From: an uncultured Acidimicrobiia bacterium
GTDB lineage: Bacteria > Actinomycetota > Acidimicrobiia > Acidimicrobiales > JACDCH01
Length of the DNA: 64,000 bases
NCBI GenBank assembly: GCA_963721305.1
Contig: CAVRIR010000002.1
Location: 420,067-484,066, forward strand
Reading direction: 5' to 3'
Within the stretch, counting starts at the first letter, position 1, and each line of letters starts with the position of its first letter. The translations under genes were made by a program, and so were the position numbers. The notes under the pieces were generated by a model. It saw only the letters and a list, made by a program, of their open reading frames with translations, was not told the origin of the DNA and made no database searches. Shown piece by piece: positions 1 through 64,000 of the stretch.

Positions 1-502
1 TGTCGGCCCCCGCTTCGGCTTGCGCAACCGCGACACGGCCGTAGAGCTCGATCGTCGCGTCGTTGTCGACCACGGCGCCATCACCCCGCAGGTCGTCCAC
101 GAGCACGCCGCAGTGGCCGTGATCGGTGTACTCGTCGAGGCACAGATCCGCGAGCAGCACGAGGTCGTCGCCGATCTCCTCGCGCAGGTCCTGCAGCGCG
201 ACCTGGACGATGCCGTCGGGATCCCACGCGCCGGACCCTTCGGCATCCTTGTGCGCGGGGACACCGAACAGGATGACGCCCGGAATGCCGAGCGCAGCGA
301 GCTCGACGACCTCTTTACGCAGCGACTCGCGGGTGTGTTGCACGACGCCCGGCAGCGACGCGATCGGCTGTGGCTCGTCGATGCCTTCGCGCACGAACAA
401 CGGTGCGATCAGATCGTCGACCGAGAGCCGGGTCTCGGCCGTCATCCGCCGCAGTGCGGGAGTACGCCGAAGCCGCCGCAGCCGCCGCTGAGGGAATGCC
501 AT
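1..502 (-). CDS. hemB: Porphobilinogen synthase (ALA dehydratase), 5' part; runs off the window edge
   Basis: Manual translation MAFPQRRLRRLRRTPALRRMTAETRL...DLCLDEYTDHGHCG (Zn motif); last gene of the hem operon. Confidence 0.95.
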   Translation of the reverse strand, partial: MAFPQRRLRRLRRTPALRRMTAETRLSVDDLIAPLFVREGIDEPQPIASLPGVVQHTRESLRKEVVELAALGIPGVILFGVPAHKDAEGSGAWDPDGIVQVALQDLREEIGDDLVLLADLCLDEYTDHGHCGVLVDDLRGDGAVVDNDATIELYGRVAVAQAEAGAD

Positions 503-512
503 CGAAGAGAGG

Positions 513-1169
513 CTAACGGGCGAGGAGGGCGTCGAGATTTTCGATCTGCAGCTCGAGGAAGCTGCCCACGATGACATCTGCGGCAGACAGGTCAAGGCTT
601 TCGGTGAGGCGATTCGGCACCGCGACGCAACGCAGTCCCGCCGCTCGTGCCGCCGCGACACCGTTGGGCGAGTCCTCGAACGCGACCGCCTCCGCCGCGG
701 AGACACCGAGCTGTTCGACCGCGAGCCGGTACACCCGGGGGTCTGGTTTGGCGGGTACATCGCCGTTCGCGCACGAGACCACCGAGAACCGGTCGAGCAG
801 ACCCAGCCGATCGAGATGTTCGGTGACCCAGCCGGGCGACGAGCTCGACGCCACTCCGAGTCCGTAGCCGGCTTCCGCGGCCGCGACGACGAACGCGTCG
901 ACGCCGGGCATGGCGGCTTCTGCTCGTACCTGTTCGTGGTGCGCGCTGCGACGGCGCTCCATCACGGCGTCGAGATCCGGCAGCGCTCCGACCACCGCTT
1001 CGAGATCCGCGTACCACGGGCGCGCGTGCGTACCGATGCGATCCTGCCATTGAGCGACCGTCAGCTCGACGCCGTGGTCCGCGTAGATCGTCTTCGCCGT
1101 CTCGAACGAGCTCGATTCCGTGTCGCAGATCAACCCGTCGAAGTCGAAGACGAGGGCGCGAGCGATCAT
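513..1169 (-). CDS. HAD-family phosphatase (beta-PGM/CbbY-like)
   Basis: FDFDGLICDTE motif I, KPDP, FEDSPNG. Confidence 0.9.
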   Translation of the reverse strand: MIARALVFDFDGLICDTESSSFETAKTIYADHGVELTVAQWQDRIGTHARPWYADLEAVVGALPDLDAVMERRRSAHHEQVRAEAAMPGVDAFVVAAAEAGYGLGVASSSSPGWVTEHLDRLGLLDRFSVVSCANGDVPAKPDPRVYRLAVEQLGVSAAEAVAFEDSPNGVAAARAAGLRCVAVPNRLTESLDLSAADVIVGSFLELQIENLDALLAR

Positions 1170-1176
1170 GCGGCCG

Positions 1177-2064
1177 TCACGATGGGATCTCCGGAACATC
1201 GGCCGGGTTCATGCCGAAGTACTGACGAAGGAACAATGCGACCGTTCCGTCGTCGCGCATGTCACCGATGGCGTCGTTGAGCGCGGCCGTGTTCGGCGAG
1301 CCGAGCGCCAGCGCGCCCGCCAGCAGCTCGCCGGTGCGCAGCTGTCCCACGACCGCCAACCCGGGATGGCTCGCGGCCGCGGCCAGTGCGCTCGGCGTCT
1401 GGAGCAGCATCGCGTCGAGCCGTCCGTCGGCGACCCGCTGGATGCCTTCGTTCTCGTCGACCAACAGCTCCGGCGCGGCCGTCGGCTTGATGCGCTTGTC
1501 GATGACGTCGATGCCGGCGGTGTTCTTCATCGCGACACCCCAGCGGAACGAACGTCCGTCCGCGGTGCTCGTCATCGTCGTGCCCTGTCGGACGAGCACG
1601 CCCTGGTCGACCGTGAGGTAGGGCTCGGTCAGATCCGCGCGGCGGGCGCGGGCATCGGTCACGAGCACCTGGCTGAGCATGAGATCGCAACCGCAGTCCT
1701 CGCCGCTCAACAGCGACACGAGCGGCGTGACCACGACGCGAACCGACGCGACGCGCAACCGATCCGCCAGCGCCTTCGCGAGGTCGTACTCGAAGCCGCT
1801 GGTGACCGTCGCGGGCGAGGTACCGATGTACCACGGGGAAGACAGAGACTCGGTGCCGATGGTCAGCACTCCGGGAACCACCGTGAGGATGTCCTGGTTG
1901 GGTTCCGACTCGGGCGGCGGCAACGTCGTCGAGGTCGTCGGCGCCGAAGGATCGAGGGCGCCGACCGTCGTGGAGGTCGGGGCCGCATGCGACGTGCCGC
2001 TCGTGCACGCGGCGATCAACAGCACCACCAGCGCGAGCGCCGGCAGTCGTCGTGCCCGCGTCAT
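1177..2064 (-). CDS. ABC transporter substrate-binding lipoprotein, polar amino acid family 3
   Basis: Lipobox IAAC, GFEYDLAKALA, DLTEPYL; ATGA overlap with the cobA/hemD stop. Confidence 0.85.
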   Translation of the reverse strand: MTRARRLPALALVVLLIAACTSGTSHAAPTSTTVGALDPSAPTTSTTLPPPESEPNQDILTVVPGVLTIGTESLSSPWYIGTSPATVTSGFEYDLAKALADRLRVASVRVVVTPLVSLLSGEDCGCDLMLSQVLVTDARARRADLTEPYLTVDQGVLVRQGTTMTSTADGRSFRWGVAMKNTAGIDVIDKRIKPTAAPELLVDENEGIQRVADGRLDAMLLQTPSALAAAASHPGLAVVGQLRTGELLAGALALGSPNTAALNDAIGDMRDDGTVALFLRQYFGMNPADVPEIPS

Positions 2065-3530
2065 CCGTCTCCGAAATGGGTGACGATCGCGTCGACGAGG
2101 CCATCGAGCGAGTGGACGTGAGCCTCGATGTCGACGTGCAGTCCGCGGTCGCGTGCCGTTGCCGCGGTGACCGGACCGATGCACGCGACGACCGGTGGGA
2201 CATGGTCCGGTCCTGCGACTTCGAGATAGCGGTAGACGGTCGACGACGACGTGAACGTGATGAGGTCTGCAGACGCGGCCGCCGCGACTTCGTGCTCGTC
2301 AGGAGTCGCGGCGACGGTCTGGTAGGCGGCAACGACGTCGACGTTCCAGCCGCGTGCGCGCAGTCCCTCCGGAAGGACGTCGCGAGCGACCGCCGCGCGC
2401 GCCAAGAGCACGCGACCGGCGCGCTCAGAAGCAGGCGGGGGAAACTCGTCCAGCAGCGACTCCGCCACGAAACGACTCGGGACGAGATCGGGCTGCACGT
2501 TCGCGCGCTGCAGCGTCTCCGCGGTGCCCGGACCGATCACCGCGACACGGACGCCGCCGAGGTCGCGCGCGTCGCGCAACTCCTCGAGAAAGCGCTTCGC
2601 GCCATTGGCGGATGTGAGCACGACCCAGTCGTACTGCTGCACGCCGGCCGCGGCACGACGCAACGCCGCGCCGGCGTCCTCCGGGTCGGCGATGGCGATC
2701 GCGGGCAACTCGACGACCGACGCGCCGAGCGCTTCCAGCCGCGCGCTCAGTTCGGACGCCTGTTCACGTGCGCGCGTCACGACGATGCGCTTCCCGAACA
2801 ACGGACGGCGCTCGAACCAGGCGAGGTCGAGCGCGGCTACTTCGCCAATCACGATGGTCGCCGGCGGTTGCAGCGGCTGGTCGCCAATGGTTGCCAGCGT
2901 CGCACGAACGGTTCGTTGGTCGGGGCGCGTGCCCCACGTGATGGCCGCCACGGGCGTGTCGGGTGACTGCCCGCCCGCCACCAGACGCTCCGCGATCTGC
3001 CTGATGCGAGCAACACCCATGAGCACGACAAGGGTGCCGCCGACACGCGCCACGGCCGACCAGTCGACCGTTCCTTGCTCGCCGACCGAGGGATCTTCGT
3101 GGCCGGTCACCACCGTGAACGACGTCGACGAGTGCCGCAACGTCAGCGGGATACCTGCGTAGGCGGGGACGGCGATGGCCGAGGTGATGCCCGGTACCAC
3201 TTCGAACGGCACGCCCGCTTCGAGCAGCGCGCCCGCCTCCTCACCGCCGCGTGCGAACACGAACGGGTCGCCACCCTTCAGCCGTACGACGGTCTCACCT
3301 GCGTTGCCTCGCTCGATCAGCAACGCGTTGATGTCCGCCTGCGCCATCTCGGCGCGACCCGGCGCCTTGCCGACCGAGATGAGCTCGGCGTGCGCCGGCG
3401 CGAGCCGAAGAAGACTTCCGACCGAGAGGCGGTCGTACACCACGACATCGGCACGGCGCAGCACTTCGTCCCCACGAACCGTCAGCAACCCCGGATCGCC
3501 CGGACCCGCACCCACGAGGAACACGGTCAC
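2061..3530 (-). CDS. cobA/hemD: Uroporphyrinogen-III C-methyltransferase / uroporphyrinogen-III synthase fusion
   Basis: LVGAGPGDPGLLT, RLKGGDPFVFARGGEE; HemD C-terminal domain (FTSSSTV, CIGPVTA). Confidence 0.95.
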   Translation of the reverse strand: MTVFLVGAGPGDPGLLTVRGDEVLRRADVVVYDRLSVGSLLRLAPAHAELISVGKAPGRAEMAQADINALLIERGNAGETVVRLKGGDPFVFARGGEEAGALLEAGVPFEVVPGITSAIAVPAYAGIPLTLRHSSTSFTVVTGHEDPSVGEQGTVDWSAVARVGGTLVVLMGVARIRQIAERLVAGGQSPDTPVAAITWGTRPDQRTVRATLATIGDQPLQPPATIVIGEVAALDLAWFERRPLFGKRIVVTRAREQASELSARLEALGASVVELPAIAIADPEDAGAALRRAAAGVQQYDWVVLTSANGAKRFLEELRDARDLGGVRVAVIGPGTAETLQRANVQPDLVPSRFVAESLLDEFPPPASERAGRVLLARAAVARDVLPEGLRARGWNVDVVAAYQTVAATPDEHEVAAAASADLITFTSSSTVYRYLEVAGPDHVPPVVACIGPVTAATARDRGLHVDIEAHVHSLDGLVDAIVTHFGDG

Positions 3531-4417
3531 GCCGACAGCACTTCGCGCCCGCCGGCGTCGTCGAGCAGGTATGCGGCAACCGCCCGCCCCGTCGCCACTG
3601 GATCTGAGCCCGACGTGCGGTACCGCAGCACGACCCTGCCGTCGAGCGACGCGAGAAGTCCTTGCACCTCCACGGCGTCGTCGAGTGCGGTTGCGTACGC
3701 ACCGGCAGGAAGATCGCAGTCGCCGCCGAGCTCCGCGAGGAACGCGCGCTCGGCGTTCACGGCCCGGCGGCTCGCTCGATGCTCGATGCCCGCGAGCAGC
3801 TCGCGGGTCTCACCGTCATCCGAACGGCACTCGACCGCGAGCGCGCCCTGCGCGACCTGCGGCAGCATCACGTCCACCGCAAGGACCTCGGAGATCGCGT
3901 CGGCTCGTCCGAGACGCTCGAGCGCGACCGCGGCGACGACGATCGCGTCATGTTCGGCGGCGCGGTCGAGTCGGGTGGGAATGTTGCCGCGCAGCTCCGC
4001 GAAGGTCAGGTCCGGCCGGCGGTCGGCGAGCTGCGCGCGACGGCGCGCCGACCCCGTTGCGACACGCGCGCCGGGCGGTAGTTCGGCCAAGGTCGATCCC
4101 ACGAGCGCGTCGCGGACCTCGCCCCGTTCCGGTACGGCCGCGAGCGTGAGGCCTTCGAACTCGCTCGAGGGAAGATCCTTCGCGGAGTGCACCGCTATGT
4201 CGGCGCGACCGTCGAGCACCGCGGCCTGCACCTCCTTCACGAACACGCCTTTGCCGCCGATCTGCCAGATGGCGACGTCCTGCCGCCGGTCGCCCGTGGT
4301 GTCGACGACGACGAGCTCGACATCGACATCGGGCGTCGCGGCGCGGAGCAACGAGGCGACATGATCGGCTTGCCAGCGGGCCAGCGCGCTGCCGCGCGTT
4401 GCCACGCGAAGGGTCAA
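3527..4417 (-). CDS. hemC: Hydroxymethylbilane synthase
   Basis: ATRGSALARWQ, GKGVFVKE, VHSAKDLP, LRGNIPTRL. Confidence 0.97.
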   Translation of the reverse strand: MTLRVATRGSALARWQADHVASLLRAATPDVDVELVVVDTTGDRRQDVAIWQIGGKGVFVKEVQAAVLDGRADIAVHSAKDLPSSEFEGLTLAAVPERGEVRDALVGSTLAELPPGARVATGSARRRAQLADRRPDLTFAELRGNIPTRLDRAAEHDAIVVAAVALERLGRADAISEVLAVDVMLPQVAQGALAVECRSDDGETRELLAGIEHRASRRAVNAERAFLAELGGDCDLPAGAYATALDDAVEVQGLLASLDGRVVLRYRTSGSDPVATGRAVAAYLLDDAGGREVLSA

Positions 4418-5674
4418 AGGTCGAACAGGTCGCGCAGCGCGTCCGAGAGACGGTCGCCCTTTGCGGTGCCCGACGAATCCTTGAGCCGCACGGTCGGGTC
4501 GTGCAGCAACTTCGCGACGATGCCCTTCGTCACCGCCTCGACCGCGTCGCGCTGGGCGTCGTCGAGATCACCCAGCCGCGCGTCGAGGCGCGCGAGCTCC
4601 GCGACGCGGATCGACTCGGCGCGATCGCGCAACGCCGTGACGAGCGGTGCGGCCTCACGCGCCGTCGTGAGCGCGCGGTACCGAACGAGCTCTTCTTCGA
4701 TGACGAACCCGGCGCGCGCCGCCTCACGCCGGCGTTGCGCGACACCGGCATCGGCGAAGCTGCGCAGGTCGTCCATGTCGAGCAGCGTGACGCCGTCGAT
4801 GTCGCCGGCCGACGGGTCGACGTCGCGCGGCATCGCGATGTCGACGATCAGTAGCGGTCGCTCGTCCCGCCGCGCCATCGCCGTGTCGAGATCGGCATGC
4901 TCGAGCATGATCGTCGTCGCGCCGGTCGACGTGAGGAGGACGTCCGCCTGCGCCAGTTCGGCGGGCAGGTCGGTCAGGCGGATGGCCCTGCCGTCGAAGC
5001 GCTCCGCGAGCGCCTTCGCAGTGCTCCACGTCCGGTTGGCGACGACGACCTCGACGGTTCCGGCACCAGCGATGGCCACCGCCATGCCTTCGGCCATCTC
5101 GCCCGCCCCGAGCAGCAGGACGCGACGGCCGACCAGCGTGCCGAGCCGATCGGTCGCCATCGCGACTGCGGCCTGTGCCACCGATGTGATGCCCCGGCCG
5201 ATGCCGGTCTCGGTGCGCACTCGCTTGCCCACCTCGAGCGCATGGCGGAAAAGCAGGTTGAGCGTCGACGCGGTACTTCCTTGCGCGCGTGCGAGCTCCC
5301 ATGCGTCGCCGACCTGGCCGAGGATCTCGCTCTCACCCACCACCGCTGAGTCGAGCCCCGCCGCGACGGAGAACAGGTGCGTCACCGCGGCATCGTCGTA
5401 GTGCACGTACAGATGCCCGGCGAACTCGTCGGGAGGCAGGAACAACAGGTCCGTGAAGAAGTTGCGCACGTCTTCGTAGCCGGCGTGGAACCGTTCGGCG
5501 ACCGCGTACACCTCGGTGCGGTTGCACGTGGACAGGACCACGGCCTCGGACAGGTGTTGCTTCGCGGCGGAGATCGTGCAGGACCTTCGGGAGCCGTGCC
5601 TCGTCGATGGCAGTGCGCTCGAGCAGATCGAGCGGCGCAGTGCGGTGATTCAGTCCGATGACGACGACAGACAC
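4414..5674 (-). CDS. hemA: Glutamyl-tRNA reductase with an apparent 1-nt frameshift near 5569 (probable sequencing error)
   Basis: GLNHRTAP in ORF 5333..5674; LSTCNRTE, GESEILGQ, GAGEMA, DIAMPRDV in ORF 4414..5541. Confidence 0.93.
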
Positions 5675-6293
5675 GCCTCGAGGCGCTCCTTGGCTTCGGC
5701 AAGGTTTCCCTTGCGGATCAGCTCAAGCATTCCCGAATCGAGCGCCTGTTTCCAACCAGGGTGCTCCGTCGGCTCGCCGCGCGCGACCCGCTCGGCTCGC
5801 GCCTCGGCGAGCAGGGCCAGGAGCTGCTCGTACTCCGGGCCGATCTCGTCCTCGAAGTGCTCGCGCAGCCATGCGGCGAGCGCGGGGCTCTGACCGCCGG
5901 TCGCGAACGTCACCAGGAGCGACCCCCGACGGATCCGGGCGGGAAGAGTGAACGAGCAGTGCGCAGGATCGTCCGCCGCGTTGATCCACACCCCGGCGCG
6001 CCCGGCGTCGTCGAAGACCGCACCGTCGACGGCGGGATCCCCGGTGGCGGTGACGGCCAGGCGGTAGCCGGCGACCTCGCGGTTCTCGTAGGGGCGGCGC
6101 ACCAGCGAGATCCGCCCGCTCTCGGCGAGGTCGACCAACGCCGCGACCGGCTCGGGCGCGACCACGGTCACGTCCGCCTCCCCTTCGAGCAGCCCGTGCA
6201 CCTTGCCCAGCGCGACGCGCCCCCGCCCACCACGAGGCACCGGACGCCGTGCAGGCGGAGGTTGACGGGGTAGAGCGGTTCGTCGACCGGCAT
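5650..6293 (-). CDS. Precorrin-2 dehydrogenase / sirohydrochlorin ferrochelatase (CysG N-terminal/SirC); frameshift in a G run near 6220
   Basis: MPVDEPLYPVNL..CLVVGG[G]RVALGK, NAADDPAHCSFTLPA, TGGQSPALA; TGATG overlap with rex. Confidence 0.9.
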
Positions 6294-6997
6294 CAGTCCG
6301 CGAGGGCGATCGGCGGCGAGGGGTCGCCGTTCCCGCCTGCCGCGGGCAGAGCCGGCGCTGCGGAGCCCCGCCGCTGCTGGTGGAAGCTCAGGATCTGCAG
6401 CTCGACCGCCAGGTCGACCTTGCGCAGCGAGACGCCGGTCGGGACGGTCAGCACCGCAGGCGCGAAGTTCAGGATCGACGTCACGCCGGCGGCCACGAGC
6501 TTGTCCGCAACAGCCTGCGCCGCGACGGCCGGAGTGGCGACGATGCCGATGGCGATCTCGTTGGTCCGCACGATCTCGTCGAGCTCGGTCAGCGGCCGGA
6601 TCTCACTGCCGGCCACCCGCTGGCCGACCTTCTCGGGATCGGCGTCGACGAGCGCCACCACGTGGAAGCCGCTGGCGCCGAACCCGCCGTAGTTGGCGAG
6701 GGCGTGCCCGAGGTTGCCGATGCCGACGATGACCACGGGCCAGTGCTGGGTCAGACCGAGCTCGCGGCTCATCTGGAAGAGCAGGTACTCGACGTCGTAG
6801 CCGACACCCCGGGTCCCGTAGGAACCGAGGTACGACAGGTCCTTGCGGACCTTCGCGGCATTCACCCCGGCCAACTCGGCCAGCCGCTCGGACGACACGG
6901 TCGTGGAGTCGCCGGCGATCTCGAGCAGGCTGCGCAGGTAGACCGGCAGCCTGGCCACGGTCGCGTCCGGGATCCGTCGGCGTCCCCGCTCAGTCAT
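6293..6997 (-). CDS. rex: Redox-sensing transcriptional repressor Rex
   Basis: IPDATVARLPVYLR, KVRKDLSYLGSYGTRGVGY, GIGNLG, ILNFAP; upstream of hemA as in other actinobacteria. Confidence 0.97.
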   Translation of the reverse strand: MTERGRRRIPDATVARLPVYLRSLLEIAGDSTTVSSERLAELAGVNAAKVRKDLSYLGSYGTRGVGYDVEYLLFQMSRELGLTQHWPVVIVGIGNLGHALANYGGFGASGFHVVALVDADPEKVGQRVAGSEIRPLTELDEIVRTNEIAIGIVATPAVAAQAVADKLVAAGVTSILNFAPAVLTVPTGVSLRKVDLAVELQILSFHQQRRGSAAPALPAAGGNGDPSPPIALAD

Positions 6998-7016
6998 CGC
7001 GTGGATGGTACGGGTG

Positions 7017-7034
7017 AGATGCACAAGTTCACAA
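7017..7034. promoter_or_regulatory. Candidate Rex operator (autoregulation of rex-hem)
   Basis: AGATGCACAAGTTCACAA, 10/14 match to TTGTGAA-N4-TTCACAA with one perfect half-site, about 20 bp upstream of rex. Confidence 0.6.
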
Positions 7035-7056
7035 GGCTGGGCAGAATGGTCGCCCG

Positions 7057-7758
7057 ATGTACCTGCACCTCGCCCTCGCCGCGGCCGCGACACTGCTGGC
7101 GTTGGCGTTCGCGCTGTCCACGCTCGAACGGTGGATCGATCGGCGCAAACCGCACGAAGGGGCATGGACCGTCGCACTCTTCCTCTTCACCGCGGCATCG
7201 GCGGCCCTGTTGGGCGGCGAGGCGTTCGGTTGGAACGGCCTCTGGTTCCGGCTCTTCTACCTGTCCGGGGCGATCGTCAACGTGCCGTACCTCGCGCTCG
7301 GGACGGTGTACCTCCTCGCGTCGCCGACCGTGGGCAGGCGAACCGCGGCAGGGGTGCACGCGTTCGCGGCCTTCAGTGCAGGCGTGATCTGCGTCGCCCC
7401 GCTCACCGGTGCGATCGCGCCCGACTCGTTGCCGCAGGGCAGCGACGTGTTCGGACCGCTTCCCCGCATCCTCGCTGCAGTCGGATCGGGCGTTGCCGCC
7501 ACGGTGATCATCGCGGGCGCGGTGTGGAGCGCGGTCAGGCTTGCCCGTCGCCGGTCGACCCGGCGGCTCGCCGGCGCCAACGTCCTGATCGCCGCAGGCA
7601 CGCTCATCCTCGGCGCCGGAGGTGTCCTCAACTCGGTCCTCGACCAGATGAACGGCTTCGCCGTATCACTGGTCGTCGGGATCAGCGTCCTCTTCGCCGG
7701 CTTCCTGCTCACCAACGCCCCCCGTCGCCGCGCCATCCACGCCGTCGAAGCCGCCTGA
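7057..7758 (+). CDS. Multi-pass membrane protein of unknown function
   Basis: About 7 hydrophobic segments, GC-typical codon usage; divergent from rex. Confidence 0.8.
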   Translation: MYLHLALAAAATLLALAFALSTLERWIDRRKPHEGAWTVALFLFTAASAALLGGEAFGWNGLWFRLFYLSGAIVNVPYLALGTVYLLASPTVGRRTAAGVHAFAAFSAGVICVAPLTGAIAPDSLPQGSDVFGPLPRILAAVGSGVAATVIIAGAVWSAVRLARRRSTRRLAGANVLIAAGTLILGAGGVLNSVLDQMNGFAVSLVVGISVLFAGFLLTNAPRRRAIHAVEAA

Positions 7759-7824
7759 CCCGCTCCCCCCGACCCCGACCCGACCGCCCGACCCCGACCC
7801 GTCTCCGACCCCGACCCGGCCTCG

Positions 7825-7935
7825 TCACATTGATCGCTGAGCCACCGAATCGGTGGCCGGGCCTTCACAGAAGCCGCGGCCCGTCGTTCTGTGATCGCTC
7901 AGCCACCGAAATCGGTGGCTGAGACATCAATGTGA
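7825..7935. repeat. 111-bp multi-hairpin interspersed element, copy 1 (REP/MITE-like)
   Basis: Terminal inverted repeats TCACATTGAT/ATCAATGTGA, three internal hairpins; second copy at 58731-58840. Confidence 0.85.
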
Positions 7936-7961
7936 GCGAACGCGGCGGTCCGCCAGGGGGG

Positions 7962-9458
7962 CTACTGGAGGGTGCGGCGGAGGACCTTGCCCGTGGTGCC
8001 GACGGGGATCTCGTCGACGAACATGATCTTCTCGGGGCACTTGTACCGGGCGAGGCGTTCGGCGCAGAACGCGATCAGGTCGTCCTCCTCGACTGACGTC
8101 CCGTGCGCCACGACCACGTAGGCCTTCACCGCCTCGCCCGTGTACGGATGGGGCACGCCGATCACGCCGCACGCCTCGACGGCAGGATGCTCGAGCAACA
8201 CGTTCTCGACCTCGGCCGGGAACACGTTGAACCCGGACACGATGATCAGGTCCTTCACGCGGTCGACGAGGAACAGTTGGCCGTCGTCATCGACCACGGC
8301 GACATCGCCCGTGCGCAGCCAGCCATCGCCGCCGAGCGCCGCGGCCGTGGCGGCGTCGTCGTGCCAGTAGCCCGTGAACACGTTCGGTCCCGACACCCAG
8401 ATCTCGCCCGGATCGCCGATGAGAACGTCCTCGCCGTCGGAGTCGACGAGTCGCACGTGCACGCCCGGCAACGGCGCACCGATCGACCCGGGCTTCTCGT
8501 GGTCGCCGGCCGATGTCGTGACGACGGGCGATGCCTCGGTGAGTCCGTATCCCTCGGTGATCGTCACTGCGAACCGCTGCGCGAACGTCCCGCGCACCGA
8601 CAACGGCAGCTTCGCCGCGCCCGAGGCCGCGATGCGGACGGATGCGAACGCGTCGTCGGGAACGTCGGTGAGCGACGACCACGCCGTCCACATCGCCGGC
8701 GCGCCGGGGACGATCGTGACGCCGTGCCGTTGCACCGCTTCGAGCGCGGACGTCGGATCGAAGCGCTCGATGAGCACGACCCGTGATCCCGCGTACAGCG
8801 AGAGTCCCAGCACGACGTTGAGCCCGAAGATGTGGAACAGCGGGAGCACACCGAGGCTCACGTCGTCCGCGGTCTGCACGCGCAAGGGGTTCGCCTGCAT
8901 CTGCTCGATGTTCGAACGCAAGTTGCCGTGCGTGAGCATCGCCGCCTTCGGGAAGCCAGCGGTTCCGCTCGTGAACATGAGGACGGCAAGGTCGTCGTCA
9001 TCGCGTTCGACGATCGGCGCGGTCGCTCCTGTCGCGAGGAGGTCGTCGAGCATGACGCGTCCTGGCACGTCGACGTCCTGCGTGACGATGCAATGTTCGA
9101 GGTCGGGGAGCTTGTCTCGATCGAGCCGCGGCAACTGCGCCAGCACCGACGGACCCGCGACGATCGCACGTGCACCGACTGAGCCGAGCTCGGACTCCAG
9201 CTCGCGCGCCGGGCTCGTGGGGTTGAGCGGTACCGCAACGAGTCCCGCGCCGAGCGCGGCGAGGTAGGAGACGACGAAGTACCAGTTCGTACCGCACACG
9301 ATGCCGATGCGGTCGCCCTGTTGGAGGCCGAGTCCGGCTAGTCCAGCGCGGAGCGCGGCCGCCTGTTCACGCAACATCCCGTATGTGGTGGTGCGACCGC
9401 GGCTCACGAGTGCCACCGCGTCGTCGGGATGCGGATCGAGCACGGTGGCGAGGTTCAC
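7962..9458 (-). CDS. Long-chain acyl-CoA ligase (AMP-binding)
   Basis: FTSGTAGFPKAA, EGYGLTE, WLRTGD, DRVKDLII. Confidence 0.93.
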   Translation of the reverse strand: MNLATVLDPHPDDAVALVSRGRTTTYGMLREQAAALRAGLAGLGLQQGDRIGIVCGTNWYFVVSYLAALGAGLVAVPLNPTSPARELESELGSVGARAIVAGPSVLAQLPRLDRDKLPDLEHCIVTQDVDVPGRVMLDDLLATGATAPIVERDDDDLAVLMFTSGTAGFPKAAMLTHGNLRSNIEQMQANPLRVQTADDVSLGVLPLFHIFGLNVVLGLSLYAGSRVVLIERFDPTSALEAVQRHGVTIVPGAPAMWTAWSSLTDVPDDAFASVRIAASGAAKLPLSVRGTFAQRFAVTITEGYGLTEASPVVTTSAGDHEKPGSIGAPLPGVHVRLVDSDGEDVLIGDPGEIWVSGPNVFTGYWHDDAATAAALGGDGWLRTGDVAVVDDDGQLFLVDRVKDLIIVSGFNVFPAEVENVLLEHPAVEACGVIGVPHPYTGEAVKAYVVVAHGTSVEEDDLIAFCAERLARYKCPEKIMFVDEIPVGTTGKVLRRTLQ

Positions 9459-9613
9459 AGCGCGTCCTTCCGGGCGGTCACACGGGTTCCAACCGTCAAG
9501 GTGTCGAACGGGCAGGCCGATACTTCCCGCGAGATCGACGAGCGGGCAACCCGGCCGTCGGTATGCCGATCCTGGAGGGAACCCAACGGCGCTGCAGAGG
9601 TCAAACTGTCACC

Positions 9614-10583
<970 letters not shown>

Positions 10584-10591
<8 letters not shown>

Positions 10592-11414
10592 CAACGCGGT
10601 GCGCGAGCCGATCAACTGGACCGCCGTTCGCGCGGTGATGTCCAAGGACCTCGCAGCCATCCGCCGCTCGAAGGCCATCGTGCTGCCCATGGTCATCGTG
10701 CCGTTCCTGATGCTCGTCGTCCTGCCGTTGGTCATCGGCTTCGCAGCGCGGTCACAATCCCACTTCGACGTGTCGCGGTTCCTGTCGAACTTGCCCGGCG
10801 ACATCGCGAAGCCGATCCTCCGGCTACCGGTCCGTCAACAGCTCATCGTGTTGGTCAACGGTTACTTGCTTGCGCCGCTCTTCCTCATCGTCCCGCTCAT
10901 GGTCTCGGCGGTCGTCGCCGCGGACGCCTTTGCCGGCGAGAAGGAGCGCAGGACGCTCGAGACCTTGTTGCACCTGCCCATCGGCGAGCGTGATCTGTTC
11001 ATCGCGAAGCTCCTGACGGCGTTCATTCCCGCCGTGCTGCTGTCGTGGCTCGGATTCGTGTGCTTCGCGCTCGTCACCAACACCGTCGCGTGGCCTGTGA
11101 TGCACCGCGTCTTCGTGCCGACGCGGCTGTGGCTCGTGATGATCTTCTGGGTCGCGCCCGGCGTCGCTGCGCTGGGACTCGGGATCATGGTGCGAGTCTC
11201 AGCTCGCGCCCGCACCTCGCAAGAGGCGAACCAGCTCGGTGGCGCGGTCATCCTCCCACTCGTCTTCCTCGCGGTCGGGCAAGCGACCGGCCTGCTGCTC
11301 GTCGAGCTACAGGTCGCGGTCGCGATCGGCGCGTTCGTGTGGCTCATCGCCATCCTCCTGTGCGTTCGCGGCGCGCACCGCTTCACGCGCGATCGGCTCG
11401 CCGAGCGCTTGTGA
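10584..11414 (+). CDS. ABC-2 type permease
   Basis: AGEKERRTLETLL motif, about 6 TM segments. Confidence 0.9.
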
Positions 11415-11433
11415 CACGCGCGTCGAAGCGCGG

Positions 11434-11523
11434 TCAGTGAGAGAGGATCACGAACTGCAGGATCGCTGCGCCGAAGATCATGGCGAGAAGCACCGCCAGC
11501 GCGATCGTCGTCCCCTTCCTCAC
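11434..11523 (-). CDS. 29-aa single-TM small protein (not in the ORF track)
   Basis: MRKGTTIALAVLLAMIFGAAILQFVILSH*; GTGA overlap with the upstream stop, GAGGAG just upstream. Confidence 0.65.
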   Translation of the reverse strand: MRKGTTIALAVLLAMIFGAAILQFVILSH

Positions 11524-12374
11524 GGCTCCTCCGTGTCACTCACGACGCGCAGTGGTAGCAGCGGTCCGTCGAACGACTCCAACGTGACCGGATCGCCCGC
11601 GTGCAGACCGAGTTGCTCCCCCGCCGATCCGCGGTCGACCGCTATCGACAGCAAGCCGTACGAGTCCACGATGAGTCCGATCTCGCCGGTGCGCAGCGCG
11701 GCGTAGCTGTCGGCCCGCACCGCGGTGCGTTTCGTCTCCGCGAACCGGAGGCGGACACGTTCACCGAACTCGCTCAGTTCCTCAGGATCGACATTGAGCT
11801 GCGCGTTGCCGAACCGGTCGACCCAGAGCACCTCGGCCACGAGCGCGCCGCCTTCCTCACGCGTGATGGGGAGCAGACCGGGCAACAGCGTCACCGGCTC
11901 GATCACGTCGCCCAACGCACCGAGGTCGACGCCGTTGCAGAGGTGCGCCGCAGCAGGTGCGAAGACGTCACGACCCGCGAACGTCGGCCCCGGTGCGGGA
12001 AGTTGGTACTCGGCGTTGGTCAGTGAGACCGCGCGCCCCGCGCCCCCGACCATCGCGACTGCAGGTGCGAGCAGTCCGTTGTCCGGGCCGATCAACACCG
12101 ACTGGCCGTCGCCGACTTCGATCGCGACAGCGCGGCGGTCGCTACCGACGCCGGGATCGACCACCGCGAGGACGATCCCGGGTACGAGGTACTGCGCGCT
12201 CCGCGCCAACGTGAGCCCGGCGCCGCGCACGTCGTGCGGTTCGATGTCGTGCGTCAGATCGACGACGGTCGCCTGGGGGGCGATCGAGCGGATCACCGAC
12301 TTCACGACTCCGACGAACTCGTCAGTCAGGCCGTAGTCGGTCAGGAACGTGATCGTGTCGTACCGGCGGCCCAT
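11520..12374 (-). CDS. SAM hydroxide adenosyltransferase / chlorinase-fluorinase family (DUF62)
   Basis: FLTDYG, VVDPGVG, GPDNGLL, TFAGRDVFAP, VDRFGN. Confidence 0.93.
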   Translation of the reverse strand: MGRRYDTITFLTDYGLTDEFVGVVKSVIRSIAPQATVVDLTHDIEPHDVRGAGLTLARSAQYLVPGIVLAVVDPGVGSDRRAVAIEVGDGQSVLIGPDNGLLAPAVAMVGGAGRAVSLTNAEYQLPAPGPTFAGRDVFAPAAAHLCNGVDLGALGDVIEPVTLLPGLLPITREEGGALVAEVLWVDRFGNAQLNVDPEELSEFGERVRLRFAETKRTAVRADSYAALRTGEIGLIVDSYGLLSIAVDRGSAGEQLGLHAGDPVTLESFDGPLLPLRVVSDTEEP

Positions 12375-12411
12375 CGGAGGAACGACGGTACCGGTACTGC
12401 TTCGGGTGCTG

Positions 12412-12606
12412 CTACCCGGCCTGCGTGTACTGATTGGCGATGAACGCGTCGAGATCGTCCTCGCGCACCCGGTACGCCTTGCCGACCCGAACTGCCCCGA
12501 GCTCGCCGTTCTTGATCAGCCGGTAGACCGTCATCGTCGAGACGCGAAGCACATCGGCGACCTCTTGGACGGTCAGGAACCGTGCCCGCGCCTGTGACTG
12601 CGCCAT
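12412..12606 (-). CDS. Excisionase-family HTH DNA-binding protein (Rv0500A-like)
   Basis: FLTVQEVADVLRVSTMTVYRLI; downstream of proC. Confidence 0.9.
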   Translation of the reverse strand: MAQSQARARFLTVQEVADVLRVSTMTVYRLIKNGELGAVRVGKAYRVREDDLDAFIANQYTQAG

Positions 12607-12633
12607 GGGAAACCCCTTCCTCCGCTGGGGAAA

Positions 12634-12663
12634 CTGTAGGCGTCTGTTGGTGGTGTTGTCATC
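12634..12663 (-). promoter_or_regulatory. Candidate housekeeping promoter of the HTH gene
   Basis: ATGACA-N18-TACAGT followed by a GGAGG SD. Confidence 0.45.
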
Positions 12664-12692
12664 GGGGCCATCGAGCTGGGCCTGGCGAATGG

Positions 12693-13478
12693 TCAGGGCC
12701 GGCCGAGCTCCTTCGACCGCTCCGCCGCCGCCGCCACGGCGTCGAGGAAGGCGGCCCGGACTGCAGCGGACTCGAGCGCGTGGAGGCCGGCAGCGGTCGT
12801 GCCGCCGGGGCTGGTGACCATCGCTCGCAACGACTCCGCCGTCTCGCCCGTTTCTGTCAGCAGGCGTGCGGCCCCCAGCAACGTCTGGTTGGCCAACGCG
12901 ACGCTGACGTCACGGGGAAGCCCGGCGAGCACGCCGCCGTCGATCAACGCCTCGGCGACGAGGAACACGTAGGCAGGACCGGATCCCGACAGCCCGGTCA
13001 CCGCGTCGAGCAGGTGCTCAGGCAGCCGCACCACGGTGCCCACCGCCGCCAGGATCGACTCGGCCCAAGCAAGGTCGTCGTCCGTGGCCATGCGCCCACC
13101 GGCAATGGCGGCCGCGCCGGCACCCACCAGCGCCGGCGTGTTCGGCATCGCCCGTACCACCGGGACGTCGCCCACGGCCGATTCGAGGCGGGACAACGGG
13201 ACACCGGCCGCAATCGACAGCACCCGTCCGCAGCCGGCCTCGATGACGGCCGCGCAGACGGAGTCGACATCGCCAGGCTTGACCGCGATGACCGCGCCGT
13301 CCGCCGCCGCCGGCTCGGCGAGGACGGTCACGCCCGGGAACTGCTTGTCGAGGTCGGTCCGGCGGTCGGCCAGCTTCTCGACCACGCCGAGCTCGGCCGG
13401 CAGCGCCCACCCCGACGCGAGCAGTCCCGACAGCAGCGCCTCGCCCATGCGTCCGCCCCCGACCAACTGGAGTTTCAC
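12693..13478 (-). CDS. proC: Pyrroline-5-carboxylate reductase
   Basis: GGGRMG, RAMPNTP, LSGSGPAY, VTSPGGTT. Confidence 0.97.
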   Translation of the reverse strand: MKLQLVGGGRMGEALLSGLLASGWALPAELGVVEKLADRRTDLDKQFPGVTVLAEPAAADGAVIAVKPGDVDSVCAAVIEAGCGRVLSIAAGVPLSRLESAVGDVPVVRAMPNTPALVGAGAAAIAGGRMATDDDLAWAESILAAVGTVVRLPEHLLDAVTGLSGSGPAYVFLVAEALIDGGVLAGLPRDVSVALANQTLLGAARLLTETGETAESLRAMVTSPGGTTAAGLHALESAAVRAAFLDAVAAAAERSKELGRP

Positions 13479-13567
13479 GCCCGAACCGTAGCTGTGGGAG
13501 CCCGAAGCGACGGCCGGTGCGCCCCTTCCCCGACGGGCGACCGAACGCCGCTCCGGACTCGTGCGGC

Positions 13568-13596
13568 ACTCTAGATCGAGGATGCATGAAATGCAA
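13568..13596 (-). promoter_or_regulatory. Sigma-70/HrdB-type promoter upstream of the proC leader
   Basis: TTGCAT-N17-TAGAGT on the minus strand in an AT-rich patch. Confidence 0.65.
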
Positions 13597-13636
13597 TGAG
13601 ATCTACTGATGCGGGTCTCGACGCCGAGCGGGCGGG

Positions 13637-14098
13637 TCAGCCGTTGAAGCGCGAGGCGAAACCGATGCGAAGCGCGGGACGGAAGAACTGCTCGACCCAG
13701 GCGTAGAGCGAACCGAGGATGCGATCGAGCTCGTCGTCGTCGACGGCGTCGTTGCCGAGCTGGCCGAGCAGGAACACCGCGTCCTCCTCGCCGATGGCGA
13801 ACGCGGCGCCGTACAGCTTCAGGTTCCGCCGAAGGAGGTGCTCGTAGAACTGCTCGTGGTTCTCCTCCGGCGCGGGCATCACGTAGGTCTCGTAGTGCAG
13901 GGTCCGCTGGCCGAGTGTGAGCCAGATCGTGAAGGTGTCCTTCTGCTCGCCCTTGACCCGGATGAACCAGCGGCGGACCTCCGGCTCGCGATCAACGGCA
14001 GCGATGACAGGGTTCTCGAGTCGTTGGCGCTCGGCCCACGCGTCGATGCGAGCCGCAAGCTCTTCGAGCTCGTCGTCCGTGAACGGACGATCGCTCAC
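13637..14098 (-). CDS. YbjN-domain protein (Rv0487-like)
   Basis: YVMPAPEENH..YEHLLRRN; typical partner downstream of mshA. Confidence 0.85.
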   Translation of the reverse strand: MSDRPFTDDELEELAARIDAWAERQRLENPVIAAVDREPEVRRWFIRVKGEQKDTFTIWLTLGQRTLHYETYVMPAPEENHEQFYEHLLRRNLKLYGAAFAIGEEDAVFLLGQLGNDAVDDDELDRILGSLYAWVEQFFRPALRIGFASRFNG

Positions 14099-14099
14099 G

Positions 14100-14366
14100 G
14101 TGTTCCTTCGGGGGCTGCGCCCCCGGACCCCATCACGTCCGGCTCCCTGGCGGTCGCACGGCCGCCGTGAGCTCGCCTCGCTCGCTCAGTGCTGCCTCGG
14201 GGGCTACGCCCCCGGACCCCATCACGTCCGGCTCCCTGGCGGTCGCACGGCCGCCGTGAGCTCGCCTCGCTCGCTCAGTGCTGCCTCGGGGGCTGCGCCC
14301 CCGGACCCCATCACGTCCGGCTCCCTGGCGGTCGCACGGCCGCCGTGAGCTCGCCTCGCTCGCTCA
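14100..14366 (-). repeat. 3 x 89-bp tandem repeat (MIRU/VNTR-like) containing a GGGGGCTGCGCCCCC hairpin
   Basis: Near-identical units with period 89; fills the mshA-ybjN spacer. Confidence 0.95.
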
Positions 14367-15584
14367 CGCGGTGCAGTCGACGGGTTGCCGCACGGTGAGG
14401 TCCGCGTACAGCCGTCGCAACCGCGCCGCAGTCGTCGACCACGTGTACCCGCGCGCTCGGGCCGCGGCGGCGGCGCCCATGCGTTGCGCGCGCGCCGGAT
14501 CCGAGAGCAACGCATCGACCGCGCTCGCGAAGACCTCCGGCTGCCGGCCCTCGACGAGATAGCCGGTCTCGCCGTCGTCGACGAGCGTGCGCAGTCCTCC
14601 GACCGCGGCTGCGACGACCGGCGTGCCGCACGCGCCGGCTTCGAGCGCGACGAGTCCGAAGGATTCCGAGCGGCTGGGCACGATGCAGAGATCCGCGGCG
14701 CGGTAGTAGGTCGCGAGCAGCTGGTGCGGCTGGGGCGAGACCCATCGGATGCGCTCGGCCACACCGAGCTCGTCGGCCAGAAGCTCGGCCTTCGCCGCTT
14801 CCGCGTGCCCGTCGGCACCGCTCGGTCCGCCCACGACGACCAGCTGCGCATCCCGGCGGCGAAGCTCGGCCAGCGCGCCGATGGCGACGTCGAGACCCTT
14901 CAGCGGCTGGATCCGTCCGACGAACAGCAGCATCGGTGAGCCGTCGAGGCCGTAACCCAACGCCTTGCGCGCGCCGAAGCGGTCGCCGGGAGAGAAGAAC
15001 GCGTGGATCACACCGGGGGGCACGAGCTGGATGCGATCGGAGGGCGCGCCGTAGAGCGCGATGAGCTGCTGCGCCTCTGCGACGCATGACGCGGTGATGG
15101 CGTCGGAGCAATCCATCACCGCGTGCTCGGCCTGCACACGTCGCTCGGGTTCGGCATCGCCGGTCTCGGCTTTCACGCGCGCCAGCGTGTGGAACGTCGA
15201 GACGAGCGGTACGTCCAGCTCGTGCTTCAACCGGTGGCCGGCGACACCCGACAGCCAGTAGTTCGCATGGATGGCGTCGACGTCACCGATCGCGTGCAGC
15301 GCGTCGAGCACACCGTCGGTGAACTCGTCCACCAGCTCGGGCAACCGCTCCTTCACGACGTCGTGCCGCCCGGCGTCGATGTGCACGACGCGAAAGCCAG
15401 GCTCGACGTCGACGATGTCGGGGAGGTCGGCGCGCCATCGTCTGGTGAACACGCTGCACTCCACACCCGCCTGCGCCAGCGACGACACGAGTTCGCGGAC
15501 GTAGACGTTCATGCCCCCGCTGTCACCGGTGCCGGGCTGAGCGAGGGGAGAGGTGTGCAGGGAGAGGACGGCGAGCGAGCGCAC
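14364..15584 (-). CDS. mshA: D-inositol-3-phosphate glycosyltransferase (mycothiol synthesis)
   Basis: HTSPLAQPGTGDSGGMNVYV, FVGRIQPLKG, SESFGLVALEA. Confidence 0.9.
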   Translation of the reverse strand: MRSLAVLSLHTSPLAQPGTGDSGGMNVYVRELVSSLAQAGVECSVFTRRWRADLPDIVDVEPGFRVVHIDAGRHDVVKERLPELVDEFTDGVLDALHAIGDVDAIHANYWLSGVAGHRLKHELDVPLVSTFHTLARVKAETGDAEPERRVQAEHAVMDCSDAITASCVAEAQQLIALYGAPSDRIQLVPPGVIHAFFSPGDRFGARKALGYGLDGSPMLLFVGRIQPLKGLDVAIGALAELRRRDAQLVVVGGPSGADGHAEAAKAELLADELGVAERIRWVSPQPHQLLATYYRAADLCIVPSRSESFGLVALEAGACGTPVVAAAVGGLRTLVDDGETGYLVEGRQPEVFASAVDALLSDPARAQRMGAAAAARARGYTWSTTAARLRRLYADLTVRQPVDCTA

Positions 15585-15596
15585 GACGGTCGAAGG

Positions 15597-15986
15597 CTAC
15601 CGGGACGCCGTCAGTTCCTCGTCTGCAGTCGCGGGCGTGTTCTCGTGCTTGAAGGACTCGTAGATCCGAACGAGCGTCTTCTTCTGGTCCTCGTTGAGGT
15701 GCGGGTCCCGCCGGATCTCGGACACGAGATCGGTGTCGTCATCGCGGGCGTCGAGGATGCCGGCCTGGACGTACAGCGACTCGGCCGAGATCTCGAGCGC
15801 GCGAGCGATCTGCTGGAGGATCTCGGCGGACGGCTTGCGCAGCCCGCGCTCGATCTGGCTCAGGTACGGATTCGAGATCCCCGCCATCTCGGAGAGCTTG
15901 CGCAACGAGAGGTGGCCGACCCGACGCTGGTCTCGGATGAACTCGCCGAGGTCGCGCATGCGGTTCTCGAGATCCGGCACGGGCAC
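15597..15986 (-). CDS. XRE-family HTH regulator (Rv0474-like)
   Basis: SLRKLSEMAGISNPYLSQIERGLRKPSAEILQQIA. Confidence 0.9.
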   Translation of the reverse strand: MPVPDLENRMRDLGEFIRDQRRVGHLSLRKLSEMAGISNPYLSQIERGLRKPSAEILQQIARALEISAESLYVQAGILDARDDDTDLVSEIRRDPHLNEDQKKTLVRIYESFKHENTPATADEELTASR

Positions 15987-16065
15987 CGCCGACCAGGCTA
16001 CGCGACGATCGCGAGCAGCTTCGAGCCTTTCGCGAGCAACGGCCACCGCCGCTGCCCCGAGGCCG

Positions 16066-16313
16066 TCACTGCAGCAGCGACTCACGGAAGCCTCGCCCGT
16101 CGGGTACCGGCGCGTGATCTCGGCCTGCAGCGCGTGGATGCGATCGAAGAGCTGACGGCGGAACGCCGAGACATCGCGCTCGATCGACTCGAGCTCGTCG
16201 TGCAGCTGTACGAGCTGCTCGTCACCGAGATCCGGAAGCGAATCGATGTCGTGGCCCGCGATGATCGAGTCGAAACGCTGCTCGAGGTCAGCGTCGATCT
16301 CGGTTTCGTCAGG
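16066..16313 (-). pseudogene. RsiG/AmfC-like C-terminal remnant
   Basis: ..LHDELESIERDVSAFRRQLFDRIHALQAEITRRYPTGEASV/SLLQ*; in-frame TAA upstream, no start codon, frameshift near the end. Confidence 0.6.
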
Positions 16314-16352
16314 TTAGCCCTGGTGGGCGGCGTCCCCGTAACGTGCAAGGCC

Positions 16353-16727
16353 ATGCGGATTCTGACCCGGGTGGCGGCCGCGGCCGCCCTGATCTCGTTC
16401 CCTCTGGCGGCATGCGGCGGAGGATCGTCGACGCCGAGCTCGTTGAGCGGCGCGGACGTGACGGTTCACGCCAAGGACACGTTGAAGTTCGACAAGAGCG
16501 AGTACACGGTCAAAGCGGGCGACGTGAAGATCGGTTACGTCAACGACGGCAACATCCCGCACACGCTGCAGATCGACGGGCAGCCGCAGTTCGCCAAGAT
16601 CTCGCTGAACAGCCATGGCCAGAGTCAGATCGGCGAGGCGAACCTGGCGCCGGGCACGTACCAGATCTACTGCGACATCCCGGGCCACCGCGCCGCTGGG
16701 ATGCAAGCCGATCTCGTCGTCCAGTAG
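16353..16727 (+). CDS. Cupredoxin (plastocyanin/azurin-like) lipoprotein
   Basis: Lipobox LAAC; type-1 Cu ligands H...C-x4-H-x4-M (YCDIPGHRAAGM). Confidence 0.9.
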   Translation: MRILTRVAAAAALISFPLAACGGGSSTPSSLSGADVTVHAKDTLKFDKSEYTVKAGDVKIGYVNDGNIPHTLQIDGQPQFAKISLNSHGQSQIGEANLAPGTYQIYCDIPGHRAAGMQADLVVQ

Positions 16728-16736
16728 CGACTGCTG

Positions 16737-17519
16737 CTAGACGTTCTTGAGGAGGACTTCCCAGCCGATGAAGAAGATCACGGCCCAGTAGACGAACGCA
16801 TAGGCGATCGTGCGGCGATGATCGTCGAACACCGCCTTGTTGAACGCGCTGTCGAGCCCGCCGATGTAGCCGAGCGCCGAAGCCTCGACAAAAGCCCACA
16901 GCACGATGACGAAGATCCAGTAGATCGCGGTGTTCTTCAACGGGCCCGCGCCTTCGTAGTTGGGCGCGAAGTGCGTGGTGAACACCATGAACCACAGCAT
17001 CGTGATGGAGAAGAACGTGTTCGCCCGTGACGCTCGTGCGCCGGTCTTCGCCGCGAGCGGCTGCGCCGGATCGGCCTCACCGCCGGCGAGCTGCTGGCGC
17101 ACCGAGCCGATGACGATCTGCTGCTTGGGCCAGATCACCATCCACACGTTGGCGAGCATCGTCACCGCGAACAGCACACCGGTGAGGATGCTGGCGCCGG
17201 TCGCGTGCGTCGGCGACAGGTAGTTGGTGGTGCCGTCCTTGCCGCTGTCGGACGAGTAGATGCCGAGCATGATGAGTCCGAAGAAGAACGTCGACATGGC
17301 CGCCCAACGGAACCACCACAGTGCTCGCCACGTGATCTTGTCGAACGCCTCGTTGCGGGCGCCGGGGCTGAGCTCTGCGAACGCCGGCGTCTGCACGAAG
17401 TTGAAGAAGTACAGGAGGCCGATCCATGCGATGCCCGACACCACATGGAGCCAGCGAGCGATGAACTGGAGGCCCCCGTTGAACTTGAAGAAGTTGTCGA
17501 AGATGACAGCGAGCTTCAT
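16737..17519 (-). CDS. Urate hydroxylase PuuD N-terminal-like membrane protein
   Basis: RWLHVVSGIAWIGLLYFFNFVQ, LWWFRWAA, NVWMVIWPKQ, ASRANT. Confidence 0.75.
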   Translation of the reverse strand: MKLAVIFDNFFKFNGGLQFIARWLHVVSGIAWIGLLYFFNFVQTPAFAELSPGARNEAFDKITWRALWWFRWAAMSTFFFGLIMLGIYSSDSGKDGTTNYLSPTHATGASILTGVLFAVTMLANVWMVIWPKQQIVIGSVRQQLAGGEADPAQPLAAKTGARASRANTFFSITMLWFMVFTTHFAPNYEGAGPLKNTAIYWIFVIVLWAFVEASALGYIGGLDSAFNKAVFDDHRRTIAYAFVYWAVIFFIGWEVLLKNV

Positions 17520-17650
17520 GTCTGGTCCTCTCTGCGCGGCGGGCGTCAGCGAGCGGAAACATACCTCTGGCCGCCTCACGAACGGGTGAAACCCCCGGTC
17601 TGACGGGTAGACAACCCACGAGGTTTCCGTTTCCCGAGAGGAGCACCCGA

Positions 17651-18277
17651 ATGGGCGCTGAGATCTACCACCTGCCCGAACTCGAGTACGACTACGGCGC
17701 GCTCGAGCCACACATCAGCGGGCAGATCATGGAGCTGCACCACGACAAGCACCATGCGGCCTATGTGAAGGGCGCCAACACCGCGCTCGAGAAGCTGGCG
17801 ACGGCTCGGGACAGCGACAACTTCGAGTCGATCAACAAGCTCCAGAAGGACCTCGCGTTCAACTTGTCAGGTCACGTCCTGCATTCGCTGTTCTGGCAGA
17901 ACCTCTCACCCGATGGTGGTGGCGAGCCCTCCGGTGACGTAGCCGAGCAGTTCGGCAAGGACTTCGGCGGTTTCGACCGGTTCAAGCGCCACATGACCGA
18001 GGCGGCGAGCACGATCCAGGGTTCTGGTTGGGCGCTCGCGGCGTGGGATCCGGCCAGCCGGCGCGTGATCATCGAGCAGGTCTACGACCATCAGGGCAAC
18101 CACGGTCAGGGGACGATGCCGCTGCTCGCCATCGACGCGTGGGAGCACGCGTACTACCTCCAGTACAAGAACGTGAAGGCCGACTTCTTCGACGCCGTGT
18201 GGAACATCTTCAACTGGGACGACGTCGGGCAGAAGTTGAAGGCCGCACGTGACACGGAGTGGGACCCGAACCTCTGA
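17651..18277 (+). CDS. sodA: Fe/Mn superoxide dismutase
   Basis: LHHDKHHAAYV, HVLHSLFW, DAWEHAYY. Confidence 0.97.
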   Translation: MGAEIYHLPELEYDYGALEPHISGQIMELHHDKHHAAYVKGANTALEKLATARDSDNFESINKLQKDLAFNLSGHVLHSLFWQNLSPDGGGEPSGDVAEQFGKDFGGFDRFKRHMTEAASTIQGSGWALAAWDPASRRVIIEQVYDHQGNHGQGTMPLLAIDAWEHAYYLQYKNVKADFFDAVWNIFNWDDVGQKLKAARDTEWDPNL

Positions 18278-18283
18278 CGTCGG

Positions 18284-19156
18284 TCAGATCAACAGTCCGA
18301 CGGCGAGCGCCCACGCGGGCGCGAGCAGTAGCAACGAATCGATTCGTCGCAGGGCGCTCGCGGGCGCGCCGGCCGACGGCAGGATGGCCGAGGCGAGCAA
18401 TTGTCCAGCGGGACACAGCAGCGCTGCGAGTGCCGCGAACAGGAACGCATGCGGGAACTCGAATGGCTCGATGGCCAATGCTGCGACGGCGAACGTCGTG
18501 ACGGCAACCGCGATCGCGCCTGCGATCGGTCCCTCGAACGGGTTGCTCGATCCGGAACCGACGATGTAGTCACCGATCTCGTACGCGCTCACGATGAACA
18601 CGAGCCCGACGACGGATCCGTACTCGAATCGCGCCGCAATCGCGAGACACGCTGCCGCGAATCCAGGGAACAGCGCGGATCGAACGGTGAAGGACGCGTC
18701 GAGGATGGGGTCGGCGTCCGGGTTCGTCGCTCGCGCGATGAACGCGACGACGAGCGCGGCGCCGACCATCGCAAGGATCGCGGCGCCGACGAGGCCGGTC
18801 GTCACTCCGCCTGCGAGTCCGATGGCCAGGGCGCCGGCGCCGGCCACGATGCGGTGTGGACGGCGACGGACGTGCCGCCACACCTTGGCGGCCTGGAGCG
18901 CCGCGACCGCGGCGGTCAAGGAGTACAGCAACGTGACGGCGAATCGTCCGAACGCGAGCGCGACAACGACGAGCAGGAACCACGCAAAGCCCAGTCGTAC
19001 GCGTGGTCCGTCGATGTCGTAGACGACTCGTAGGCGACGACGCCGAGCCGGTTCCGTGGTGCGCTTGTGCGCGCCTCCGGCCGGCCGGCCCTTGCGCGGT
19101 CGCGGCGACGGTTGTGACGCGCTCTTCTTGGCGACCGGAGTTCGTTTGGCGGCCAT
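18284..19156 (-). CDS. Membrane protein with degenerate phosphatidate cytidylyltransferase (CdsA)-like motifs
   Basis: YEIGDYIVG..FEGPIAG..RRIDSLLL; TGATG coupled to the MoaD-like gene. Confidence 0.6.
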   Translation of the reverse strand: MAAKRTPVAKKSASQPSPRPRKGRPAGGAHKRTTEPARRRRLRVVYDIDGPRVRLGFAWFLLVVVALAFGRFAVTLLYSLTAAVAALQAAKVWRHVRRRPHRIVAGAGALAIGLAGGVTTGLVGAAILAMVGAALVVAFIARATNPDADPILDASFTVRSALFPGFAAACLAIAARFEYGSVVGLVFIVSAYEIGDYIVGSGSSNPFEGPIAGAIAVAVTTFAVAALAIEPFEFPHAFLFAALAALLCPAGQLLASAILPSAGAPASALRRIDSLLLLAPAWALAVGLLI

Positions 19157-19392
19157 CAGCCACCCGACACGGGTGGAAGGACGGCCACCTCGTCGGTGAC
19201 GGCAACCGAGGTTGCGGGATCGGCGTCCTCGCCGTTCACCCACACGCGGCACGACGGCAGCAGCGCCGCGAACGCCGCGCCATGACGATCCACTGCGTTG
19301 CTGAGAACCGCCTCGACGGTGGCTCCCTCGATCTCTTCGCGCGCTGTTCCGGCTACTTCCCTTGCCGCAGCGAACAGGCGAAGCACCGGCAC
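19156..19392 (-). CDS. MoaD/ThiS family sulfur carrier
   Basis: LFAAAREVAG...VAVLPPVSGG C-terminus. Confidence 0.9.
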   Translation of the reverse strand: MPVLRLFAAAREVAGTAREEIEGATVEAVLSNAVDRHGAAFAALLPSCRVWVNGEDADPATSVAVTDEVAVLPPVSGG

Positions 19393-19402
19393 GGGCGCGC
19401 TG

Positions 19403-20251
19403 TCAGTTCTTCGCGACTTCGGCCCACCCGTTCTTGATCACGACAGCGCCAGCGGACGTGGCCTCGAACGCGTAGGAGCGCCTGTCGTCCACGTCGCCCG
19501 CATCGTGGATGTCGACCTCGACGTCGTTGCCGGGCAACACGTTGGCGGCAAAGCGCACCGCGAGCCGCTTCAACCTGGACGGATCACCGTCGCACACCGT
19601 CTTGACGATCGCTTGGCTGCACATCGCCATGGTGCACAGGCCGTGCGCGATGATGCCCGGCAGACCGACGCTCTTCGCAAACGCGTCGTCGATGTGGATG
19701 GGCATCTCGTCCCCAGAGGCTTCGCGATAGCGGAACGTCTGGTCGTCGTCGACGTGGATCGTGAAGCTCGCGACCTTCTTCTCGCGGGCCGACTCGGGGA
19801 AGTCGTGCGCCGGCTTGTCGGGACCGCCCGACTCGCCGTCGCTCATGCCCCGCACGAACACCGTGACGTACTGCGTCAACACCGGACGGCCGTCGCCGTC
19901 GACGCTTTCGACCTTCACGACGAACCGAGAGCCGGAGCTCCCGACTCGGATGGCGTACGCCTCGCCCGTTGTCGTGAGCTCGGTGCCGGGGACGAGCGGC
20001 TGATGGAAGTGCATGTCCTGCTCGCCGTGCACGATCATCATCAGCGCCTCGGGCGGGATCACGTCGCCCGACGCGACCATCAACTGACTCCACGTGGGCA
20101 CGACACCGAACACAGGTGGTGCGAACTTGCCCGACTCGTACGCGGGGTTGTCGTCGTTGGTCGCGGCCGCGTACGCCTTCGCTCGATCGCCGTCGATCAC
20201 GGTCGTGTCGGGGTCGTAGCGAGTGCCGAGTTTGTCGGTCGGGAGAGCCAT
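19403..20251 (-). CDS. MaoC-family double hot-dog dehydratase
   Basis: HGEQDM; SGDEMPIH..IAHGLCTM. Confidence 0.9.
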   Translation of the reverse strand: MALPTDKLGTRYDPDTTVIDGDRAKAYAAATNDDNPAYESGKFAPPVFGVVPTWSQLMVASGDVIPPEALMMIVHGEQDMHFHQPLVPGTELTTTGEAYAIRVGSSGSRFVVKVESVDGDGRPVLTQYVTVFVRGMSDGESGGPDKPAHDFPESAREKKVASFTIHVDDDQTFRYREASGDEMPIHIDDAFAKSVGLPGIIAHGLCTMAMCSQAIVKTVCDGDPSRLKRLAVRFAANVLPGNDVEVDIHDAGDVDDRRSYAFEATSAGAVVIKNGWAEVAKN

Positions 20252-20274
20252 GGCCAGACGGTAGCTTCCGGGGA

Positions 20275-20913
20275 ATGCCCAGCCGGCTGCTGCTCGTGCG
20301 TCATGGACAGTCCGAGTGGAACGCGCTGGGCCGTTGGCAGGGACAAGCGGATCCGCCTTTGACCGAGCTCGGACGTGCGCAGGCGCGTGCCGCCGCGAGA
20401 GCGATCGGTGCGGTCGATGTCGTGTTCTCGTCCGATCTCCAGCGTGCCCGGCAGACTGCCGACGTCATCGCCGAGCAGATCGGCGTCGGTCCGGTGATCG
20501 AAGACATGGGCCTGCGCGAGCGCGATGCCGGCGAATGGTCGGGCATGACGCGCGACGAGATCAAGGAGCGTTACCCCGGTTACCTCCCCGACGATCGTCA
20601 CAACGCGTTCGCACCTGCCGCGGACACCGCGCCGCGTCGACCGCCTGGCTGGGAGTCCGACTCGGTGCTGCTCGATCGCGTGCTCGAGGCGATCCAGCGC
20701 ATCCACCTGGTGGTCGGCGACGGCGACGGGCTCGTCGTCACGCATGGCGGCGTCATCTATGCGCTGGAGGGACACCTCGGTGAGCCGTTTGCACGTCTTG
20801 CGAACGGCGCCGGCCGGCAGTTCGACGTCGACGACGATCACCTGAGACTCGGCCCGCGGGTGCTGTTGGTGAATGACGACGGCACGCCGGTTACGGTGCC
20901 CAGCGAGATGTAG
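20275..20913 (+). CDS. Histidine phosphatase family protein
   Basis: RHGQSEWN, SSDLQRA, VTHGG. Confidence 0.9.
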   Translation: MPSRLLLVRHGQSEWNALGRWQGQADPPLTELGRAQARAAARAIGAVDVVFSSDLQRARQTADVIAEQIGVGPVIEDMGLRERDAGEWSGMTRDEIKERYPGYLPDDRHNAFAPAADTAPRRPPGWESDSVLLDRVLEAIQRIHLVVGDGDGLVVTHGGVIYALEGHLGEPFARLANGAGRQFDVDDDHLRLGPRVLLVNDDGTPVTVPSEM

Positions 20914-20933
20914 TCGTGGGTGCAGGAAGCAGC

Positions 20934-21465
20934 ATGAGGTCGCCTTACACGGTGGAAGTGGTTCGGTCGGCGCGCCGGAAGAAGACGGTGTCGGCTCGAC
21001 TCGTCGGTGACGTCGTCCGAGTGCAGATGCCGGCGTGGATGTCCAAGGACGAAGAGGCTCGTTACGTCGCTCATCTCCTCGGCCGCATCGAGCGCCAGCA
21101 ACAGCGCGCTCCGGTCGATGTGATGGAGCGCGCCGCACGCCTCGCCACGCGCTTCGACCTCCCACGACCGCTGCGAGTTCGTTGGGTCTCCAACCAAGAG
21201 AGCCTGTGGGGGTCGTGCACCGTCGCAACTCGCGACATCCGCGTGTCCGACCGGCTGGCCGGCTTGCCGGGATGGGTCCTCGACTACGTCCTCGTGCACG
21301 AGCTCGCGCATCTCGCCGTGCCCAGCCACTCGAAGCGGTTCTGGTCGCTGGTCAACCGCTATCCCAAGGCCGAGCGGGCGCGCGGCTTCCTCATCGCGAA
21401 AGGCATGGAGACCGACGAGCCTGACGGCGAAGAGACCGCCGAGCCGCGGCGACGAGCGGGGCTAA
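20934..21465 (+). CDS. M48/YgjP (DUF45) family metallohydrolase; probable extra base near 21443 hides the TAA at 21463-21465
   Basis: VVRSARRKKTVS, WGSCT, YVLVHELAH; as sequenced it reads on to 21686, into the convergent gene. Confidence 0.85.
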
Positions 21466-21827
21466 ACGCTTTCGGCTTGCTCTTGATGGACGATGCAGAA
21501 GCGCGCCGCCGGCATCGCCTCGAGTCGGTCGTCGCCGATGGGCTCGCCACACGCTTCGCACGTGCCGTATTGACCGTCGTCGATGCGTCGCAGGGCGCGC
21601 TCGACATCGGCGAGCTCGGCCTCGACCTGTTCGAGGATCGAGAAGTCCTTCTCGCGCTCGAACGTCTCGGTCGCGACATCGGCTGAGTGCTGTGCGAGGT
21701 GCGAGAGCTCAGACATGCTCTCGTCTTCCGACTCGTCGTGCAGGTGCTCGGCATCGAACCCCGAGCGCACTCGCTCGAGACGGTCCCGCTCCTCGGTCAA
21801 CCGGTCTCGCACCTCGTCCTGGTCCAT
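21462..21827 (-). CDS. TraR/DksA family zinc-finger protein
   Basis: HSADVATETFERE; YGTCEACGEPIGDDRLEAMPAARFCIVH. Confidence 0.9.
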   Translation of the reverse strand: MDQDEVRDRLTEERDRLERVRSGFDAEHLHDESEDESMSELSHLAQHSADVATETFEREKDFSILEQVEAELADVERALRRIDDGQYGTCEACGEPIGDDRLEAMPAARFCIVHQEQAESV

Positions 21828-21883
21828 CGGCCCGAGCGTAGAACGGAGCGGCGCGCGGATGCTCGTGAGAGGATCGCTCGTTA

Positions 21884-22687
21884 GTGGGCAATCTCGACGG
21901 ACATCGAGTCCTCGTCACCGGCGGCGGCGGGGGCATCGGCGCGGCGGTCTGCCGTCACTTCGCGGCGGCGGGCGCGGCGGTCGCGGTGGTCGATCGGCGC
22001 GCCGACGCGGCCGCCGCGCTCGCGGACGAGATCGGAGGATCGGCGATCGCGTGCGACGTCGCTGACTCCGCGCAGGTCGACCGCGCGGTCCACGACGCCG
22101 CGGAAGCGTTGGGCGGCCTCACCGATCTCGTCAACAACGCCGGCATGGGTCGCAACAAGCCGCTGCACGAGTACAGCGACAAGGACTGGGACGTGATCGT
22201 CGGCGTCAACCTGACCGGCGCGTTCAACTGCATGCGGGCGGCCATCCCGTTGTTGCTCGCGTCGGGCGCAGGCTCCATCGTCAACAACGCGTCACTCAAC
22301 GCGCTGCGGCCGCTGCCCGGCGAGGCGCCCTACTCCGCCGCGAAGGCAGGGTTGGTCAACCTCACGATGACCGCGGCGCTCGAATACGCGCCGACCATCC
22401 GGGTGAACTGCGTGTCGCCGGGGCTCATCGAGACTCCGTTGACGACGATGGTGACGTCGAACCCCGATTGGCGCGCCGCGGCGGAGCAGGGCACGCCCCT
22501 CGGCCGGGTCGGTTCGGCCGACGACGTGGCCGCGGTGATCGCGTTCTTGTGCTCGGACGACGCCGCGTACGTCACCGGACAGAACATCGTGGTCGACGGC
22601 GGTGCCGGTCTTCCGAACCTGCAGGCGGACTCGCTGGTTCGCACGATCATGGCCAGCATGGCCCAAGGGACCGCGTCCAACCCCTGA
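21884..22687 (+). CDS. SDR family oxidoreductase
   Basis: TGGGGGIG, NNAG, YSAAK. Confidence 0.92.
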   Translation: MGNLDGHRVLVTGGGGGIGAAVCRHFAAAGAAVAVVDRRADAAAALADEIGGSAIACDVADSAQVDRAVHDAAEALGGLTDLVNNAGMGRNKPLHEYSDKDWDVIVGVNLTGAFNCMRAAIPLLLASGAGSIVNNASLNALRPLPGEAPYSAAKAGLVNLTMTAALEYAPTIRVNCVSPGLIETPLTTMVTSNPDWRAAAEQGTPLGRVGSADDVAAVIAFLCSDDAAYVTGQNIVVDGGAGLPNLQADSLVRTIMASMAQGTASNP

Positions 22688-22700
22688 GTACGCTCCCCTC

Positions 22701-22773
22701 GGGCCGCTAGCTCATCGGGTAGAGCAGGAGACTTTTAATCTCAAGGTGCCGGGTTCGAGCCCCGGGCGGCCCA
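22701..22773 (+). tRNA. tRNA-Lys(UUU)
   Basis: GGGCCGC/GCGGCCC acceptor stem, anticodon loop CT-TTT-AA, GGTTCGA; CCA not encoded. Confidence 0.95.
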
Positions 22774-22828
22774 CGCTTTCCGGCCACGCTTCCGGCTCGT
22801 CGGGTGCGTCGGACGAGTGCGACGGCGG

Positions 22829-23266
22829 TCAGCAGAAGCGGAGGTCGTCGGTCTCGTCCGTCTCTCCGGTCTCGACGAGACGTGCACAGGTCGGGCAGTA
22901 CCAACGCACCTCGACGGGCGTACCGCACGCGCCGTGATGGACGGGCACCGCGTCGGGATCACCAGCGGCTCCCCAGTGGGCGAGCAACCGCAGCGCGCTC
23001 GCCAGCTCGCCGCCGGTGGCGGTCAGGCGGTAGTCGAACCGAGGGGGACGGCGGCTGTACGGCGTCGCGACCACGAGCCCTGACACCTCGAGCTGTCGGA
23101 GGCGCTTCGACAGCACATTTGGCGCCAGACCGTCCATCGTCTCGAGCAGCTCGTTGAACCGTCGAGGTCCTTCCAGGAGCGCGTTGACCACGAGCAGCGT
23201 CCACCGGTCCCCGACTCGGGCGACGGCCTCTTCGAGGGCGGTGACCTCGGACTGCTCGGTGCTCAC
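22829..23266 (-). CDS. HxlR-family winged-helix regulator
   Basis: VGDRWTLLVV..GPRRFNEL..LSKRLRQLE; C-terminal HxxC/CxxC. Confidence 0.9.
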   Translation of the reverse strand: MSTEQSEVTALEEAVARVGDRWTLLVVNALLEGPRRFNELLETMDGLAPNVLSKRLRQLEVSGLVVATPYSRRPPRFDYRLTATGGELASALRLLAHWGAAGDPDAVPVHHGACGTPVEVRWYCPTCARLVETGETDETDDLRFC

Positions 23267-23351
23267 GGATTCATCCTGCCCGGAAGTTCTGGTTGTTACC
23301 ATCACCGTGATGCTACTAACTTGCAACTAGCAACTCACTAGGAGTGGAAGC

Positions 23352-24233
23352 ATGAGCGTGTTGGAAGATCTCTCCCAGGCAGCGACGGCGGTGTTGGAGC
23401 AGGTGGCGCCCTCGGTGGTGCGAATCGGACGCAACGGCGGCCGGGGCTGCGGCGTGGTGATCGCCGACGGCCTCGTCGCCACCAACGCCCACAACCTGCG
23501 GGGCGACGAAGCAACCGTCACCTTCGCGGGCGGACGCCAGGAGGTCGCCGCGGTGGCCGGCATCGACGTCGACGGCGATGTCGCCGTGCTGCGCGTCGAC
23601 ACGACCGGGGCTCCGGCGGTCACGTGGTCGTCCGCGACGGCGGCGACCGGTGCGGTGGTGTTCGCGGTGTCGCGGACCGTCGCCGGAGGCGAGCGGGTGT
23701 CCTTCGGCATGGTGAGTGGCACCGAACGCGCCTTCCGCGGTCCTCGCGGCCGGCGCATCAAGGGGAGCCTCGAACACACGGCGCCGATGCCGAGAGGCTC
23801 GTCCGGCGGTCCCGTGGTGGCCGCCGACGGCACCGTGGTCGGGCTCAACACCAACCGACTGGGCGAGGGGTACTACCTCGCAATGCCGGCGGATCAGGAG
23901 CTGCAGGAGCGTCTCGGGTCGCTCGCGGCCGGCCAGGAGCGATCCCGCCGCCGTCTCGGTGTCGGCCTCGCGCCGGCGCGCGTCGCGAAGGCCCTGCGCC
24001 GGTCGGTCGGCCTCGAAGAGCGCGACGGCCTGCTCGTACGGGTGGTCGAAGAAGGCTCGCCGGCATCGGCCGCTGGGGTGCGTGAAGGCGATCTCATCGT
24101 CAGCGTGAACGGCACGGCGACGACCAACGCCGACGATCTCTTCGATGCACTCGACGGCGCGCCGGACGAAGTGCGACTCAGCATCGTGCGCGGCACCGAC
24201 GATCTCGAGCTGACCGTCACGTTCTCGGACTGA
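23352..24233 (+). CDS. S1C (HtrA-like) serine protease with PDZ domain, no signal peptide
   Basis: TNAH, DVAVL, GSSGGP; PDZ GSPASAAGVREGD. Confidence 0.88.
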   Translation: MSVLEDLSQAATAVLEQVAPSVVRIGRNGGRGCGVVIADGLVATNAHNLRGDEATVTFAGGRQEVAAVAGIDVDGDVAVLRVDTTGAPAVTWSSATAATGAVVFAVSRTVAGGERVSFGMVSGTERAFRGPRGRRIKGSLEHTAPMPRGSSGGPVVAADGTVVGLNTNRLGEGYYLAMPADQELQERLGSLAAGQERSRRRLGVGLAPARVAKALRRSVGLEERDGLLVRVVEEGSPASAAGVREGDLIVSVNGTATTNADDLFDALDGAPDEVRLSIVRGTDDLELTVTFSD

Positions 24234-24352
24234 CCACGCGGGCGGCGCGAACGCGCGGCGACGTCTGTGCGCCGAACGACGTGAGAACGCCGTCGGTTCA
24301 CGTACACACTTTTCGAAAACGCGATCGGAACTGACCGCCGTCCCAGGAATCT

Positions 24353-25192
24353 CTACCCGGGATCGGCGCAATCGTCCACCACCGCATCGCCGTACATCGC
24401 TCTCGCCCAGTGTTCGATGTCCGGACCGCGCCGCAGCGTGTGGCCGCCGTCGATGCCGAGAGACTGCCCGGTGACCCAGGACGACTCCGGGCCGAGGAGG
24501 TAGCGGACACCGGCCGCGATGTCGTCGACGGTCCCCAGGCGACGAATCGGCATCTGCTCGAGGTAGTCGGCCTTCACCTGCTCGTCGGCCACGAGCGGGT
24601 CGGCCAACTCGGTGGGGACGAGGCCCGGCCGCACGGCGTTCACGCGGATCTTGGCCCGTCCGAGCTCGTCCGCCGCGTTGCGCACCAACGTCTCGATGCC
24701 GGCCTTCGACACCGAGTACGGCGCCATGTACGGATGGGTCAAGGGCGCGGCGATCGACGAGATGGCCACGATCGAACCGCCACCGGACCGTGCGAGCGCG
24801 GGTGCGGTGTGCTTGATCGTGAAGAACGTCCCGGTGAGGTTGATGTCCAGGACGCGGCGCCACTCGGACGTCGCCGTCGCGACGATCGGACCGATCGTGC
24901 CGGTGCCGGCACTGGCCACGACCATCTGGAGGGTGCCGGTGAGCTCGAGAGCCGCAGCGACGGCGGCGGCGACGTCGTCCTCCGACGACGCGTCGCCCGA
25001 GACGAACCGCACCTCCGCACCGGCCGGCGCGTCAGCAGCGAGGCTCTCGGCGGCGGCGCGCAGGCGGTCTTCCGACCGGCCCATCAACGTCACCGAGCTG
25101 CCATCGCGGACGAGGAACCGGGCGCACCCGAGTCCGATGCCGCTCCCGCCTCCCGTGATCAGCGCTGCCTGTCCCGCAAGAGAGTCACCCAT
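24353..25192 (-). CDS. SDR family oxidoreductase
   Basis: TGGGSGIG, YSVSK. Confidence 0.92.
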   Translation of the reverse strand: MGDSLAGQAALITGGGSGIGLGCARFLVRDGSSVTLMGRSEDRLRAAAESLAADAPAGAEVRFVSGDASSEDDVAAAVAAALELTGTLQMVVASAGTGTIGPIVATATSEWRRVLDINLTGTFFTIKHTAPALARSGGGSIVAISSIAAPLTHPYMAPYSVSKAGIETLVRNAADELGRAKIRVNAVRPGLVPTELADPLVADEQVKADYLEQMPIRRLGTVDDIAAGVRYLLGPESSWVTGQSLGIDGGHTLRRGPDIEHWARAMYGDAVVDDCADPG

Positions 25193-25208
25193 GCGAGTGT
25201 TGTAGTCG

Positions 25209-26174
25209 GTGAAGCTCGAGCAGTTGCGACCGATGAAGGCGGTCACCGCGACGCTGCCGGTCGACGAACACGGTTGGGCGTTCGAGATCAAGTGGGACGG
25301 GATGCGGATCCTCACGATCATCCGCCCCGGTGAACATGCGCTGCGCTCGAGCAACGGCATCGACGCGACGACCCGCTATCCCGAGCTGGCCGCACTCGCG
25401 GCGACGCTCGACGGCCACACCGTTGTGCTCGACGGTGAGGTCGTCGCGTTCGACGACCGCGGTCGGCCGAGCTTCGGGCTGTTGCAGCACCGCATGCACG
25501 TCGGCAGTACGGCGGAGGTCCGCCGTCGAGCCGAAGCCGTGCCGGTCACGTACATCGTGTTCGATCTCCTCCACCTCGACGGTCACGACGTGATGCCGCT
25601 GCCGTACTCCGAGCGGCGGCGTTTGCTCACCGAGCTCGTGCCGGACGACGGGTGCTGGACGGTGCCGGCGCACCATCCCGCCGGCGAAGGTGCGGCGCTT
25701 CTCGACGCGGCAAAGGATCAAGGCCTCGAAGGCGTGATGGCGAAGCGGATCGACAGCCCGTACGTGCCCGGCAAGCGCTCGCCCGCCTGGCGCAAGGCGA
25801 AGGCACGCCTTCGCCAGGAGTTCGTCATCGGCGGCTGGCAGCCCGGCGAAGGCAACCGCGAGGGCTATCTCGGTTCGCTGCTCGTCGGCGTCTATGACGG
25901 GGGAAAGCTGCGTTACACCGGCAAGGTCGGCACGGGGTTCAAGGCGCGCGATCTCGAACAACTGGGGGCACTGCTGAGCGAGCGGACGATCGATTCGTCG
26001 CCGTTCGATCCGCCACCGCCGCGTCCGGTCGAGCGCACCGCCCGGTACGTGCGGCCGGAGCTGATCGCCGAGGTGGAGTTCGGCGAGTGGACGCATGACG
26101 ACATCCTCCGCCATCCGAGCTATGTCGGCCTGCGTGATGACAAGGCACCGACCGACGTCGTGCGCGAGGGTTGA
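25209..26174 (+). CDS. ATP-dependent DNA ligase (LigD ligase domain only)
   Basis: FEIKWDG, LDGEV, EGVMAK, GKVGTGF, LRHPSY. Confidence 0.92.
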   Translation: MKLEQLRPMKAVTATLPVDEHGWAFEIKWDGMRILTIIRPGEHALRSSNGIDATTRYPELAALAATLDGHTVVLDGEVVAFDDRGRPSFGLLQHRMHVGSTAEVRRRAEAVPVTYIVFDLLHLDGHDVMPLPYSERRRLLTELVPDDGCWTVPAHHPAGEGAALLDAAKDQGLEGVMAKRIDSPYVPGKRSPAWRKAKARLRQEFVIGGWQPGEGNREGYLGSLLVGVYDGGKLRYTGKVGTGFKARDLEQLGALLSERTIDSSPFDPPPPRPVERTARYVRPELIAEVEFGEWTHDDILRHPSYVGLRDDKAPTDVVREG

Positions 26175-26176
26175 GC

Positions 26177-26434
26177 GTGGGCGGAGACGAGATCCGACTG
26201 GTGCTGCCGGCGCAGTCGCGCTACCTCGACGTTGCCGTCGCGACGATGGAGATCCTCGCAACCCGCAGCGGACTCGACGCCGAAGGCATCGCTGCGATCC
26301 GTGCCCAGGTCTACGAGGCTCTCGGTGAGCGCATGAGCCACCGTTCGAGCGAGACCGTCGTGTTGCGTTACGAGGTCGGCGACGGCTTCCTCGGGGTGCG
26401 CTTGGACGGCGACACCTCGTACGCGCACACGTGA
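26177..26434 (+). CDS. Small protein resembling a truncated RsbW/HATPase anti-sigma factor
   Basis: DEIRLVLPAQSRYLDVA..A..SGLD..I..VYEAL; overlaps the convergent gene by 67 nt. Confidence 0.5.
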   Translation: MGGDEIRLVLPAQSRYLDVAVATMEILATRSGLDAEGIAAIRAQVYEALGERMSHRSSETVVLRYEVGDGFLGVRLDGDTSYAHT

Positions 26435-27042
26435 CCGCCCGCGAGCAGATGCGCGACCCGCTCGACCTTGGCGCCGGGCAGCACCTCTCGGATGAACTCG
26501 AGCTCGGTGCCACACGCGCCGCCGTACTTCGACGCCACCGCGAGGATCGCGCAGTTGTGCTCGACGATGCGGAACCGCCCGTTCGGTAGATCGATCGCCT
26601 CTGCGAGGTAGCCGTCCTCGTCGAGGATGCGCGTCAGCTCGCGCACGCGATCGGGGAGCGCCATGCCCTCGAGTCGCACCTGCGCGCGCTGCACCCTCCG
26701 GACCCGTCGGCGTTCGAACATCCGATCCACGAGCTCGGGGTCTTCGGCCTCGGCTTCGGCGAGGAGATCGGTGACCATGGCGGCATACGCGCGCGGGAAG
26801 AGCTGATCGCCTTCCGGGCTCAACCGGTAGAGGTGGTGCGGGCGGCCGGGCCCGGCACGCACCTCCCTGTGGTCGACCCAACCGTCGGATTGAAGCGCCG
26901 ACAAGTGCTGGCGCACGGCGCTGACCGTGACGCCGAGGGCGTCGGCCAGCTCGTCGACCCGCACCTCGCCGCGACGCTTCATCGTGTCGAGCAAGGTCCG
27001 CCTGGTCGGCGGCAGTGAATCCAGCAGCGCGACGTCGGTCAT
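26368..27042 (-). CDS. SufR-like HTH regulator with putative Fe-S/metal ligands
   Basis: ELADALGVTVSAVRQHL, GPGRP, FPRAY, EHNC..C..E..C. Confidence 0.85.
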   Translation of the reverse strand: MTDVALLDSLPPTRRTLLDTMKRRGEVRVDELADALGVTVSAVRQHLSALQSDGWVDHREVRAGPGRPHHLYRLSPEGDQLFPRAYAAMVTDLLAEAEAEDPELVDRMFERRRVRRVQRAQVRLEGMALPDRVRELTRILDEDGYLAEAIDLPNGRFRIVEHNCAILAVASKYGGACGTELEFIREVLPGAKVERVAHLLAGGHVCAYEVSPSKRTPRKPSPTS

Positions 27043-27087
27043 TTGCGACAGCCTACGAGTTCGCACAGCTTCTGCTGTGCAAAACGT

Positions 27088-27525
27088 TCAGCCGCCGGAG
27101 CTCCCGAAACCCCGGAGCCCGCGCTCGCTCGACCCGAGGTCCTCGACCGGGACGAACTGCGTCACCTCGACCGGCTGGATGACCAGCTGCGCGATCCGAT
27201 CGCCGCGCTCGACGGTGTACGGCTCGTTCGGATCGGTGTTGACGAGGATCACCCGCACCTCGTCCCGATAACCGGCATCGATGAGCCCGGGCGTATTGAG
27301 GCAGGTGATGCCGTGTCGCAGCGCGAGCCCGCTGCGCGGCAGCACGAAGCCGGCGTAGCCGTCGGGGATGGCGATCGCGATGCCCGTGGGGATGACGCAG
27401 CGCCCACCGCCGGGCTCGATCATGGCCGTCTCCCGCGCGTGGAGATCGGCGCCCGCGTCGCTCGCATGCGCATACGACGGCAACGGCAGGTCCGGGTCGA
27501 GGCGAATGACCGGCACCTGGACCAC
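27088..27525 (-). CDS. dut: dUTPase
   Basis: DAGADL, PRSGLA, GLIDAGYR, RGLRGFGSSG. Confidence 0.97.
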   Translation of the reverse strand: MVQVPVIRLDPDLPLPSYAHASDAGADLHARETAMIEPGGGRCVIPTGIAIAIPDGYAGFVLPRSGLALRHGITCLNTPGLIDAGYRDEVRVILVNTDPNEPYTVERGDRIAQLVIQPVEVTQFVPVEDLGSSERGLRGFGSSGG

Positions 27526-27547
27526 GCGGTGAATCTATGGTGCCGGC

Positions 27548-28087
27548 GTGCTCGTGTGGATGGACCTCGAGATGACCGGGCTCGAGCCGAGCCGTCACGT
27601 CATCGTCGAGATCGCGACCGTGGTCACCGACGACGAGCTGAACGTGGTCGGTGACGGACTCGATCTCGTCGTCCACCAACCCCCCACGGCATTGAACGAG
27701 ATGGACGACTACGTGCGCACGATGCACACGTCATCCGGATTGCTGTCGGCGATCGAGAAGTCGCAGGTGTCCTTGGCCGAAGCGGGCGAGCGCACGCTCG
27801 AGCTGATCAAGTCGCACGTGAAAGAGCAACGGAGCGTTCCGCTGTGCGGCAACTCGATCGGTACAGACCGGCGGTTCCTCGCCGCGCAGCTTCCGGCGAT
27901 CGAGCACTACCTGCACTACCGGTCCGTCGACGTGTCGACGATCAAGGAGCTCGTACGGCGGTGGTATCCGGGCGTCCTCGCCGCCGCCCCCGACAAGACC
28001 GGCTCGCACCGCGCCCTCGACGACATCCTCGAGAGCATCGCTGAGCTCCGGTACTACCGCGAGAAGGTCTTCGTCGCCGGCGGTTGA
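27548..28087 (+). CDS. orn: Oligoribonuclease
   Basis: WMDLEMTGL, LCGNSIGTDRRFL, HRALDDILESI. Confidence 0.97.
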   Translation: MLVWMDLEMTGLEPSRHVIVEIATVVTDDELNVVGDGLDLVVHQPPTALNEMDDYVRTMHTSSGLLSAIEKSQVSLAEAGERTLELIKSHVKEQRSVPLCGNSIGTDRRFLAAQLPAIEHYLHYRSVDVSTIKELVRRWYPGVLAAAPDKTGSHRALDDILESIAELRYYREKVFVAGG

Positions 28088-28113
28088 CCACGCCAGTCCT
28101 GGGCGAATGGCCG

Positions 28114-28133
28114 ACTTGACCGATTGGTCAAGT
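28114..28133. promoter_or_regulatory. Palindromic operator candidate (TetR-type)
   Basis: ACTTGACC-GATT-GGTCAAGT perfect 8-bp inverted repeat 13 bp before the MBL gene ATG. Confidence 0.65.
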
Positions 28134-28146
28134 AGTTTTGAAACCC

Positions 28147-29199
28147 ATGCGCCAGGAAGCAGAACAGGCCACGACCGATGTCACCGAGGTCGCGCCCGGC
28201 ATCCTGCGCATGCAGTTGCCGCTGTCGATGCCGGGACTCGGCCACGTCAACTGCTACGCCCTCGAGGACGAGCGCGGCTTCGCCGTCGTCGACCCCGGCA
28301 TGCCGGGGCCGCAGCCGTGGAAGGCGTTGCTCGACCGGTTCGAGCGCGCCGGCTTCGGCCTGCGCAACGTGCACACGGTCGTCGTGACGCATTCACACGT
28401 CGATCACTTCGGCGCGTCGGGACGGCTGCGCCACAAGGTGGGCGCACAGGTCGTGACGTCGCGGAACTTCCGCACCTGGTGGGACCCGACCGACGCGGGC
28501 GAGCGCGAGCTCGAGGCCGCCGACGGCGACACCGACATCGAGGTGCCACCCGATCCGCGACGGCCGTGGGACCAGCCCACACCGTGGGGGGGCAAGCATC
28601 CCCGGCCGCCGCGCCGCGTGCGCATCCGTTACCGCGTCCTGAGGCCGATGATGAAGCAGTGGTTCGCCACACCGAGTCCCGGTGTTCGGCTGGACGACGC
28701 CGAGGTCATCAAGCTCGGCAAGCGTGAGTGGGTCGCCGTGCACACGCCGGGACACACGCCCGACCACCTGTGCCTGTTCGATCCCGCGGGTGGCGTGCTG
28801 CTCTCGGGCGACCACGTGCTCCCGACCATCACGCCGCACATCTCCGGCGTCGACGCCGGGCCCGATCCGCTCACGGCGTTCTTCGCATCGCTCGAGAAGG
28901 TGGGCGAGCTCGACGACGTGACCACCGTGCTGCCGGCCCACGGTCACCCGTTCGACGATCTGCGGGGACGGGTGAAGGACATCGAGCGCCATCACGAGGA
29001 ACGGCTCGCCCGCCTGCGCGAAGCGACCGAAGAGCTACGACAGGCGAGCGTCGAGGAGCTGTCGCACCACCTCTTCCGCCAGCGTTCGTGGGGGCCGATG
29101 GCGGAGAGCGAGACGTACGCCCACCTCGAGCACCTGCGCCTGTCCGGCAAGGCGACTCGGGTCGAGCGGGACGGCCTGCTCTTCTACTCCCCCGCCTGA
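28147..29199 (+). CDS. Metallo-beta-lactamase-fold hydrolase
   Basis: THSHVDHFG, TPGHT, SGDH, PAHG. Confidence 0.92.
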   Translation: MRQEAEQATTDVTEVAPGILRMQLPLSMPGLGHVNCYALEDERGFAVVDPGMPGPQPWKALLDRFERAGFGLRNVHTVVVTHSHVDHFGASGRLRHKVGAQVVTSRNFRTWWDPTDAGERELEAADGDTDIEVPPDPRRPWDQPTPWGGKHPRPPRRVRIRYRVLRPMMKQWFATPSPGVRLDDAEVIKLGKREWVAVHTPGHTPDHLCLFDPAGGVLLSGDHVLPTITPHISGVDAGPDPLTAFFASLEKVGELDDVTTVLPAHGHPFDDLRGRVKDIERHHEERLARLREATEELRQASVEELSHHLFRQRSWGPMAESETYAHLEHLRLSGKATRVERDGLLFYSPA

Positions 29200-29231
29200 C
29201 GCCTTCGCCGCGACCTTCCGGGCCGTGTGAC

Positions 29232-29270
29232 AAATATTCGGTTGACGGGAGTACACGGGCGTAGTTCGAT
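29232..29270 (+). promoter_or_regulatory. WhiB7-type promoter candidate
   Basis: AAATATT tract 3 bp upstream of TTGACG, then N17 and TTCGAT (weak -10). Confidence 0.55.
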
Positions 29271-29326
29271 GCCCGAGACAGGTCGGGGCCTCGACCCCTC
29301 ATACCACTCCAGATTCGAGGCAATCG

Positions 29327-29512
29327 GTGACGAATTCCGGCGCGTATTCCAAGGTGAAGGGCATGTCCCTCGCCGGCGCGTCGCGTCCGGTTGCCGGTGT
29401 GTCCCTCATTGGTGCCTGCGCGTGGTCCGGCAATCAGGCGACCAAGCCGGCCACCACCCGCATGTTCGTGGACGACCACCCGTCCCGACGGCTTTGGGAG
29501 CCCTCGCAGTAA
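29327..29512 (+). CDS. whiB7 leader peptide (uORF); start uncertain (GTG 29327 or ATG 29363)
   Basis: Stop codon sits in the apical hairpin of the antiterminator, just upstream of the terminator. Confidence 0.6.
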   Translation: MTNSGAYSKVKGMSLAGASRPVAGVSLIGACAWSGNQATKPATTRMFVDDHPSRRLWEPSQ

Positions 29513-29535
29513 GCACTGCGAGGGACAGAGACTCC

Positions 29536-29574
29536 AAAGGCCGTCGGGGCAACCCGGCGGCCTTTCTGCATTTC
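29536..29574 (+). terminator. Intrinsic terminator/attenuator in the whiB7 leader
   Basis: AAAGGCCGTCGGG-GCAA-CCCGGCGGCCTTT followed by CTGCATTTC. Confidence 0.85.
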
Positions 29575-29617
29575 TGGCTCGAAACACAACCAACGAGAGA
29601 GTGGGGAAGGGGATCCG

Positions 29618-29992
29618 ATGTTTGCCCCGCAGACGGAAACCGAAGTGAGAGTGCTGGCAACCGAGTTGGTGTCGAACATCGACTGGTGGGGCGAGGCGCG
29701 CTGCAACGACCTGGCCGGCACGATGAGCGGACTCTTCTTCAGTGAGGAGCTGCAGGACATTGCACGGGCCAAGGCCATCTGCGCCAAGTGCCCGGTCATC
29801 GCCGAATGCCTCGAGGGGGCGCTCGAACGGCGCGAGCCGTGGGGCGTGTGGGGCGGTCAGCTCTTCCTGAACGGGAAGGTGCTCGCCAGCAAGCGGCGCC
29901 GTGGCCGGCCACCGAAGGTGCCTCGCCCGGAAGACCAGCTACCCGACGTCCCGGTGCCCCTGCACCTGCAGGATCGCCTACGGACGGCCTGA
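29618..29992 (+). CDS. whiB7: WhiB7/WblC family transcriptional activator
   Basis: Four Cys, EPWGVWGG turn, AT-hook KRRRGRPPK. Confidence 0.9.
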   Translation: MFAPQTETEVRVLATELVSNIDWWGEARCNDLAGTMSGLFFSEELQDIARAKAICAKCPVIAECLEGALERREPWGVWGGQLFLNGKVLASKRRRGRPPKVPRPEDQLPDVPVPLHLQDRLRTA

Positions 29993-30166
29993 CCCGCACA
30001 GCTCGAATGAGCCACCCTCTCGAGGGCGAGCAAGTTCGTGTCGACAGACAGCGGGCCGGGGCAACGGCCAGCGTCGTGGGGTGTCCCCCCTCCCCACGGT
30101 GCGACACGCGAGCCCCGGCCCGCAGGTGCGGGCTCATGGGCCCCTCCCGATAGCCGATCGGGAGGG
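29993..30166 (+). ncRNA. Candidate structured RNA with a C-rich loop (6C-like); strand inferred
   Basis: 12-bp stem 30051-62/30112-23, inner stem with TGTCCCCCCT loop, second 10-bp hairpin 30142-30166. Confidence 0.4.
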
Positions 30167-30188
30167 ATCGAGCGGTACCGTCGTGCCG

Positions 30189-30678
30189 ATGCGGCCTGTG
30201 GGTCTTCTGTTGGTCGCGTGCGCTGCTGGCTCTCGTCGTCGGCGCGTGCAGCAGCGGGTCGAGCACCCCGCAGACGCTCGACGCTTCGTTCGCGCGGTTC
30301 GACGGCTCACAGGCCAGCATCCGCGATTACCGAGGCAAGCCCGTGGTCGTGAACTTCTTCTCCTCGACCTGCGTACCGTGCCAGACCGAGATGCCGGCGC
30401 TCGAGCAGATCCATCGCGCCGCAGGCGGCCAGGTCGTGTTCCTCGGCCTCGACGTGCAGGACACCGCCGAGAGCGGCCAGGCATTCATCCAGACCGTCGG
30501 TGTCACCTGGGACATGGGACGTGACCCGGACGCGTCGATCCTCCAGAGCCTCGGGGGCACGGGTCTCCCGACCACGGTGCTGCTCGACGCCCAGGGCCGG
30601 GTCGTCTACAAGCACCTCGGCGCGTTGCAGGCCGGCGATCTCGACAGGCAGCTGCGCTCACACGGGTTCATCACGTGA
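30189..30678 (+). CDS. TlpA/ResA-like thioredoxin lipoprotein; frameshift near 30219
   Basis: MRPVGLLLVA/ALLALVVGAC lipobox; GKPVVVNFFSSTCVPC, GLPTT. Confidence 0.88.
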
Positions 30679-31625
30679 TCGACGCTCCTCTCGCGCTCGC
30701 GTTCACCACCGGCATGGTGGCCACCGTGAACCCATGTGGGTTCGCGATGTTGCCGGCGTACCTGTCGTTCTTCATCGGCGTCGAAGACCGCCACGAAGAC
30801 GATCCCCGGGCCAGCGTGTGGCGCGCGCTCGTCGTCGGCCTGGCGGTGACGATCGGCTTCGCCGCGACCTTCGCCGTCATCGGACTGCTCGTGAGCCGCG
30901 TCACCCGCAGCGTGTACGACGTCGCGCCGTGGATCTCGCTCGTCATCGGCGCCGCGCTCGTCGTCTTCGGCATCGCGCTGCTGGCGGGTTTCGAGTTCAA
31001 CGTGCGGACACCGCGGCTCGACCGCGGAGGCCGGACCCGTGGACTCGGTTCCATGGCGCTCTTCGGTGTGTCCTACGCGGTTGCGTCGCTCGGCTGTGAA
31101 CTGCCCATCTTCCTCGCCGCCATCTCGGGGGTGTTCGGCCGCGGCCTGGCGTCCGGTGTCGCGTACTTCATCGCGTTCGCACTCGGGTTCGGCGTGGTCC
31201 TGGTATCACTCACGATCGCGCTGGCCATGGCGCGCCAGTCGCTCGTGCACGGGCTGCGCCGCGTGCTTCCCTTCGTCAGCCGCATCGCGGGTGGTTTGCT
31301 CGTCCTGACCGGCGCCTATGTCGCCTGGTACGGCTCGGTCGAGATCCGCAACAACGCTGACGACGCGACGGTCACCAAGGTCACCGATTGGTCGTCGCAG
31401 CTCGCGGATTCGATCACCCGCAACTGGAACCTGCTCGCGATTGTTCTTGCGGCACTCGTCGTCAGCGCCGCGGCGTACGTGTGGTTCGGGCGTGGGCGGC
31501 CGTCAGAGGGTGGCCAACATCAGTCCGAGGGCGGCGGCGAGCATGCTCGTCGCGACACCGCCGAGCATCGCGACGGCCGCAGCGCCGGTGTCCCCCTCCT
31601 CGACGAGCCGCAGCGTCTCCCATGA
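30675..31625 (+). CDS. ccdA: Cytochrome c biogenesis CcdA family protein
   Basis: NPCGFAMLPAY, SLGCELP; as sequenced the 3' end overlaps fluc by 123 nt. Confidence 0.85.
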   Translation: MIDAPLALAFTTGMVATVNPCGFAMLPAYLSFFIGVEDRHEDDPRASVWRALVVGLAVTIGFAATFAVIGLLVSRVTRSVYDVAPWISLVIGAALVVFGIALLAGFEFNVRTPRLDRGGRTRGLGSMALFGVSYAVASLGCELPIFLAAISGVFGRGLASGVAYFIAFALGFGVVLVSLTIALAMARQSLVHGLRRVLPFVSRIAGGLLVLTGAYVAWYGSVEIRNNADDATVTKVTDWSSQLADSITRNWNLLAIVLAALVVSAAAYVWFGRGRPSEGGQHQSEGGGEHARRDTAEHRDGRSAGVPLLDEPQRLP

Positions 31626-31868
31626 CAACGTCGACCAGGTCGTGAAGGCGCCGCAGAACCCGGTGCCGACCAACGTGCGGATCGTCGTCGAATCGTCGTG
31701 GTACAGCACGAGCCCGGTCACGAAACCGAGGATGAACGAGCCGATCACGTTCACGACGAGCGTGCCGTAGGGCAGGCGGTTGCTGACCCGTTCGGTGATC
31801 GTGCCGTCGATGACGTAACGCGCCATCGCGCCGACCGCGCCCAAGACGAGGATCCCGACCGCGATCAC
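31503..31868 (-). CDS. crcB: Fluoride channel Fluc/CrcB (copy 2)
   Basis: GAMARY, PYGTLVVNVIGSF, TGFCGAFTTWST. Confidence 0.93.
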   Translation of the reverse strand: MIAVGILVLGAVGAMARYVIDGTITERVSNRLPYGTLVVNVIGSFILGFVTGLVLYHDDSTTIRTLVGTGFCGAFTTWSTLSWETLRLVEEGDTGAAAVAMLGGVATSMLAAALGLMLATL

Positions 31869-32311
31869 CGTTGCAGCCGCCTCGTCGCGACGATGCCAAG
31901 CCAAGTCGCGGACAGGCCGACGACGATGGTGGCCACCACGTACGCGAGCGCGGTCATCGACTTGCCGTCGCGCAACAACAGGTCCGTCTCGGTGGCGAAC
32001 GTGCTCATCGTCGTCCAGGCACCGAGGATGCCGACGCACAGGAACGGTCGCGCCAACCGGGGCGACGCCCACCGTTCGAAGATGAGCACCATGAGCACAC
32101 CGATGAGCAGCGAACCGGACACGTTCACGAGGAACGTCGTCGTCGGGAAGGCGCCCGACCGCACTGGCCACTGGACGTTGGCCTCGTAGCGTCCGAACGC
32201 GCCGATGGCGCCCCCTATCGAGATCGCCGCGAGGACGTCCGGACGATGGCGGCGTTCGCTCGGCTCGTAGTCGGGATCGAGCGGTTCGTCCGCCACTCCT
32301 GATCCGGACAC
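31865..32311 (-). CDS. crcB: Fluoride channel Fluc/CrcB (copy 1)
   Basis: GGAIGAFGRY, FPTTTFLVNVSGS, GILGAWTTMSTF. Confidence 0.9.
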   Translation of the reverse strand: MSGSGVADEPLDPDYEPSERRHRPDVLAAISIGGAIGAFGRYEANVQWPVRSGAFPTTTFLVNVSGSLLIGVLMVLIFERWASPRLARPFLCVGILGAWTTMSTFATETDLLLRDGKSMTALAYVVATIVVGLSATWLGIVATRRLQR

Positions 32312-32336
32312 GCAGGCAGACTAAGAGTGGAGGCTG

Positions 32337-32924
32337 GTGTTCGAGGAGCTCTTGGCCCATCCGGGCGTCGTGGAGGTCTGCGAGCTGCGCTCGTCGTTCG
32401 GGTTGCTCGCGTTCCACGGCGGCAACCTCGAGCGGCAGACCGACGTGATCGCGAGCCGGGTCGCGGCGCGCGCCGGCGCGTCGCTGTATGCCGTCCTGCA
32501 ACCGAGCGATCTGCGGTGGCACATCCCGTCGATCGCGGTGCAGCCGTCGTCGTCCGTGCTCCTCGCTCGCTTCCTCGCGCATGTCGACGTCGCGATCGCC
32601 GTGCACGGTTACGGTCGGGACGGGTTCTGGACGACGTTGTTGCTCGGCGGCTCGAATCGCACGCTCGCACACCATGTCGGCCAGGCGTTGCGGCGAACGA
32701 TCGGACCGCACGACTACACCGTGATCGACGAGCTCCCCGACATCCCGGAGTCGCTCCGCGGCGTGCATCCCCGCAATCCGGTGAACTTGCCCGCCGCGCA
32801 GGGCGTGCAGCTCGAGCTGCCACCGCGCATTCGCGGGACGACGCCGCTGAGCAAGCCGGAGCACACCGAGGCCCTGGTGGACGGGTTGGTCGACGCGGTG
32901 CTGACGTGGAACGAAGTCAGCTGA
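32337..32924 (+). CDS. Poly-gamma-glutamate hydrolase family (DUF867) protein
   Basis: FHGGNLERQT, HIPS, VHGY, GVHPRNPVN, GVQLEL. Confidence 0.75.
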   Translation: MFEELLAHPGVVEVCELRSSFGLLAFHGGNLERQTDVIASRVAARAGASLYAVLQPSDLRWHIPSIAVQPSSSVLLARFLAHVDVAIAVHGYGRDGFWTTLLLGGSNRTLAHHVGQALRRTIGPHDYTVIDELPDIPESLRGVHPRNPVNLPAAQGVQLELPPRIRGTTPLSKPEHTEALVDGLVDAVLTWNEVS

Positions 32925-32927
32925 CGG

Positions 32928-33518
32928 TTACGGCGCGATGCGCACGATCGACCAGCCGCCGTCGGTCCGTTCGTACCGCAACCGATCGTGCAGGCGGTTC
33001 GGCTGGTTGTGCCAGAACTCGATGCGGTCCGGCCGCAACCTGAAGCCACCCCAGTGCTTCGGCCGGGGAACCTCCACACCCTCGAATCGTGCGGTGAGCT
33101 CGGAGACGCGATGTTCGAGCCACATGCGATCCGGCACGATCGAGCTCTGGGGCGACGCCCAGGCCCCGATCTGACTGGCTCGGTCGCGTGCGGCGAAGTA
33201 GGCGTCCGACACGTCGGCATCGACCTCGGACACGGTGCCGAGCACGATCACCTGCCGGCCGATCGGGAACCACGGGAACACCAACGATGCCCTCGGGTTC
33301 TCGCGCACCTCCCGTGCCTTGGTGCTTTCGTAGTTGGTGAACCACACGAAGCCGCGCTCGTCCACCCCTTTCAACAGCACATGGCGCGCCGATGGCCGCC
33401 CGCTGGCGTCGGCGGTGGCGAGAACCATCGCGGTGGGTTCAGGCAAGGAAGCGACCGCGTCGGCCATCCATCGCTCGAACTGCTTGACCGGATCGGGGTC
33501 GAGATCAGCGACGTCCAT
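32928..33518 (-). CDS. pdxH: Pyridoxamine 5'-phosphate oxidase
   Basis: RHVLLK, FTNYESTK, WASPQS, EFW..RLHDR. Confidence 0.95.
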   Translation of the reverse strand: MDVADLDPDPVKQFERWMADAVASLPEPTAMVLATADASGRPSARHVLLKGVDERGFVWFTNYESTKAREVRENPRASLVFPWFPIGRQVIVLGTVSEVDADVSDAYFAARDRASQIGAWASPQSSIVPDRMWLEHRVSELTARFEGVEVPRPKHWGGFRLRPDRIEFWHNQPNRLHDRLRYERTDGGWSIVRIAP

Positions 33519-33543
33519 CTCCCTGGGTGTCTAGCTTGCGAGC

Positions 33544-34374
33544 ATGGCGTATGACGACTTCGAAACGATGCGCGTGCAGGCGGATGGCGCGGTGGTGCGG
33601 GCGGTCATCGACCACCCGCCGATCAACCTGCTCGACCTACCGCTCATGCTCGAGCTCGACCGCCTCGGGCAGGTGATCGAGGCGGATGCGGACGTCAAGG
33701 TGCTCGTGCTCTCGTCGGCCAACGACGAGTTCTTCATCGCACATGCAGACGTGAACCTGCTCCTCGGTCTGCCACGCGAGGAGCGGGCGGGACCGAACGA
33801 GACGCTCGGATTCTTCCACGCGCTCGTCGACCGGTTCCGCACCATGCCCAAGGCGACGCTCGCCGTCGTGGAGGGACGCGTGCGAGGCGGAGGCTCTGAG
33901 GTCGTGTCGTCGATGGACATGCGCTTCGCCGACATCGATCGCGCCGCGTTCGGCCAGCCCGAAGCTGCGCTCGGCATCATCCCTGGCGGGAGTGGCACGC
34001 AGCGACTGCCTGCGCTGGTCGGGCGAGCTCGAGCGCTCGAGGTGATGCTCGGTTGCGGCGACGTCGACGGCGCGACTGCGGAGCGTTGGGGTTGGGTCAA
34101 CCGCGCTTTGCCGCGGGACGAGCTGCACGCGCACGTGGATCAACTCGTCGATCGGATCGCGTCGTTCCCGGCGGGAGCGATCGCGGCGGTGAAGTCCTCG
34201 GTCGCGAATGCATCGCTCGATCCGCAGCCGGGTTTGCGCACGGAGGAATTCCTCTTCACGCAGACCTTGCTCGATCCCGAGGCCATCGCACGGATGGAAC
34301 GGTTCATGGAGATCGGCGGACAGACCCGCGACGTCGAGCTCGACCTGACGTCGCTCTACAGCAGATTGAGCTGA
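33544..34374 (+). CDS. Enoyl-CoA hydratase/isomerase family protein
   Basis: FIAHAD, RGGGSE, QPEAALGIIPGG. Confidence 0.9.
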   Translation: MAYDDFETMRVQADGAVVRAVIDHPPINLLDLPLMLELDRLGQVIEADADVKVLVLSSANDEFFIAHADVNLLLGLPREERAGPNETLGFFHALVDRFRTMPKATLAVVEGRVRGGGSEVVSSMDMRFADIDRAAFGQPEAALGIIPGGSGTQRLPALVGRARALEVMLGCGDVDGATAERWGWVNRALPRDELHAHVDQLVDRIASFPAGAIAAVKSSVANASLDPQPGLRTEEFLFTQTLLDPEAIARMERFMEIGGQTRDVELDLTSLYSRLS

Positions 34375-35330
34375 TCCGGCGGCCTCTTCCTCGCGGTCTG
34401 GCGTGCGCCACGGACGTTGTATGTGGCTGACGAACGCCGAGACGACGAAGGCAGCGACACGCGGGTGCCGTAGAGGCGCTTGTAGTAGTCGACGAGGTGC
34501 GGGTGCGTCTTGGCGAGATGCGCGTAGTACACCTCTTTCACTCCCGGCTTGAGCCGCAAGCCGCCGCGAACGATCGACGCCGCGCCCGCTTCGCGGCACG
34601 CTCGCGTCACCTCGTCGACCTGCTCAGGCGCGTCGGACAGCCCCGGCAGGATCGGCGCGATCAAGACACCGCAGGGGATGCCGGCGGCGTTGAGCTGCTC
34701 GACCGCCTTCACCCGCTGGCGTGGATGGGGGGTGCCCGGCTCGGTCGCCTTCCACACCTCTTCGTCGAGCGTGCCGATCGACAGGTCGACGCGCACACGG
34801 GTGCGCCGGCTTGCCTCGAGAAGCAGCTGCTTGTCGCGCAGCACCAACGTCGACTTGGTCAGGATCGAGAACGGATTGGCGAACTCGACAAGTGTCTCGA
34901 TGATGCCGCGGGTCAGGCTGTACTTCCCCTCGCACCGCTGGTACGGATCGGTGTTGGTCCCCATCGCGATGAGATGGCCGCCCCAGGTGCGCGGCTGCAA
35001 CTCCGCCCGAAGCCGCTCGACGGCGTTGATCTTGACGACGATCTTGCGATCGAAGTCCTCGTCGATGCCGAGATCGAGGTACGCGTGCGTCGGGCGAGCG
35101 AAGCAGTAGACGCACGCGTGGCTGCACCCTCGGTACGCGTTGATCGTGTACTCGAAGCCGAACGGTGCGCCGGCGACATGGTTGATGATGCGCTTGGCCC
35201 GGACGTGCAGGAACTCCATGCCCCGGAACTCGCCCCGGCCCGGCTCACGCTCGAAGATCGGGTCCTCGAAGAGCGTGGCCTGGGCGCGGGGCTCGTCCGC
35301 AAGCGTCCAGCGCGGCTGCCCGTCTGCCAT
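34356..35330 (-). CDS. Radical SAM protein, Rv2578c/SPL-like DNA-repair family
   Basis: NAYRGCSHACVYCFARPTH, MGTNTDPYQ. Confidence 0.92.
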   Translation of the reverse strand: MADGQPRWTLADEPRAQATLFEDPIFEREPGRGEFRGMEFLHVRAKRIINHVAGAPFGFEYTINAYRGCSHACVYCFARPTHAYLDLGIDEDFDRKIVVKINAVERLRAELQPRTWGGHLIAMGTNTDPYQRCEGKYSLTRGIIETLVEFANPFSILTKSTLVLRDKQLLLEASRRTRVRVDLSIGTLDEEVWKATEPGTPHPRQRVKAVEQLNAAGIPCGVLIAPILPGLSDAPEQVDEVTRACREAGAASIVRGGLRLKPGVKEVYYAHLAKTHPHLVDYYKRLYGTRVSLPSSSRRSSATYNVRGARQTARKRPPDQLNLL

Positions 35331-35346
35331 CGACGGTGAGCCTAGC

Positions 35347-35360
35347 CGAACATGTGTTCG
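35347..35360. promoter_or_regulatory. LexA SOS box
   Basis: CGAACATGTGTTCG (actinobacterial CGAAC-N4-GTTCG), 16 bp upstream of the radical SAM start. Confidence 0.85.
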
Positions 35361-35367
35361 TAGGCTG

Positions 35368-36333
35368 CTACACGTTGAACTTCAGGCCGTAGGTCGACTT
35401 GAGGCCCATCAGGCAGTACGGCCGGCTCGGGCACTCGGGCGGCCCGCCCAACTTGAGGGGATCCTTCACCTTGGCCAAGTCGCTGACCGTCGACAGGCCG
35501 TACTTGTCGGCCGTCTGTTTCGTGACCACGAACGTGTTCACGCTGTCCGCCGGCGCCGGCGTCGTGAGCGTGAACCCTTGTGGCTCAGCCTTCGACTTGG
35601 CTTCGTTCAGCGTGGCGGTGAGGTCGTTGGTCGCGTTGCCGCCGAGGAACGTGTCGAGCGTGCCGACGAACTCGGGAACGAGGTCGATCTGCCCTTGCTC
35701 GAGCGCCGGGAGGTACGCCTCGCGGGCGCCGAAGTCCATCTTGAACGACACGGTCGCTCCGGCCTTCTGCAACGCCTGCCCGTACAGCTGAGCGGCGAAC
35801 TCCGATTCGGCGAAGTTGGCGCTCGCCACGACGAACGTCCCGCTTGCCGTCGCGCCCGACGGCGGAAGGTTGTTGTCGCTGAGGAACTTGCCGGCGACAT
35901 CCTCCGGGTTCTGACCGTCGATCGACACCGATGCAATCGATTGCTGCACCGCCTGCTTCGTCAACTTCGCGTTGACCGCGTCGAGCACCGCGACAACACC
36001 GCTGTTGGCCTTGCTCTTGTTCACGGCGGGGACGAAGTTGTCGACCGGTTGCAGCTTCTTGTCGTCGTCGAGTGCGACCCAGTTGTTCTTGGCGATCGCA
36101 CCGTCGCTCGAGAACAGGAGCGCGATGTCGATGTCCCCGTGCTCGAGTGCAGCCTTCGTGTTCGGACCACCTGCATCCAGCGCGACGAACGTGAACGTCG
36201 CCGCGGCGCCGCCGGTGCCGGATGACGAGGCGGCGCTGTTGGCGTTGTTGGAGCTGTCGCTGCCGCATGCTGTGACCAGCAGCAGCGCGACAACGGCGGT
36301 GCCGAGGAGCACCCGTACAGGTTTCGTGATCAC
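35368..36333 (-). CDS. Osmoprotectant ABC substrate-binding lipoprotein (OsmF/ProX-like), circularly permuted
   Basis: Lipobox VTAC; LDAGGP..DDKKLQP half precedes the SANFAES..GGPPECP half. Confidence 0.88.
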   Translation of the reverse strand: MITKPVRVLLGTAVVALLLVTACGSDSSNNANSAASSSGTGGAAATFTFVALDAGGPNTKAALEHGDIDIALLFSSDGAIAKNNWVALDDDKKLQPVDNFVPAVNKSKANSGVVAVLDAVNAKLTKQAVQQSIASVSIDGQNPEDVAGKFLSDNNLPPSGATASGTFVVASANFAESEFAAQLYGQALQKAGATVSFKMDFGAREAYLPALEQGQIDLVPEFVGTLDTFLGGNATNDLTATLNEAKSKAEPQGFTLTTPAPADSVNTFVVTKQTADKYGLSTVSDLAKVKDPLKLGGPPECPSRPYCLMGLKSTYGLKFNV

Positions 36334-37076
36334 AAGCCGACCTTTCCATCGGGGACAGGAGTTGCCGCCACCGCGGCGGCCCTCGCAGTGACCACGTCGG
36401 CGCGCAGTCCCCTTGGCGTCAGCACGCGCTGGGTGAGTCCCAACGCGAGCTCGGTCACCAGGGAGAGCAGTGCGACCAGCAGGGCCCCCGCGAAGATCTC
36501 AGTGTTGTCGAAGATCGCCCGTCCGTCGATGATGAATCGCCCGAGGCCTCCCGCGCCGACGAACGCCGCGATCGTGGCGGTCGCGACGACCTGCACGGAT
36601 GCGGTGCGCACACCGGCCATCAGGAGCGGGACCGCCATCGGAAGCTCAACACGGCGGAGGATTCCCGATTCGCTCATTCCCATACCGCGTGCGGCGTCAC
36701 GAACTTCATCCGGCACCTCCGCGACCGCGACGTACGAGTTGGTCATCAGGGGCGGCACGGCGAGGCACACGAGCGCGATGAACGTCGTGAACGAGCCGAT
36801 GACCGGCAGCTCGAGCAGTCCGAACGCCTGGGCGCCGAGGACCAGGATGGCGAACGAGGGAATCGCACGGCCGACGTTCGACACGTTGACCGCAGCGGTG
36901 CCGAACCGGCGACGATGCCCGAGCCACACCGCGATCGGAACCGCGATGATGATCGACGCGACGATCGCGTACACCGAGTACTGGATGTGCTCCAAGAGCC
37001 GGTTCGGGATGCCGCGCTCGCCGCGCCAGTTTGCCGGGTCGTTGAACCACGTCGCGACCTCGTGCAGGAAGTTCAC
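36330..37076 (-). CDS. Osmoprotectant ABC permease
   Basis: GRAIPSFA, DAARGMGM EAA loop, GAGGLG. Confidence 0.92.
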   Translation of the reverse strand: MNFLHEVATWFNDPANWRGERGIPNRLLEHIQYSVYAIVASIIIAVPIAVWLGHRRRFGTAAVNVSNVGRAIPSFAILVLGAQAFGLLELPVIGSFTTFIALVCLAVPPLMTNSYVAVAEVPDEVRDAARGMGMSESGILRRVELPMAVPLLMAGVRTASVQVVATATIAAFVGAGGLGRFIIDGRAIFDNTEIFAGALLVALLSLVTELALGLTQRVLTPRGLRADVVTARAAAVAATPVPDGKVGL

Positions 37077-37744
37077 CGGTCGGCGCGCCTTCTCGTCCAC
37101 GGGGTCATGAGCCACTGAGCGCCGGCGAGCAACAGGTCCGCGGTGACCGCCAGCGCAACCGACAGCACGATCCCGACCGTGATCGCCGTGCGGATCGGTC
37201 GGTTCTCCCCGATGTAGATGAGGTTGCCGAGGCTCGGGATGGCGAGCAGCCCGGCGACGGCGGCGAGACCGATCACGGTGACCGTGGCGATCCGGATGCC
37301 GGCCATGATGGCCGGGACGGCGAGCGGCAATTCGATGCGGAGCAACCGCCGGAACCGGCTGTAACCCATGCCGTCCGCCGCGTCCTTGATCTCGGCGGGG
37401 ACGCCTTCGAGACCTTCGACGACGTTGCGTACGAGGATCAGCAACGTGTAGCTCGTGAGCGGGATGAGCGCGGTCGTGCGAGACAGCCCTGTGATGGGCA
37501 ACAGCAGCGCGAAGGCCGCTAGCGAGGGGATCGTGTAGAGGATGCCGGTGACGGCGAGCGACGGGCCGTACAACCAACGCCAGCGAGCGGCCGCGACACC
37601 GATCGGGATCGCGATCACGAGACCGAAGCCCACGGCGCAAACGGTGAGGATCACGTGCTCCCGCAACGACGACCAGATCAAGTCGGTGTTGCGACCGACC
37701 CAGTCCCACCACAACCAACGGTCGACGTTGCTGGCGAGGACCAC
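37073..37744 (-). CDS. Osmoprotectant ABC permease
   Basis: LYTIPSLA, DAADGMGY, IELPLAVP. Confidence 0.92.
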   Translation of the reverse strand: MVLASNVDRWLWWDWVGRNTDLIWSSLREHVILTVCAVGFGLVIAIPIGVAAARWRWLYGPSLAVTGILYTIPSLAAFALLLPITGLSRTTALIPLTSYTLLILVRNVVEGLEGVPAEIKDAADGMGYSRFRRLLRIELPLAVPAIMAGIRIATVTVIGLAAVAGLLAIPSLGNLIYIGENRPIRTAITVGIVLSVALAVTADLLLAGAQWLMTPWTRRRADR

Positions 37745-37833
37745 TGCGGGGTGAGGCTACCGGCCGCGGTTTCATTAGCCTTCGGAGCACCGTCAGCCTT
37801 CGAGACACTCTCGACCCGGGACCCGTTCGTTCG

Positions 37834-38949
37834 TTGATCCGCCTCGACAAGGTCACCAAGCGCTATCCGAACGGCACCGTTGCCGTCCACGAGCTGAGTC
37901 TCGACGTGGACGATGGTGAGATCTGCGTACTCGTCGGTCCGTCCGGTTGCGGAAAGACGACGACGATGCGAATGATCAACCGCCTGATCGAGCCGACAGG
38001 TGGCCACATCTATCTCGACGGCGACGACGTCATGTCGATGAATCCGGTCGAGCTGCGGCGACGCATCGGCTACGTGATCCAGCAGATCGGACTGTTCCCG
38101 CACCAGACGATCGGCACGAACATCGCGACCGTGCCGCGCCTGCTCGGATGGCCGAAGAAGAAGGTGCGCGAGCGCGTGGACGAGCTGCTCGAGCTCGTCG
38201 GGCTCGATGCCGCGCAGTACCGCGACCGCTATCCGAGCCAGTTGTCCGGTGGGCAGCGCCAGCGGGTGGGAGTAGCGCGCGCGCTCGGTGCGGACCCGCC
38301 GGTGCTGCTGATGGACGAGCCGTTCGGCGCGATCGATCCGATCAACCGCGAGCGACTGCAGGACGAGTTCCTGCGTCTGCAGGCCGAGGTGAAGAAGACG
38401 GTCGTGTTCGTGACGCATGACATCGAAGAAGCGGTCAAGCTCGGCGATCGCATCGCGATCATGCGCGAAGGTGGTCACCTCGCGCAGTACGACTCACCTG
38501 CCGAGGTGCTCGGCAGTCCCGCGGACGAGTTCGTCGCGGACTTCGTCGGCGCCGATCGCGCGCTGAAGCGTCTGAAGGTGACGTCGATCGAGCTGTCCGA
38601 CCTCGTGCAGCCCACGGTCCTCGCGTATGACGCCGATCTCGCGGAGGCGCGGCAACGGCTGAACGCGGACGGGCAGGAGTTCGCGGTGGTGCTCGACGAC
38701 GATCGGCGGCTGCGCGGCTACCTCCGGCGCGATCGTGCCGACGGAGATGGCCGGGTCGCGCAACGGTTGCGACGGCTCGACGCGTGGGTGCGGATGTCGG
38801 ACACGTTGAAGGACGCGTTCGGCGAGGTGTTGCTGTACGACGCCGGCTGGGTCGCCGTGCTCGACGAGGAAGATCGGTTCCTCGGCGTCCTGACCCCCGA
38901 AGCGCTGTACGCAGCGACCCGTCGCAGCATCGAAGAACACCGCGACTGA
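37834..38949 (+). CDS. Osmoprotectant ABC ATP-binding protein with CBS domains
   Basis: GPSGCGKTT, LSGGQ, MDEPFGAID. Confidence 0.95.
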   Translation: MIRLDKVTKRYPNGTVAVHELSLDVDDGEICVLVGPSGCGKTTTMRMINRLIEPTGGHIYLDGDDVMSMNPVELRRRIGYVIQQIGLFPHQTIGTNIATVPRLLGWPKKKVRERVDELLELVGLDAAQYRDRYPSQLSGGQRQRVGVARALGADPPVLLMDEPFGAIDPINRERLQDEFLRLQAEVKKTVVFVTHDIEEAVKLGDRIAIMREGGHLAQYDSPAEVLGSPADEFVADFVGADRALKRLKVTSIELSDLVQPTVLAYDADLAEARQRLNADGQEFAVVLDDDRRLRGYLRRDRADGDGRVAQRLRRLDAWVRMSDTLKDAFGEVLLYDAGWVAVLDEEDRFLGVLTPEALYAATRRSIEEHRD

Positions 38950-38983
38950 CGACGTCCGGCGCCGTCGCGTCAGGCTTCCTTTG

Positions 38984-39033
38984 CGTTCTGGCGTCATATC
39001 CGGCGGATATCCGCCGCCGGTGACGCCAGAACG
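38984..39033. repeat. Palindromic REP-like element between convergent genes
   Basis: CGTTCTGGCGTCA...TGACGCCAGAACG enclosing CGGCGGATATCCGCCG. Confidence 0.75.
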
Positions 39034-39045
39034 GGCTGAAAGGCG

Positions 39046-41543
39046 TCAGTCGGGGATGGCCGGTTCGGACGGTTCCGCCGCGGCGGAGGCGCCACGGCCG
39101 GGCACCGGGATGAACGGGACGTGCTTGTGCTTCAACATCCCGCGGGACACCCAGTTGCGCTTGTCCGCCCACACGAGCATCGGCGGGAGCACGACGAGCG
39201 CGCTCAAAAGCGCGAACGACACGTTCATGGCGACGATGCGACCGAAGTCGCGCAGCAACGGCAGCGACGAGAACGACAGCACCGCGACACCGGAGATAGC
39301 CGTGAGCGCCGACACGATGAATGCGCGGCCGGTGCGTGACGCGACGACGTCGACCGCGTTCGCGCGGTTCGAGACCTCGGTCGCGTTCTTCGATGTATCG
39401 CAACAGGATCAACGACGTGAACTCGGTGCACGCGGCGACGACGAGCGGACCCCCGACCGCGGTCATCGGGACTCAACTTCAAACTGAAGACCCACGCGAC
39501 CGTCGACGCCATACCCACCGCGATGAGCACCGGTACGAGCGAGAGCAGCGACCGCACGACCGACCGCAGCCGAACCGCCAGGAACAGGAACACGAACAGG
39601 ATCGCGAGATAGGTGAGCAGGATCCGGTTGGCTTCGAGGTTGTCGAGCAGGCCGACGCCGACGACGGCCAGGCCGGACGGGGTGGCGCGGATGCCTTCCG
39701 GCGGATGGGTGTTGTCACGGACGGCGCGCACCATCGGCGCTCGGTCCTCGAGCGATCCCGGTCCGGTGCGGAACACGATGTTGAACGCGGTCTTGCTATC
39801 GGCGACGGTCGAGACCTGGATGTCCCGCGGCGCCACGTCCCATGCGGCCTCGACGTCCGGTCCCGTCGGCGCGATGTCGCTCGCGCCCGGCACGACCAGC
39901 AGATCGCCCACTGCGGACTCGATGCTGTTGGCCGTGATGATGCGGCCGGAGGGCTCATAGGTCGCCAGCACCTGGTTGGTGAACGTGTGGACGAACTGGA
40001 TGAACTGGTCGGAGAACACGTTCTCCGAGGTGACGTACACGCCCATCTCGTTGGACGAGTGCACTTGTCTCTCGACCTCGTCGATGTCCTTGATGACCTG
40101 CGAGTGCTGGTTGACCCACTGGACGGGGTCGGTCTGCAGCGTCAACTTGCCCTCGACGGTGATGCCGATGAAGAACACGGCGAGACTGAAGATGATCAGC
40201 GGCACCGCGCTCGCGGCAGGGAGCGAACCGAGCCAGACGACCAGACGACCGAGCGGCCCCTCACGGAAGTCCTTGCCCTTCGTCGGGGATCGGTACTCGC
40301 GGATGCCGAGGATGGCAAGCGGCAGGATGATCGAACACAGGCAGATGGCCGCGATGCCCACGGCCAGCAACAGGCCGAACTGGCGGATCATCGGCACCTT
40401 CGCGAAGTGCAGTGCTGCGAACGCGAAGATCGCATCGAAGGTCACGACCAGCAACGCCGGACCGAGGTTGCGCGCCGTCTCCTGGATCGGATGCTCGGCG
40501 CGGTCGATGATGACTTCTTCCTCGACGCGCGCGTGCATCTGGATCGCGTAGTCGATGCCGATGCCGAGCATCACCGGCAGCCCGGCGATCGTCACGACGG
40601 TCAGCGGTATGCCGAGATAGCCGGCGAGCCCGAAGGCCCAGATCACGCCCACGAGGACGACGAAGAGCGGCAGCAGCCGCCATCGCACGTTGAACAGCAC
40701 GAGCAGGATCACGATCATGATCGCGACGGCAATCGCACCGAGCGTGAGCATGCCGCCGCGCAGGTAGTCGTTGATCTGCTTCAACAGGATCGACGCGCCG
40801 GTCGTTGTCGTCCTCGCGTTGGGTATCTGCAGCAGGCGGTCGGCCTCCGCCTTCGCCTTCGTCGACGCGGAACCTTCCTGCTCGATCGACTGGTTGCCGA
40901 GCAGGCGCACGATCACCTGCGCGTGGGTCGCGTCGGGGAAGAAGCTGCGCAACGCCAACCGGACCTGACCCTGGTTGTCGTAGAGCAGGAACTTCACCCA
41001 CTCGGGATTGTTCAACGTCCGCTGCTCGAGCGGGATGGCGCTCAGGCGCGTCAACGTCGCGGCGTTGTCAGCGCTGCGCGCTTCGAACTGTGGCGATCCG
41101 GGCGTCTCCTTGCCCAGTGCCGTCAACGTTGCTCTGCCCGCGATGCTCGTCGTCGGGTTGCCGTCGGGGCTCGCGATGAGCGAGTTCGAGAACTCCAACG
41201 CAGTGAGCGGTGTGATGATGCCTTGGTACTGATGCGTGTTCGTCAGCGTGTCGTGGAGCGTCGTGAACCGGGCCTGGTTGTCGGCGCTCATCAACTCGTC
41301 GACCGTGTGCCCCGGGTCCATCGTGATCACGCTGAGCATGGCCTCGCCGCCGAACAGCGCCTGGTAGGCGACGTTGTCCTTGTAGACCTGGTCGCTCTTG
41401 TTCAGATAGCTGTCCTGGCCGGTCGAGAAATCGAGACGCGTGATGCCGAAGCCCAGTATCAGCGTGACGAGCAGTCCGACGACGGAGACCAATCCCGCAC
41501 GCTTGCCGAGCTCGACCGCGAGTCGAGACCAGAAGCGAGACAC
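39046..41543 (-). CDS. MMPL/RND family transporter; two frameshifts (about 39467 and 39360)
   Basis: GIGIDYAIQ; two membrane repeats; C-terminus continues in ORFs starting 39466 and 39315. Confidence 0.88.
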
Positions 41544-41569
41544 CGGTTCGGACCGTAGTCCGCCGACGG

Positions 41570-42868
41570 TCAGGGCGAAATGGTGTCGACGCCGCCGAGA
41601 TACGGGTGAAGGACCTTCGGCAGCGCTATCGAGCCGTCGGGCTGCCGGTTGTTCTCGAGCAGAGCCGCCCAGATGCGAGGCCAGGCGAGCGCGGAACCAT
41701 TGAGCGTGTGCACGATCTCGGTTCCCTTGCCGGTCTCGGGCCGATAGCGGACGTTGCCCCGGCGCGCTTGGAAATCGGCGTACCACGACACCGACGAGAC
41801 TTCGAGCCAGCGGTCGCAACCCGGCGCGAAAACCTCGAGGTCGAACGTGCGGGCACTCGAGAAGCCGAGATCACCGGCGCAGAGATCGACGACGCGATAT
41901 GGGAGGCCGAGGTCGGCGAGCAATCCCTCGGCGCGGTTCATGATGTCGGCGTGCACGTCGCCGGCCTGGTCGGCCGTGCAGTACGCGAACAGCTCGACCT
42001 TGTCGAACTCGTGCGAGCGCAACGTGCCCCGAGTGTCCGCACCCGCTGAGCCCGCTTCTCGGCGGAAGCAGGGCGTGTACGCGCAGAACCGCGTCGGCAG
42101 GGCACGAACGTCGAGGATCTCGTCACGACACAACGAGGTCAACGGCACCTCGGCCGTCGGGATCGCCCACAGATCGTCGCGCTCGAGGTGATACGCATCG
42201 TCGTCGAACTTCGGTAGGTGACCGGTCGACACCATCGTGTCGGTACGTACGAGCGTGGGCGGGCGGATCTCTTCGTACGCGTCGGTACCGGATGTGTGGC
42301 GATCGAGCGCGAGCTGCGTCAGTGCGCGCAGCAGGCGCGCGCCCATGCCTCGATACAGCACGAACATCGAGCCCGACAGCTTCACCGCCCGCTCGGCATC
42401 GAGCAGACCGAGCTCCGCGCCGATCTCCCAATGGGGAACCCGTTGATGATCGCCGTAGCTCTCGGGATCGAAGCCGACGACGCGCAGCACGACGTTGTCC
42501 TCTGCACCCGAGCCGTCAGGCGCGTCGTCGGCCGGGACGTTCGGTATGCGCAGCAACGTGTCGCGCAACTGCGTCGACAGATCCTCGTACTGCCGATCGA
42601 GCTCGCGCTCACGGTCACCGAGCACACGCGCATCTGCCTGAAGTCGTTCGGCACCGTCGGTGTCGCCGCTCGATCGAAGCATGCGAACCTCGTTCGACAC
42701 AGTGCGAACCTGCGCCCGGATGTCGTCACGGGCGGCTGCGATTCGCCGCAGCTCCTGGTCGGCCTGCGCGGCGCGGTCGACGTCGGTTCCGACAGCCGGA
42801 TCGTGCCTGCGACCGAGCGCTGCCTTGACGCCCTCGAGGTCGGTCCGCAGGCGCCGGATGTCGAGCAT
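41570..42868 (-). CDS. serS: Seryl-tRNA synthetase
   Basis: IPTAEVPL, CFRREAGS, EVSSVS, HTLNGSALA. Confidence 0.97.
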   Translation of the reverse strand: MLDIRRLRTDLEGVKAALGRRHDPAVGTDVDRAAQADQELRRIAAARDDIRAQVRTVSNEVRMLRSSGDTDGAERLQADARVLGDRERELDRQYEDLSTQLRDTLLRIPNVPADDAPDGSGAEDNVVLRVVGFDPESYGDHQRVPHWEIGAELGLLDAERAVKLSGSMFVLYRGMGARLLRALTQLALDRHTSGTDAYEEIRPPTLVRTDTMVSTGHLPKFDDDAYHLERDDLWAIPTAEVPLTSLCRDEILDVRALPTRFCAYTPCFRREAGSAGADTRGTLRSHEFDKVELFAYCTADQAGDVHADIMNRAEGLLADLGLPYRVVDLCAGDLGFSSARTFDLEVFAPGCDRWLEVSSVSWYADFQARRGNVRYRPETGKGTEIVHTLNGSALAWPRIWAALLENNRQPDGSIALPKVLHPYLGGVDTISP

Positions 42869-42943
42869 TACGGAACCGTACCTGTCTTGTTGCGACTGCC
42901 TACCCGAGTTCCAACGGCGAGTCGAGACCAGTATGGTCGCCCG

Positions 42944-43915
42944 ATGCCCGTGATCGAAGTGGACGACCTCGTTGTCCGTTACGGCGATCTCGTTGCAGTT
43001 GCAGGCGTGTCGTTCTCCGTCGCTCCGGGCGAGGTGCTCGCGCTTCTTGGTCCGAACGGCGCGGGCAAGACGTCGACAGTGGAGACGTTGGAAGGGTTTC
43101 GGCGCCCCACTTCCGGCCGTGTGCGCGTTCTCGATCTCGACCCGATCGCCGATCACGGCAAGTTGGTGCGGCGTGTGGGCGCGATGTTGCAAGCCGGCGG
43201 CGTGTATCCGGGCATCCGCCCTGCTGAAGCGGTGCGGTTGTTTGCATCGTATTACGACATAGCAGAGGATCCTGACGCGCTACTCGACCGGGTCGGATTG
43301 AGCCATCGTCGCACGACCACATGGCGCAAGTTGTCCGGAGGCGAGCAGCAGCGCCTGTCGCTCGCTCTCGCGCTCGTCGGGAAGCCCGAGGTCGTCTTCC
43401 TCGACGAGCCGACCGCAGGTATCGACGTCGCGGGACGTCAGGTCATCAGAGAGCTCATTCGCGACTTGCGGCAGTCCGGTGTCACCGTCCTCGTCACCAC
43501 CCATGACCTCGAGGAAGCGGAGCGGATCGCCGATCGCATCATGATCATCGATCGGGGCAAGGTCGTCGCCAGCGGCACACCGGCCGAGCTGATGCGATCG
43601 AGTGCCAACGACGAGATCCGGTTCGCGGCACCGCCGCAGCTCGACACCGCCAGCCTCGGTCGCGCGCTCAACGCCTTCGTCGACGAGTTGACGCCGGGTG
43701 AGTACCAGGTCGCCATGCCGCCGACGCCGGCGAACGTCGCCGCGCTGACCGCGTGGCTGGCCGAGCACGAGCTGCCGCTCGCCGACCTGCGGGCCGGCCG
43801 GCAGCGTCTCGAAGACGTGTTCCTCCGCCTGACCGCCGTGACCGGCGAGCATCCCGTCATCACCATGCAGCGCGAGCACCGCAGCCGCCACCGCCGGAGG
43901 TCGCGGTCAGGATGA
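42944..43915 (+). CDS. ABC-2 exporter ATP-binding protein (Rv1458c-like)
   Basis: GPNGAGKT, LSGGEQQR, LDEPT, LEDVFL. Confidence 0.92.
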   Translation: MPVIEVDDLVVRYGDLVAVAGVSFSVAPGEVLALLGPNGAGKTSTVETLEGFRRPTSGRVRVLDLDPIADHGKLVRRVGAMLQAGGVYPGIRPAEAVRLFASYYDIAEDPDALLDRVGLSHRRTTTWRKLSGGEQQRLSLALALVGKPEVVFLDEPTAGIDVAGRQVIRELIRDLRQSGVTVLVTTHDLEEAERIADRIMIIDRGKVVASGTPAELMRSSANDEIRFAAPPQLDTASLGRALNAFVDELTPGEYQVAMPPTPANVAALTAWLAEHELPLADLRAGRQRLEDVFLRLTAVTGEHPVITMQREHRSRHRRRSRSG

Positions 43916-44634
43916 GCGCGCTGGTCGCGCAGACGCGGGCCGAGCTGGTGCTCACGATGCGGCGGGGCGAGTCCCTGCTCCTCGTGCTCGGCATCCCGCT
44001 GCTGCTCCTCGCCTTCTTCTCGTCGGTCGACGTCCTGCCGAAGGGCAACTTCACCGATGCCGTCGACTTCCTGTTCCCCGGCATCATCGCCCTCGCAGTG
44101 ATGTCGACCGCGATGGTGCAACTCGCCATCGGCACCGCGTTCGAGCGCCAGTACGGCGTCCTCAAGCGACTAGGGATCACGCCGTTGGGCCGGCCGCGCC
44201 TGTTGACCGCGAAGACGCTGTCGATCGTCGCCATCGAGATCCTGCAGATCGTGCTGCTGCTCCTTCTGGCGCTCGCGCTCGGGTGGAGCGAGTCGGCGGA
44301 GCCCGGCGCCTTCCTGGCGGTCGCCCTCGGCACCATCGCATTTGCAGGCATTGGCCTGTTCATGGCTGGGCAGCTACGAGGTGAGGTCACGCTCGCCGCC
44401 GCCAACGGTCTGTACCTCTTGTTGCTGCTGCTCGGCGGGATGGTGGTGCCACTGTCCGAGCTTCCCGAAGGACTGCGAGTCCTCGCGGAGCTCCTGCCGT
44501 CGGGCGCGCTGTCGCAGATCCTCGTCGGAACGCTCAACGCCGGTCACAGCGTGCCGCTGCACGCGTGGGTCGTCCTCATCGTGTGGGCCGTCGTCGCGCC
44601 GGTTGCAGCCGCGAAGACGTTCCGCTGGGAGTAA
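43912..44634 (+). CDS. ABC-2 permease (Rv1457c-like)
   Basis: FERQYGVLKRLGITPLGR, TFRWE C-terminus. Confidence 0.9.
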   Translation: MSALVAQTRAELVLTMRRGESLLLVLGIPLLLLAFFSSVDVLPKGNFTDAVDFLFPGIIALAVMSTAMVQLAIGTAFERQYGVLKRLGITPLGRPRLLTAKTLSIVAIEILQIVLLLLLALALGWSESAEPGAFLAVALGTIAFAGIGLFMAGQLRGEVTLAAANGLYLLLLLLGGMVVPLSELPEGLRVLAELLPSGALSQILVGTLNAGHSVPLHAWVVLIVWAVVAPVAAAKTFRWE

Positions 44635-44644
44635 GCAGTGCGTC

Positions 44645-45091
44645 ATGCCAGCTGATCTCGATGCGGTCCGCAGGCTCGGCGCTGCGGATCATGGTCTCGT
44701 CGTCGTGTCGGTGGCGCGACCCGACGGCTCGGTGAACACGTCAGTCGTGAACGCGGGAGTGCTGCCCGATCCTGTGACTGGTGAAGACGTCGTCGGGTTC
44801 GTGGCGCGTGGCGACGCCCGCAAGCTCGACTACGTCAGAACGACTCGGCGCGCGACCGTGACGTTCCGCTCGGGTTGGCAGTGGGTCGCGGTCGAGGGTC
44901 CGGCACGCCTCGCGGGACCGGACGACGACCTACCCGGCCTGTCGCCTGACCGGATCCCGGCACTGTTGCGCGACGTGTTCATAGCCGCCGGCGGCACCCA
45001 CCATGACTGGGACGAGTACGACCGCGTCATGGCCGCGGAGCGCCGCACCGCCGTCCTCGTCTCCAATGTTGGATGGAAACGGGCGCGATAG
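44645..45091 (+). CDS. PPOX-class F420-dependent oxidoreductase
   Basis: SVVNAG, WQWVAVEG, AAGGTHHDWDEYDRVM. Confidence 0.88.
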   Translation: MPADLDAVRRLGAADHGLVVVSVARPDGSVNTSVVNAGVLPDPVTGEDVVGFVARGDARKLDYVRTTRRATVTFRSGWQWVAVEGPARLAGPDDDLPGLSPDRIPALLRDVFIAAGGTHHDWDEYDRVMAAERRTAVLVSNVGWKRAR

Positions 45092-45112
45092 CGCCCGTTT
45101 CCATCCAACATT
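45065..45112. repeat. Perfect 22-bp inverted repeat hairpin
   Basis: AATGTTGGATGGAAACGGGCGC-GATA-GCGCCCGTTTCCATCCAACATT. Confidence 0.9.
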
Positions 45113-45140
45113 CGTTGTTCTCGGAGTCAACTTTCGGGAA

Positions 45141-46061
45141 CTACGGGACCCCGCCGGGTTCGGTGGGAGCGGGGCCGTGGCGGGCGAGCTCGTCGAGCTC
45201 GTCGCGCACCGAATCCCACGTGAGGACGTCGCGTTCGGTGACGACGACGCCAGCGCGCTCCGCTTCCATGTGCCGGCTCGACCACTTGAAGAACAGGACC
45301 ATGATCAGGCCCCATATGTAGAACGCCTCGCCGAGCTTCATCATCACGCCGGCGATCTGCTGGTCCGTGACCGGGTTGATTCCCCACAGGTGAAACGGCC
45401 GGTTGTACGCGTGGTACACGGGCTGCTCGGCGAAGATGAGCCACGCCGACGGGATGGTCGGGATGATCGTCTGCACGAACAGGTAGAGCATCTGCCCGGG
45501 CAAGGACAACCGCATCTCAGGAAGCGGCCCGCACACCGGCATCCACATCAGCAGCGCGGTCGCAACGAGCATGACGTGAAGGCTGAAGTGCAACGGCGCC
45601 GACGTGACCGACGCGTTGACCACGACGGGCCAGTGGACGAACGCGAACGCCGCGTTGAACAGCACGGCGGCCGGCACCGGTCGGCACAGCCGCCGTATGA
45701 CGTTGCCCGCGAACCATCCGTCGCCGACGACGAGCCGCGCCAGCCACGTCGGTATCGCGAGCAGGAACAGCGGCGGCACCACCATGGTCAGCAGCAGGTG
45801 CTGGGCCATGTGCACCGAGTACAGGTATCGCTCGCCGATGTCGTGCATCGGCCAGTCGGCCGCGATCCACATCGTTGCGATCGCGAGGACGAACCAACCT
45901 TTCTGGCGACGGGTCACGATCGGCGAGCCGTCTCGCACGACCTTGGGTCCGATGACCGTCGTTGCGTACCACCAGCAGCCGATGATCCCCGCCATCAGCA
46001 ACCACACCTCGGGGTGGGCTCGGAACCTCCAGGGATCCACGGCGCCGATCACGTCAACCAC
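45141..46061 (-). CDS. ctaG: Cytochrome c oxidase assembly protein (caa3 CtaG-type)
   Basis: HMAQHLLL, FVHWP, DQQIAGVMMK. Confidence 0.88.
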   Translation of the reverse strand: MVDVIGAVDPWRFRAHPEVWLLMAGIIGCWWYATTVIGPKVVRDGSPIVTRRQKGWFVLAIATMWIAADWPMHDIGERYLYSVHMAQHLLLTMVVPPLFLLAIPTWLARLVVGDGWFAGNVIRRLCRPVPAAVLFNAAFAFVHWPVVVNASVTSAPLHFSLHVMLVATALLMWMPVCGPLPEMRLSLPGQMLYLFVQTIIPTIPSAWLIFAEQPVYHAYNRPFHLWGINPVTDQQIAGVMMKLGEAFYIWGLIMVLFFKWSSRHMEAERAGVVVTERDVLTWDSVRDELDELARHGPAPTEPGGVP

Positions 46062-46075
46062 ACGCGGCGCCGGGC

Positions 46076-46411
46076 TCAGCTACCGCTGAACACGTGGAAC
46101 ATCAGCAGCACCACCGTGTACACGATCACGGCGAGCAGGATCCCGGTGACGAACAACCATCGGAACACCCGGGAGTCGAACCGCAGGTGCATGAAGAACA
46201 TGGCGACCGTGGCGAACTTGATCACCATCGCCACGATCAGGATGATCGCGTACGGCAGGAAGTTGATGTCGAGGTAGTAGAGGGCGACCTCCGCGCCGGT
46301 GACGAGCGCCAAGAATAGTGCGACCAGCACGTACTCCATGTCGCCCGGGTGCGCATGCTCGTGTTCGTCATGCGGCGTCTCGGTCGTCGTTACCTCGGTC
46401 GACGAAGCCAT
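46076..46411 (-). CDS. Cytochrome c oxidase subunit IV family protein
   Basis: LVTGAEV, KFATVAMFFMHLRFD. Confidence 0.88.
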   Translation of the reverse strand: MASSTEVTTTETPHDEHEHAHPGDMEYVLVALFLALVTGAEVALYYLDINFLPYAIILIVAMVIKFATVAMFFMHLRFDSRVFRWLFVTGILLAVIVYTVVLLMFHVFSGS

Positions 46412-46430
46412 CAGCGATGTCCCTCCGCAC

Positions 46431-47069
46431 TCACGGGATCAGATAGACGACGGTGAAGATGACGATCCACACCACGTCGACGAAGTGCCAGTACAAGCCG
46501 ACGATCTCGACGACCTCTGACCGTTCCTGGGGCAGCTTCCCTCGCAAGGACATCACGAACAGCGACATGAGCATGAGGATGCCGACGCTCACGTGGACGC
46601 CGTGGAAGCCGGTCAGCGTGTAGAAGGAGGACGACGCCGTGTTGGTCGTGTAGCCCATGCCTTCCTTGACGAATGACGTGAACTCGTAGATCTGGCCCGA
46701 GATGAACGTTGCGCCGAGCAGCGCCGTGGTCACCAGCCAGACGCGGCACCGATGGTGATCACCGCGTTGCAACGCGGACAGCGCGAGCACCATCGTCATC
46801 GAGCTCATCAGCAGCACGAACGACGACACCGACGTGAACGGGATGTCGTAGAGATTGTGCGGAATCGGACCCTGCACCGCGGTTCGCTTGTACAGCAGGT
46901 AGGTCGAGATGAGACCGCCGAACAGCAGGCACTCCGATCCGAGGAACACCCACATGCCGAGCTTCTGGTTCGAGACCCCGGTCTGGGTCCAACCGTGCTC
47001 ACCCGGCTTGGGCTCGTGGTGTCCGAGCTGCTGTTGTCCGACGGGTGCCGTGTGTTCGACCGCGGTCAT
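46431..47069 (-). CDS. ctaE: Cytochrome c oxidase subunit III
   Basis: GMWVFLGSE, TGFHGVHV, YWHFVDVVW. Confidence 0.95.
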   Translation of the reverse strand: MTAVEHTAPVGQQQLGHHEPKPGEHGWTQTGVSNQKLGMWVFLGSECLLFGGLISTYLLYKRTAVQGPIPHNLYDIPFTSVSSFVLLMSSMTMVLALSALQRGDHHRCRVWLVTTALLGATFISGQIYEFTSFVKEGMGYTTNTASSSFYTLTGFHGVHVSVGILMLMSLFVMSLRGKLPQERSEVVEIVGLYWHFVDVVWIVIFTVVYLIP

Positions 47070-49111
47070 GCGGGCGCCACCTCCTCCTGCTCCTCCGCGG
47101 CGTCCTCGGCCGCCGGCAGCTCGGCCTGCGCGCCATCGCCGTCGCCGTCACCGGCCTCGAGCTCGTGATGGCCGTCGCCGCCGTGATCCGCGTCGGGATC
47201 GACGGACGGCTCGAAGGCCAAGCCGTAGACCGCGAGGAGCAGCGCGAATCCACCCACGAACGCGAGCGCCAAGTTGAAGATGATGCCGTAGGCGATGACC
47301 GGCAGCGAGGCGGCCAGCACGATCGGCCAGTAGCTCGGCGACGGAAGGTGCACGCCCGTCGGATCACCAGCCTGGACGACGTCGTCCGTCGCGGCGATGC
47401 GCACCGGCCGGCCGGCCTCGTCCTCGCCGTACTTGCGGTGCCAGAACTCGTCGAGATGCGTCACGATCGGCACTTCGTCGAAGTTGTGCGATGGCGTCGG
47501 CGACTGGACCATCCACTCGAGACCTCGTGCGTCCCACGGGTCCGCGCCCACGACGATGTTGTTCTGCTTCGCCTTTCGCCGGCTGTACCAGATGTTGATC
47601 AGGAAGATCAGCACCGCCGTCGCGATCACGAATGCGCCGATCGTCTCGATCATGTTCCAGACGTCGTAGCCGTAGCCCTTCTGGTACGTGTACGTGCGGC
47701 GGGGCTGACCCTCGAGGCCGATGATGTGCATCGGCCCGAACGTGAGGTTCATCCCGATGAGGATCAACCAGAAGTGCCAGCTACCGAGCCGCTCGGACAA
47801 CTGGTACCCGAAGACCTTCGGCCACCAGAAGTACATGCCACCGAAGAAGCCGAGGATCGCGCCGCCGAAGATGACGTAGTGGAAGTGGGCGACGATGTAG
47901 TAGGTGTCCGTCTGCTGCAGGTCGGACGGTGACACCGCGTGCGTGACGCCCGACAGCCCGCCGATGGTGAACATGGCGACGAGCCCGATGGCGAACTTCA
48001 TCGGCGTCGGGAACGTCAACTTGCCGCCGTACATCGTCGCGATCCAGTTGAGGATCTTCACGCCCGTCGGCACGGCGATGAACATCGTGGTGACCGAGAA
48101 AGCGGCGACCGAGAACGGGCCGATACCGGAGGCGAACATGTGGTGCGCCCAGACGCCCCACCCCATGAAGCCGATCGCGATGCCCGAGAACACCATGAAC
48201 GGGTAGCCGAAGATCGGCTTGCGGGAGAACACCGGGATGATCTCGGAGACCACCCCGAAGGCGGGCAAGATGAGGATGTAGACCTCTGGGTGCCCGAATA
48301 TCCAGAACAGGTTTTGCCACAGCAGCGGGTCGGCGCCTTGTTGGACCTCGAAGAAGTTCGCTCCGAAGCGACGGTCGAACAGGAGCAGGAACAGCGCCAC
48401 CGTGATGACCGGCATGGCGAACACGATGAGCAGCTGCGTCACGAAGGCCATCCAGGTGAACACCGGCATCTTGAACAACGACATGCCGGGCGCACGCAGG
48501 TTGATGACCGTGACGACCAGGTTGATCGCGCCGACTGTCGAGGCGATACCGGTGATCAGCAGGCCGAGGGCGTAGAAGTCCATGCCGTGCGTCGGCGAGA
48601 AGATCGGGTTCGTGTTCGGTGCGTACGCGAACCAGCCACCGTCCGGGGCACCGCCGAGGAACCACGACGAGTTCAGGAAGAGTCCACCGAACAGGAAGGC
48701 CCAGAAGCTGAATGCGTTCAGCCGCGGGAAGGCCACATCGCGCGCGCCGACCTGCAACGGCATGATGTAGTTCATCAGCGATGCACCGAGCGGCATCACG
48801 ACGAGGAAGATCATCGTGATGCCGTGCATGGTGAACACCTGGTTGTACTGCGCGGCGTTGAGCACCGTGCCGTTCGCGTGCGCGAGCTGAAGGCGGATCA
48901 GCAACGCCTCGATGCCGCCGATGAGGAAGAAGAAGATGGCGGCCGCGCCGTACATGACGCCGATGCGCTTGTGGTCGACGGACGTGACCCAGCCGCGCCA
49001 TCCCTTGGACTGTCCTGGACGCGCGAAGACGCCCAGCGCGGGACGCGTGGAGCCGGTGTCGCCGCTCGGTAGGGCGAGCGGGCCCGTTTGGGGAGCTTCG
49101 ATGATTGCCAT
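47066..49111 (-). CDS. ctaD: Cytochrome c oxidase subunit I (A1 type)
   Basis: TMHG, GHPEVY, WAHH, AHFH, PRR; extra C-terminal SYWP helices. Confidence 0.98.
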   Translation of the reverse strand: MAIIEAPQTGPLALPSGDTGSTRPALGVFARPGQSKGWRGWVTSVDHKRIGVMYGAAAIFFFLIGGIEALLIRLQLAHANGTVLNAAQYNQVFTMHGITMIFLVVMPLGASLMNYIMPLQVGARDVAFPRLNAFSFWAFLFGGLFLNSSWFLGGAPDGGWFAYAPNTNPIFSPTHGMDFYALGLLITGIASTVGAINLVVTVINLRAPGMSLFKMPVFTWMAFVTQLLIVFAMPVITVALFLLLFDRRFGANFFEVQQGADPLLWQNLFWIFGHPEVYILILPAFGVVSEIIPVFSRKPIFGYPFMVFSGIAIGFMGWGVWAHHMFASGIGPFSVAAFSVTTMFIAVPTGVKILNWIATMYGGKLTFPTPMKFAIGLVAMFTIGGLSGVTHAVSPSDLQQTDTYYIVAHFHYVIFGGAILGFFGGMYFWWPKVFGYQLSERLGSWHFWLILIGMNLTFGPMHIIGLEGQPRRTYTYQKGYGYDVWNMIETIGAFVIATAVLIFLINIWYSRRKAKQNNIVVGADPWDARGLEWMVQSPTPSHNFDEVPIVTHLDEFWHRKYGEDEAGRPVRIAATDDVVQAGDPTGVHLPSPSYWPIVLAASLPVIAYGIIFNLALAFVGGFALLLAVYGLAFEPSVDPDADHGGDGHHELEAGDGDGDGAQAELPAAEDAAEEQEEVAPA

Positions 49112-49118
49112 CACAACC

Positions 49119-50231
49119 TCATGGCGAAGACGGTGGAGTGACGCCGGCGGGGTACGGGCCGAGCGTCTCGAGATAGGCGACGAGCTGGTCGATGTCGTTC
49201 TCACTCAATTGCAGGTTCGGCATCCCGCGGCCTCCCGCGGGCGCCATCGGAAGTAAGCCGGGTGGATCGCGCAGCCACGCTTCGAGCTGGTTGCGGTTGA
49301 AGACGATGTTGCCGTTCGCGTCCTTGACGTAGAGCGGGAAATTCCCACTCGCGAACACGGACCGGCTCATCAAGTGAGTGAGGTTCGGCGCCACCTTCGA
49401 CACCAGAGGTGCCTCTGCGACCTCGTTGACGCCATTGATCTGGTGACAAGCGGCGCACTTCGCCTGGAAGGTGGTGAGTCCAGCGGCTGCCTGCGAGCCG
49501 GCGGGCGGTGTCGCTGCGTTCTGTTCTTGCTGGCTCACCCATGTGTTGAAGTCGTCCTGGGTCATCACGACGGCCCGTGCGCGCATGTTGGCGTGCGACA
49601 GGCCGCAGAACTCCTTGCACTGCCCGTCGAAGACGCCGGTTTGATCCGCGGTGACCTCGAGCGTCTGAATGCGTCCCGGCACGGCGTCGCGGGTGCCGTT
49701 CAGCGCGGGGATCCAGAAGCTGTGGATCACGTCGCGCGACTGGACCTCGAGCTCGACGGGCTTGCCGACGGGGATCACCAACTCGTTGGCGGTGATGATC
49801 TCCGGCTTGCCGTCGCCGTTGAAGTCGTATTGGTAGGCCCACCACCACTGCTGGCCGAACACCTCGATCTTCATCGCGTTCGCCGGCCTGCGGCTGATCT
49901 GCACCACGGTCACGACGGTGAAGAACGCGACGACGGCGAGGATGAGGAACGGCACGACCGTCCAACCGATCTCGATCCGAGTGTTGCCGTGGATCTGCTT
50001 CGGCTCGTCTTCATCGGATCGACGGCGACGCCCCGTGATCATCACGAACAGCAACATCGCGGCGACGATGACGCCGACGACGCCGGCGGCGATGAACACC
50101 GGCACCTGCAGCCGGTTGATCTTCTCGGCGTTGGTTCCCTTGGGATTGAAGATCGTTTGCGGGGTCGAGCACGACGCGAGCACGAGCATCACGACGGCGG
50201 CGACAGCGAGACGACGGGCGGCGCGCATCAA
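49119..50231 (-). CDS. ctaC: Cytochrome c oxidase subunit II with fused cytochrome c (caa3 type)
   Basis: DVIHSFW, CuA motif CKEFCGLSHANM, CAACH heme c motif, lipobox LASC. Confidence 0.96.
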   Translation of the reverse strand: MMRAARRLAVAAVVMLVLASCSTPQTIFNPKGTNAEKINRLQVPVFIAAGVVGVIVAAMLLFVMITGRRRRSDEDEPKQIHGNTRIEIGWTVVPFLILAVVAFFTVVTVVQISRRPANAMKIEVFGQQWWWAYQYDFNGDGKPEIITANELVIPVGKPVELEVQSRDVIHSFWIPALNGTRDAVPGRIQTLEVTADQTGVFDGQCKEFCGLSHANMRARAVVMTQDDFNTWVSQQEQNAATPPAGSQAAAGLTTFQAKCAACHQINGVNEVAEAPLVSKVAPNLTHLMSRSVFASGNFPLYVKDANGNIVFNRNQLEAWLRDPPGLLPMAPAGGRGMPNLQLSENDIDQLVAYLETLGPYPAGVTPPSSP

Positions 50232-51053
50232 CTACTCCGGAAGGGAAGTCGGCGTGGGCTGGTTGCGATCGGCGGGCGCGAACGGGTTCTCGTTGTGCTC
50301 CTTGTCGTAGTTCCGTGAGCCTTGCGCGGCCGAGATGATTCCGCCCGTGATCACGCCCAAGGCGATGACGATGCACACGACCGCGGTGACCGTTCGCACG
50401 GCACGCGGTGCGAGCGCGAGCACGGTGGCAACTGCGAGCACCAGCACGGCGAAGCCGAGGGCGACCGCGGCGGAAGCGTGGTCGCTCACTGCGAGCAACA
50501 CGCGCGAGATGCAGAAGATCATGGCGACGACGCCGATGGCCCCGAACACCGGGATCTCGACCGGGTTCATCAGGCGGTTGCGGATTCGCCGGTTGGCCAC
50601 CGGATCACCGGTGGCGCGATCGGACCATGCCGACACCATCCACTCGAGCAGCACGACGATGCCGACCAGGATCCCGAAGACGAAGAGTTGTGCGCTCACC
50701 ACGAGACCGACCGCACAACACCCGGCGGCGACAGCCCCGAGCACGGGCCAGTAGCTGTTCGTGCGGGGTTCGCGGACCTCGGGCAACGTGTCGAGGCCGA
50801 TGAACGACTGCACCGCGTCGGCGTCGGCGTCGCGGAACGCGACCGCCAGACCGCCGAGGAAGGCGGCGGACGCGGCCGCGCTGAGCAGGACGATGTACCC
50901 GGCATGATCGCCGACGCCGCCGTAGAGGCCGAACGTGATCACGCCACTCAGTCCGCCGTGGTTGCCCCACGCGAAGATGGCGGCACCGAAGAGGGCGAGC
51001 GCGGCGAGACCGAAGAAGAACTTTGCGCCCGTCGTGACCATGGTCGTCTTCAT
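50232..51053 (-). CDS. Membrane protein with an SYWP two-helix module (CtaF-like accessory subunit candidate)
   Basis: About 7 TM; NSYWPVLGA..VLLEW; ATGA coupled to the upstream gene. Confidence 0.7.
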   Translation of the reverse strand: MKTTMVTTGAKFFFGLAALALFGAAIFAWGNHGGLSGVITFGLYGGVGDHAGYIVLLSAAASAAFLGGLAVAFRDADADAVQSFIGLDTLPEVREPRTNSYWPVLGAVAAGCCAVGLVVSAQLFVFGILVGIVVLLEWMVSAWSDRATGDPVANRRIRNRLMNPVEIPVFGAIGVVAMIFCISRVLLAVSDHASAAVALGFAVLVLAVATVLALAPRAVRTVTAVVCIVIALGVITGGIISAAQGSRNYDKEHNENPFAPADRNQPTPTSLPE

Positions 51054-51655
51054 TTGGTGACGAAGATCGTGAACCAGATCGCCGCGAAGACAGCCACGGT
51101 GACGTACCAATAGAACGCAGCAGCGAGGACTCCCTCACGATCGCGGCCGGAGTACTCGCCGCCGAGCGCGCGGAACGCCATCAGTCCGAGGAAGATCATG
51201 CCGGCACCCGCCATCGCGAGATGCATGCCCGTGATGGTGAAGATCAGCAGGCCGACGCGGTCGTGCACCGTGATGCCCATCTGCGTGTAGTTGAAGGCCA
51301 TGCCGTTGATGTAGGCGGCGCCGAGGAGAATTGTGAGCCCGAGCGCGAGATAGGCGCGCGGTCGGTCGTTGGTCGCGATCGAATACACCGCCCACTGGAC
51401 GATGACGACGGAGATCACGAGACCGACCATCGCGACGTTGCCCGGTGTGAGATCGATCGTCACACCCTTCGGCAGCCACGGTTGGTTCGACTCGAGCACC
51501 TGGGCTCGCAGCCCGACGTAGATGCCGATCACACCGGCGAACGCCATCACGATCGCCGCCAGCGCGAAACCCGTGCCGAACAGCAACACGCGCGGCCGTT
51601 GCGGGGGCGCCGGCGGCGGCGTGCCGATCGAGTCGTCGGCCAGGACGAGCGTCAT
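51050..51655 (-). CDS. Divergent cytochrome c oxidase subunit III paralog
   Basis: ITGMH, AFYWY; conserved Glu/His/Asp positions replaced. Confidence 0.8.
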   Translation of the reverse strand: MTLVLADDSIGTPPPAPPQRPRVLLFGTGFALAAIVMAFAGVIGIYVGLRAQVLESNQPWLPKGVTIDLTPGNVAMVGLVISVVIVQWAVYSIATNDRPRAYLALGLTILLGAAYINGMAFNYTQMGITVHDRVGLLIFTITGMHLAMAGAGMIFLGLMAFRALGGEYSGRDREGVLAAAFYWYVTVAVFAAIWFTIFVTK

Positions 51656-53247
51656 GCCCCGCTCCCTTCGGACGCTTCCTTGGCGTCGAGCACCGGCGTC
51701 GGCGACCCGACCACGACGGCGACCGGATCGGCGGCCCACTCGAGGGTCTGGCCGTCCCACGGATCGACGGGAACGTCGTCGGACTGCGAAGCCAGCGACA
51801 TCGCGAGGTTGACGATGAAGATCACGACTGCGAGCGCCACGACCGCACCGCCGACGAACGACACGACGTTGAGCGCTTGGACACCGTCGCGCACTTGGCC
51901 CAGCGAGCCGCGGGGCTCGTCGAGCAGACCCGAGATGAGATCGGGAAGCGCGAGGGCGAACACGCCGAGAAGAAGCAACAGCGCGGTGACTCGCCCGAGA
52001 CCTTCACGCATCGGCCTGCTGAGCACCTGCGGCCACCAGTAATGGATGCCGCCGACGGCCGCGATGGCGACAGCACCGAGTGAGTAGTGCGCGATGGAGG
52101 CGTCCGCGACCGTGCCGACGAGGTCGAGCGAATGGATCGCGCGGATCGCCGACACGATCACGCCCGCGAACAGCATCAACACGGCCGCGATGCCGAACAG
52201 CAGTGGGCTGCCGAGCTTCGGCCGTCCGTGCCTGAGCGTGTCGGCGACGTAGCCGAAGAAGACGAGCAGCGGCAGTACGAGCAGGAATGCAGACGTCACG
52301 AACAGGAACTGGCGCTCGACCTGCTGGTTGTCGACCGCGGCCAGGTACGTCCAGGCGCCGAAGGACAGCGCCGCGAACGCGCCGATGGCGGCCATGGCGA
52401 CCCCACCTCGGCGGGCCCGGATCCGGCTGAACACGGGCACGACGTCACCGGCGAAGCCGAGGACCGGCACCGCCCACGCGAACACCTGCGGTGGCGTCAT
52501 CGTCCATCGCAGCCACCGATCGATGTCCGTGCTCGCGCCGAACGCGAACAGGCGGTACCGATGGTCGAGGTACAGCAGGACCAGGATCCCGAAGAAGAGG
52601 CCGAGGCTGGCGATCCAGATCGTCGCACCCACGAGCACCGACCAAGCGAACATCGGGACGCGAGCGAGGCTGAGCCCTGTCGTCCGCAAGCCCATCACGG
52701 TGGTCGCGAGGCACACCGATGCGAGCACCAGCGCGACGACCACCATGCCGAGCGAGACCAGGAACAGGTCGACGCCCTTCTGGTTGCCGCCGAACGGTCC
52801 GCCGTTGATCAGGTAGCTGACGACGACCATGCCGCCACCGATCAGGTACACCCAGAAGGCCGCGGCCGCCGCGCGCGGGAACGCGATCGACTCGGCGCCG
52901 ACCTGCGCCGGCACGACACAGGTGGCGAGCCCGATGAGGATCGGGATGGCGAACAGGAACAGCGCGCCGACGCCGTGCAACGACAGCGTCTGCGCGTAGT
53001 TGTCCTGGTTGAGGATGTTGTAGGTGTCGGTCTGGAAGCGCTCGGCGCCGAGCACGCCTCCGAGCACACCGGTCAGCACCAGGAACACGACCGACGTACC
53101 GATCCACAGGCGCCCGATGACGGCGTACCGGCCCGTGCCGAGGAGCCCGGCGAGGCCGCCCGCGGGGACGGCGTCGTCGGTTGGGCGGTCGTCTACCGCC
53201 GCGGCAGGTTCGGGCGTGGCCTCGGGCCGAGTCTCGGTCATCGCCAT
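51652..53247 (-). CDS. Divergent heme-copper oxidase subunit I paralog lacking the binuclear-centre ligands
   Basis: QVGAESIAFPR, VPVFSR, YWWP, DPWDGQTLEW collinear with CtaD. Confidence 0.88.
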   Translation of the reverse strand: MAMTETRPEATPEPAAAVDDRPTDDAVPAGGLAGLLGTGRYAVIGRLWIGTSVVFLVLTGVLGGVLGAERFQTDTYNILNQDNYAQTLSLHGVGALFLFAIPILIGLATCVVPAQVGAESIAFPRAAAAAFWVYLIGGGMVVVSYLINGGPFGGNQKGVDLFLVSLGMVVVALVLASVCLATTVMGLRTTGLSLARVPMFAWSVLVGATIWIASLGLFFGILVLLYLDHRYRLFAFGASTDIDRWLRWTMTPPQVFAWAVPVLGFAGDVVPVFSRIRARRGGVAMAAIGAFAALSFGAWTYLAAVDNQQVERQFLFVTSAFLLVLPLLVFFGYVADTLRHGRPKLGSPLLFGIAAVLMLFAGVIVSAIRAIHSLDLVGTVADASIAHYSLGAVAIAAVGGIHYWWPQVLSRPMREGLGRVTALLLLLGVFALALPDLISGLLDEPRGSLGQVRDGVQALNVVSFVGGAVVALAVVIFIVNLAMSLASQSDDVPVDPWDGQTLEWAADPVAVVVGSPTPVLDAKEASEGSGA

Positions 53248-53335
53248 GGCTGGGTCCGGACTCTATTCATGCCCGTCACGCGGTTGGAAAACCCGGCGCC
53301 CCCAGAGGCGTGCAGCAACAGCGCGCACCTATCGC

Positions 53336-54232
53336 TCAGAGCCCCGAACGCAGCAACTGGTCGACGGCGATCGCGCCGAAGAGCAAGGTCACGTACGTGA
53401 TCGACCACGAGAACAGCCGCATCGCGTCCTTGGGTGTGCACCGGCGCAAGAGCTGCACGGCGAACCCCGTGAACACGGCGCCGAGGACGATCGCCGAACC
53501 CGTGTAGAGGTCACCCATCCCCGCCACCGGACCGAACAACAGGGTGAGCGCCCAGAGGAGCAGCGTGTAGAGCAGGATCCGTACCGCCGTCGTCCGCGCG
53601 CTCGCGACCACGGGGAGCATCGGCACCTCAGCGGCCGCGTAGTCGTCGCGGTAGCGGATGGCGAGCGCCCAGAAGTGCGGTGGCGTCCAGTAGAAGATCA
53701 CTGCGAACAGCACGATCGGCGCCCATGCGAGCCGGTCGGTCACCGCGGTCCATCCGATGAGCACCGGTACGGCGCCGGCCGCGCCGCCGATCACGATGTT
53801 GTGCGTTGACGTCCGCTTCAACCAGATGGTGTAGACGAAGACGTAGAAGAGCGTGGCGCTGACGGCCAGCACTGCGGAGAGCAGGTTGACCGTCGACCAG
53901 AGGAAGGCGAAGGCCACGACCTCGAGCGCGATCGCGAAGATCAGCGCGTTGCGGGGCTTGATCTGTCCGGTGACGAGCGGTCGGCTCTTGGTCCGCTTCA
54001 TCAGGCGGTCGATGTCGCGATCGACGTACATGTTGATCGCGTTGGCACCACCGGCCGCGAGCGTGCCGCCGAACACCGTTGCGACCATCAGCCAGATCGA
54101 GGGAAGTCCCTGAGCCGCCACGATCATCGTCGGCACCGTTGTGACCAGTAGCAGCTCGATGATCCGAGGCTTGGTGAGCGCAACATACGCACCAAGGCGC
54201 GAACGAACAGGAAGTCGGACCGACTGGTGCAT
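53336..54232 (-). CDS. ctaB: Heme o synthase (protoheme IX farnesyltransferase)
   Basis: LTKPRIIELLL, DRDIDRLMKRTKSRP, WTPPHFWAL. Confidence 0.96.
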   Translation of the reverse strand: MHQSVRLPVRSRLGAYVALTKPRIIELLLVTTVPTMIVAAQGLPSIWLMVATVFGGTLAAGGANAINMYVDRDIDRLMKRTKSRPLVTGQIKPRNALIFAIALEVVAFAFLWSTVNLLSAVLAVSATLFYVFVYTIWLKRTSTHNIVIGGAAGAVPVLIGWTAVTDRLAWAPIVLFAVIFYWTPPHFWALAIRYRDDYAAAEVPMLPVVASARTTAVRILLYTLLLWALTLLFGPVAGMGDLYTGSAIVLGAVFTGFAVQLLRRCTPKDAMRLFSWSITYVTLLFGAIAVDQLLRSGL

Positions 54233-54422
54233 GTGAACAAACACACTATGTCCGCGCGCACCCCTGCGGCCAAGCCACCGGTGCACCAAATTCGGGCGTC
54301 GGCGAGCAACCGAGAACGAGGTCGGTTCGACCAGTTTCGAGGTGAACGCGGAGTTTCTGCGCGAGGGGCGTGCCGGCAGCGCGTCTGACCGCGAGCAGTC
54401 GTGGGCCGTAGCCTCGCGAGAA

Positions 54423-55368
54423 GTGCCGTCCGTCCCGCTGTCCGCAGCTCAGACCGGAGACCTACCGCCGAATCACCTTGTTCGCCCTGGTCGCGTTGGG
54501 ACTGATCGTGGTGACCGGGGGTGCAGTTCGCTTGACCGGCTCGGGACTGGGCTGTCCGGAATGGCCGAACTGCGACACCGGGCACCTGAGCCCACATGGC
54601 CAGACCGGCTACCACGGCGCGGTCGAGTTCCTGAACCGGCTCTTCACCGGCGCGGTCTCGTTCGCCGTGATCATCGCCGTACTGGGGTCGTTCTGGCGGG
54701 TGCCGCGGCGACGCGACCTCATGTGGCTGTCGTTCGGGCTCGTGCTCGGTGTCCTCGCGCAGATCGTGCTGGGCGGCCTCACCGTGCTCTACGCACTGAC
54801 ACCGCCATGGGTGATGGCCCACTTCCTCCTGTCGATGGTGCTGCTCGCTGACGCAGTCGTCCTCAACGTCCGCGCCGGTCGTGCCGACGGTCCTGTCCAC
54901 CCGGTGGTGACGCGCTCGGTGCGGGTCATGAGTTGGATCGTCACCGCGTGCACGGCCGCGGTGCTCGTCACCGGAACCATCGTGACGGGCGCGGGCCCGC
55001 ACGGCGGTGACGAGAACGTCAAGCGGCTCGGCCTGTCTGTCACCACGGCGGCGCGCATCCACGGCATCACCGAGAACGTGTTGCTCGTCACGGTGCTCGT
55101 GACGCTCGCGCTGATCGTGCGCACCGCGGCACCTGCTGTCGTGCGACGCGACGCGAACGTCCTCCTCGTCGTCCTGATCGCGCAGGCCGGGGTCGGTTAC
55201 GCGCAGTACTTCAACGGCGTGCCAGTGGTGCTGGTGGGAATCCACATCTTCGGTGCCGTGTGCGTCTGGGTCGCGGCCCTCCGGCTCGCTCTCGGCATGC
55301 AACAGCCCGCAGCCGTGGTAACTACACGAACAGTGATGGCGCGCGAGTCCGTGCTGGCGGCGAGCTGA
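54423..55368 (+). CDS. ctaA: Heme A synthase (COX15/CtaA); start uncertain, probable frameshift near 54440
   Basis: [35 protein letters not shown]. Confidence 0.9.
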
Positions 55369-55706
55369 TGCCGGCTGCTGCGCCGGCGACGATGTTGCCG
55401 GCGCCGACGTGGACGTCGACCGTCAGTCCGGTCGAGGTCGAGAAGCCCATCAGCGACACCGAGGTCCGCGCCGATCGTCCATGGGTCGTGATCGTGTGGA
55501 ACGACCCGATCAACCTGATGGACTATGTGACGTTCGTGTTCCAGAAGCTGTTCGGCTACAGCCTCGAGAAAGCAACCAAGCTCATGCTCGACGTCCACCA
55601 ACGAGGGCGCGCCGTGGTGTCGAGCGGTACCCGCGAGAAGGCAGAGCTCGACGTCTTCCGTCTCCACGAACACGGGTTGTGGGCGACGATGCAGCACGAC
55701 GAATGA
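55368..55706 (+). CDS. clpS: ATP-dependent Clp protease adaptor ClpS (start uncertain)
   Basis: [23 protein letters not shown]. Confidence 0.93.
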
Positions 55707-56161
55707 GACGCACCGTTCGGCGGGCGCGCGACGGCTCGTTCCAGTTGCGGATGACCGATGACGAGCGCGACCTCGTCGTCAACCTCGCGGGCCAGCTCCG
55801 CGAGCTGCTGGTGAGCGATGAGACGGATGGACTCGAACGCCTGTATCCGCCTGCCTACGCGAACGATCCCGAGCGCGACTCCGAGTACCACTCGATGGTG
55901 CACGACGACCTGCTCGAGAAGCGGCTCGCGTCGGTCGACATCGTCGAGCAAACCGCCGCCGCGACGTCGTTGACAGAAGACGAGATGACTGCGTGGATGG
56001 GCGCAGTCAACGACCTCCGCCTGGTGTTGGGCACCCGACTCGACGTGTCAGAGGACCAGGATCTTCCTGCGATCGACGATCCCGGCGCGCCCGCGTTCGC
56101 CGTCTACCAGTACCTCACCTATCTCCTCGGTGAGATCGTGCACGCTTTGTCGCGCGGCTGA
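55703..56161 (+). CDS. DUF2017 family protein
   Basis: [23 protein letters not shown]; usual clpS partner. Confidence 0.88.
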
Positions 56162-56167
56162 CCGCTC

Positions 56168-57712
56168 TCAGCAGCTGCTCACCGCTTCGTCGAAGCTCTG
56201 CGGTGGCTGGTCTGAGCTCGTCGCCACCTTGTTCACGACGTCGAACGGCACCTTCCCGACGACGCAGTCACCGAACGCGAACGCGTCGTCGACGTTGTCA
56301 CCGGCCTGCATCTTGTCGAGCATCAGATAGGAGCGAACTTCGATCATGGACAGCGCGTCCATGGAGTTGCCGCTGATCTGGATGCCCGAGTCCGACCCCG
56401 GATCGCAGGTCTCGACGAGCAGCTGCGCGCCGTTCTCGGTCACCTTCGCCATGCCCGAAGGCAACGCCGCGACCCACGCATCGAGTGCGTCGTGCATCTC
56501 CGTGCGGTCCGTGTCGGTGTCACCCCGCCACGCGATGCGCATGCACGTCTTTCCTGCTTGCTGGTAGGTGACGTACGCGTCGCCACCCCAACCGTCCGCG
56601 GCCTGCAGCGCCTGTGCCGGCGGGATGCGTTCGGCGAGCATCAGGTACCACGTCGTCGAGCCGAGGTCACCGCTGTCGGACTCGTCCTTCACGCCGTCCG
56701 GCAACGACGGTTTGTCGACCTGCAACGGACCACGATCGTGGATGAACTCAGGAGGATCGGTCTCCTGCTCGTCGTCGACGGGTGGTTGTTCGAACGCGCG
56801 GTCCACGTCGCTCTGGCCACCGTGCTGATCGAGGATCTCTACGAAAGGTGGCCCGTAGATGTACGGCGCCGCCATGAACGCCTGCAGCACGTTGGGCACG
56901 TCCTGTAGCTGCTGCTGCGACTTCTCGACGCTCGCTTCGTTCGATTGCAGGTACTCGGAGCGCTCGCTGTCCGAGAGGCTGTCGACGTACTCGTTCTCGA
57001 TGCGCACCGCATCGCCTTCGACGAGCGCGCGGAACGCGGTGGACTCGCCGGACGTCTTGAACGATTTCTCACGCGACGAACCGATGTCGAAGTGCTGATC
57101 CTGGAGCGCGTGCGTGAGCTCGTGTGCGAGCGTGACCCGCACCTCGACCGTCATGTCGGTGCCGCGTACGGAGACACGTTCGGTGTCGGGGTCGTAGAAC
57201 GCCAGCGTCCCCGAGTCCGCGAGGTCGTTACCGGCCTTGAACAGGTCGACGTCGCCGGTCATGAGCCCGAGCGCGCGCAATTCGCCTTGCTCGTTGTCCA
57301 ACGACTTCTTGTCGTCACTCGTCAACTGGCCGGGGTCGCTGCGAGCGCGCTTCGCGTACTCGTCCGGCGAGAGGAAGTCGACGAACACGGGGTGTTCGAA
57401 CTGGAGTCCCCGATGCTGCTCGTCGAAGTGGACGATGTCGAGGACGCGCGGATCCCACTGGTCCGGATGGGGCGGACCGTGGTGCTTCGGTCGCGTGAGC
57501 ACGAACACACCGGTGGCGAACACGGCGAGGCAGAGCAGCGCGACCCCAGCGGTCACGAAGGGACGATGACGGCGGGGCGGTGGGACAGATGGCGCGGGCG
57601 GCGGCCAGGTCTGCGTGGGCGGCCCGAGCGGCGGTTGCCCTGGGGGCGGCCACGCGCCAGGCACCGGTGGGGTCGGCGCCGATTGCGGCGGCGGAGGTGG
57701 GAAGTACGTCAT
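56168..57712 (-). CDS. Membrane-anchored putative zinc metallopeptidase with a Pro-rich N-terminus
   Basis: AHELTHALQDQHF, ALVEGDA, GWGGD. Confidence 0.8.
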   Translation of the reverse strand: MTYFPPPPPQSAPTPPVPGAWPPPGQPPLGPPTQTWPPPAPSVPPPRRHRPFVTAGVALLCLAVFATGVFVLTRPKHHGPPHPDQWDPRVLDIVHFDEQHRGLQFEHPVFVDFLSPDEYAKRARSDPGQLTSDDKKSLDNEQGELRALGLMTGDVDLFKAGNDLADSGTLAFYDPDTERVSVRGTDMTVEVRVTLAHELTHALQDQHFDIGSSREKSFKTSGESTAFRALVEGDAVRIENEYVDSLSDSERSEYLQSNEASVEKSQQQLQDVPNVLQAFMAAPYIYGPPFVEILDQHGGQSDVDRAFEQPPVDDEQETDPPEFIHDRGPLQVDKPSLPDGVKDESDSGDLGSTTWYLMLAERIPPAQALQAADGWGGDAYVTYQQAGKTCMRIAWRGDTDTDRTEMHDALDAWVAALPSGMAKVTENGAQLLVETCDPGSDSGIQISGNSMDALSMIEVRSYLMLDKMQAGDNVDDAFAFGDCVVGKVPFDVVNKVATSSDQPPQSFDEAVSSC

Positions 57713-57844
57713 CCGGGAGGCGTTGGGGCCCTGACAGGCGGGCCAGGCACCATCGGTAACGAGCCGGCGGTGTTGAGGCTCCAATACTGCCCGTCAAGGA
57801 CGGTGAGGCGGACTGCTACCGTGTCCGCGCCCCCATGGGAGTGA

Positions 57845-57917
57845 GCCCCCATCGTCTAGCGGCCTAGGACACCACCCTTTCAAGGTGGCGGCACGGGTTC
57901 GAATCCCGTTGGGGGTG
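57845..57917 (+). tRNA. tRNA-Glu(UUC)
   Basis: CCACC-CTTTCAA-GGTGG anticodon arm, GGTTCGAATCC. Confidence 0.96.
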
Positions 57918-57937
57918 CAAGTAGACAATGAAGTCCT

Positions 57938-58012
57938 GGTCCCGTGGTGCAGTTTGGAGTGCACGCCGGCCTGTCAAGCCGGAGGCCGCGGGTTCAAATC
58001 CCGTCGGGACCG
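57938..58012 (+). tRNA. tRNA-Asp(GUC)
   Basis: CCGGC-CTGTCAA-GCCGG, GGTTCAAATCC. Confidence 0.96.
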
Positions 58013-58031
58013 CGGGTGGTTCACCCAACTT

Positions 58032-58107
58032 GGTCGGGTAGCTCAGTCGGCAGAGCGTCCGCCTGAAAAGCGGAAGGTCACCGGATCGACGCCGGTCCCG
58101 ACCACCA
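58032..58107 (+). tRNA. tRNA-Phe(GAA)
   Basis: CCGC-CTGAAAA-GCGG; encoded CCA; T-loop ATCGACG. Confidence 0.95.
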
Positions 58108-58209
58108 CATCGAAGCGCAGGTCAGAGCCCACGCGTGATCGTTCCGTCATCTGCTCGATGACTGGAACGCCCAGGCGACGGCTTCCAGGGGCCGAGCAAC
58201 TGATGAAGG

Positions 58210-58593
58210 TCAAGAGCTGAACGCACTCAGGCTCGAGAGCTGGCTCTGGTCGAGCGAGTCGAACCCGGACGTGAAGTCGGATCCTGCGCCGGTCGACGAA
58301 TCGTCCGTCCCGAAGTCGGTGGTGAAGTCGCTCTGGTTGGCCACCTGGCTGTCCGACTGAGCATCCGTCTGGGCATCGGTGCCGTCTACGGTCGGGACGC
58401 CGGCGCTGTTGTCGGACGAGACCTCGGTCCCGAAGTCGGTGCTCTCCGAAGTGGTTTGGCCGGTGTCACTCGTGGGCGCGGACTGGCTGTTGTCACCGCT
58501 GCCGGACGGAATCGTTGCGGATGCGCATGCGCCAGTGGACAAACCGACGGCCAGGACCAGCGCAACGCGCCCGATGAGTGCTCCAACGCGCAT
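58210..58593 (-). CDS. Small acidic Ser/Thr/Asp-rich putative lipoprotein
   Basis: Signal peptide ending TGAC; low-complexity DFGT/SDFT repeats. Confidence 0.6.
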   Translation of the reverse strand: MRVGALIGRVALVLAVGLSTGACASATIPSGSGDNSQSAPTSDTGQTTSESTDFGTEVSSDNSAGVPTVDGTDAQTDAQSDSQVANQSDFTTDFGTDDSSTGAGSDFTSGFDSLDQSQLSSLSAFSS

Positions 58594-58730
58594 CCGGTGC
58601 CCCCACCCTTCGATGACGCGAGCCGCCACCGTAGTGCGCGTCCCACCTACGGCCCGACCGTGGCCGTCCGTCTCCCCTCCGCCGCCCATCCGCAACCCGA
58701 CGGCCGCCCGTCCCGCCCATCCGCCGCCCG

Positions 58731-58840
58731 TCACATTGATGGCTGACCGACCGTTTTGGTGGCTCAGCGCGCCCAGAAGCCGGCGCCGTCCCTTCTGTGA
58801 TGTCCGAGCCACCGATTCGGTGGCTGAAACATCAATGTGA
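58731..58840. repeat. 110-bp multi-hairpin interspersed element, copy 2
   Basis: Same terminal inverted repeats and internal architecture as 7825-7935. Confidence 0.85.
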
Positions 58841-58891
58841 GGGGGGTCGGGTGAGGGGGGGGGTGCGGAGAGGGGGTGCGGGGAGACGACG

Positions 58892-59464
58892 TCAGGAGGG
58901 GGTGCGGCGGCCGAGGACGGCGAGGAGGCGGGTCTGGCTGTCGGCGTCGTCGGGGACGTCGACGTTCGTGCCGAACGCGCCGCTGCCTTGGAGCAGGTCG
59001 AGCTGGGGACGCACGATCTCCCAGCACGTCTCCACCAGCTCCGGGTCCAAGGTCGTGTCCTGCCCGGTGGCGACCGCGAGGTCCCAGCCGTGGATCAACA
59101 CGTCGATGAAGCGATGGCCGGCGTAGATCTCGCCCGGAACCGGACCGTACGACACCGCGACCGGCGTCTCCATCGCGCCAGCGCGAGCGAACGCGTCACC
59201 CGCGGCTGCCGCCGATGCGTCATACGTGCCGCCCGGATCGTCACCGACGACGTCGCCGTCGTAGCGGTCACCGACCTCGGCGATGGTCTTACCCGCGACC
59301 AGTGGCTCGACCCACAGGTTGCCGCTCACCACGTGGTTGAGCAGCGCGCGCACGTCGTAGTCCTCGCACGGCGTCGACTTGTCCATGTCGGCTGCATCGA
59401 TGCCACGCACGATGCGTCCGGTCGCGTCGAGTGCCTTGCGATGCTGCTCCGCGAGATCGCTCAT
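58892..59464 (-). CDS. TIGR03086 / MDMPI (DinB-like) metal-binding protein
   Basis: TPCEDYDVRALLNH, LIHGWDLAVATG, LLAVLGR. Confidence 0.9.
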   Translation of the reverse strand: MSDLAEQHRKALDATGRIVRGIDAADMDKSTPCEDYDVRALLNHVVSGNLWVEPLVAGKTIAEVGDRYDGDVVGDDPGGTYDASAAAAGDAFARAGAMETPVAVSYGPVPGEIYAGHRFIDVLIHGWDLAVATGQDTTLDPELVETCWEIVRPQLDLLQGSGAFGTNVDVPDDADSQTRLLAVLGRRTPS

Positions 59465-60267
59465 CCACCCGCCTCCATCTGCTTCACACGCTCACGAACG
59501 TACTCGCGGCTGCCCTCGATGAATGGGCCGATGTTGGCATACCGCCCCGACACGATGTCGACGAACCACTCGGGCACGTAGATCTCGAACACGTCGGCAT
59601 CGAGCTGCTTGCGTACGGCGTCGGTCAAGGTCTCGACCGGCAACGCCTCGAGATCCGATAGCGACTGCTCGTTGTCCGGCAGATGGAACAGCTCGGTGTC
59701 GATGATGCCGGGGTTCACCAAGTGGATGCGGATGTCGGTGCCGTCGAGGTCGACGGCCAGCGACTCCATGAACGCGCTGATCGCCGCTTTGGTCGCGCTG
59801 TATGCCGCCTCGCGCGGTGGACCGAGCCGAGCCGCAACCGACGAGATCGTGAGGATGCGGCCCGAGCCCCTCGCCACCATGCGCGGCAGCAATGCGAGCG
59901 TGAGGCGTACCGGCGAGAAGTAGTTGATCCGCATGACCTCTTCGACGACGTCGGGCGTCAGGTCGAGCGCATGCCTGCGCTTCGGGATGCCTGCGTTGTT
60001 GACGAGCAGATCGATCCCACCGAGCTCGTCCTCGACCTGTATGGCGAACGCCTCGATGGCGTCGAGCTCGCCGAGGTCGATCGTCCACGAACGCGAATCC
60101 GGCGCGGTCTTCCGGCAGTCGGCCAACACCTCGGCGAGGCGGTCAGACCGCCGCACGCAGATGCCGACGGTCGCGCCCGCGCCGGCGAACGCTCGCGCCA
60201 GGCCGGCACCGATGCCCGAGGACGCACCGGTGATCAGCACCTTCTTGCCGGCGAGGTCGTAAGCCAC
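59461..60267 (-). CDS. SDR family oxidoreductase
   Basis: TGASSGIG, NNAG, YSATK. Confidence 0.92.
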   Translation of the reverse strand: MAYDLAGKKVLITGASSGIGAGLARAFAGAGATVGICVRRSDRLAEVLADCRKTAPDSRSWTIDLGELDAIEAFAIQVEDELGGIDLLVNNAGIPKRRHALDLTPDVVEEVMRINYFSPVRLTLALLPRMVARGSGRILTISSVAARLGPPREAAYSATKAAISAFMESLAVDLDGTDIRIHLVNPGIIDTELFHLPDNEQSLSDLEALPVETLTDAVRKQLDADVFEIYVPEWFVDIVSGRYANIGPFIEGSREYVRERVKQMEAGG

Positions 60268-62176
60268 TCATCCCTCCTTGGGTGCGCCGTGCTCGGACAC
60301 ACAGTGTTCGGGAGCAGGAACGTCGAGCGCGGGATTGCGATCGAAGAAGCCGTACGGCACGAGATGGAAGCCCGCGTACTCGACCGGCATGACCGGCCAG
60401 TCCTCTGGACGGGGGATGTGGGTGACGCCGAACGAGTACCACAGCACGACGTCGGTGCCCACGAGCGATCGATCCGCCGCAGTCCAGCGGGGCAGCCCGT
60501 CTTCGCCGGTCGACTGGTTCGGGTACGGACCGGAGGCTCGGCGCTCGTCGGGCGCGTACGGCGTGACCCACAGGTTCCGTGTGGCGAACGCGGCGCGCCG
60601 GCCGACAGACGACGATGGATCCGCCAGGAGCGTCGGCGTCGAACCGGGGACGAGCTTGTACGCGACCGGCTCGCCGAGGCCGTTGCGCACCGACGGGTTC
60701 ACGATCTTCCACGTGCGGTTGCGCGACGGATCGACGAAGCGCTGCGCGTCGCGCTCCTGCTCGAGCCGCGTCGCGTGCGGCCGGAACGCATTGCCGATCG
60801 GGTTGTCGTCGCCGAGCGGATCGGGGACGACGTCGACCTCGTAGACCTCGTTCACCGGGCCGTCGACATCCATGTCGAGCCGCATGCAGAACATGTGCTG
60901 ATGATGGGGTGCAGCAAGTCCGGGCGCGATGACGTTCGCGTGCGTGGGTGCGGGACCCGACGGGTCGTACGCCATGGTCGACATGATCCCGGTGAGCTTC
61001 ACCTCGAGCTGCAACGAGCCGTCGAGGTAGAAGTACCAGTAGAAGCCGTAGTCGTAGTTGCCGACCGTCGCGATCGAGCTCACCACCAGCCGTCGCGAAC
61101 GTCGCACCTCGGTTGTGCCGCCCTGCATGTCCCAGTGCTTCCACAGGATCCCGTAGTCCTCTTCGTGGATGCACACGGCGTTGGTGATCGCGTACGGGTT
61201 GCCGTGCTCGTCCGAGAAGACGGCGTCGAGATAACGAATCTCTCCCAGGCAGTCGCACCCGAGCGCGAGCGAGTTCGCCATGCGCCCGAGACCCCACTCG
61301 CCTGCGTCGAACGCGTTCTTCCACCCGTGCATCGGACCGGGATCGGCATACGGCACGACCATCTCGCTGATCGCGGCGCGATGCAGGATCGAACGGGTGC
61401 GGCCGTCGTCCTCGTAGCCGACGTCGTGCAGCACGAGGCCCTCGTACGGATCCATGGAGACACGCATCGACCAGCGCTGCCACGAGATCGAGTGGCCATC
61501 GATGGTGAAGCTCGGGCCTTCGGGCTGCACGATCTCGAGGGGGCGTAAGCCGGCGCGGACCGGTTCGTTGTCCGCGAGCAGGTACGAACCCTTGTCGCGA
61601 GGCACCGGTACGACACCGTGGTCCTGCACCTCGAGCACCTCGCTCGTGGCGAGATCGACGAACACCAACACGCCTTCGATGGGCCACGCGTAACCGTTGT
61701 CCGTCGGCTCGTCACGTAGGTACGACGGCACGCGCGTGATGCGGCGGTTCGTCTCGTCCGCGATGCCGAACCGGCCCGCGGGCCACGGATCGAGCTGCAC
61801 CTTGGCGAAGTCCTCGATGCCCGCGCGCGCATGGCTTCCTGCCACTGCTCGTTCGCCTTCACGGCGACGATCGCGTTCAACGACTCCTCGAACAGCAGCG
61901 CTGGGTACACGTCGGTGACTTCGTCGCAGCTCGTCACCGTCTCGTCGGTCAACGACACGACCGACTCGAGCAGTACCGGACCCGGTCCTGGGACCACGGT
62001 GATCGCGGCACGACGTTCCACGTTCGGGTGCTCGAGCTCGTCCTTCGACGGCTCATCGACCACGACGCCGACGCGACGAGCATCGAATCGTCGACCTTGC
62101 CCGCCTTGGTGCGGAGGATCTCGACGGCGCGCGTGATCTCGTCCGCGGTCAGCGGTTCGAGTGGATGGACGGTCAT
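60268..62176 (-). CDS. Copper/TPQ primary amine oxidase; frameshifts near 62075 and 61830
   Basis: MTVHPLEPLT; TVGNYDY TPQ motif, HQH, HIPRPEDWP. Confidence 0.92.
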
Positions 62177-63007
62177 GCCGGAAGCCCCCCTCGCGCCACC
62201 GCGAACTGCCGGTCGGGGTCGTCGCACGGCGGCGGCGCGACCTGGGCGGGCCCGCGGCCGGATCACCGACGAGCGTCTCTGCCCCCGCCGGCGCGTACTG
62301 CAGGATGTACGCCTTGCGCGCCTCGCCTGTCGTGTTCGGACCGGTGAGGTGCGGCGTCAGCGACGAGAACACCACCGCACCGCCGGCGGCAACGGGCGCG
62401 GGCACCGCGCCTGGGCGGGTCGCTGAAGCATTCGAACCCGAGCGGCTCGACGTACGTGTGCGCAAGCGTTCCCAGGCGATGCACACCCGGTGCGACAACG
62501 GGACAGCCGTTGGCTTCGGTGGCGTCGGTGAGCGCGAGCCAGATCGTCAGGTACTGCTGCGGCTCGATGAACGTGTAGCCGTTGTCCTGATGCCACGGGA
62601 ACCGCCGCGGCTTCTCGGGCTTCTTGTAGACGGCCTGATCCCAGTAGAGGTTGACGTCGGGGCCGAGCAGATCCGTGCACCAGCGCGGTGATCGCCGGCG
62701 AGCCGGCCACGTCACGAAGCACGGCCGACCGCGCCGCGAGGTGGACTGCGAACGTGAGCGCGCCGGCTTCGGCGATCGTGTGCCGCTCGTCGGGCTGCTG
62801 GCGCAGGAAAGCTTCAACCTCGGCCTCGCGGCGGTCGATCTCTTCGGTGATGGCAGCCAGCGTGCCGTCGTCGACGACGCGATCGACGACGAACCAACCC
62901 TAGCGGTCGAACTGCGAAGCGTCGGCTTCGCTGACCCGAATGAACGGCGGCTGCGGGCTCTGCCAGGTGAACGACGTGTTCCACGGGTGCGGCACCGGCT
63001 CCCCCAC
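62173..63007 (-). pseudogene. Phytanoyl-CoA dioxygenase (PhyH) family gene, disrupted as sequenced
   Basis: WHQDNGY, WLALTDA..NGC, TPHLTGPN; in-frame TAG at 62900-62902 plus frameshifts (error or real). Confidence 0.8.
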
Positions 63008-63124
63008 GAACTGAGAGAGTAGAGGCGTCATGGATCCCCGGCAGCAGGAACCTCCGCGCTCACGTGACGAGAGTCACGTCCCCCTGCTTCGACAATCGGC
63101 CACCGGACCCGACAGCATCTCGTC

Positions 63125-64000
63125 GTGCTGAAGCGCACCGCGGACATCTGCTACCGCCACCGGTGGCGGGTTCTCATCGCCTGGATCGTGCTGCTCGTCT
63201 CGCTGAACGTGGTTGGGCGCGATCGGCTCCGATTTCAGCCAGACGTTCCACCTCCCGAACACGGACTCGCAGAAGCGTCCGATCTCCTCGATCGCAACTT
63301 CCCGGCCCGGGCGGGCGAAACGGCGTCCGTCGTGTTCAAGGGAAACCCCTCACTCGACGACCCCGCCGTGCGGGCGCAGATCGACCAGACGCTGAACCAG
63401 CTCCGGCAGGTCCCGCGGGTCATCGCCGTCCGGTCGCCGTTCGACCAAGGCAACGGTCATCAGGTCTCGGCGACCAAGCCGATCGCGTACGCCGAGATCC
63501 AGTTCGGCGGCAAGACGGGAGACCATCTTCCCGATTCCGTCCGCAACCAGGTCGAGGACATCGTCTCCGCCGCCGACTCGCCGAACGTCCAAGCCGAGGC
63601 TCTGCCGGTGACTTCCAGCAGGGCAAACCGCCCGGCACGTTCACGCTCGGCCTCCTCGCCGCGATCATCATCCTGATGGTCGTGTTCGCTCGGTCCTCGC
63701 GATGGGCCTGCCGATCATCAACGCGCTCTTCGGGCTCGGTGTCGGGCTCGCGGCGATCTCCCTGGTCAGCAACCTCATGTCGGTGCCCGAGTTCTCGACG
63801 CAGCTCGCCGAGATGATCGGCATCGGTGTCGGCATCGATTACGCGCTCTTCATCGTCGCCCGCTACCGGCAGGGCATCCACGCGGGCATCGACCCCAACG
63901 CGCCGTGACCAACGCGGTGTCGACGTCGGGCAAGGCGGTCTTCTTCGCCGGTTGCACGGTCATCATCTCGCTCGCCGGCATGTACCTCGTCGGCATCGAG
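63125..64000 (+). CDS. MMPL family transporter, 5' part with multiple frameshifts
   Basis: RHRWRVLIAW, MGLPIINAL, GVGIDYALFIVARYR. Confidence 0.85.

Follow-up and report, generated by a model that had tools for sequence, protein, structure and literature searches.

The repeat array between an mshA-like and a ybjN-like gene in an Acidimicrobiia genome is best explained, at a probability we put at roughly 70%, as three units of a non-autonomous mobile element that would relay translation from the first gene into the second. The array belongs to a dispersed family of ~90-nt elements, which has about 18 loci in the 4.31-Mb genome (labeled G000, 96.68% complete) of an uncultured soil actinobacterium of the Acidimicrobiia lineage. 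Positions below refer to the window, the 64,000-nt stretch of this genome that was analyzed. The genes, the array and its mini-ORFs are as follows.

14364 to 15584, minus strand: MshA-like GT4 glycosyltransferase gene, 406 aa (Pfam and NCBIfam)
14108 to 14366, minus strand: tandem array, 2.9 units of 89 bp (Tandem Repeats Finder)
14311 to 14367, minus strand: mini-ORF 1, 18 codons, GTG start, VSERGELTAAVRPPGSRT (sequence and relay trace)
14222 to 14314, minus strand: mini-ORF 2, 29 codons from the ATG at 14311 or 30 from the GTG at 14314 (sequence and relay trace)
14133 to 14225, minus strand: mini-ORF 3, 29 codons from the ATG at 14222 or 30 from the GTG (sequence, ORF listing and relay trace)
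14095 to 14136, minus strand: mini-ORF 4, 12 codons from the ATG at 14133 or 13 from the GTG (sequence and relay trace)
13637 to 14098, minus strand: YbjN-like gene, 153 aa, GTG start at 14098 (Pfam PF10722)

The flanking genes were identified by protein family searches. The MshA-like ORF matched Pfam Glycos_transf_1 at 7.1e-41, along with GT4 N-terminal domains. Its match to the NCBIfam model TIGR03449 (mycothiol_MshA) covers residues 2-404 of 406 with 419.8 bits, which falls below the curated cut-off of 462.5. One Logan contig shows a 76-nt skip within mshA. The YbjN-like ORF matched Pfam PF10722 (YbjN) at 3e-9 with 37.6 bits, and an NCBIfam search returned no match for it. This gene order is common to the relatives of the genome, as ybjN adjoins mshA in all 20 of the related loci fetched.

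As originally predicted, an 89-bp tandem repeat lies between the two genes. Tandem Repeats Finder reported a period of 89 with 98% matches, no indels, and a score of 511, and all other tandem arrays in the window score 71 or lower. The array fills the mshA-ybjN gap (269 nt from the first GTGA to the last), and the same region was matched by both nhmmer and a covariance model (G000:C2:434158-434438). An Rfam search of positions 13500-15000 with E values up to 1 matched no family, and a pattern scan of the array found no promoter-like or terminator-like sites. Among the sequencing runs listed as containing the stretch, none is an RNA run.

Read on the minus strand, the array consists of four mini-ORFs joined via stop/start overlaps, with overlaps present at both array ends and at every internal joint. 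The coordinates given for these mini-ORFs and overlaps in the original prediction were all correct to the base. The mshA-like stop (TGA, 14366-14364) shares a GTGA with the GTG start of mini-ORF 1 at 14367; mini-ORF 2 is joined to mini-ORF 1 at GTGATG and ends with the TGA at 14224-14222; and the stop of mini-ORF 4 (TGA, 14097-14095) overlaps the ybjN-like GTG at 14098, again as GTGA. The internal joints read GTGATG and so offer two starts in the same frame, a GTG that overlaps by 4 nt and an ATG that overlaps by 1 nt. According to the accessible portions of reviews on translational coupling, 4-nt and 1-nt overlaps are common spacings. Mini-ORF 3 differs from mini-ORF 2 by one base, which changes A to V in the peptide and sits in the loop of the third hairpin (H3, see below). 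We note that the units are copies of each other, so the chain within the array does not provide independent evidence for each unit. The array also differs from the rest of the family, in that its stop/start joint (GTGATG) lies inside the unit instead of at the unit boundary, as the result of a -1 and a +1 change.

Across the genome, nhmmer detected 17 family loci and the covariance model gave 21 matches at 16 loci, for a union of 18. At 13 of the 17 loci, the element and the gene downstream share one orientation. Nine of these bridge two genes with a stop/start overlap at both ends, and the remaining four enter the downstream gene via an overlap or an in-frame fusion. Three of the 17 are antisense to their neighbors and show no relay, and one is unclear. 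We compared these junctions with the whole genome using a crude gene model and found an all-overlap relay at 7 of 13 element junctions versus 54 of 1435 (3.8%) co-directional junctions without an element (Fisher p = 2.3e-7). The 54 element-free cases mean that a relay alone is not rare; the tie of the relay to the repeat family is far beyond chance. By Pfam (20 ORFs), the flanking pairs are L14 and L24 (rplN-rplX), SecD and SecF, ATP synthase b and delta (atpF-atpH), PhoH and YbeY, two ABC-ATPase pairs, GalT and the next gene, polysaccharide deacetylase and GT4, and histidine phosphatase and DUF3090. The element is tolerated ahead of usually essential genes, including rplX, secF, and atpH.

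The ends of the element carry features of insertion. RTGA (ATGA or GTGA) is found at both ends, and direct repeats reach 5-14 nt at some loci. Arrays with an 89-bp period occur at two further loci of the genome and also in other assemblies. No terminal inverted repeats were found in the three copies examined, where all inverted repeats are local hairpins. A search for the Y1 transposase (Y1_Tnp, PF01797) gave no match in the 96.68%-complete genome and was positive in 6 of 14 control genomes, and mobilization of the IS200/IS605 or RAYT type was rejected on this basis. A single frame is used by most copies in the genome, and the resulting peptides resemble MSERSELMAAERPPGSRTPMGSGGAAPEE.

Comparison with congeneric genomes revealed empty sites. 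The mshA-ybjN junction holds three units in G000 versus none in four out of four congeners. The locus at C4:82457 is an empty ATGA or GTGA in each of the three congeners where it was located, the locus at C6:241674 is empty in two out of two, both with ATGA, and the locus at C5:962830 is empty in four out of four. The empty sites read ACATGA, ACGTGA, GAATGA, and CGATGA. Together with the co-orientation and double overlaps described above, these empty RTGA junctions agree with the original prediction that copies elsewhere in the genome would sit at GTGA/ATGA junctions. Unit number also varies among the congeners. At one orthologous locus, there are three units in G000, one in G003, and none in G001 and G004; at a second, there are two in G000, two diverged units in G002, and none in G001, G003, and G004. 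The array had been called a VNTR, a term that suits the family to the extent that copy number differs between species at these two other loci, but that goes further than the observations for the mshA-ybjN locus itself and for variation within a population.

Each unit contains three hairpins (H1, H2, and H3) followed by an SD-like tail, and covariation supports two of the three. In the array, the hairpins are placed as follows.

14345 to 14367, minus strand: H1 copy 1, stem GTGAGC / GCTCAC around GAGCGAGGCGA (RNAalifold consensus, pair counts and loop-motif-anchored analysis)
14256 to 14278 and 14167 to 14189, minus strand: H1 copies 2 and 3
14314 to 14343, minus strand: H2 copy 1 (RNAalifold consensus and pair counts)
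14225 to 14254 and 14136 to 14165, minus strand: H2 copies 2 and 3
14287 to 14303, minus strand: H3 copy 1, CGGGGGC-GCA-GCCCCCG (inverted-repeat search, folds and sequence)
14198 to 14214 (loop GTA) and 14109 to 14125, minus strand: H3 copies 2 and 3

The H1 stem takes in the start codon of the mini-ORF. The 1-nt deletion that created GTGATG in this array also took out the 3' partner of the outermost H2 pair. Downstream of H3 lies a purine-rich SD-like tract, which reads GAGG in the inner units and GAAGGAAC directly 5' of the ybjN-like GTG. The loops conserved in H1 (GCGAAGC or GCGCAGC) and in H3 (GCGCAGC) are C-GNA-G triloops, a motif that is unusually stable in single-stranded DNA. The hairpin quoted in the original prediction, the reverse complement of GGGGGCGCAGCCCCC, is present in one copy in each unit. 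It was described there as REP-like, which is apt for a G+C-rich hairpin but not for the element as a whole, which has no Y1/RAYT transposase and consists of a three-hairpin module carrying an ORF.

In a structure alignment of 61 family members, 95.2% of cells are paired, compared with 84.3% after shuffling (none of 500 shuffles as high) and 32-45% when partners were slid. Changes on both sides were seen in 11 of 20 pairs, and in H2 they affect eight out of nine pairs across the family. Folding energies were unremarkable, with z-scores of -1.57 for the array, -0.48 for the single unit, and 0.06 to -3.67 for five other copies. Thermodynamic support is therefore weak, and the case for structure is carried by covariation. 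For H1, we considered the idea that the 5' arm may be target DNA, to which the 3' arm would be fitted on insertion. The three positions closest to the loop motif pair at 0.83, 0.86, and 0.65, versus 0.67, 0.55, and 0.41 with shuffled partners; the contiguous stem has only 0-2 pairs in 34 of 69 instances, and the palindrome CATG explains part of the pairing excess.

The family extends to other genomes, largely of the same lineage. Searching GTDB species genomes for an exact 25-nt core gave at least 116 stretches that contain it. Among the 80 core matches listed, 56 have Acidimicrobiia, Acidimicrobiales, Acidimicrobiaceae, or Ilumatobacteraceae in their titles, and the other 24 bear higher-rank or unspecific names only, with none from another named class. 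Sampled Actinomycetota gave marginal matches only, both by BLAST (300 genomes) and with the covariance model (150 genomes), and viral contigs, considered for phage carriage, contained no exact core matches. Literature searches turned up no account of elements of this kind in Acidimicrobiia.

In other MAGs, a sense-strand gene lies downstream at 80 of 110 loci and is absent at 30. By a crude overlap test with a limit of 40 nt from H3, a start overlapping a stop was found in 46 of the 80 sense loci and in none of the other 34. A permissive relay trace, which allowed TTG starts and left the coding of the last ORF unchecked, called 34 of 95 loci 'complete' in the forward direction and 17 of 95 in the reverse complement; stricter versions of the trace took its place. 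An SD-like motif follows H3 on its 3' side at 50 of 110 loci, compared with 18% of random 16-mers. Array periods favor lengths of 3n-1, which account for 20 of 32 locus-by-period cases, with nine of 3n and three of 3n+1 (p = 7e-4, for loci that are not independent). Across MAGs, each of the three reading frames of the core is used (29, 11, and 6 loci), so conservation does not lie in the peptide.

We propose that insertion takes place at gene start codons, usually where an RTGA forms a stop/start overlap within an operon. The element brings an open mini-ORF that starts on the stop of the upstream gene, an SD-like tract after the last hairpin, and a stop that overlaps the downstream start, and these components may together keep translation of the gene behind from being cut off. 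At the locus studied here, ribosomes ending mshA would most likely re-initiate on mini-ORF 1 and then successively on mini-ORFs 2, 3, and 4 and ybjN, and passing ribosomes would melt the three hairpins of each unit. Such a relay would fit both the termination-reinitiation and the RNA-unfolding models of translational coupling. With a unit length of 3n-1, slippage or unequal recombination could add or remove units and leave the chain unbroken. Some ribosomes are probably lost at each added joint, which would make the array a mild attenuator of ybjN at most. Avoidance of polarity and tuning of expression by copy number, both put forward in the original prediction, would be possible consequences. 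Additionally, the ybjN-like gene has its own SD-like tract, so its translation may be possible without coupling.

That last point also opens the way to a different view, in which the array is a neutral passenger, selfish DNA whose relay is inherited geometry, and ybjN uses its own SD-like site, with mini-ORFs and copy number alike irrelevant to the cell. The tract ahead of the ybjN GTG, the chance relays at 3.8% of junctions, the near-identical units of an array that may be recent, and the congeners that manage without an element at mshA-ybjN all agree with this. We nevertheless consider it unlikely, because open frames, 3n-1 lengths, and double overlaps are kept while sequence, period (81-119 nt), and frame vary by locus. 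The -1 change in the mshA-ybjN array is matched by a +1 change that preserves the chain, and tolerance of insertions ahead of rplX, secF, and atpH likewise speaks against mere passengers. A role at the RNA level, similar to that of REP, could make the ORFs secondary: the hairpins might shield the mshA message from 3' exonucleases or give a processing site, which would set differing levels of the mshA and ybjN products. This would account for the three hairpins per unit and for the compensatory changes through which H1 and H2 are kept, and the excess of G-U pairs over A-C/C-A in the sense strand (23 versus 14 cells) is a weak hint in the same direction. We give this role a small chance, since placement follows start codons rather than gene 3' ends, an RNA stabilizer needs neither orientation bias nor frame arithmetic, and, if the relay works, the hairpins lie within translated frames where ribosomes would melt them.

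Functional small peptides encoded by the mini-ORFs are very improbable. Although the frames are open with start codons, and one frame dominates in the genome, the use of three frames across MAGs, the free variation of peptide sequences alongside conserved DNA and hairpins, and the different point at which the mshA-ybjN array cuts the usual peptide all argue against them. The number of units itself requires some caution. Logan contigs aligned to the array region are 151-249 nt long at a depth of 2-4, and none crosses the whole array; as no read or contig spans it, the copy number of three is taken solely from the assembly. The three units could, in principle, be an assembly artefact derived from one inserted unit. 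We regard this as quite improbable, given that unit 2 has a private base change, which is rare in collapsed or expanded repeats, that the same 89-bp period recurs at two other loci and in other assemblies, and that both outer junctions are reproduced by contigs from other runs (14033-14183 with no differences and 14345-14593 with one).

Three inserted units of a mobile element with a relay into ybjN thus remain our preferred reading. A more far-reaching version, which we regard as speculative and distinctly unlikely, is that widespread transposase-less hairpin modules home to NTGA overlaps by an undescribed DNA-level mechanism, perhaps template switching or hairpin-primed repair at microhomologies spanning RTGAGCGA, and that their arrays act as heritable, reversible 'translational resistors'. 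Each extra 3n-1 unit would then cut re-initiation by a fixed fraction, and array expansion or contraction would set the protein ratio in operons such as mshA-ybjN, secD-secF, and atpF-atpH.

To our knowledge, mycobacterial interspersed repetitive units (MIRUs), reportedly the subject of work by Supply et al. in 1997, have so far been treated as a mycobacterial peculiarity, and we know of no account of how they move. The Acidimicrobiia family, with its many filled and empty sites, several array lengths, and clear three-hairpin anatomy, points to a general route by which selfish DNA may reside inside operons without polar damage. It also offers a large natural data set on how elements find start codons and on the efficiency of serial termination-reinitiation. 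In practical terms, relay repeats distort MAG annotation through spurious small ORFs, extended N-termini, and wrongly placed start codons, and they could serve as strain markers for Acidimicrobiia.

Several known systems share parts of this design. Like REP/BIME sequences, the Acidimicrobiia element supplies short hairpins, rich in G+C and scattered between genes that share a transcript, where a role in mRNA fate is possible. In contrast to REP/BIME and their RAYT proteins, there is no Y1_Tnp gene in the host genome, the unit, ~90 nt long, combines three hairpins with an ORF, and copies are found on start codons with an orientation bias and in head-to-tail rather than alternating arrays. Bacterial MITEs, for example Correia/NEMIS, RUP, and ERIC, are likewise small and non-autonomous, with short flanking direct repeats and frequent co-transcription with their neighbors. 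The Acidimicrobiia element differs from them in lacking terminal inverted repeats (three of three copies), in targeting RTGA at the start codon, in forming tandem arrays, and in its frame-preserving design.

The original prediction had likened the array to MIRUs, and the accessible portions of PMC12548453 and PMC3184786 do describe the stop/start-overlap logic that it attributed to them. The likeness drawn here is to that described design, not to MIRU sequence. As far as those portions describe them, MIRU units measure 40-100 bp and occupy tens of intergenic loci within the operons of a genome (89 bp and 16-18 loci here), and they contain an ORF whose ends overlap the neighboring stop and start by 4 nt. 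Their orientation follows the co-oriented genes of the operon, as at 13 of 17 loci here. Shared features in the same descriptions also include tetranucleotide direct repeats at occupied sites, where relatives have empty ones, G+C-rich inverted repeats inside the unit, and tandem arrays, whose copy number in the Acidimicrobiia family differs between species. The differences are the host, Mycobacterium versus an Acidimicrobiia lineage, the defined three-hairpin module with an SD-like tail, and the stop/start joint inside the unit of the mshA-ybjN array. The array had also been called independent of MIRUs, which fits as far as the host lineage goes. A MIRU-type design is present in a lineage distant from mycobacteria.

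By a wide margin, the strongest tandem repeat of the window lies at 14108-14366, between an mshA-like and a ybjN-like gene. It has a period of 89 bp, 98% matches, no indels and 2.9 copies, a copy number that is as assembled, as no single read crosses the array. The flanking genes are:

14364-15584, minus strand: 406-aa ORF, a GT4 glycosyltransferase; top NCBIfam hit MshA (419.8 bits, full length, below the 462.5-bit cut-off)
13637-14098, minus strand: 153-aa ORF with a Pfam YbjN match

The TGA stop of the upstream ORF is overlapped by a GTG that opens a relay, a chain of mini-ORFs joined by overlapping stop and start codons. Four mini-ORFs follow on the minus strand, with lengths from ATG of 18, 29, 29 and 12 codons; every one starts on the preceding stop, and the final TGA overlaps the GTG of the downstream ORF. 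Re-reading this strand confirmed every coordinate of the original prediction. Internal joints read GTGATG, in which a GTG (4-nt overlap) and an ATG (1-nt overlap) share a frame. The array is bounded by a direct repeat, CACCGCGTGAGCGA on the mshA side and ACACCGTGAGCGA on the ybjN side. A pattern scan detected no promoter-like or terminator-like sites within the array, and the region matched no Rfam family.

The unit belongs to a family dispersed through the genome holding the window (G000; 4.31 Mb, six contigs, 67.6% G+C; the window is G000:C2:420067-484066). Iterated nhmmer placed it at 17 loci and a covariance model gave 21 matches at 16 loci, with a union of 18. Arrays with an 89-bp period also occur at C3:924284 (three identical units) and C5:176095 (two identical units). 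The original prediction expected other copies at stop/start junctions, and this is where most were found: the element shares the orientation of the following gene at 13 of 17 loci, nine of which link two genes through an overlap at each end, and the other four likewise run into the following gene. Three further loci, which form a rearranged subfamily, are intergenic and antisense and have no relay, and one is ambiguous. Below, RTGA denotes an ATGA or GTGA stop/start overlap.

C2:319423, the present locus (C2), C3:149572, C3:193911, C3:924284, C4:82457, C5:176095, C5:998307, C6:241674: bridge two genes
C5:962830: start 1 nt past the upstream stop; 3' end ATGA
C5:344426: start 10 nt past the upstream stop; 3' end GTGA
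C3:127329 (L148): same-strand upstream gene absent; a partial second unit forms the gene's N-terminus (~13 codons; the ORF has 424 aa)
C5:968066 (L145): whole unit fused in frame to the gene as a 30-residue N-terminal extension
C2:214158-214228, C5:759112-759185, C6:613250-613328 (L149-L151): rearranged subfamily, antisense between co-directional genes, no relay

At C3:127329 and C5:968066, element sequence has thus become coding. Pfam searches of 20 ORFs flanking the element returned classical operon partners: ribosomal proteins L14/L24, SecD/SecF, ATP synthase b/delta, PhoH/YbeY, two ABC ATPase pairs, GalT and its neighbour, polysaccharide deacetylase/GT4 glycosyltransferase, and histidine phosphatase/DUF3090. 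Using a crude gene model of our own that relies on third-position G+C, and co-directional junctions with gaps of 24-300 nt, we counted all-overlap relays at 7 of 13 element junctions versus 54 of 1435 others (Fisher p = 2.3e-7).

Other repeats were also seen in G000. At C3:377398-377488, a 31-codon mini-ORF bounded by GTGA at each end is made up of two ~45-nt units in tandem. They bear a GGGGCCGCAGGCCCC hairpin, whose loop is once more C-GCA-G, and may be a shorter family relative. A separate and much more abundant ~48-nt repeat has a copy at window 45065-45114 (G000:C2:465131-465180). Its hairpin is GAAACGGGCGC-TAT-GGCGCCCGTTTC, and it is intergenic in both orientations, with ~140 matches (BLAST, one copy as query, E up to 1e-4) and four copies within all-overlap relays.

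Sites in G000 were compared with those of four congeners (G001-G004) and, at mshA-ybjN, a more distant relative (G005). The mshA gene adjoins ybjN in all 20 related loci fetched. The junction lacks the element in 4/4 congeners, with one plain GTGA overlap and three spacers of 10-16 nt, and carries in G005 a 46-nt insert similar to the element's left half. In G001 and G004 (L002, L003) mshA stops ~108 nt early and homologous sequence runs on, which suggests frameshifts in those assemblies. Six further loci were compared with the congeners. Empty sites were found at C4:82457 (3/3 congeners; ATGA, ATGA, GTGA), C6:241674 (2/2; ATGA in both) and C5:962830 (4/4; spacers or TGATG). Unit number varies between species at the same locus: C3:924284 has three units in G000, one in G003 and an empty ATGA in G001 and G004 (G002 is different), and C5:176095 has two identical units in G000, two diverged units in G002 and none in G001, G003 and G004, G001 and G004 showing a clear GTGA overlap. 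About 33 nt past the latter array (L143) lies a gene homologous to its G002 counterpart, which reads MSERVVVRAPGRVNL; the G000 gene has one extra base 11 codons in, hence a frameshift, owing to an assembly error or because the gene is broken. C5:998307 has only 19-35-nt inserts in the four congeners; in G001 and G003 the insert (~24 nt) sits between direct repeats of about 10-11 nt. The junction looks like a hot spot for insertion and partial deletion. Each of the five species of the genus has a distinct short insert at this histidine-phosphatase/DUF3090 junction (L177-L180). At a seventh locus, C3:149572, G001 and G003 have a non-homologous junction, and no match to it was found in G002 or G004. 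Filled sites have RTGA on both ends, often with the direct repeat lengthened to 5-14 nt. Together with the empty sites, this indicates that start codons are where the element comes and goes. The direct repeats across RTGAGCGA differ in length, a hint of microhomology-based movement; no Y1/RAYT transposase was found in G000.

We aligned 61 distinct copies (one from the present array, five from other G000 loci, the remainder from other metagenome-assembled genomes, MAGs), and the alignment yields a three-hairpin structure.

H1: encloses a constant GAGCG(A/C)AGCGA; the mini-ORF start lies within the hairpin
H2: symmetric GA/GA internal loops
H3: CGGGGGC-GCA-GCCCCCG

Paired cells reached 95.2%, versus 84.3% with shuffled partners (0 of 500 shuffles reached 95.2%) and 32-45% with partners slid by 1-3 columns, figures that are somewhat overstated because related sequences were used and the structure derives from the same alignment. 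Changes on both sides occurred in 11 of 20 pairs (H1 3/4, H2 8/9); H3 had no room to vary here, because MAG copies were gathered through it. Folding energies by themselves were unremarkable, and none of three copies checked had terminal inverted repeats. In the rearranged subfamily, the H1 loop motif stands between ATGGGG and H3. In the present array, CCGGAC and GTCCGG at window 14212-14231, and likewise in other units, can pair around the internal joint in place of the outer portions of H2 and H3, which would leave the two start codons within a loop of 8 nt.

A purine-rich, Shine-Dalgarno (SD)-like tract follows H3 at 50 of 110 loci, versus 18% of random 16-mers, and H3 mostly lies 8 or 13-14 nt from the start codon; MAG loci are mutually non-independent and the gene models are crude and our own. 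In three of six folded copies, an H3 extension is predicted to pair with part of this tract and the bases directly before the start, which is weakly consistent with an RNA-unfolding model of coupling. Array periods elsewhere range over 70-152 nt, and 32 locus-by-period cases favoured 3n-1 (20) over 3n (9) and 3n+1 (3; p = 7e-4, loci not independent).

Canonical copies contain a single 30-codon ORF running from left-end to right-end RTGA. Relative to its closest relatives in the alignment (e.g., L100), the present array has lost one base between H2 and H3 (ACGCGGATGG to ACGTGATGG) and gained one at the unit boundary (ATGAGC to ACTGAGC). The period is still 89, and the former start is now an in-frame CTG. 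Since the joint has moved from the boundary to mid-unit while both halves keep their usual frames, the relay is circularly permuted relative to the usual form. Either change without compensation would have frame-shifted the mini-ORF chain.

GTDB species genomes contain the exact 25-nt core, the element's conserved word, in at least 116 stretches, and viral contigs have none. Among 80 matches listed, 56 bore Acidimicrobiia-lineage names and 24 only higher-rank or unspecific names. In a phylum sample, BLAST gave four marginal matches in 300 genomes, and the covariance model matched 4 of 150 weakly (including G111, flagged as unpublished and not used as evidence). The two loci inspected, in G153 and G083, have the H3 core and a ATGAGCGAAGC-type left hairpin, so a related subfamily is present outside the class. 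The literature searched held no account of such elements in Acidimicrobiia.

Given the observed family, placement, gain and loss, structure and frame arithmetic, the reading with the strongest support is that of a mobile, MIRU-like element (after mycobacterial interspersed repetitive units) that would let ribosomes pass from the upstream to the downstream gene. Its own mini-ORF, its SD-like tract and the overlap at either end would carry them across, and a 3n-1 unit length would let arrays expand or contract with the chain intact. Mini-ORF translation, translational coupling and any dosage effect are what we infer from this arrangement.

Less probably, the element is a neutral passenger, or an RNA-stability element for which the paired hairpins would be the relevant feature. 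A further rival is that the mini-ORFs encode functional peptides; across MAGs, however, every frame of the core is used (29, 11 and 6 loci), which argues that the peptide is not the conserved thing. The last is that the unit number of the array is an assembly artefact, again less probable than the main reading.

We likened the element to MIRUs through published descriptions of these repeats. In the review PMC3184786, MIRUs are 40-100-bp repeats at 40-50 loci within polycistronic operons, with ORFs overlapping the adjoining genes, tetranucleotide direct repeats, and sites that are occupied in M. tuberculosis but unoccupied in M. leprae. A second review, PMC12548453, describes MIRU insertion at start codons with a 4-nt overlap, termed -4 nt spacing.

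Follow-up and report, generated by a model that had tools for sequence, protein, structure and literature searches.

Organization of the locus

The window, a 64,000-nucleotide stretch of a contig from an uncultured Acidimicrobiia bacterium, carries a caa3-type cytochrome c oxidase operon on its minus strand (Table 1). Three uninterrupted, stop/start-coupled genes, here called D', E' and X, occupy the interval between ctaB and ctaC on that same strand; the original prediction had described them so, and rereading the open reading frames and junctions gave an identical picture. The D' ATG lies 88 nt from the ctaB stop (53336). D' and E' join in an ATGA, where the E' ATG (51655-51653) overlaps the D' stop TGA (51654-51652), and E' and X join in another, the X ATG (51053-51051) overlapping the E' stop (51052-51050). 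X terminates with TAG (50234-50232), abutted by the ctaC start at TTG 50231 or ATG 50228. A 236-aa E' ORF from 51760 was judged an over-extension, the 201-aa start at the ATGA overlap being preferred, and a 292-aa TTG ORF for X was rejected in favor of 273 aa. The real CtaD ends in a two-helix extension that matches positions 76-127 of Cyt_c_ox_IV. The hairpin behind the last gene is likely the end of the operon.

Table 1. Features of the caa3 oxidase operon and its surroundings (window coordinates)
Feature	Coordinates	Strand	Remarks
ctaA, heme A synthase	54478..55368	+	Divergent from ctaB, upstream of ctaB
ctaB, heme O synthase	53336..54289	-	NF003349, 409 bits; operon gene 1
D', subunit-I paralog, 531 aa	51652..53247 (53247..51652)	-	
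E', subunit-III-like, five helices, 201 aa	51050..51655	-	PF00510 39.2 bits
X, membrane protein, 273 aa	50232..51053	-	About 7 hydrophobic stretches by eye
ctaC, subunit II with fused cytochrome c domain (caa3 type)	49119..50231	-	CuA ligands present
Real ctaD, 681 aa from MAIIE	47066..49111	-	All six ligand His, with Glu, Tyr, Asp and Lys
Real ctaE (subunit III)	46431..47069	-	
ctaF (COX4_pro type)	46076..46411	-	
caa3-type CtaG assembly factor	45141..46061	-	Final operon gene
Perfect 20-bp palindromic hairpin	45065..45112	.	Directly 3' of ctaG

D' retains the fold of subunit I without its active site

D' scores 184.3 bits against PF00115 (cut-off 34.8), where the real CtaD scores 517 bits, and 228.1 bits against the CtaD_CoxA equivalog TIGR02891, far under its cut-off of 670.75. 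The predicted collinearity of the 531-aa protein with the neighboring CtaD is borne out by BLASTP (28% identity, E 2e-53, 553 columns). An AF2 model of D' is a confident 12-helix subunit I (pLDDT 90.1, pTM 0.90), with the CtaDs of C. glutamicum and M. smegmatis as best Foldseek matches (TM 0.84).

What remains of the active site? The replacements named in the original prediction, GHPEVY by TPPQVF, WAHH by WTYL and ARDVAFPR by AESIAFPR, and the loss of the K-channel Lys that it also named (a Phe stands there) were all recovered by BLASTP, and the MAFFT columns concur; by the same two methods TMHG reads SLHG, with its His kept as H91. The loss of the GGW..YAP loop of CtaD was also foreseen and appears in BLASTP as a 13-residue deletion. 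In the window, D' therefore has two of the six ligand His: the three CuB His and the heme a3 His are gone, their MAFFT columns occupied by P, Y, L and I, and the positions of the cross-linked Tyr, the Glu, the D-channel Asp and the K-channel Lys hold F, Q, S and F. Across D' copies, the D- and K-channel positions are T/S/A and F/I/L/V. No checked residue is missing from the real CtaD in any row that could be aligned.

Fifty-three positions of D' are conserved at 85% or above, mostly Gly, Pro, Trp and Arg common to real CtaD, and they cluster in helices I-V and in two cytoplasmic loops, 2-3 and 4-5. The AFPR Arg is kept in all 18 order-wide D' copies and the DPW..LEW motif is also conserved, while conserved residues specific to the shadow proteins are few. 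Degeneration is greatest in helices VII, VIII and X and in the periplasmic loops; because the periplasmic face and helices VII-X have degenerated, D' is unlikely to touch subunit II in the canonical way. D' is probably a cofactor-stripped, non-catalytic copy of a terminal-oxidase subunit I.

E' and X resemble a split subunit III joined to a copper-protein anchor

E' scores 39.2 bits against PF00510 (cut-off 23.8), and its sole NCBIfam match is aa3_CtaE_Actin (NF050119), at 59.8 bits against a cut-off of 190. The original prediction had listed X as an accessory protein. Such a protein is there, but it is not an unknown. Residues 1 to about 140 resemble actinobacterial CtaF (Cyt_c_ox_IV), the TM1-2 piece of the split subunit III. 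PF12270 gives 18.2 bits on X, below its cut-off of 26.9, with sub-threshold matches in 5 of 10 orthologs, and the X family profile matches CtaF chains of known structure, namely 7q21_F (E 3e-5, 131 of 143 residues) and 6adq_H (E 8.8e-4). Together, E' and the first half of X would correspond to the split subunit III of actinobacterial oxidases, which consists of CtaE and CtaF.

The second half has another relative. The part from residue ~146 to 273 shows homology to the membrane anchor of a family that we call Y (hhalign 99.2%, E 3.6e-19, 153 columns), blue-copper proteins encoded behind ctaG in the sampled sister orders of Acidimicrobiia that have no D'-E'-X module; X and Y have in common a cytoplasmic Arg-rich motif and a three-helix anchor. 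Y carries a cupredoxin domain with copper ligands, whereas the X of the window has no such domain. Long forms of X have a cupredoxin-like domain where Y has its own, yet in the aligned copper-ligand columns His/Cys/His/Met stands in 12 of 13 Y copies and none of the 11 long X forms keeps any of the four. Aligned by itself with the Y cupredoxin, the tail of the long X forms gives no significant match (hhalign 0.35%); its position, Pfam Cupredoxin_1 matches in 3 of the 11 long copies and the full-length alignment are the grounds for reading it as a degenerate Y domain. X was also considered as a relic of subunit II and rejected on this count (hhalign against CtaC, 0.5% for X and 0.1% for the cupredoxin-like tail). 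Judged by these sequence relationships, X is a chimera of a CtaF-like half and a blue-copper anchor half.

A predicted D'-E'-X complex

The grouping of the three proteins in one module agrees with the output of a structure predictor, which scored the D'-E'-X complex at 0.81 in three runs, the best of three controls reaching 0.00; of 80 solved complexes, 58 attain the mark used for such scores, as do 2 of 110 mismatched pairs. Agreement in contacts between runs is 75% or higher, with a partner pLDDT of at least 63. In the predicted complex, the CtaF-like half of X is wedged between helices III/IV of D' and E', and the D' contact residues include 118-126 and 185-195, which are the conserved cytoplasmic loops. 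X residues 154-273 are unplaced. The score may reflect likeness to solved CtaD-CtaE-CtaF structures, and the modeling supports, as a prediction, that D', E' and X assemble together.

Distribution, selection and origin of the module

The order ctaB-D'-E'-X-ctaC-ctaD-ctaE-ctaF is found in all 17 fetched Acidimicrobiales operons. Among 14 further loci, read without ctaF, the same order is fully visible in nine and four fit as far as read; the fourteenth (L096) is a separate Solirubrobacterales operon. Three very divergent genomes within the order also have the module, and in no locus examined was it seen away from the ctaB-ctaC position. X served as the census marker, the D' profile score being unusable (real CtaDs at 270-313 bits, shadow copies down to ~330); three high-scoring D'-profile matches in other orders turned out to be normal CtaDs. 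Of 92 genomes of the order with a completeness of 90% or more, 72 have full-length X and the other 20 gave no X match. At E<=1e-30 the X family comprises 320 representative clusters. None of 16 genomes of family f22 yielded an X, and both f22 genomes fetched have, in the stretch read, an aa3-type ctaC-ctaD only, with no caa3 operon and no module. The sister orders have a ctaC-D-E-F-G operon without the module in seven of seven cases, and basic assembly therefore does not require it.

Is D' maintained by selection? The original prediction argued so against decay, and the data bear it out: the genes are intact and syntenic in the 17 operons, the ORFs stay open over an order-level divergence of 29-77% identity, and dN/dS against a congener is about 0.2 (D' 0.21, E' 0.18 and X 0.27, next to 0.20 for ctaC and 0.11 for ctaD). 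The shadow D' clade is monophyletic (100) and roughly matches real CtaD in tree topology, with terminal branches that are 2.5-7 times longer. In the congener G001, D' is spread over three reading frames (two frameshifts) while eight neighboring operon genes have one frame each, which may reflect either a dispensable D' or an assembly error. X is split at one locus (L028). The broken D' of another genome (G012) was set aside as evidence, many genes being frame-broken in that genome.

Where did the module come from? D' is equidistant from the neighboring caa3 CtaD (150.8 bits) and the second, aa3-type CtaD of the genome (148.2 bits), and the tree is unrooted; together they single out no donor. 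ctaB stands alone in five of five genomes of other orders, from which the idea of an ancestral partner gains no clue.

The two retained histidines

The original prediction singled out two His of D' as retained ligands of the low-spin heme. Both H91 and H387 are present, but the assignment of H387 to heme a varies by alignment. H387 is the single His of helix X. Three MAFFT alignments match it to the second His of AHFHY, which ligates heme a; BLASTP and one MAFFT run match it to the first, which ligates heme a3. It stands 8 residues past the conserved Thr at the start of the helix, and because this spacing equals that of the heme a ligand in real CtaD, the heme a position is favored. The Arg of PRR, also said to be kept, is there in the window, but only 34 of 107 near homologs have it.

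As a general statement, that D' binds one heme is not supported. Both low-spin His occur in 5 of the 18 order-wide copies, one in a single copy and neither in 12; all six ligand His are missing from 11 copies, and 12 have at most one. Further ligand-poor copies have the pair in 3 of 17 cases. Among the 107 near homologs that make up the clade of the window, 95 have both His, 9 have neither and 3 have one. On the near-homolog tree, two of three independent changes affect both His together, a number too small to be informative (3 changes each, p 0.5). Since the pair is mostly absent across the order, the common role of the D' family cannot need heme; a single low-spin heme on H91 and H387 may be bound in the window's clade.

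What does the module do?

The evidence does not separate the roles first proposed (electron wire, chaperone, sensor or silent half of a dimer) and leans to a structural partner. In the explanation that we consider best, and to which we give an even chance, the cofactor-stripped pseudo-oxidase would serve caa3 as a scaffold or structural partner. Based on sequence and modeling, the D'-E'-X subcomplex would neither reduce O2 nor move protons, and in most lineages it would bind no heme; made from the same transcript as caa3, it would be present in stoichiometric amounts, and the anchor half of X would be the likely tether to the active enzyme. A more elaborate version is possible but more tentative: caa3 could be an obligate pseudo-heterodimer, in which X ties the live CtaCDEF to an I'/III' half that has no cofactors and influences stability, the lipid environment or docking to the bcc complex, and dead modules of this kind would recur as respiratory pseudoenzymes, with at least two origins in Actinomycetota.

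Might the module instead act only during assembly? A transient scaffold or chaperone that holds CtaC, CtaE, copper or the heme A supplied by the adjacent CtaB/CtaA and is absent from finished caa3 would suit a module placed directly after ctaB, with ctaA divergent upstream and the assembly factor ctaG in the operon, and the independent dead oxidase of Solirubrobacterales adjoins ctaA/ctaB too. However, the active Solirubrobacterales orthologs have these same neighbors, and ctaB beside an oxidase operon is a common arrangement, as in Bacillus. The His pair of the window's clade could hold heme a for such a chaperone, but its absence from 12 of the 18 order-wide copies argues against heme hand-off as the common role, and the start/stop coupling of D', E', X and ctaC suits stoichiometric subunits at least as well. 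We regard transient action as unlikely. A low-spin heme held between H91 and H387 in the window's lineage, as an electron wire, store or redox sensor, we regard as quite unlikely. The intact D' fold, the frequency of the pair among near homologs and its partly coincident changes on the tree speak for it; the scarcity of the pair in both wider samples, the co-loss count and the two alignments that move H387 to the heme a3 position speak against it, as do the deletion in all 18 D' copies of the loop bearing the Trp between CuA and heme a and the poor retention of the propionate Arg pair (R in 34/107 and 17/107).

A break with respiration altogether, through a stand-alone membrane function such as transport or signaling for which the operon position is merely historical, would accommodate the rapid evolution of D' and the loss of every redox site. 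It fits poorly with a module confined to the ctaB-ctaC position, with the joint lack of X and of a caa3 operon in what was read of f22, with proton channels both filled by hydrophobic residues and with the small number of shadow-specific conserved residues; we hold it to be very unlikely. Still further down is the reading of the genes as decaying duplicates, pseudogenes not yet broken. The disappearance of all catalytic residues, the G001 frameshifts and the split X at L028 could be taken that way, but ORFs kept open at such divergence, the dN/dS values, the persistence of the AFPR Arg and DPW..LEW, and the size of the X family already contradict it, leaving decay extremely improbable.

Relation to known oxidases and significance

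D' resembles the A-family CtaD/CoxA proteins (PDB 7QHM, 6ADQ and 6HWH, and the Thermus caa3 2YEV) in its collinear 12-helix fold (Foldseek TM 0.81-0.84) and in the Gly/Pro/Trp/Arg motifs AFPR, LR..G and DPW..LEW. Unlike them, it has no HPEVY Glu/Tyr, no D-channel Asp/Asn and no K-channel Lys/Thr, and its GGW loop is deleted. E' is a five-helix COX3 member that resembles CtaE, and the first half of X resembles CtaF, but X has three extra helices, and E' and X fall under the curated cut-offs of NF050119 and PF12270, respectively. In the portion of PMC8361435 that deals with them, CtaE and CtaF form the canonical subunit III and mediate III2-IV contacts.

Could D' be a known NO reductase variant? 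The original prediction named this as a possible refutation. The NOR-type families of the superfamily keep the heme His ligands and a non-heme metal site of three His, or two His and an Asp, as set out in the relevant part of PMC11214002. D' and the NOR-type families have in common the superfamily and the lack of the active-site Tyr, but D' derives from the A family, and cNOR, qNOR, eNOR, sNOR, gNOR, nNOR and bNOR, as that part of the source describes them, keep ligands that D' has lost.

Non-catalytic paralogs serve as structural subunits in other complexes, such as the core proteins of bc1 and the alpha subunit of F1. D' is comparable to these as a dead copy retained under selection beside a live one. 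A literature search, conducted largely outside subscription journals, found no description of a dead structural paralog among heme-copper oxidases. These enzymes are defined by their metal centers, and superfamily surveys classify them by ligands. D' lacks the ligands and both proton channels and is kept order-wide with subunit-III parts and a copper-protein relic, which suggests that the oxidase scaffold is useful for more than catalysis, as dead subunits are in other respiratory complexes. In genomes labeled Solirubrobacterales, the dead oxidase that adjoins ctaA/ctaB, a II'/I' pair, is a second, independent one. Counts based on the annotation "cytochrome c oxidase subunit I" therefore give too many oxidases in Acidimicrobiia and Solirubrobacterales. 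Ilumatobacter is a cultured member of Acidimicrobiales, and the presence of another cultured genus of the order, Iamia, among the matches makes the question experimentally testable.

Organization of the module

Three genes stand between ctaB and ctaC of the caa3 oxidase operon and fill exactly the interval 50232-53247 singled out by the original prediction: D', a 531-aa paralogue of CtaD (subunit I); E', a 201-aa subunit-III-like protein; and X, a 273-aa membrane protein. The three genes and ctaC form a coupled series in which start and stop codons overlap or abut: as read from the sequence, the D'/E' and E'/X junctions are both ATGA overlaps, and ctaC starts immediately after the X stop codon, while 88 nt separate ctaB from D'. 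Upstream of ctaB, the opposite strand carries ctaA, and the hairpin behind ctaG is likely a two-way terminator. The real CtaD ends in a fused two-helix extension (Cyt_c_ox_IV positions 76-127, 27.6-31.3 bits), the counterpart of helices 1-2 of subunit III joined to subunit I.

Coordinates of the operon and of features discussed in the text
Feature	Location	Strand	Remark
ctaB	54289-53336	minus	one long gene string with D' through ctaG
D'	53247-51652	minus	
E'	51655-51050	minus	
X	51053-50232	minus	
ctaC	50231-49119	minus	
ctaD (caa3, real)	49111-47066	minus	
C-terminal extension of real CtaD	47066-47330	minus	
ctaE, ctaF, then caa3-type ctaG	string ends at 45141	minus	
Hairpin, perfect 20-bp palindrome	45065-45112		between ctaG end and next genes
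Small cupredoxin	~16353-16727	plus	
Second ctaD cluster	contig C5, ~950-956 kb		outside the window
Y family member	L128:3975-4712	minus	alignment A6
Y family member	L163:1323-2084	plus	alignment A6, with 11 more loci
Slower-evolving shadow copy	L074:2893-4590	plus	
D' of congener G001	L160 (G001:C21:133000-146500), ~8321-9871		
Solirubrobacterales dead-oxidase loci	L096, L140-L152		genomes G238, G283, G248, G288, G298, G253, G273, G293, G278, G242, G258, G263

D' has lost the active site and kept the fold

D' is collinear with the neighboring CtaD and 28% identical to it (BLASTP, E 2e-53). The loss of binuclear-center and D- and K-channel residues originally claimed for it is borne out by BLASTP and MAFFT comparison with this CtaD. 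The three CuB His are replaced by P, Y, and L, the heme a3 His by I, the Glu and Tyr of HPEVY by Q and F, the D-channel Asp by S, and the K-channel Lys by F, and 13 residues are missing from the loop in which CtaD has the Trp located between CuA and heme a. Two His, H91 and H387, are left at ligand positions. The assignment of H387 to the heme a ligand is divided among methods: three MAFFT alignments place it there, but BLASTP and one MAFFT run place it on the heme a3 ligand. Because H387 lies 8 residues past the conserved Thr that opens helix X, the same spacing as for the heme a ligand in real CtaD, we accept the former alignment.

What, then, does D' conserve? Its modeled fold is intact (AF2, 56-row alignment; pLDDT 90.1, pTM 0.90, twelve long helices), and Foldseek matches it best to actinobacterial CtaD chains (TM 0.84). 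Across 18 copies, 53 positions are at least 85% conserved, mostly Gly, Pro, Trp, and Arg common to real CtaD, such as the AFPR Arg (18/18), R188, G191, W202, P253, W404, and DPW..LEW. Conservation peaks in helices I-V and loops 2-3, 3-4, and 4-5 (mean top-residue frequency 0.56-0.76) and is low in helices VII, VIII, and X (0.43-0.48 versus 0.82-0.88 in real CtaD); the periplasmic loops are also among the least conserved regions. D' keeps its half that meets subunit III; its active-site half is free to drift.

The module is conserved across Acidimicrobiales

Besides D' and the caa3 CtaD, the window's genome encodes a third COX1 protein, a second CtaD on another contig. This second CtaD belongs to a classical actinobacterial cluster, ctaD-ctaF-qcrB...ctaE (ctaF, PF12270 37.7 bits; qcrB, 652 bits), so the organism has a bcc-aa3 type oxidase in addition to a caa3 oxidase with the shadow module. 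A word-indexed protein search returned 609 proteins at E<=1e-20, named in their sources as Acidimicrobiaceae or Acidimicrobiales MAG proteins, and the X family comprises 320 representative clusters at E<=1e-30. The order ctaB-D'-E'-X-ctaC-ctaD-ctaE-ctaF recurs in all 17 operons fetched from Acidimicrobiales, 14 of which include ctaG; X is split by a frameshift in one (L028), and the real ctaD of another (L029) is two overlapping ORFs. The module also occurs in three very divergent genomes of the order, with D' identity of 23-25%. A scan of species-representative genomes yielded 80 loci, 17 of them with at most two of the six ligand His; among the flanks of 14 of these 17, nine show the full ctaB-D'-E'-X-ctaC, three end at contig ends and agree with this order as far as readable, one (L074) holds a slower-evolving shadow copy at that place in the operon, and one, L096, is a separate Solirubrobacterales operon. 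The L074 copy is 32% identical to real CtaD and keeps both low-spin His, but its CuB and heme a3 positions are occupied by Y, S, E, and T; it may be an intermediate stage.

With the X profile as marker, a census of genomes at least 90% complete found full-length X in 72 of 92 Acidimicrobiales genomes. X was absent by this census from families f22 (0/16), f26 (0/2), f30, f63, and f65 (0/1 each), and there was one miss among 35 in f7; two f22 loci that were read contain aa3-type ctaC-ctaD only, with no caa3 operon within the stretch fetched. In other orders of the class, ctaC-ctaD-ctaE-(ctaF)-ctaG lacks the module in 7/7 genomes, and ctaB stands alone in 5/5.

Is the trio decaying? Synteny in 17/17 operons and dN/dS values (NG86) of 0.21 for D', 0.18 for E', and 0.27 for X against a congener (ctaC, 0.20; ctaD, 0.11) bear out the view that it is a selected set. 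Against a genome of the same family, at a distance where synonymous sites approach saturation, D', E', and X give 0.37, 0.30, and 0.44 (ctaC, 0.29; ctaD, 0.19). In a 39-row tree from a quick method, which carried a long-branch flag, all 18 shadow copies group together as a single clade (100) whose branching roughly mirrors that of real CtaD, with end branches 2.5-7 times longer. One exception is congener G001, whose D' lies in three reading frames owing to two frameshifts while its ctaB, E', X, ctaC, ctaD, ctaE, ctaF, and ctaG each occupy one frame; either D' is truly lost there or the assembly is at fault. These comparisons indicate that D'-E'-X is a conserved family rather than a product of decay.

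E' and X resemble a split subunit III with a copper-protein anchor

E' is a five-helix COX3 member whose sole NCBIfam match is the actinobacterial CtaE model, below cut-off. Over its first ~135 residues, X matches CtaF chains of known structure (7q21_F, E 3e-5; 9wcx_m, 3.1e-4; 6adq_H, 8.8e-4; 8hcr_H, 1.9e-3), and 5 of 10 X orthologues give sub-threshold PF12270 matches. According to a review (PMC8361435), canonical subunit III corresponds in M. smegmatis to CtaE plus CtaF, of which CtaF supplies helices 1-2; the two proteins also mediate contact with complex III.

The remainder of X leads to another family. In other orders, the X profile matched only at ~140-260, in 16 of 208 genomes, and most of these partial matches lie a few kb downstream of a caa3 ctaD where coordinates were compared or the locus read. 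In two loci read from other Acidimicrobiia orders (L127 and L128), the gene directly behind ctaG of the caa3 operon encodes Y, a membrane-anchored blue-copper protein of ~250 aa in which an Arg-rich cytoplasmic motif is accompanied by three helices and by a cupredoxin on the periplasmic side. In 12 of 13 Y proteins the aligned columns hold the type-1 copper ligands His/Cys/His/Met; the thirteenth is misaligned and has a C..H..M string. Y may be an electron donor of the oxidase. The X family aligns with Y over 153 columns (hhalign, 99.2%, E 3.6e-19). Roughly half of the X orthologues are longer, at 340-410 aa, and have a cupredoxin-like domain at the C terminus, recognized as Pfam Cupredoxin_1 in 3 of 11 long forms; in all 11 the four copper ligands are gone, and the window's X lacks the domain entirely. 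The Y anchor is found in the window's genome only inside X. Elsewhere in the window, a small lipoprotein-like cupredoxin with an LAAC lipobox and all four type-1 copper ligands matches the Y cupredoxin domain (E 1.1e-28).

A complex of D' 31-531 with E' and X, all supplied with their alignments and X taken as the scored partner, was predicted three times alongside three controls. The score was 0.81 in all three runs and 0.00 in the best control; 58 of 80 solved complexes attain the mark for a pass, as do 2 of 110 mismatched pairs. Contact agreement between runs was at least 75% and partner pLDDT at least 63. In the model, X 7-153 contacts D' helices III/IV and loops 118-126 and 185-195 as well as E' 14-52, and X 154-273 has no confident placement. 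The prediction supports binding of D', E', and X to one another, although the pass may reflect likeness, since solved CtaD-CtaE-CtaF complexes exist.

Function of the module

The comparisons show the trio to be an order-wide set under purifying selection, made of a subunit I, a split subunit III, and copper-protein relics, from which every redox and proton-transfer site has been removed. We infer that D', E', and X would form a membrane subcomplex serving as a structural partner of the caa3 oxidase. The conserved anchor of X is a plausible tether, because sister orders carry this anchor on a copper protein encoded in the caa3 operon. One main rival to a structural partner is that the module is an assembly scaffold. 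The other, that D' binds one heme, applies to the window's clade only: among the 107 near homologues of 500-600 aa (13 others of the 120 listed were set aside for their length), 95 have both His, 9 have neither, and 3 have one. Their tree shows three changes at each His, and in 2 of 3 independent pairs the changes coincide, too few for a test. Conservation of the two His holds within this clade but fails order-wide: of 18 copies (the window's and 17 others), 12 lack both His, 5 keep both, and one keeps a single His, which speaks against the originally proposed one-heme binding as a family-wide role. In these 18 copies the substitutes are D, S, V, R, A, Y, and Q, in clear flanking alignment (Q..SL-x and GT.......x...YW.PK); in 17 further ligand-poor copies, both His occur in 3. 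Pair-bearing copies are scattered over distinct branches of the shadow tree, so the pair seems to be ancestral and to have been lost repeatedly. The function common to the family does without a bis-His heme. The NOR-type families keep their His ligands, as an excerpt of Murali et al. (PMC11214002) describes, whereas D' has lost most of them. We found no published description of such a module in the main texts of a largely open-access full-text library; an earlier mention may exist in a supplementary table or thesis.

An independent dead oxidase in Solirubrobacterales

The L096 operon, from a MAG labelled Solirubrobacterales, reads ctaC'-ctaD'-ctaA-ctaB, and its subunit I has none of the six ligand His. 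Among 61 Solirubrobacterales genomes, from which the best 14 loci were fetched, 12 encode a subunit I with 0-1 of the six. The subunit II of these 12 has Ser in place of both CuA Cys (Pro/Asn in one) and Tyr or Phe in place of the second His. L153 and L154, the most distant of the fetched loci at 41-42% identity, share the gene order but retain all ligands. None of these conclusions draws on two unpublished genomes that the sample contains. The Solirubrobacterales dead oxidase has an independent origin: it is a dead orthologue, whereas the Acidimicrobiales module is an extra copy.
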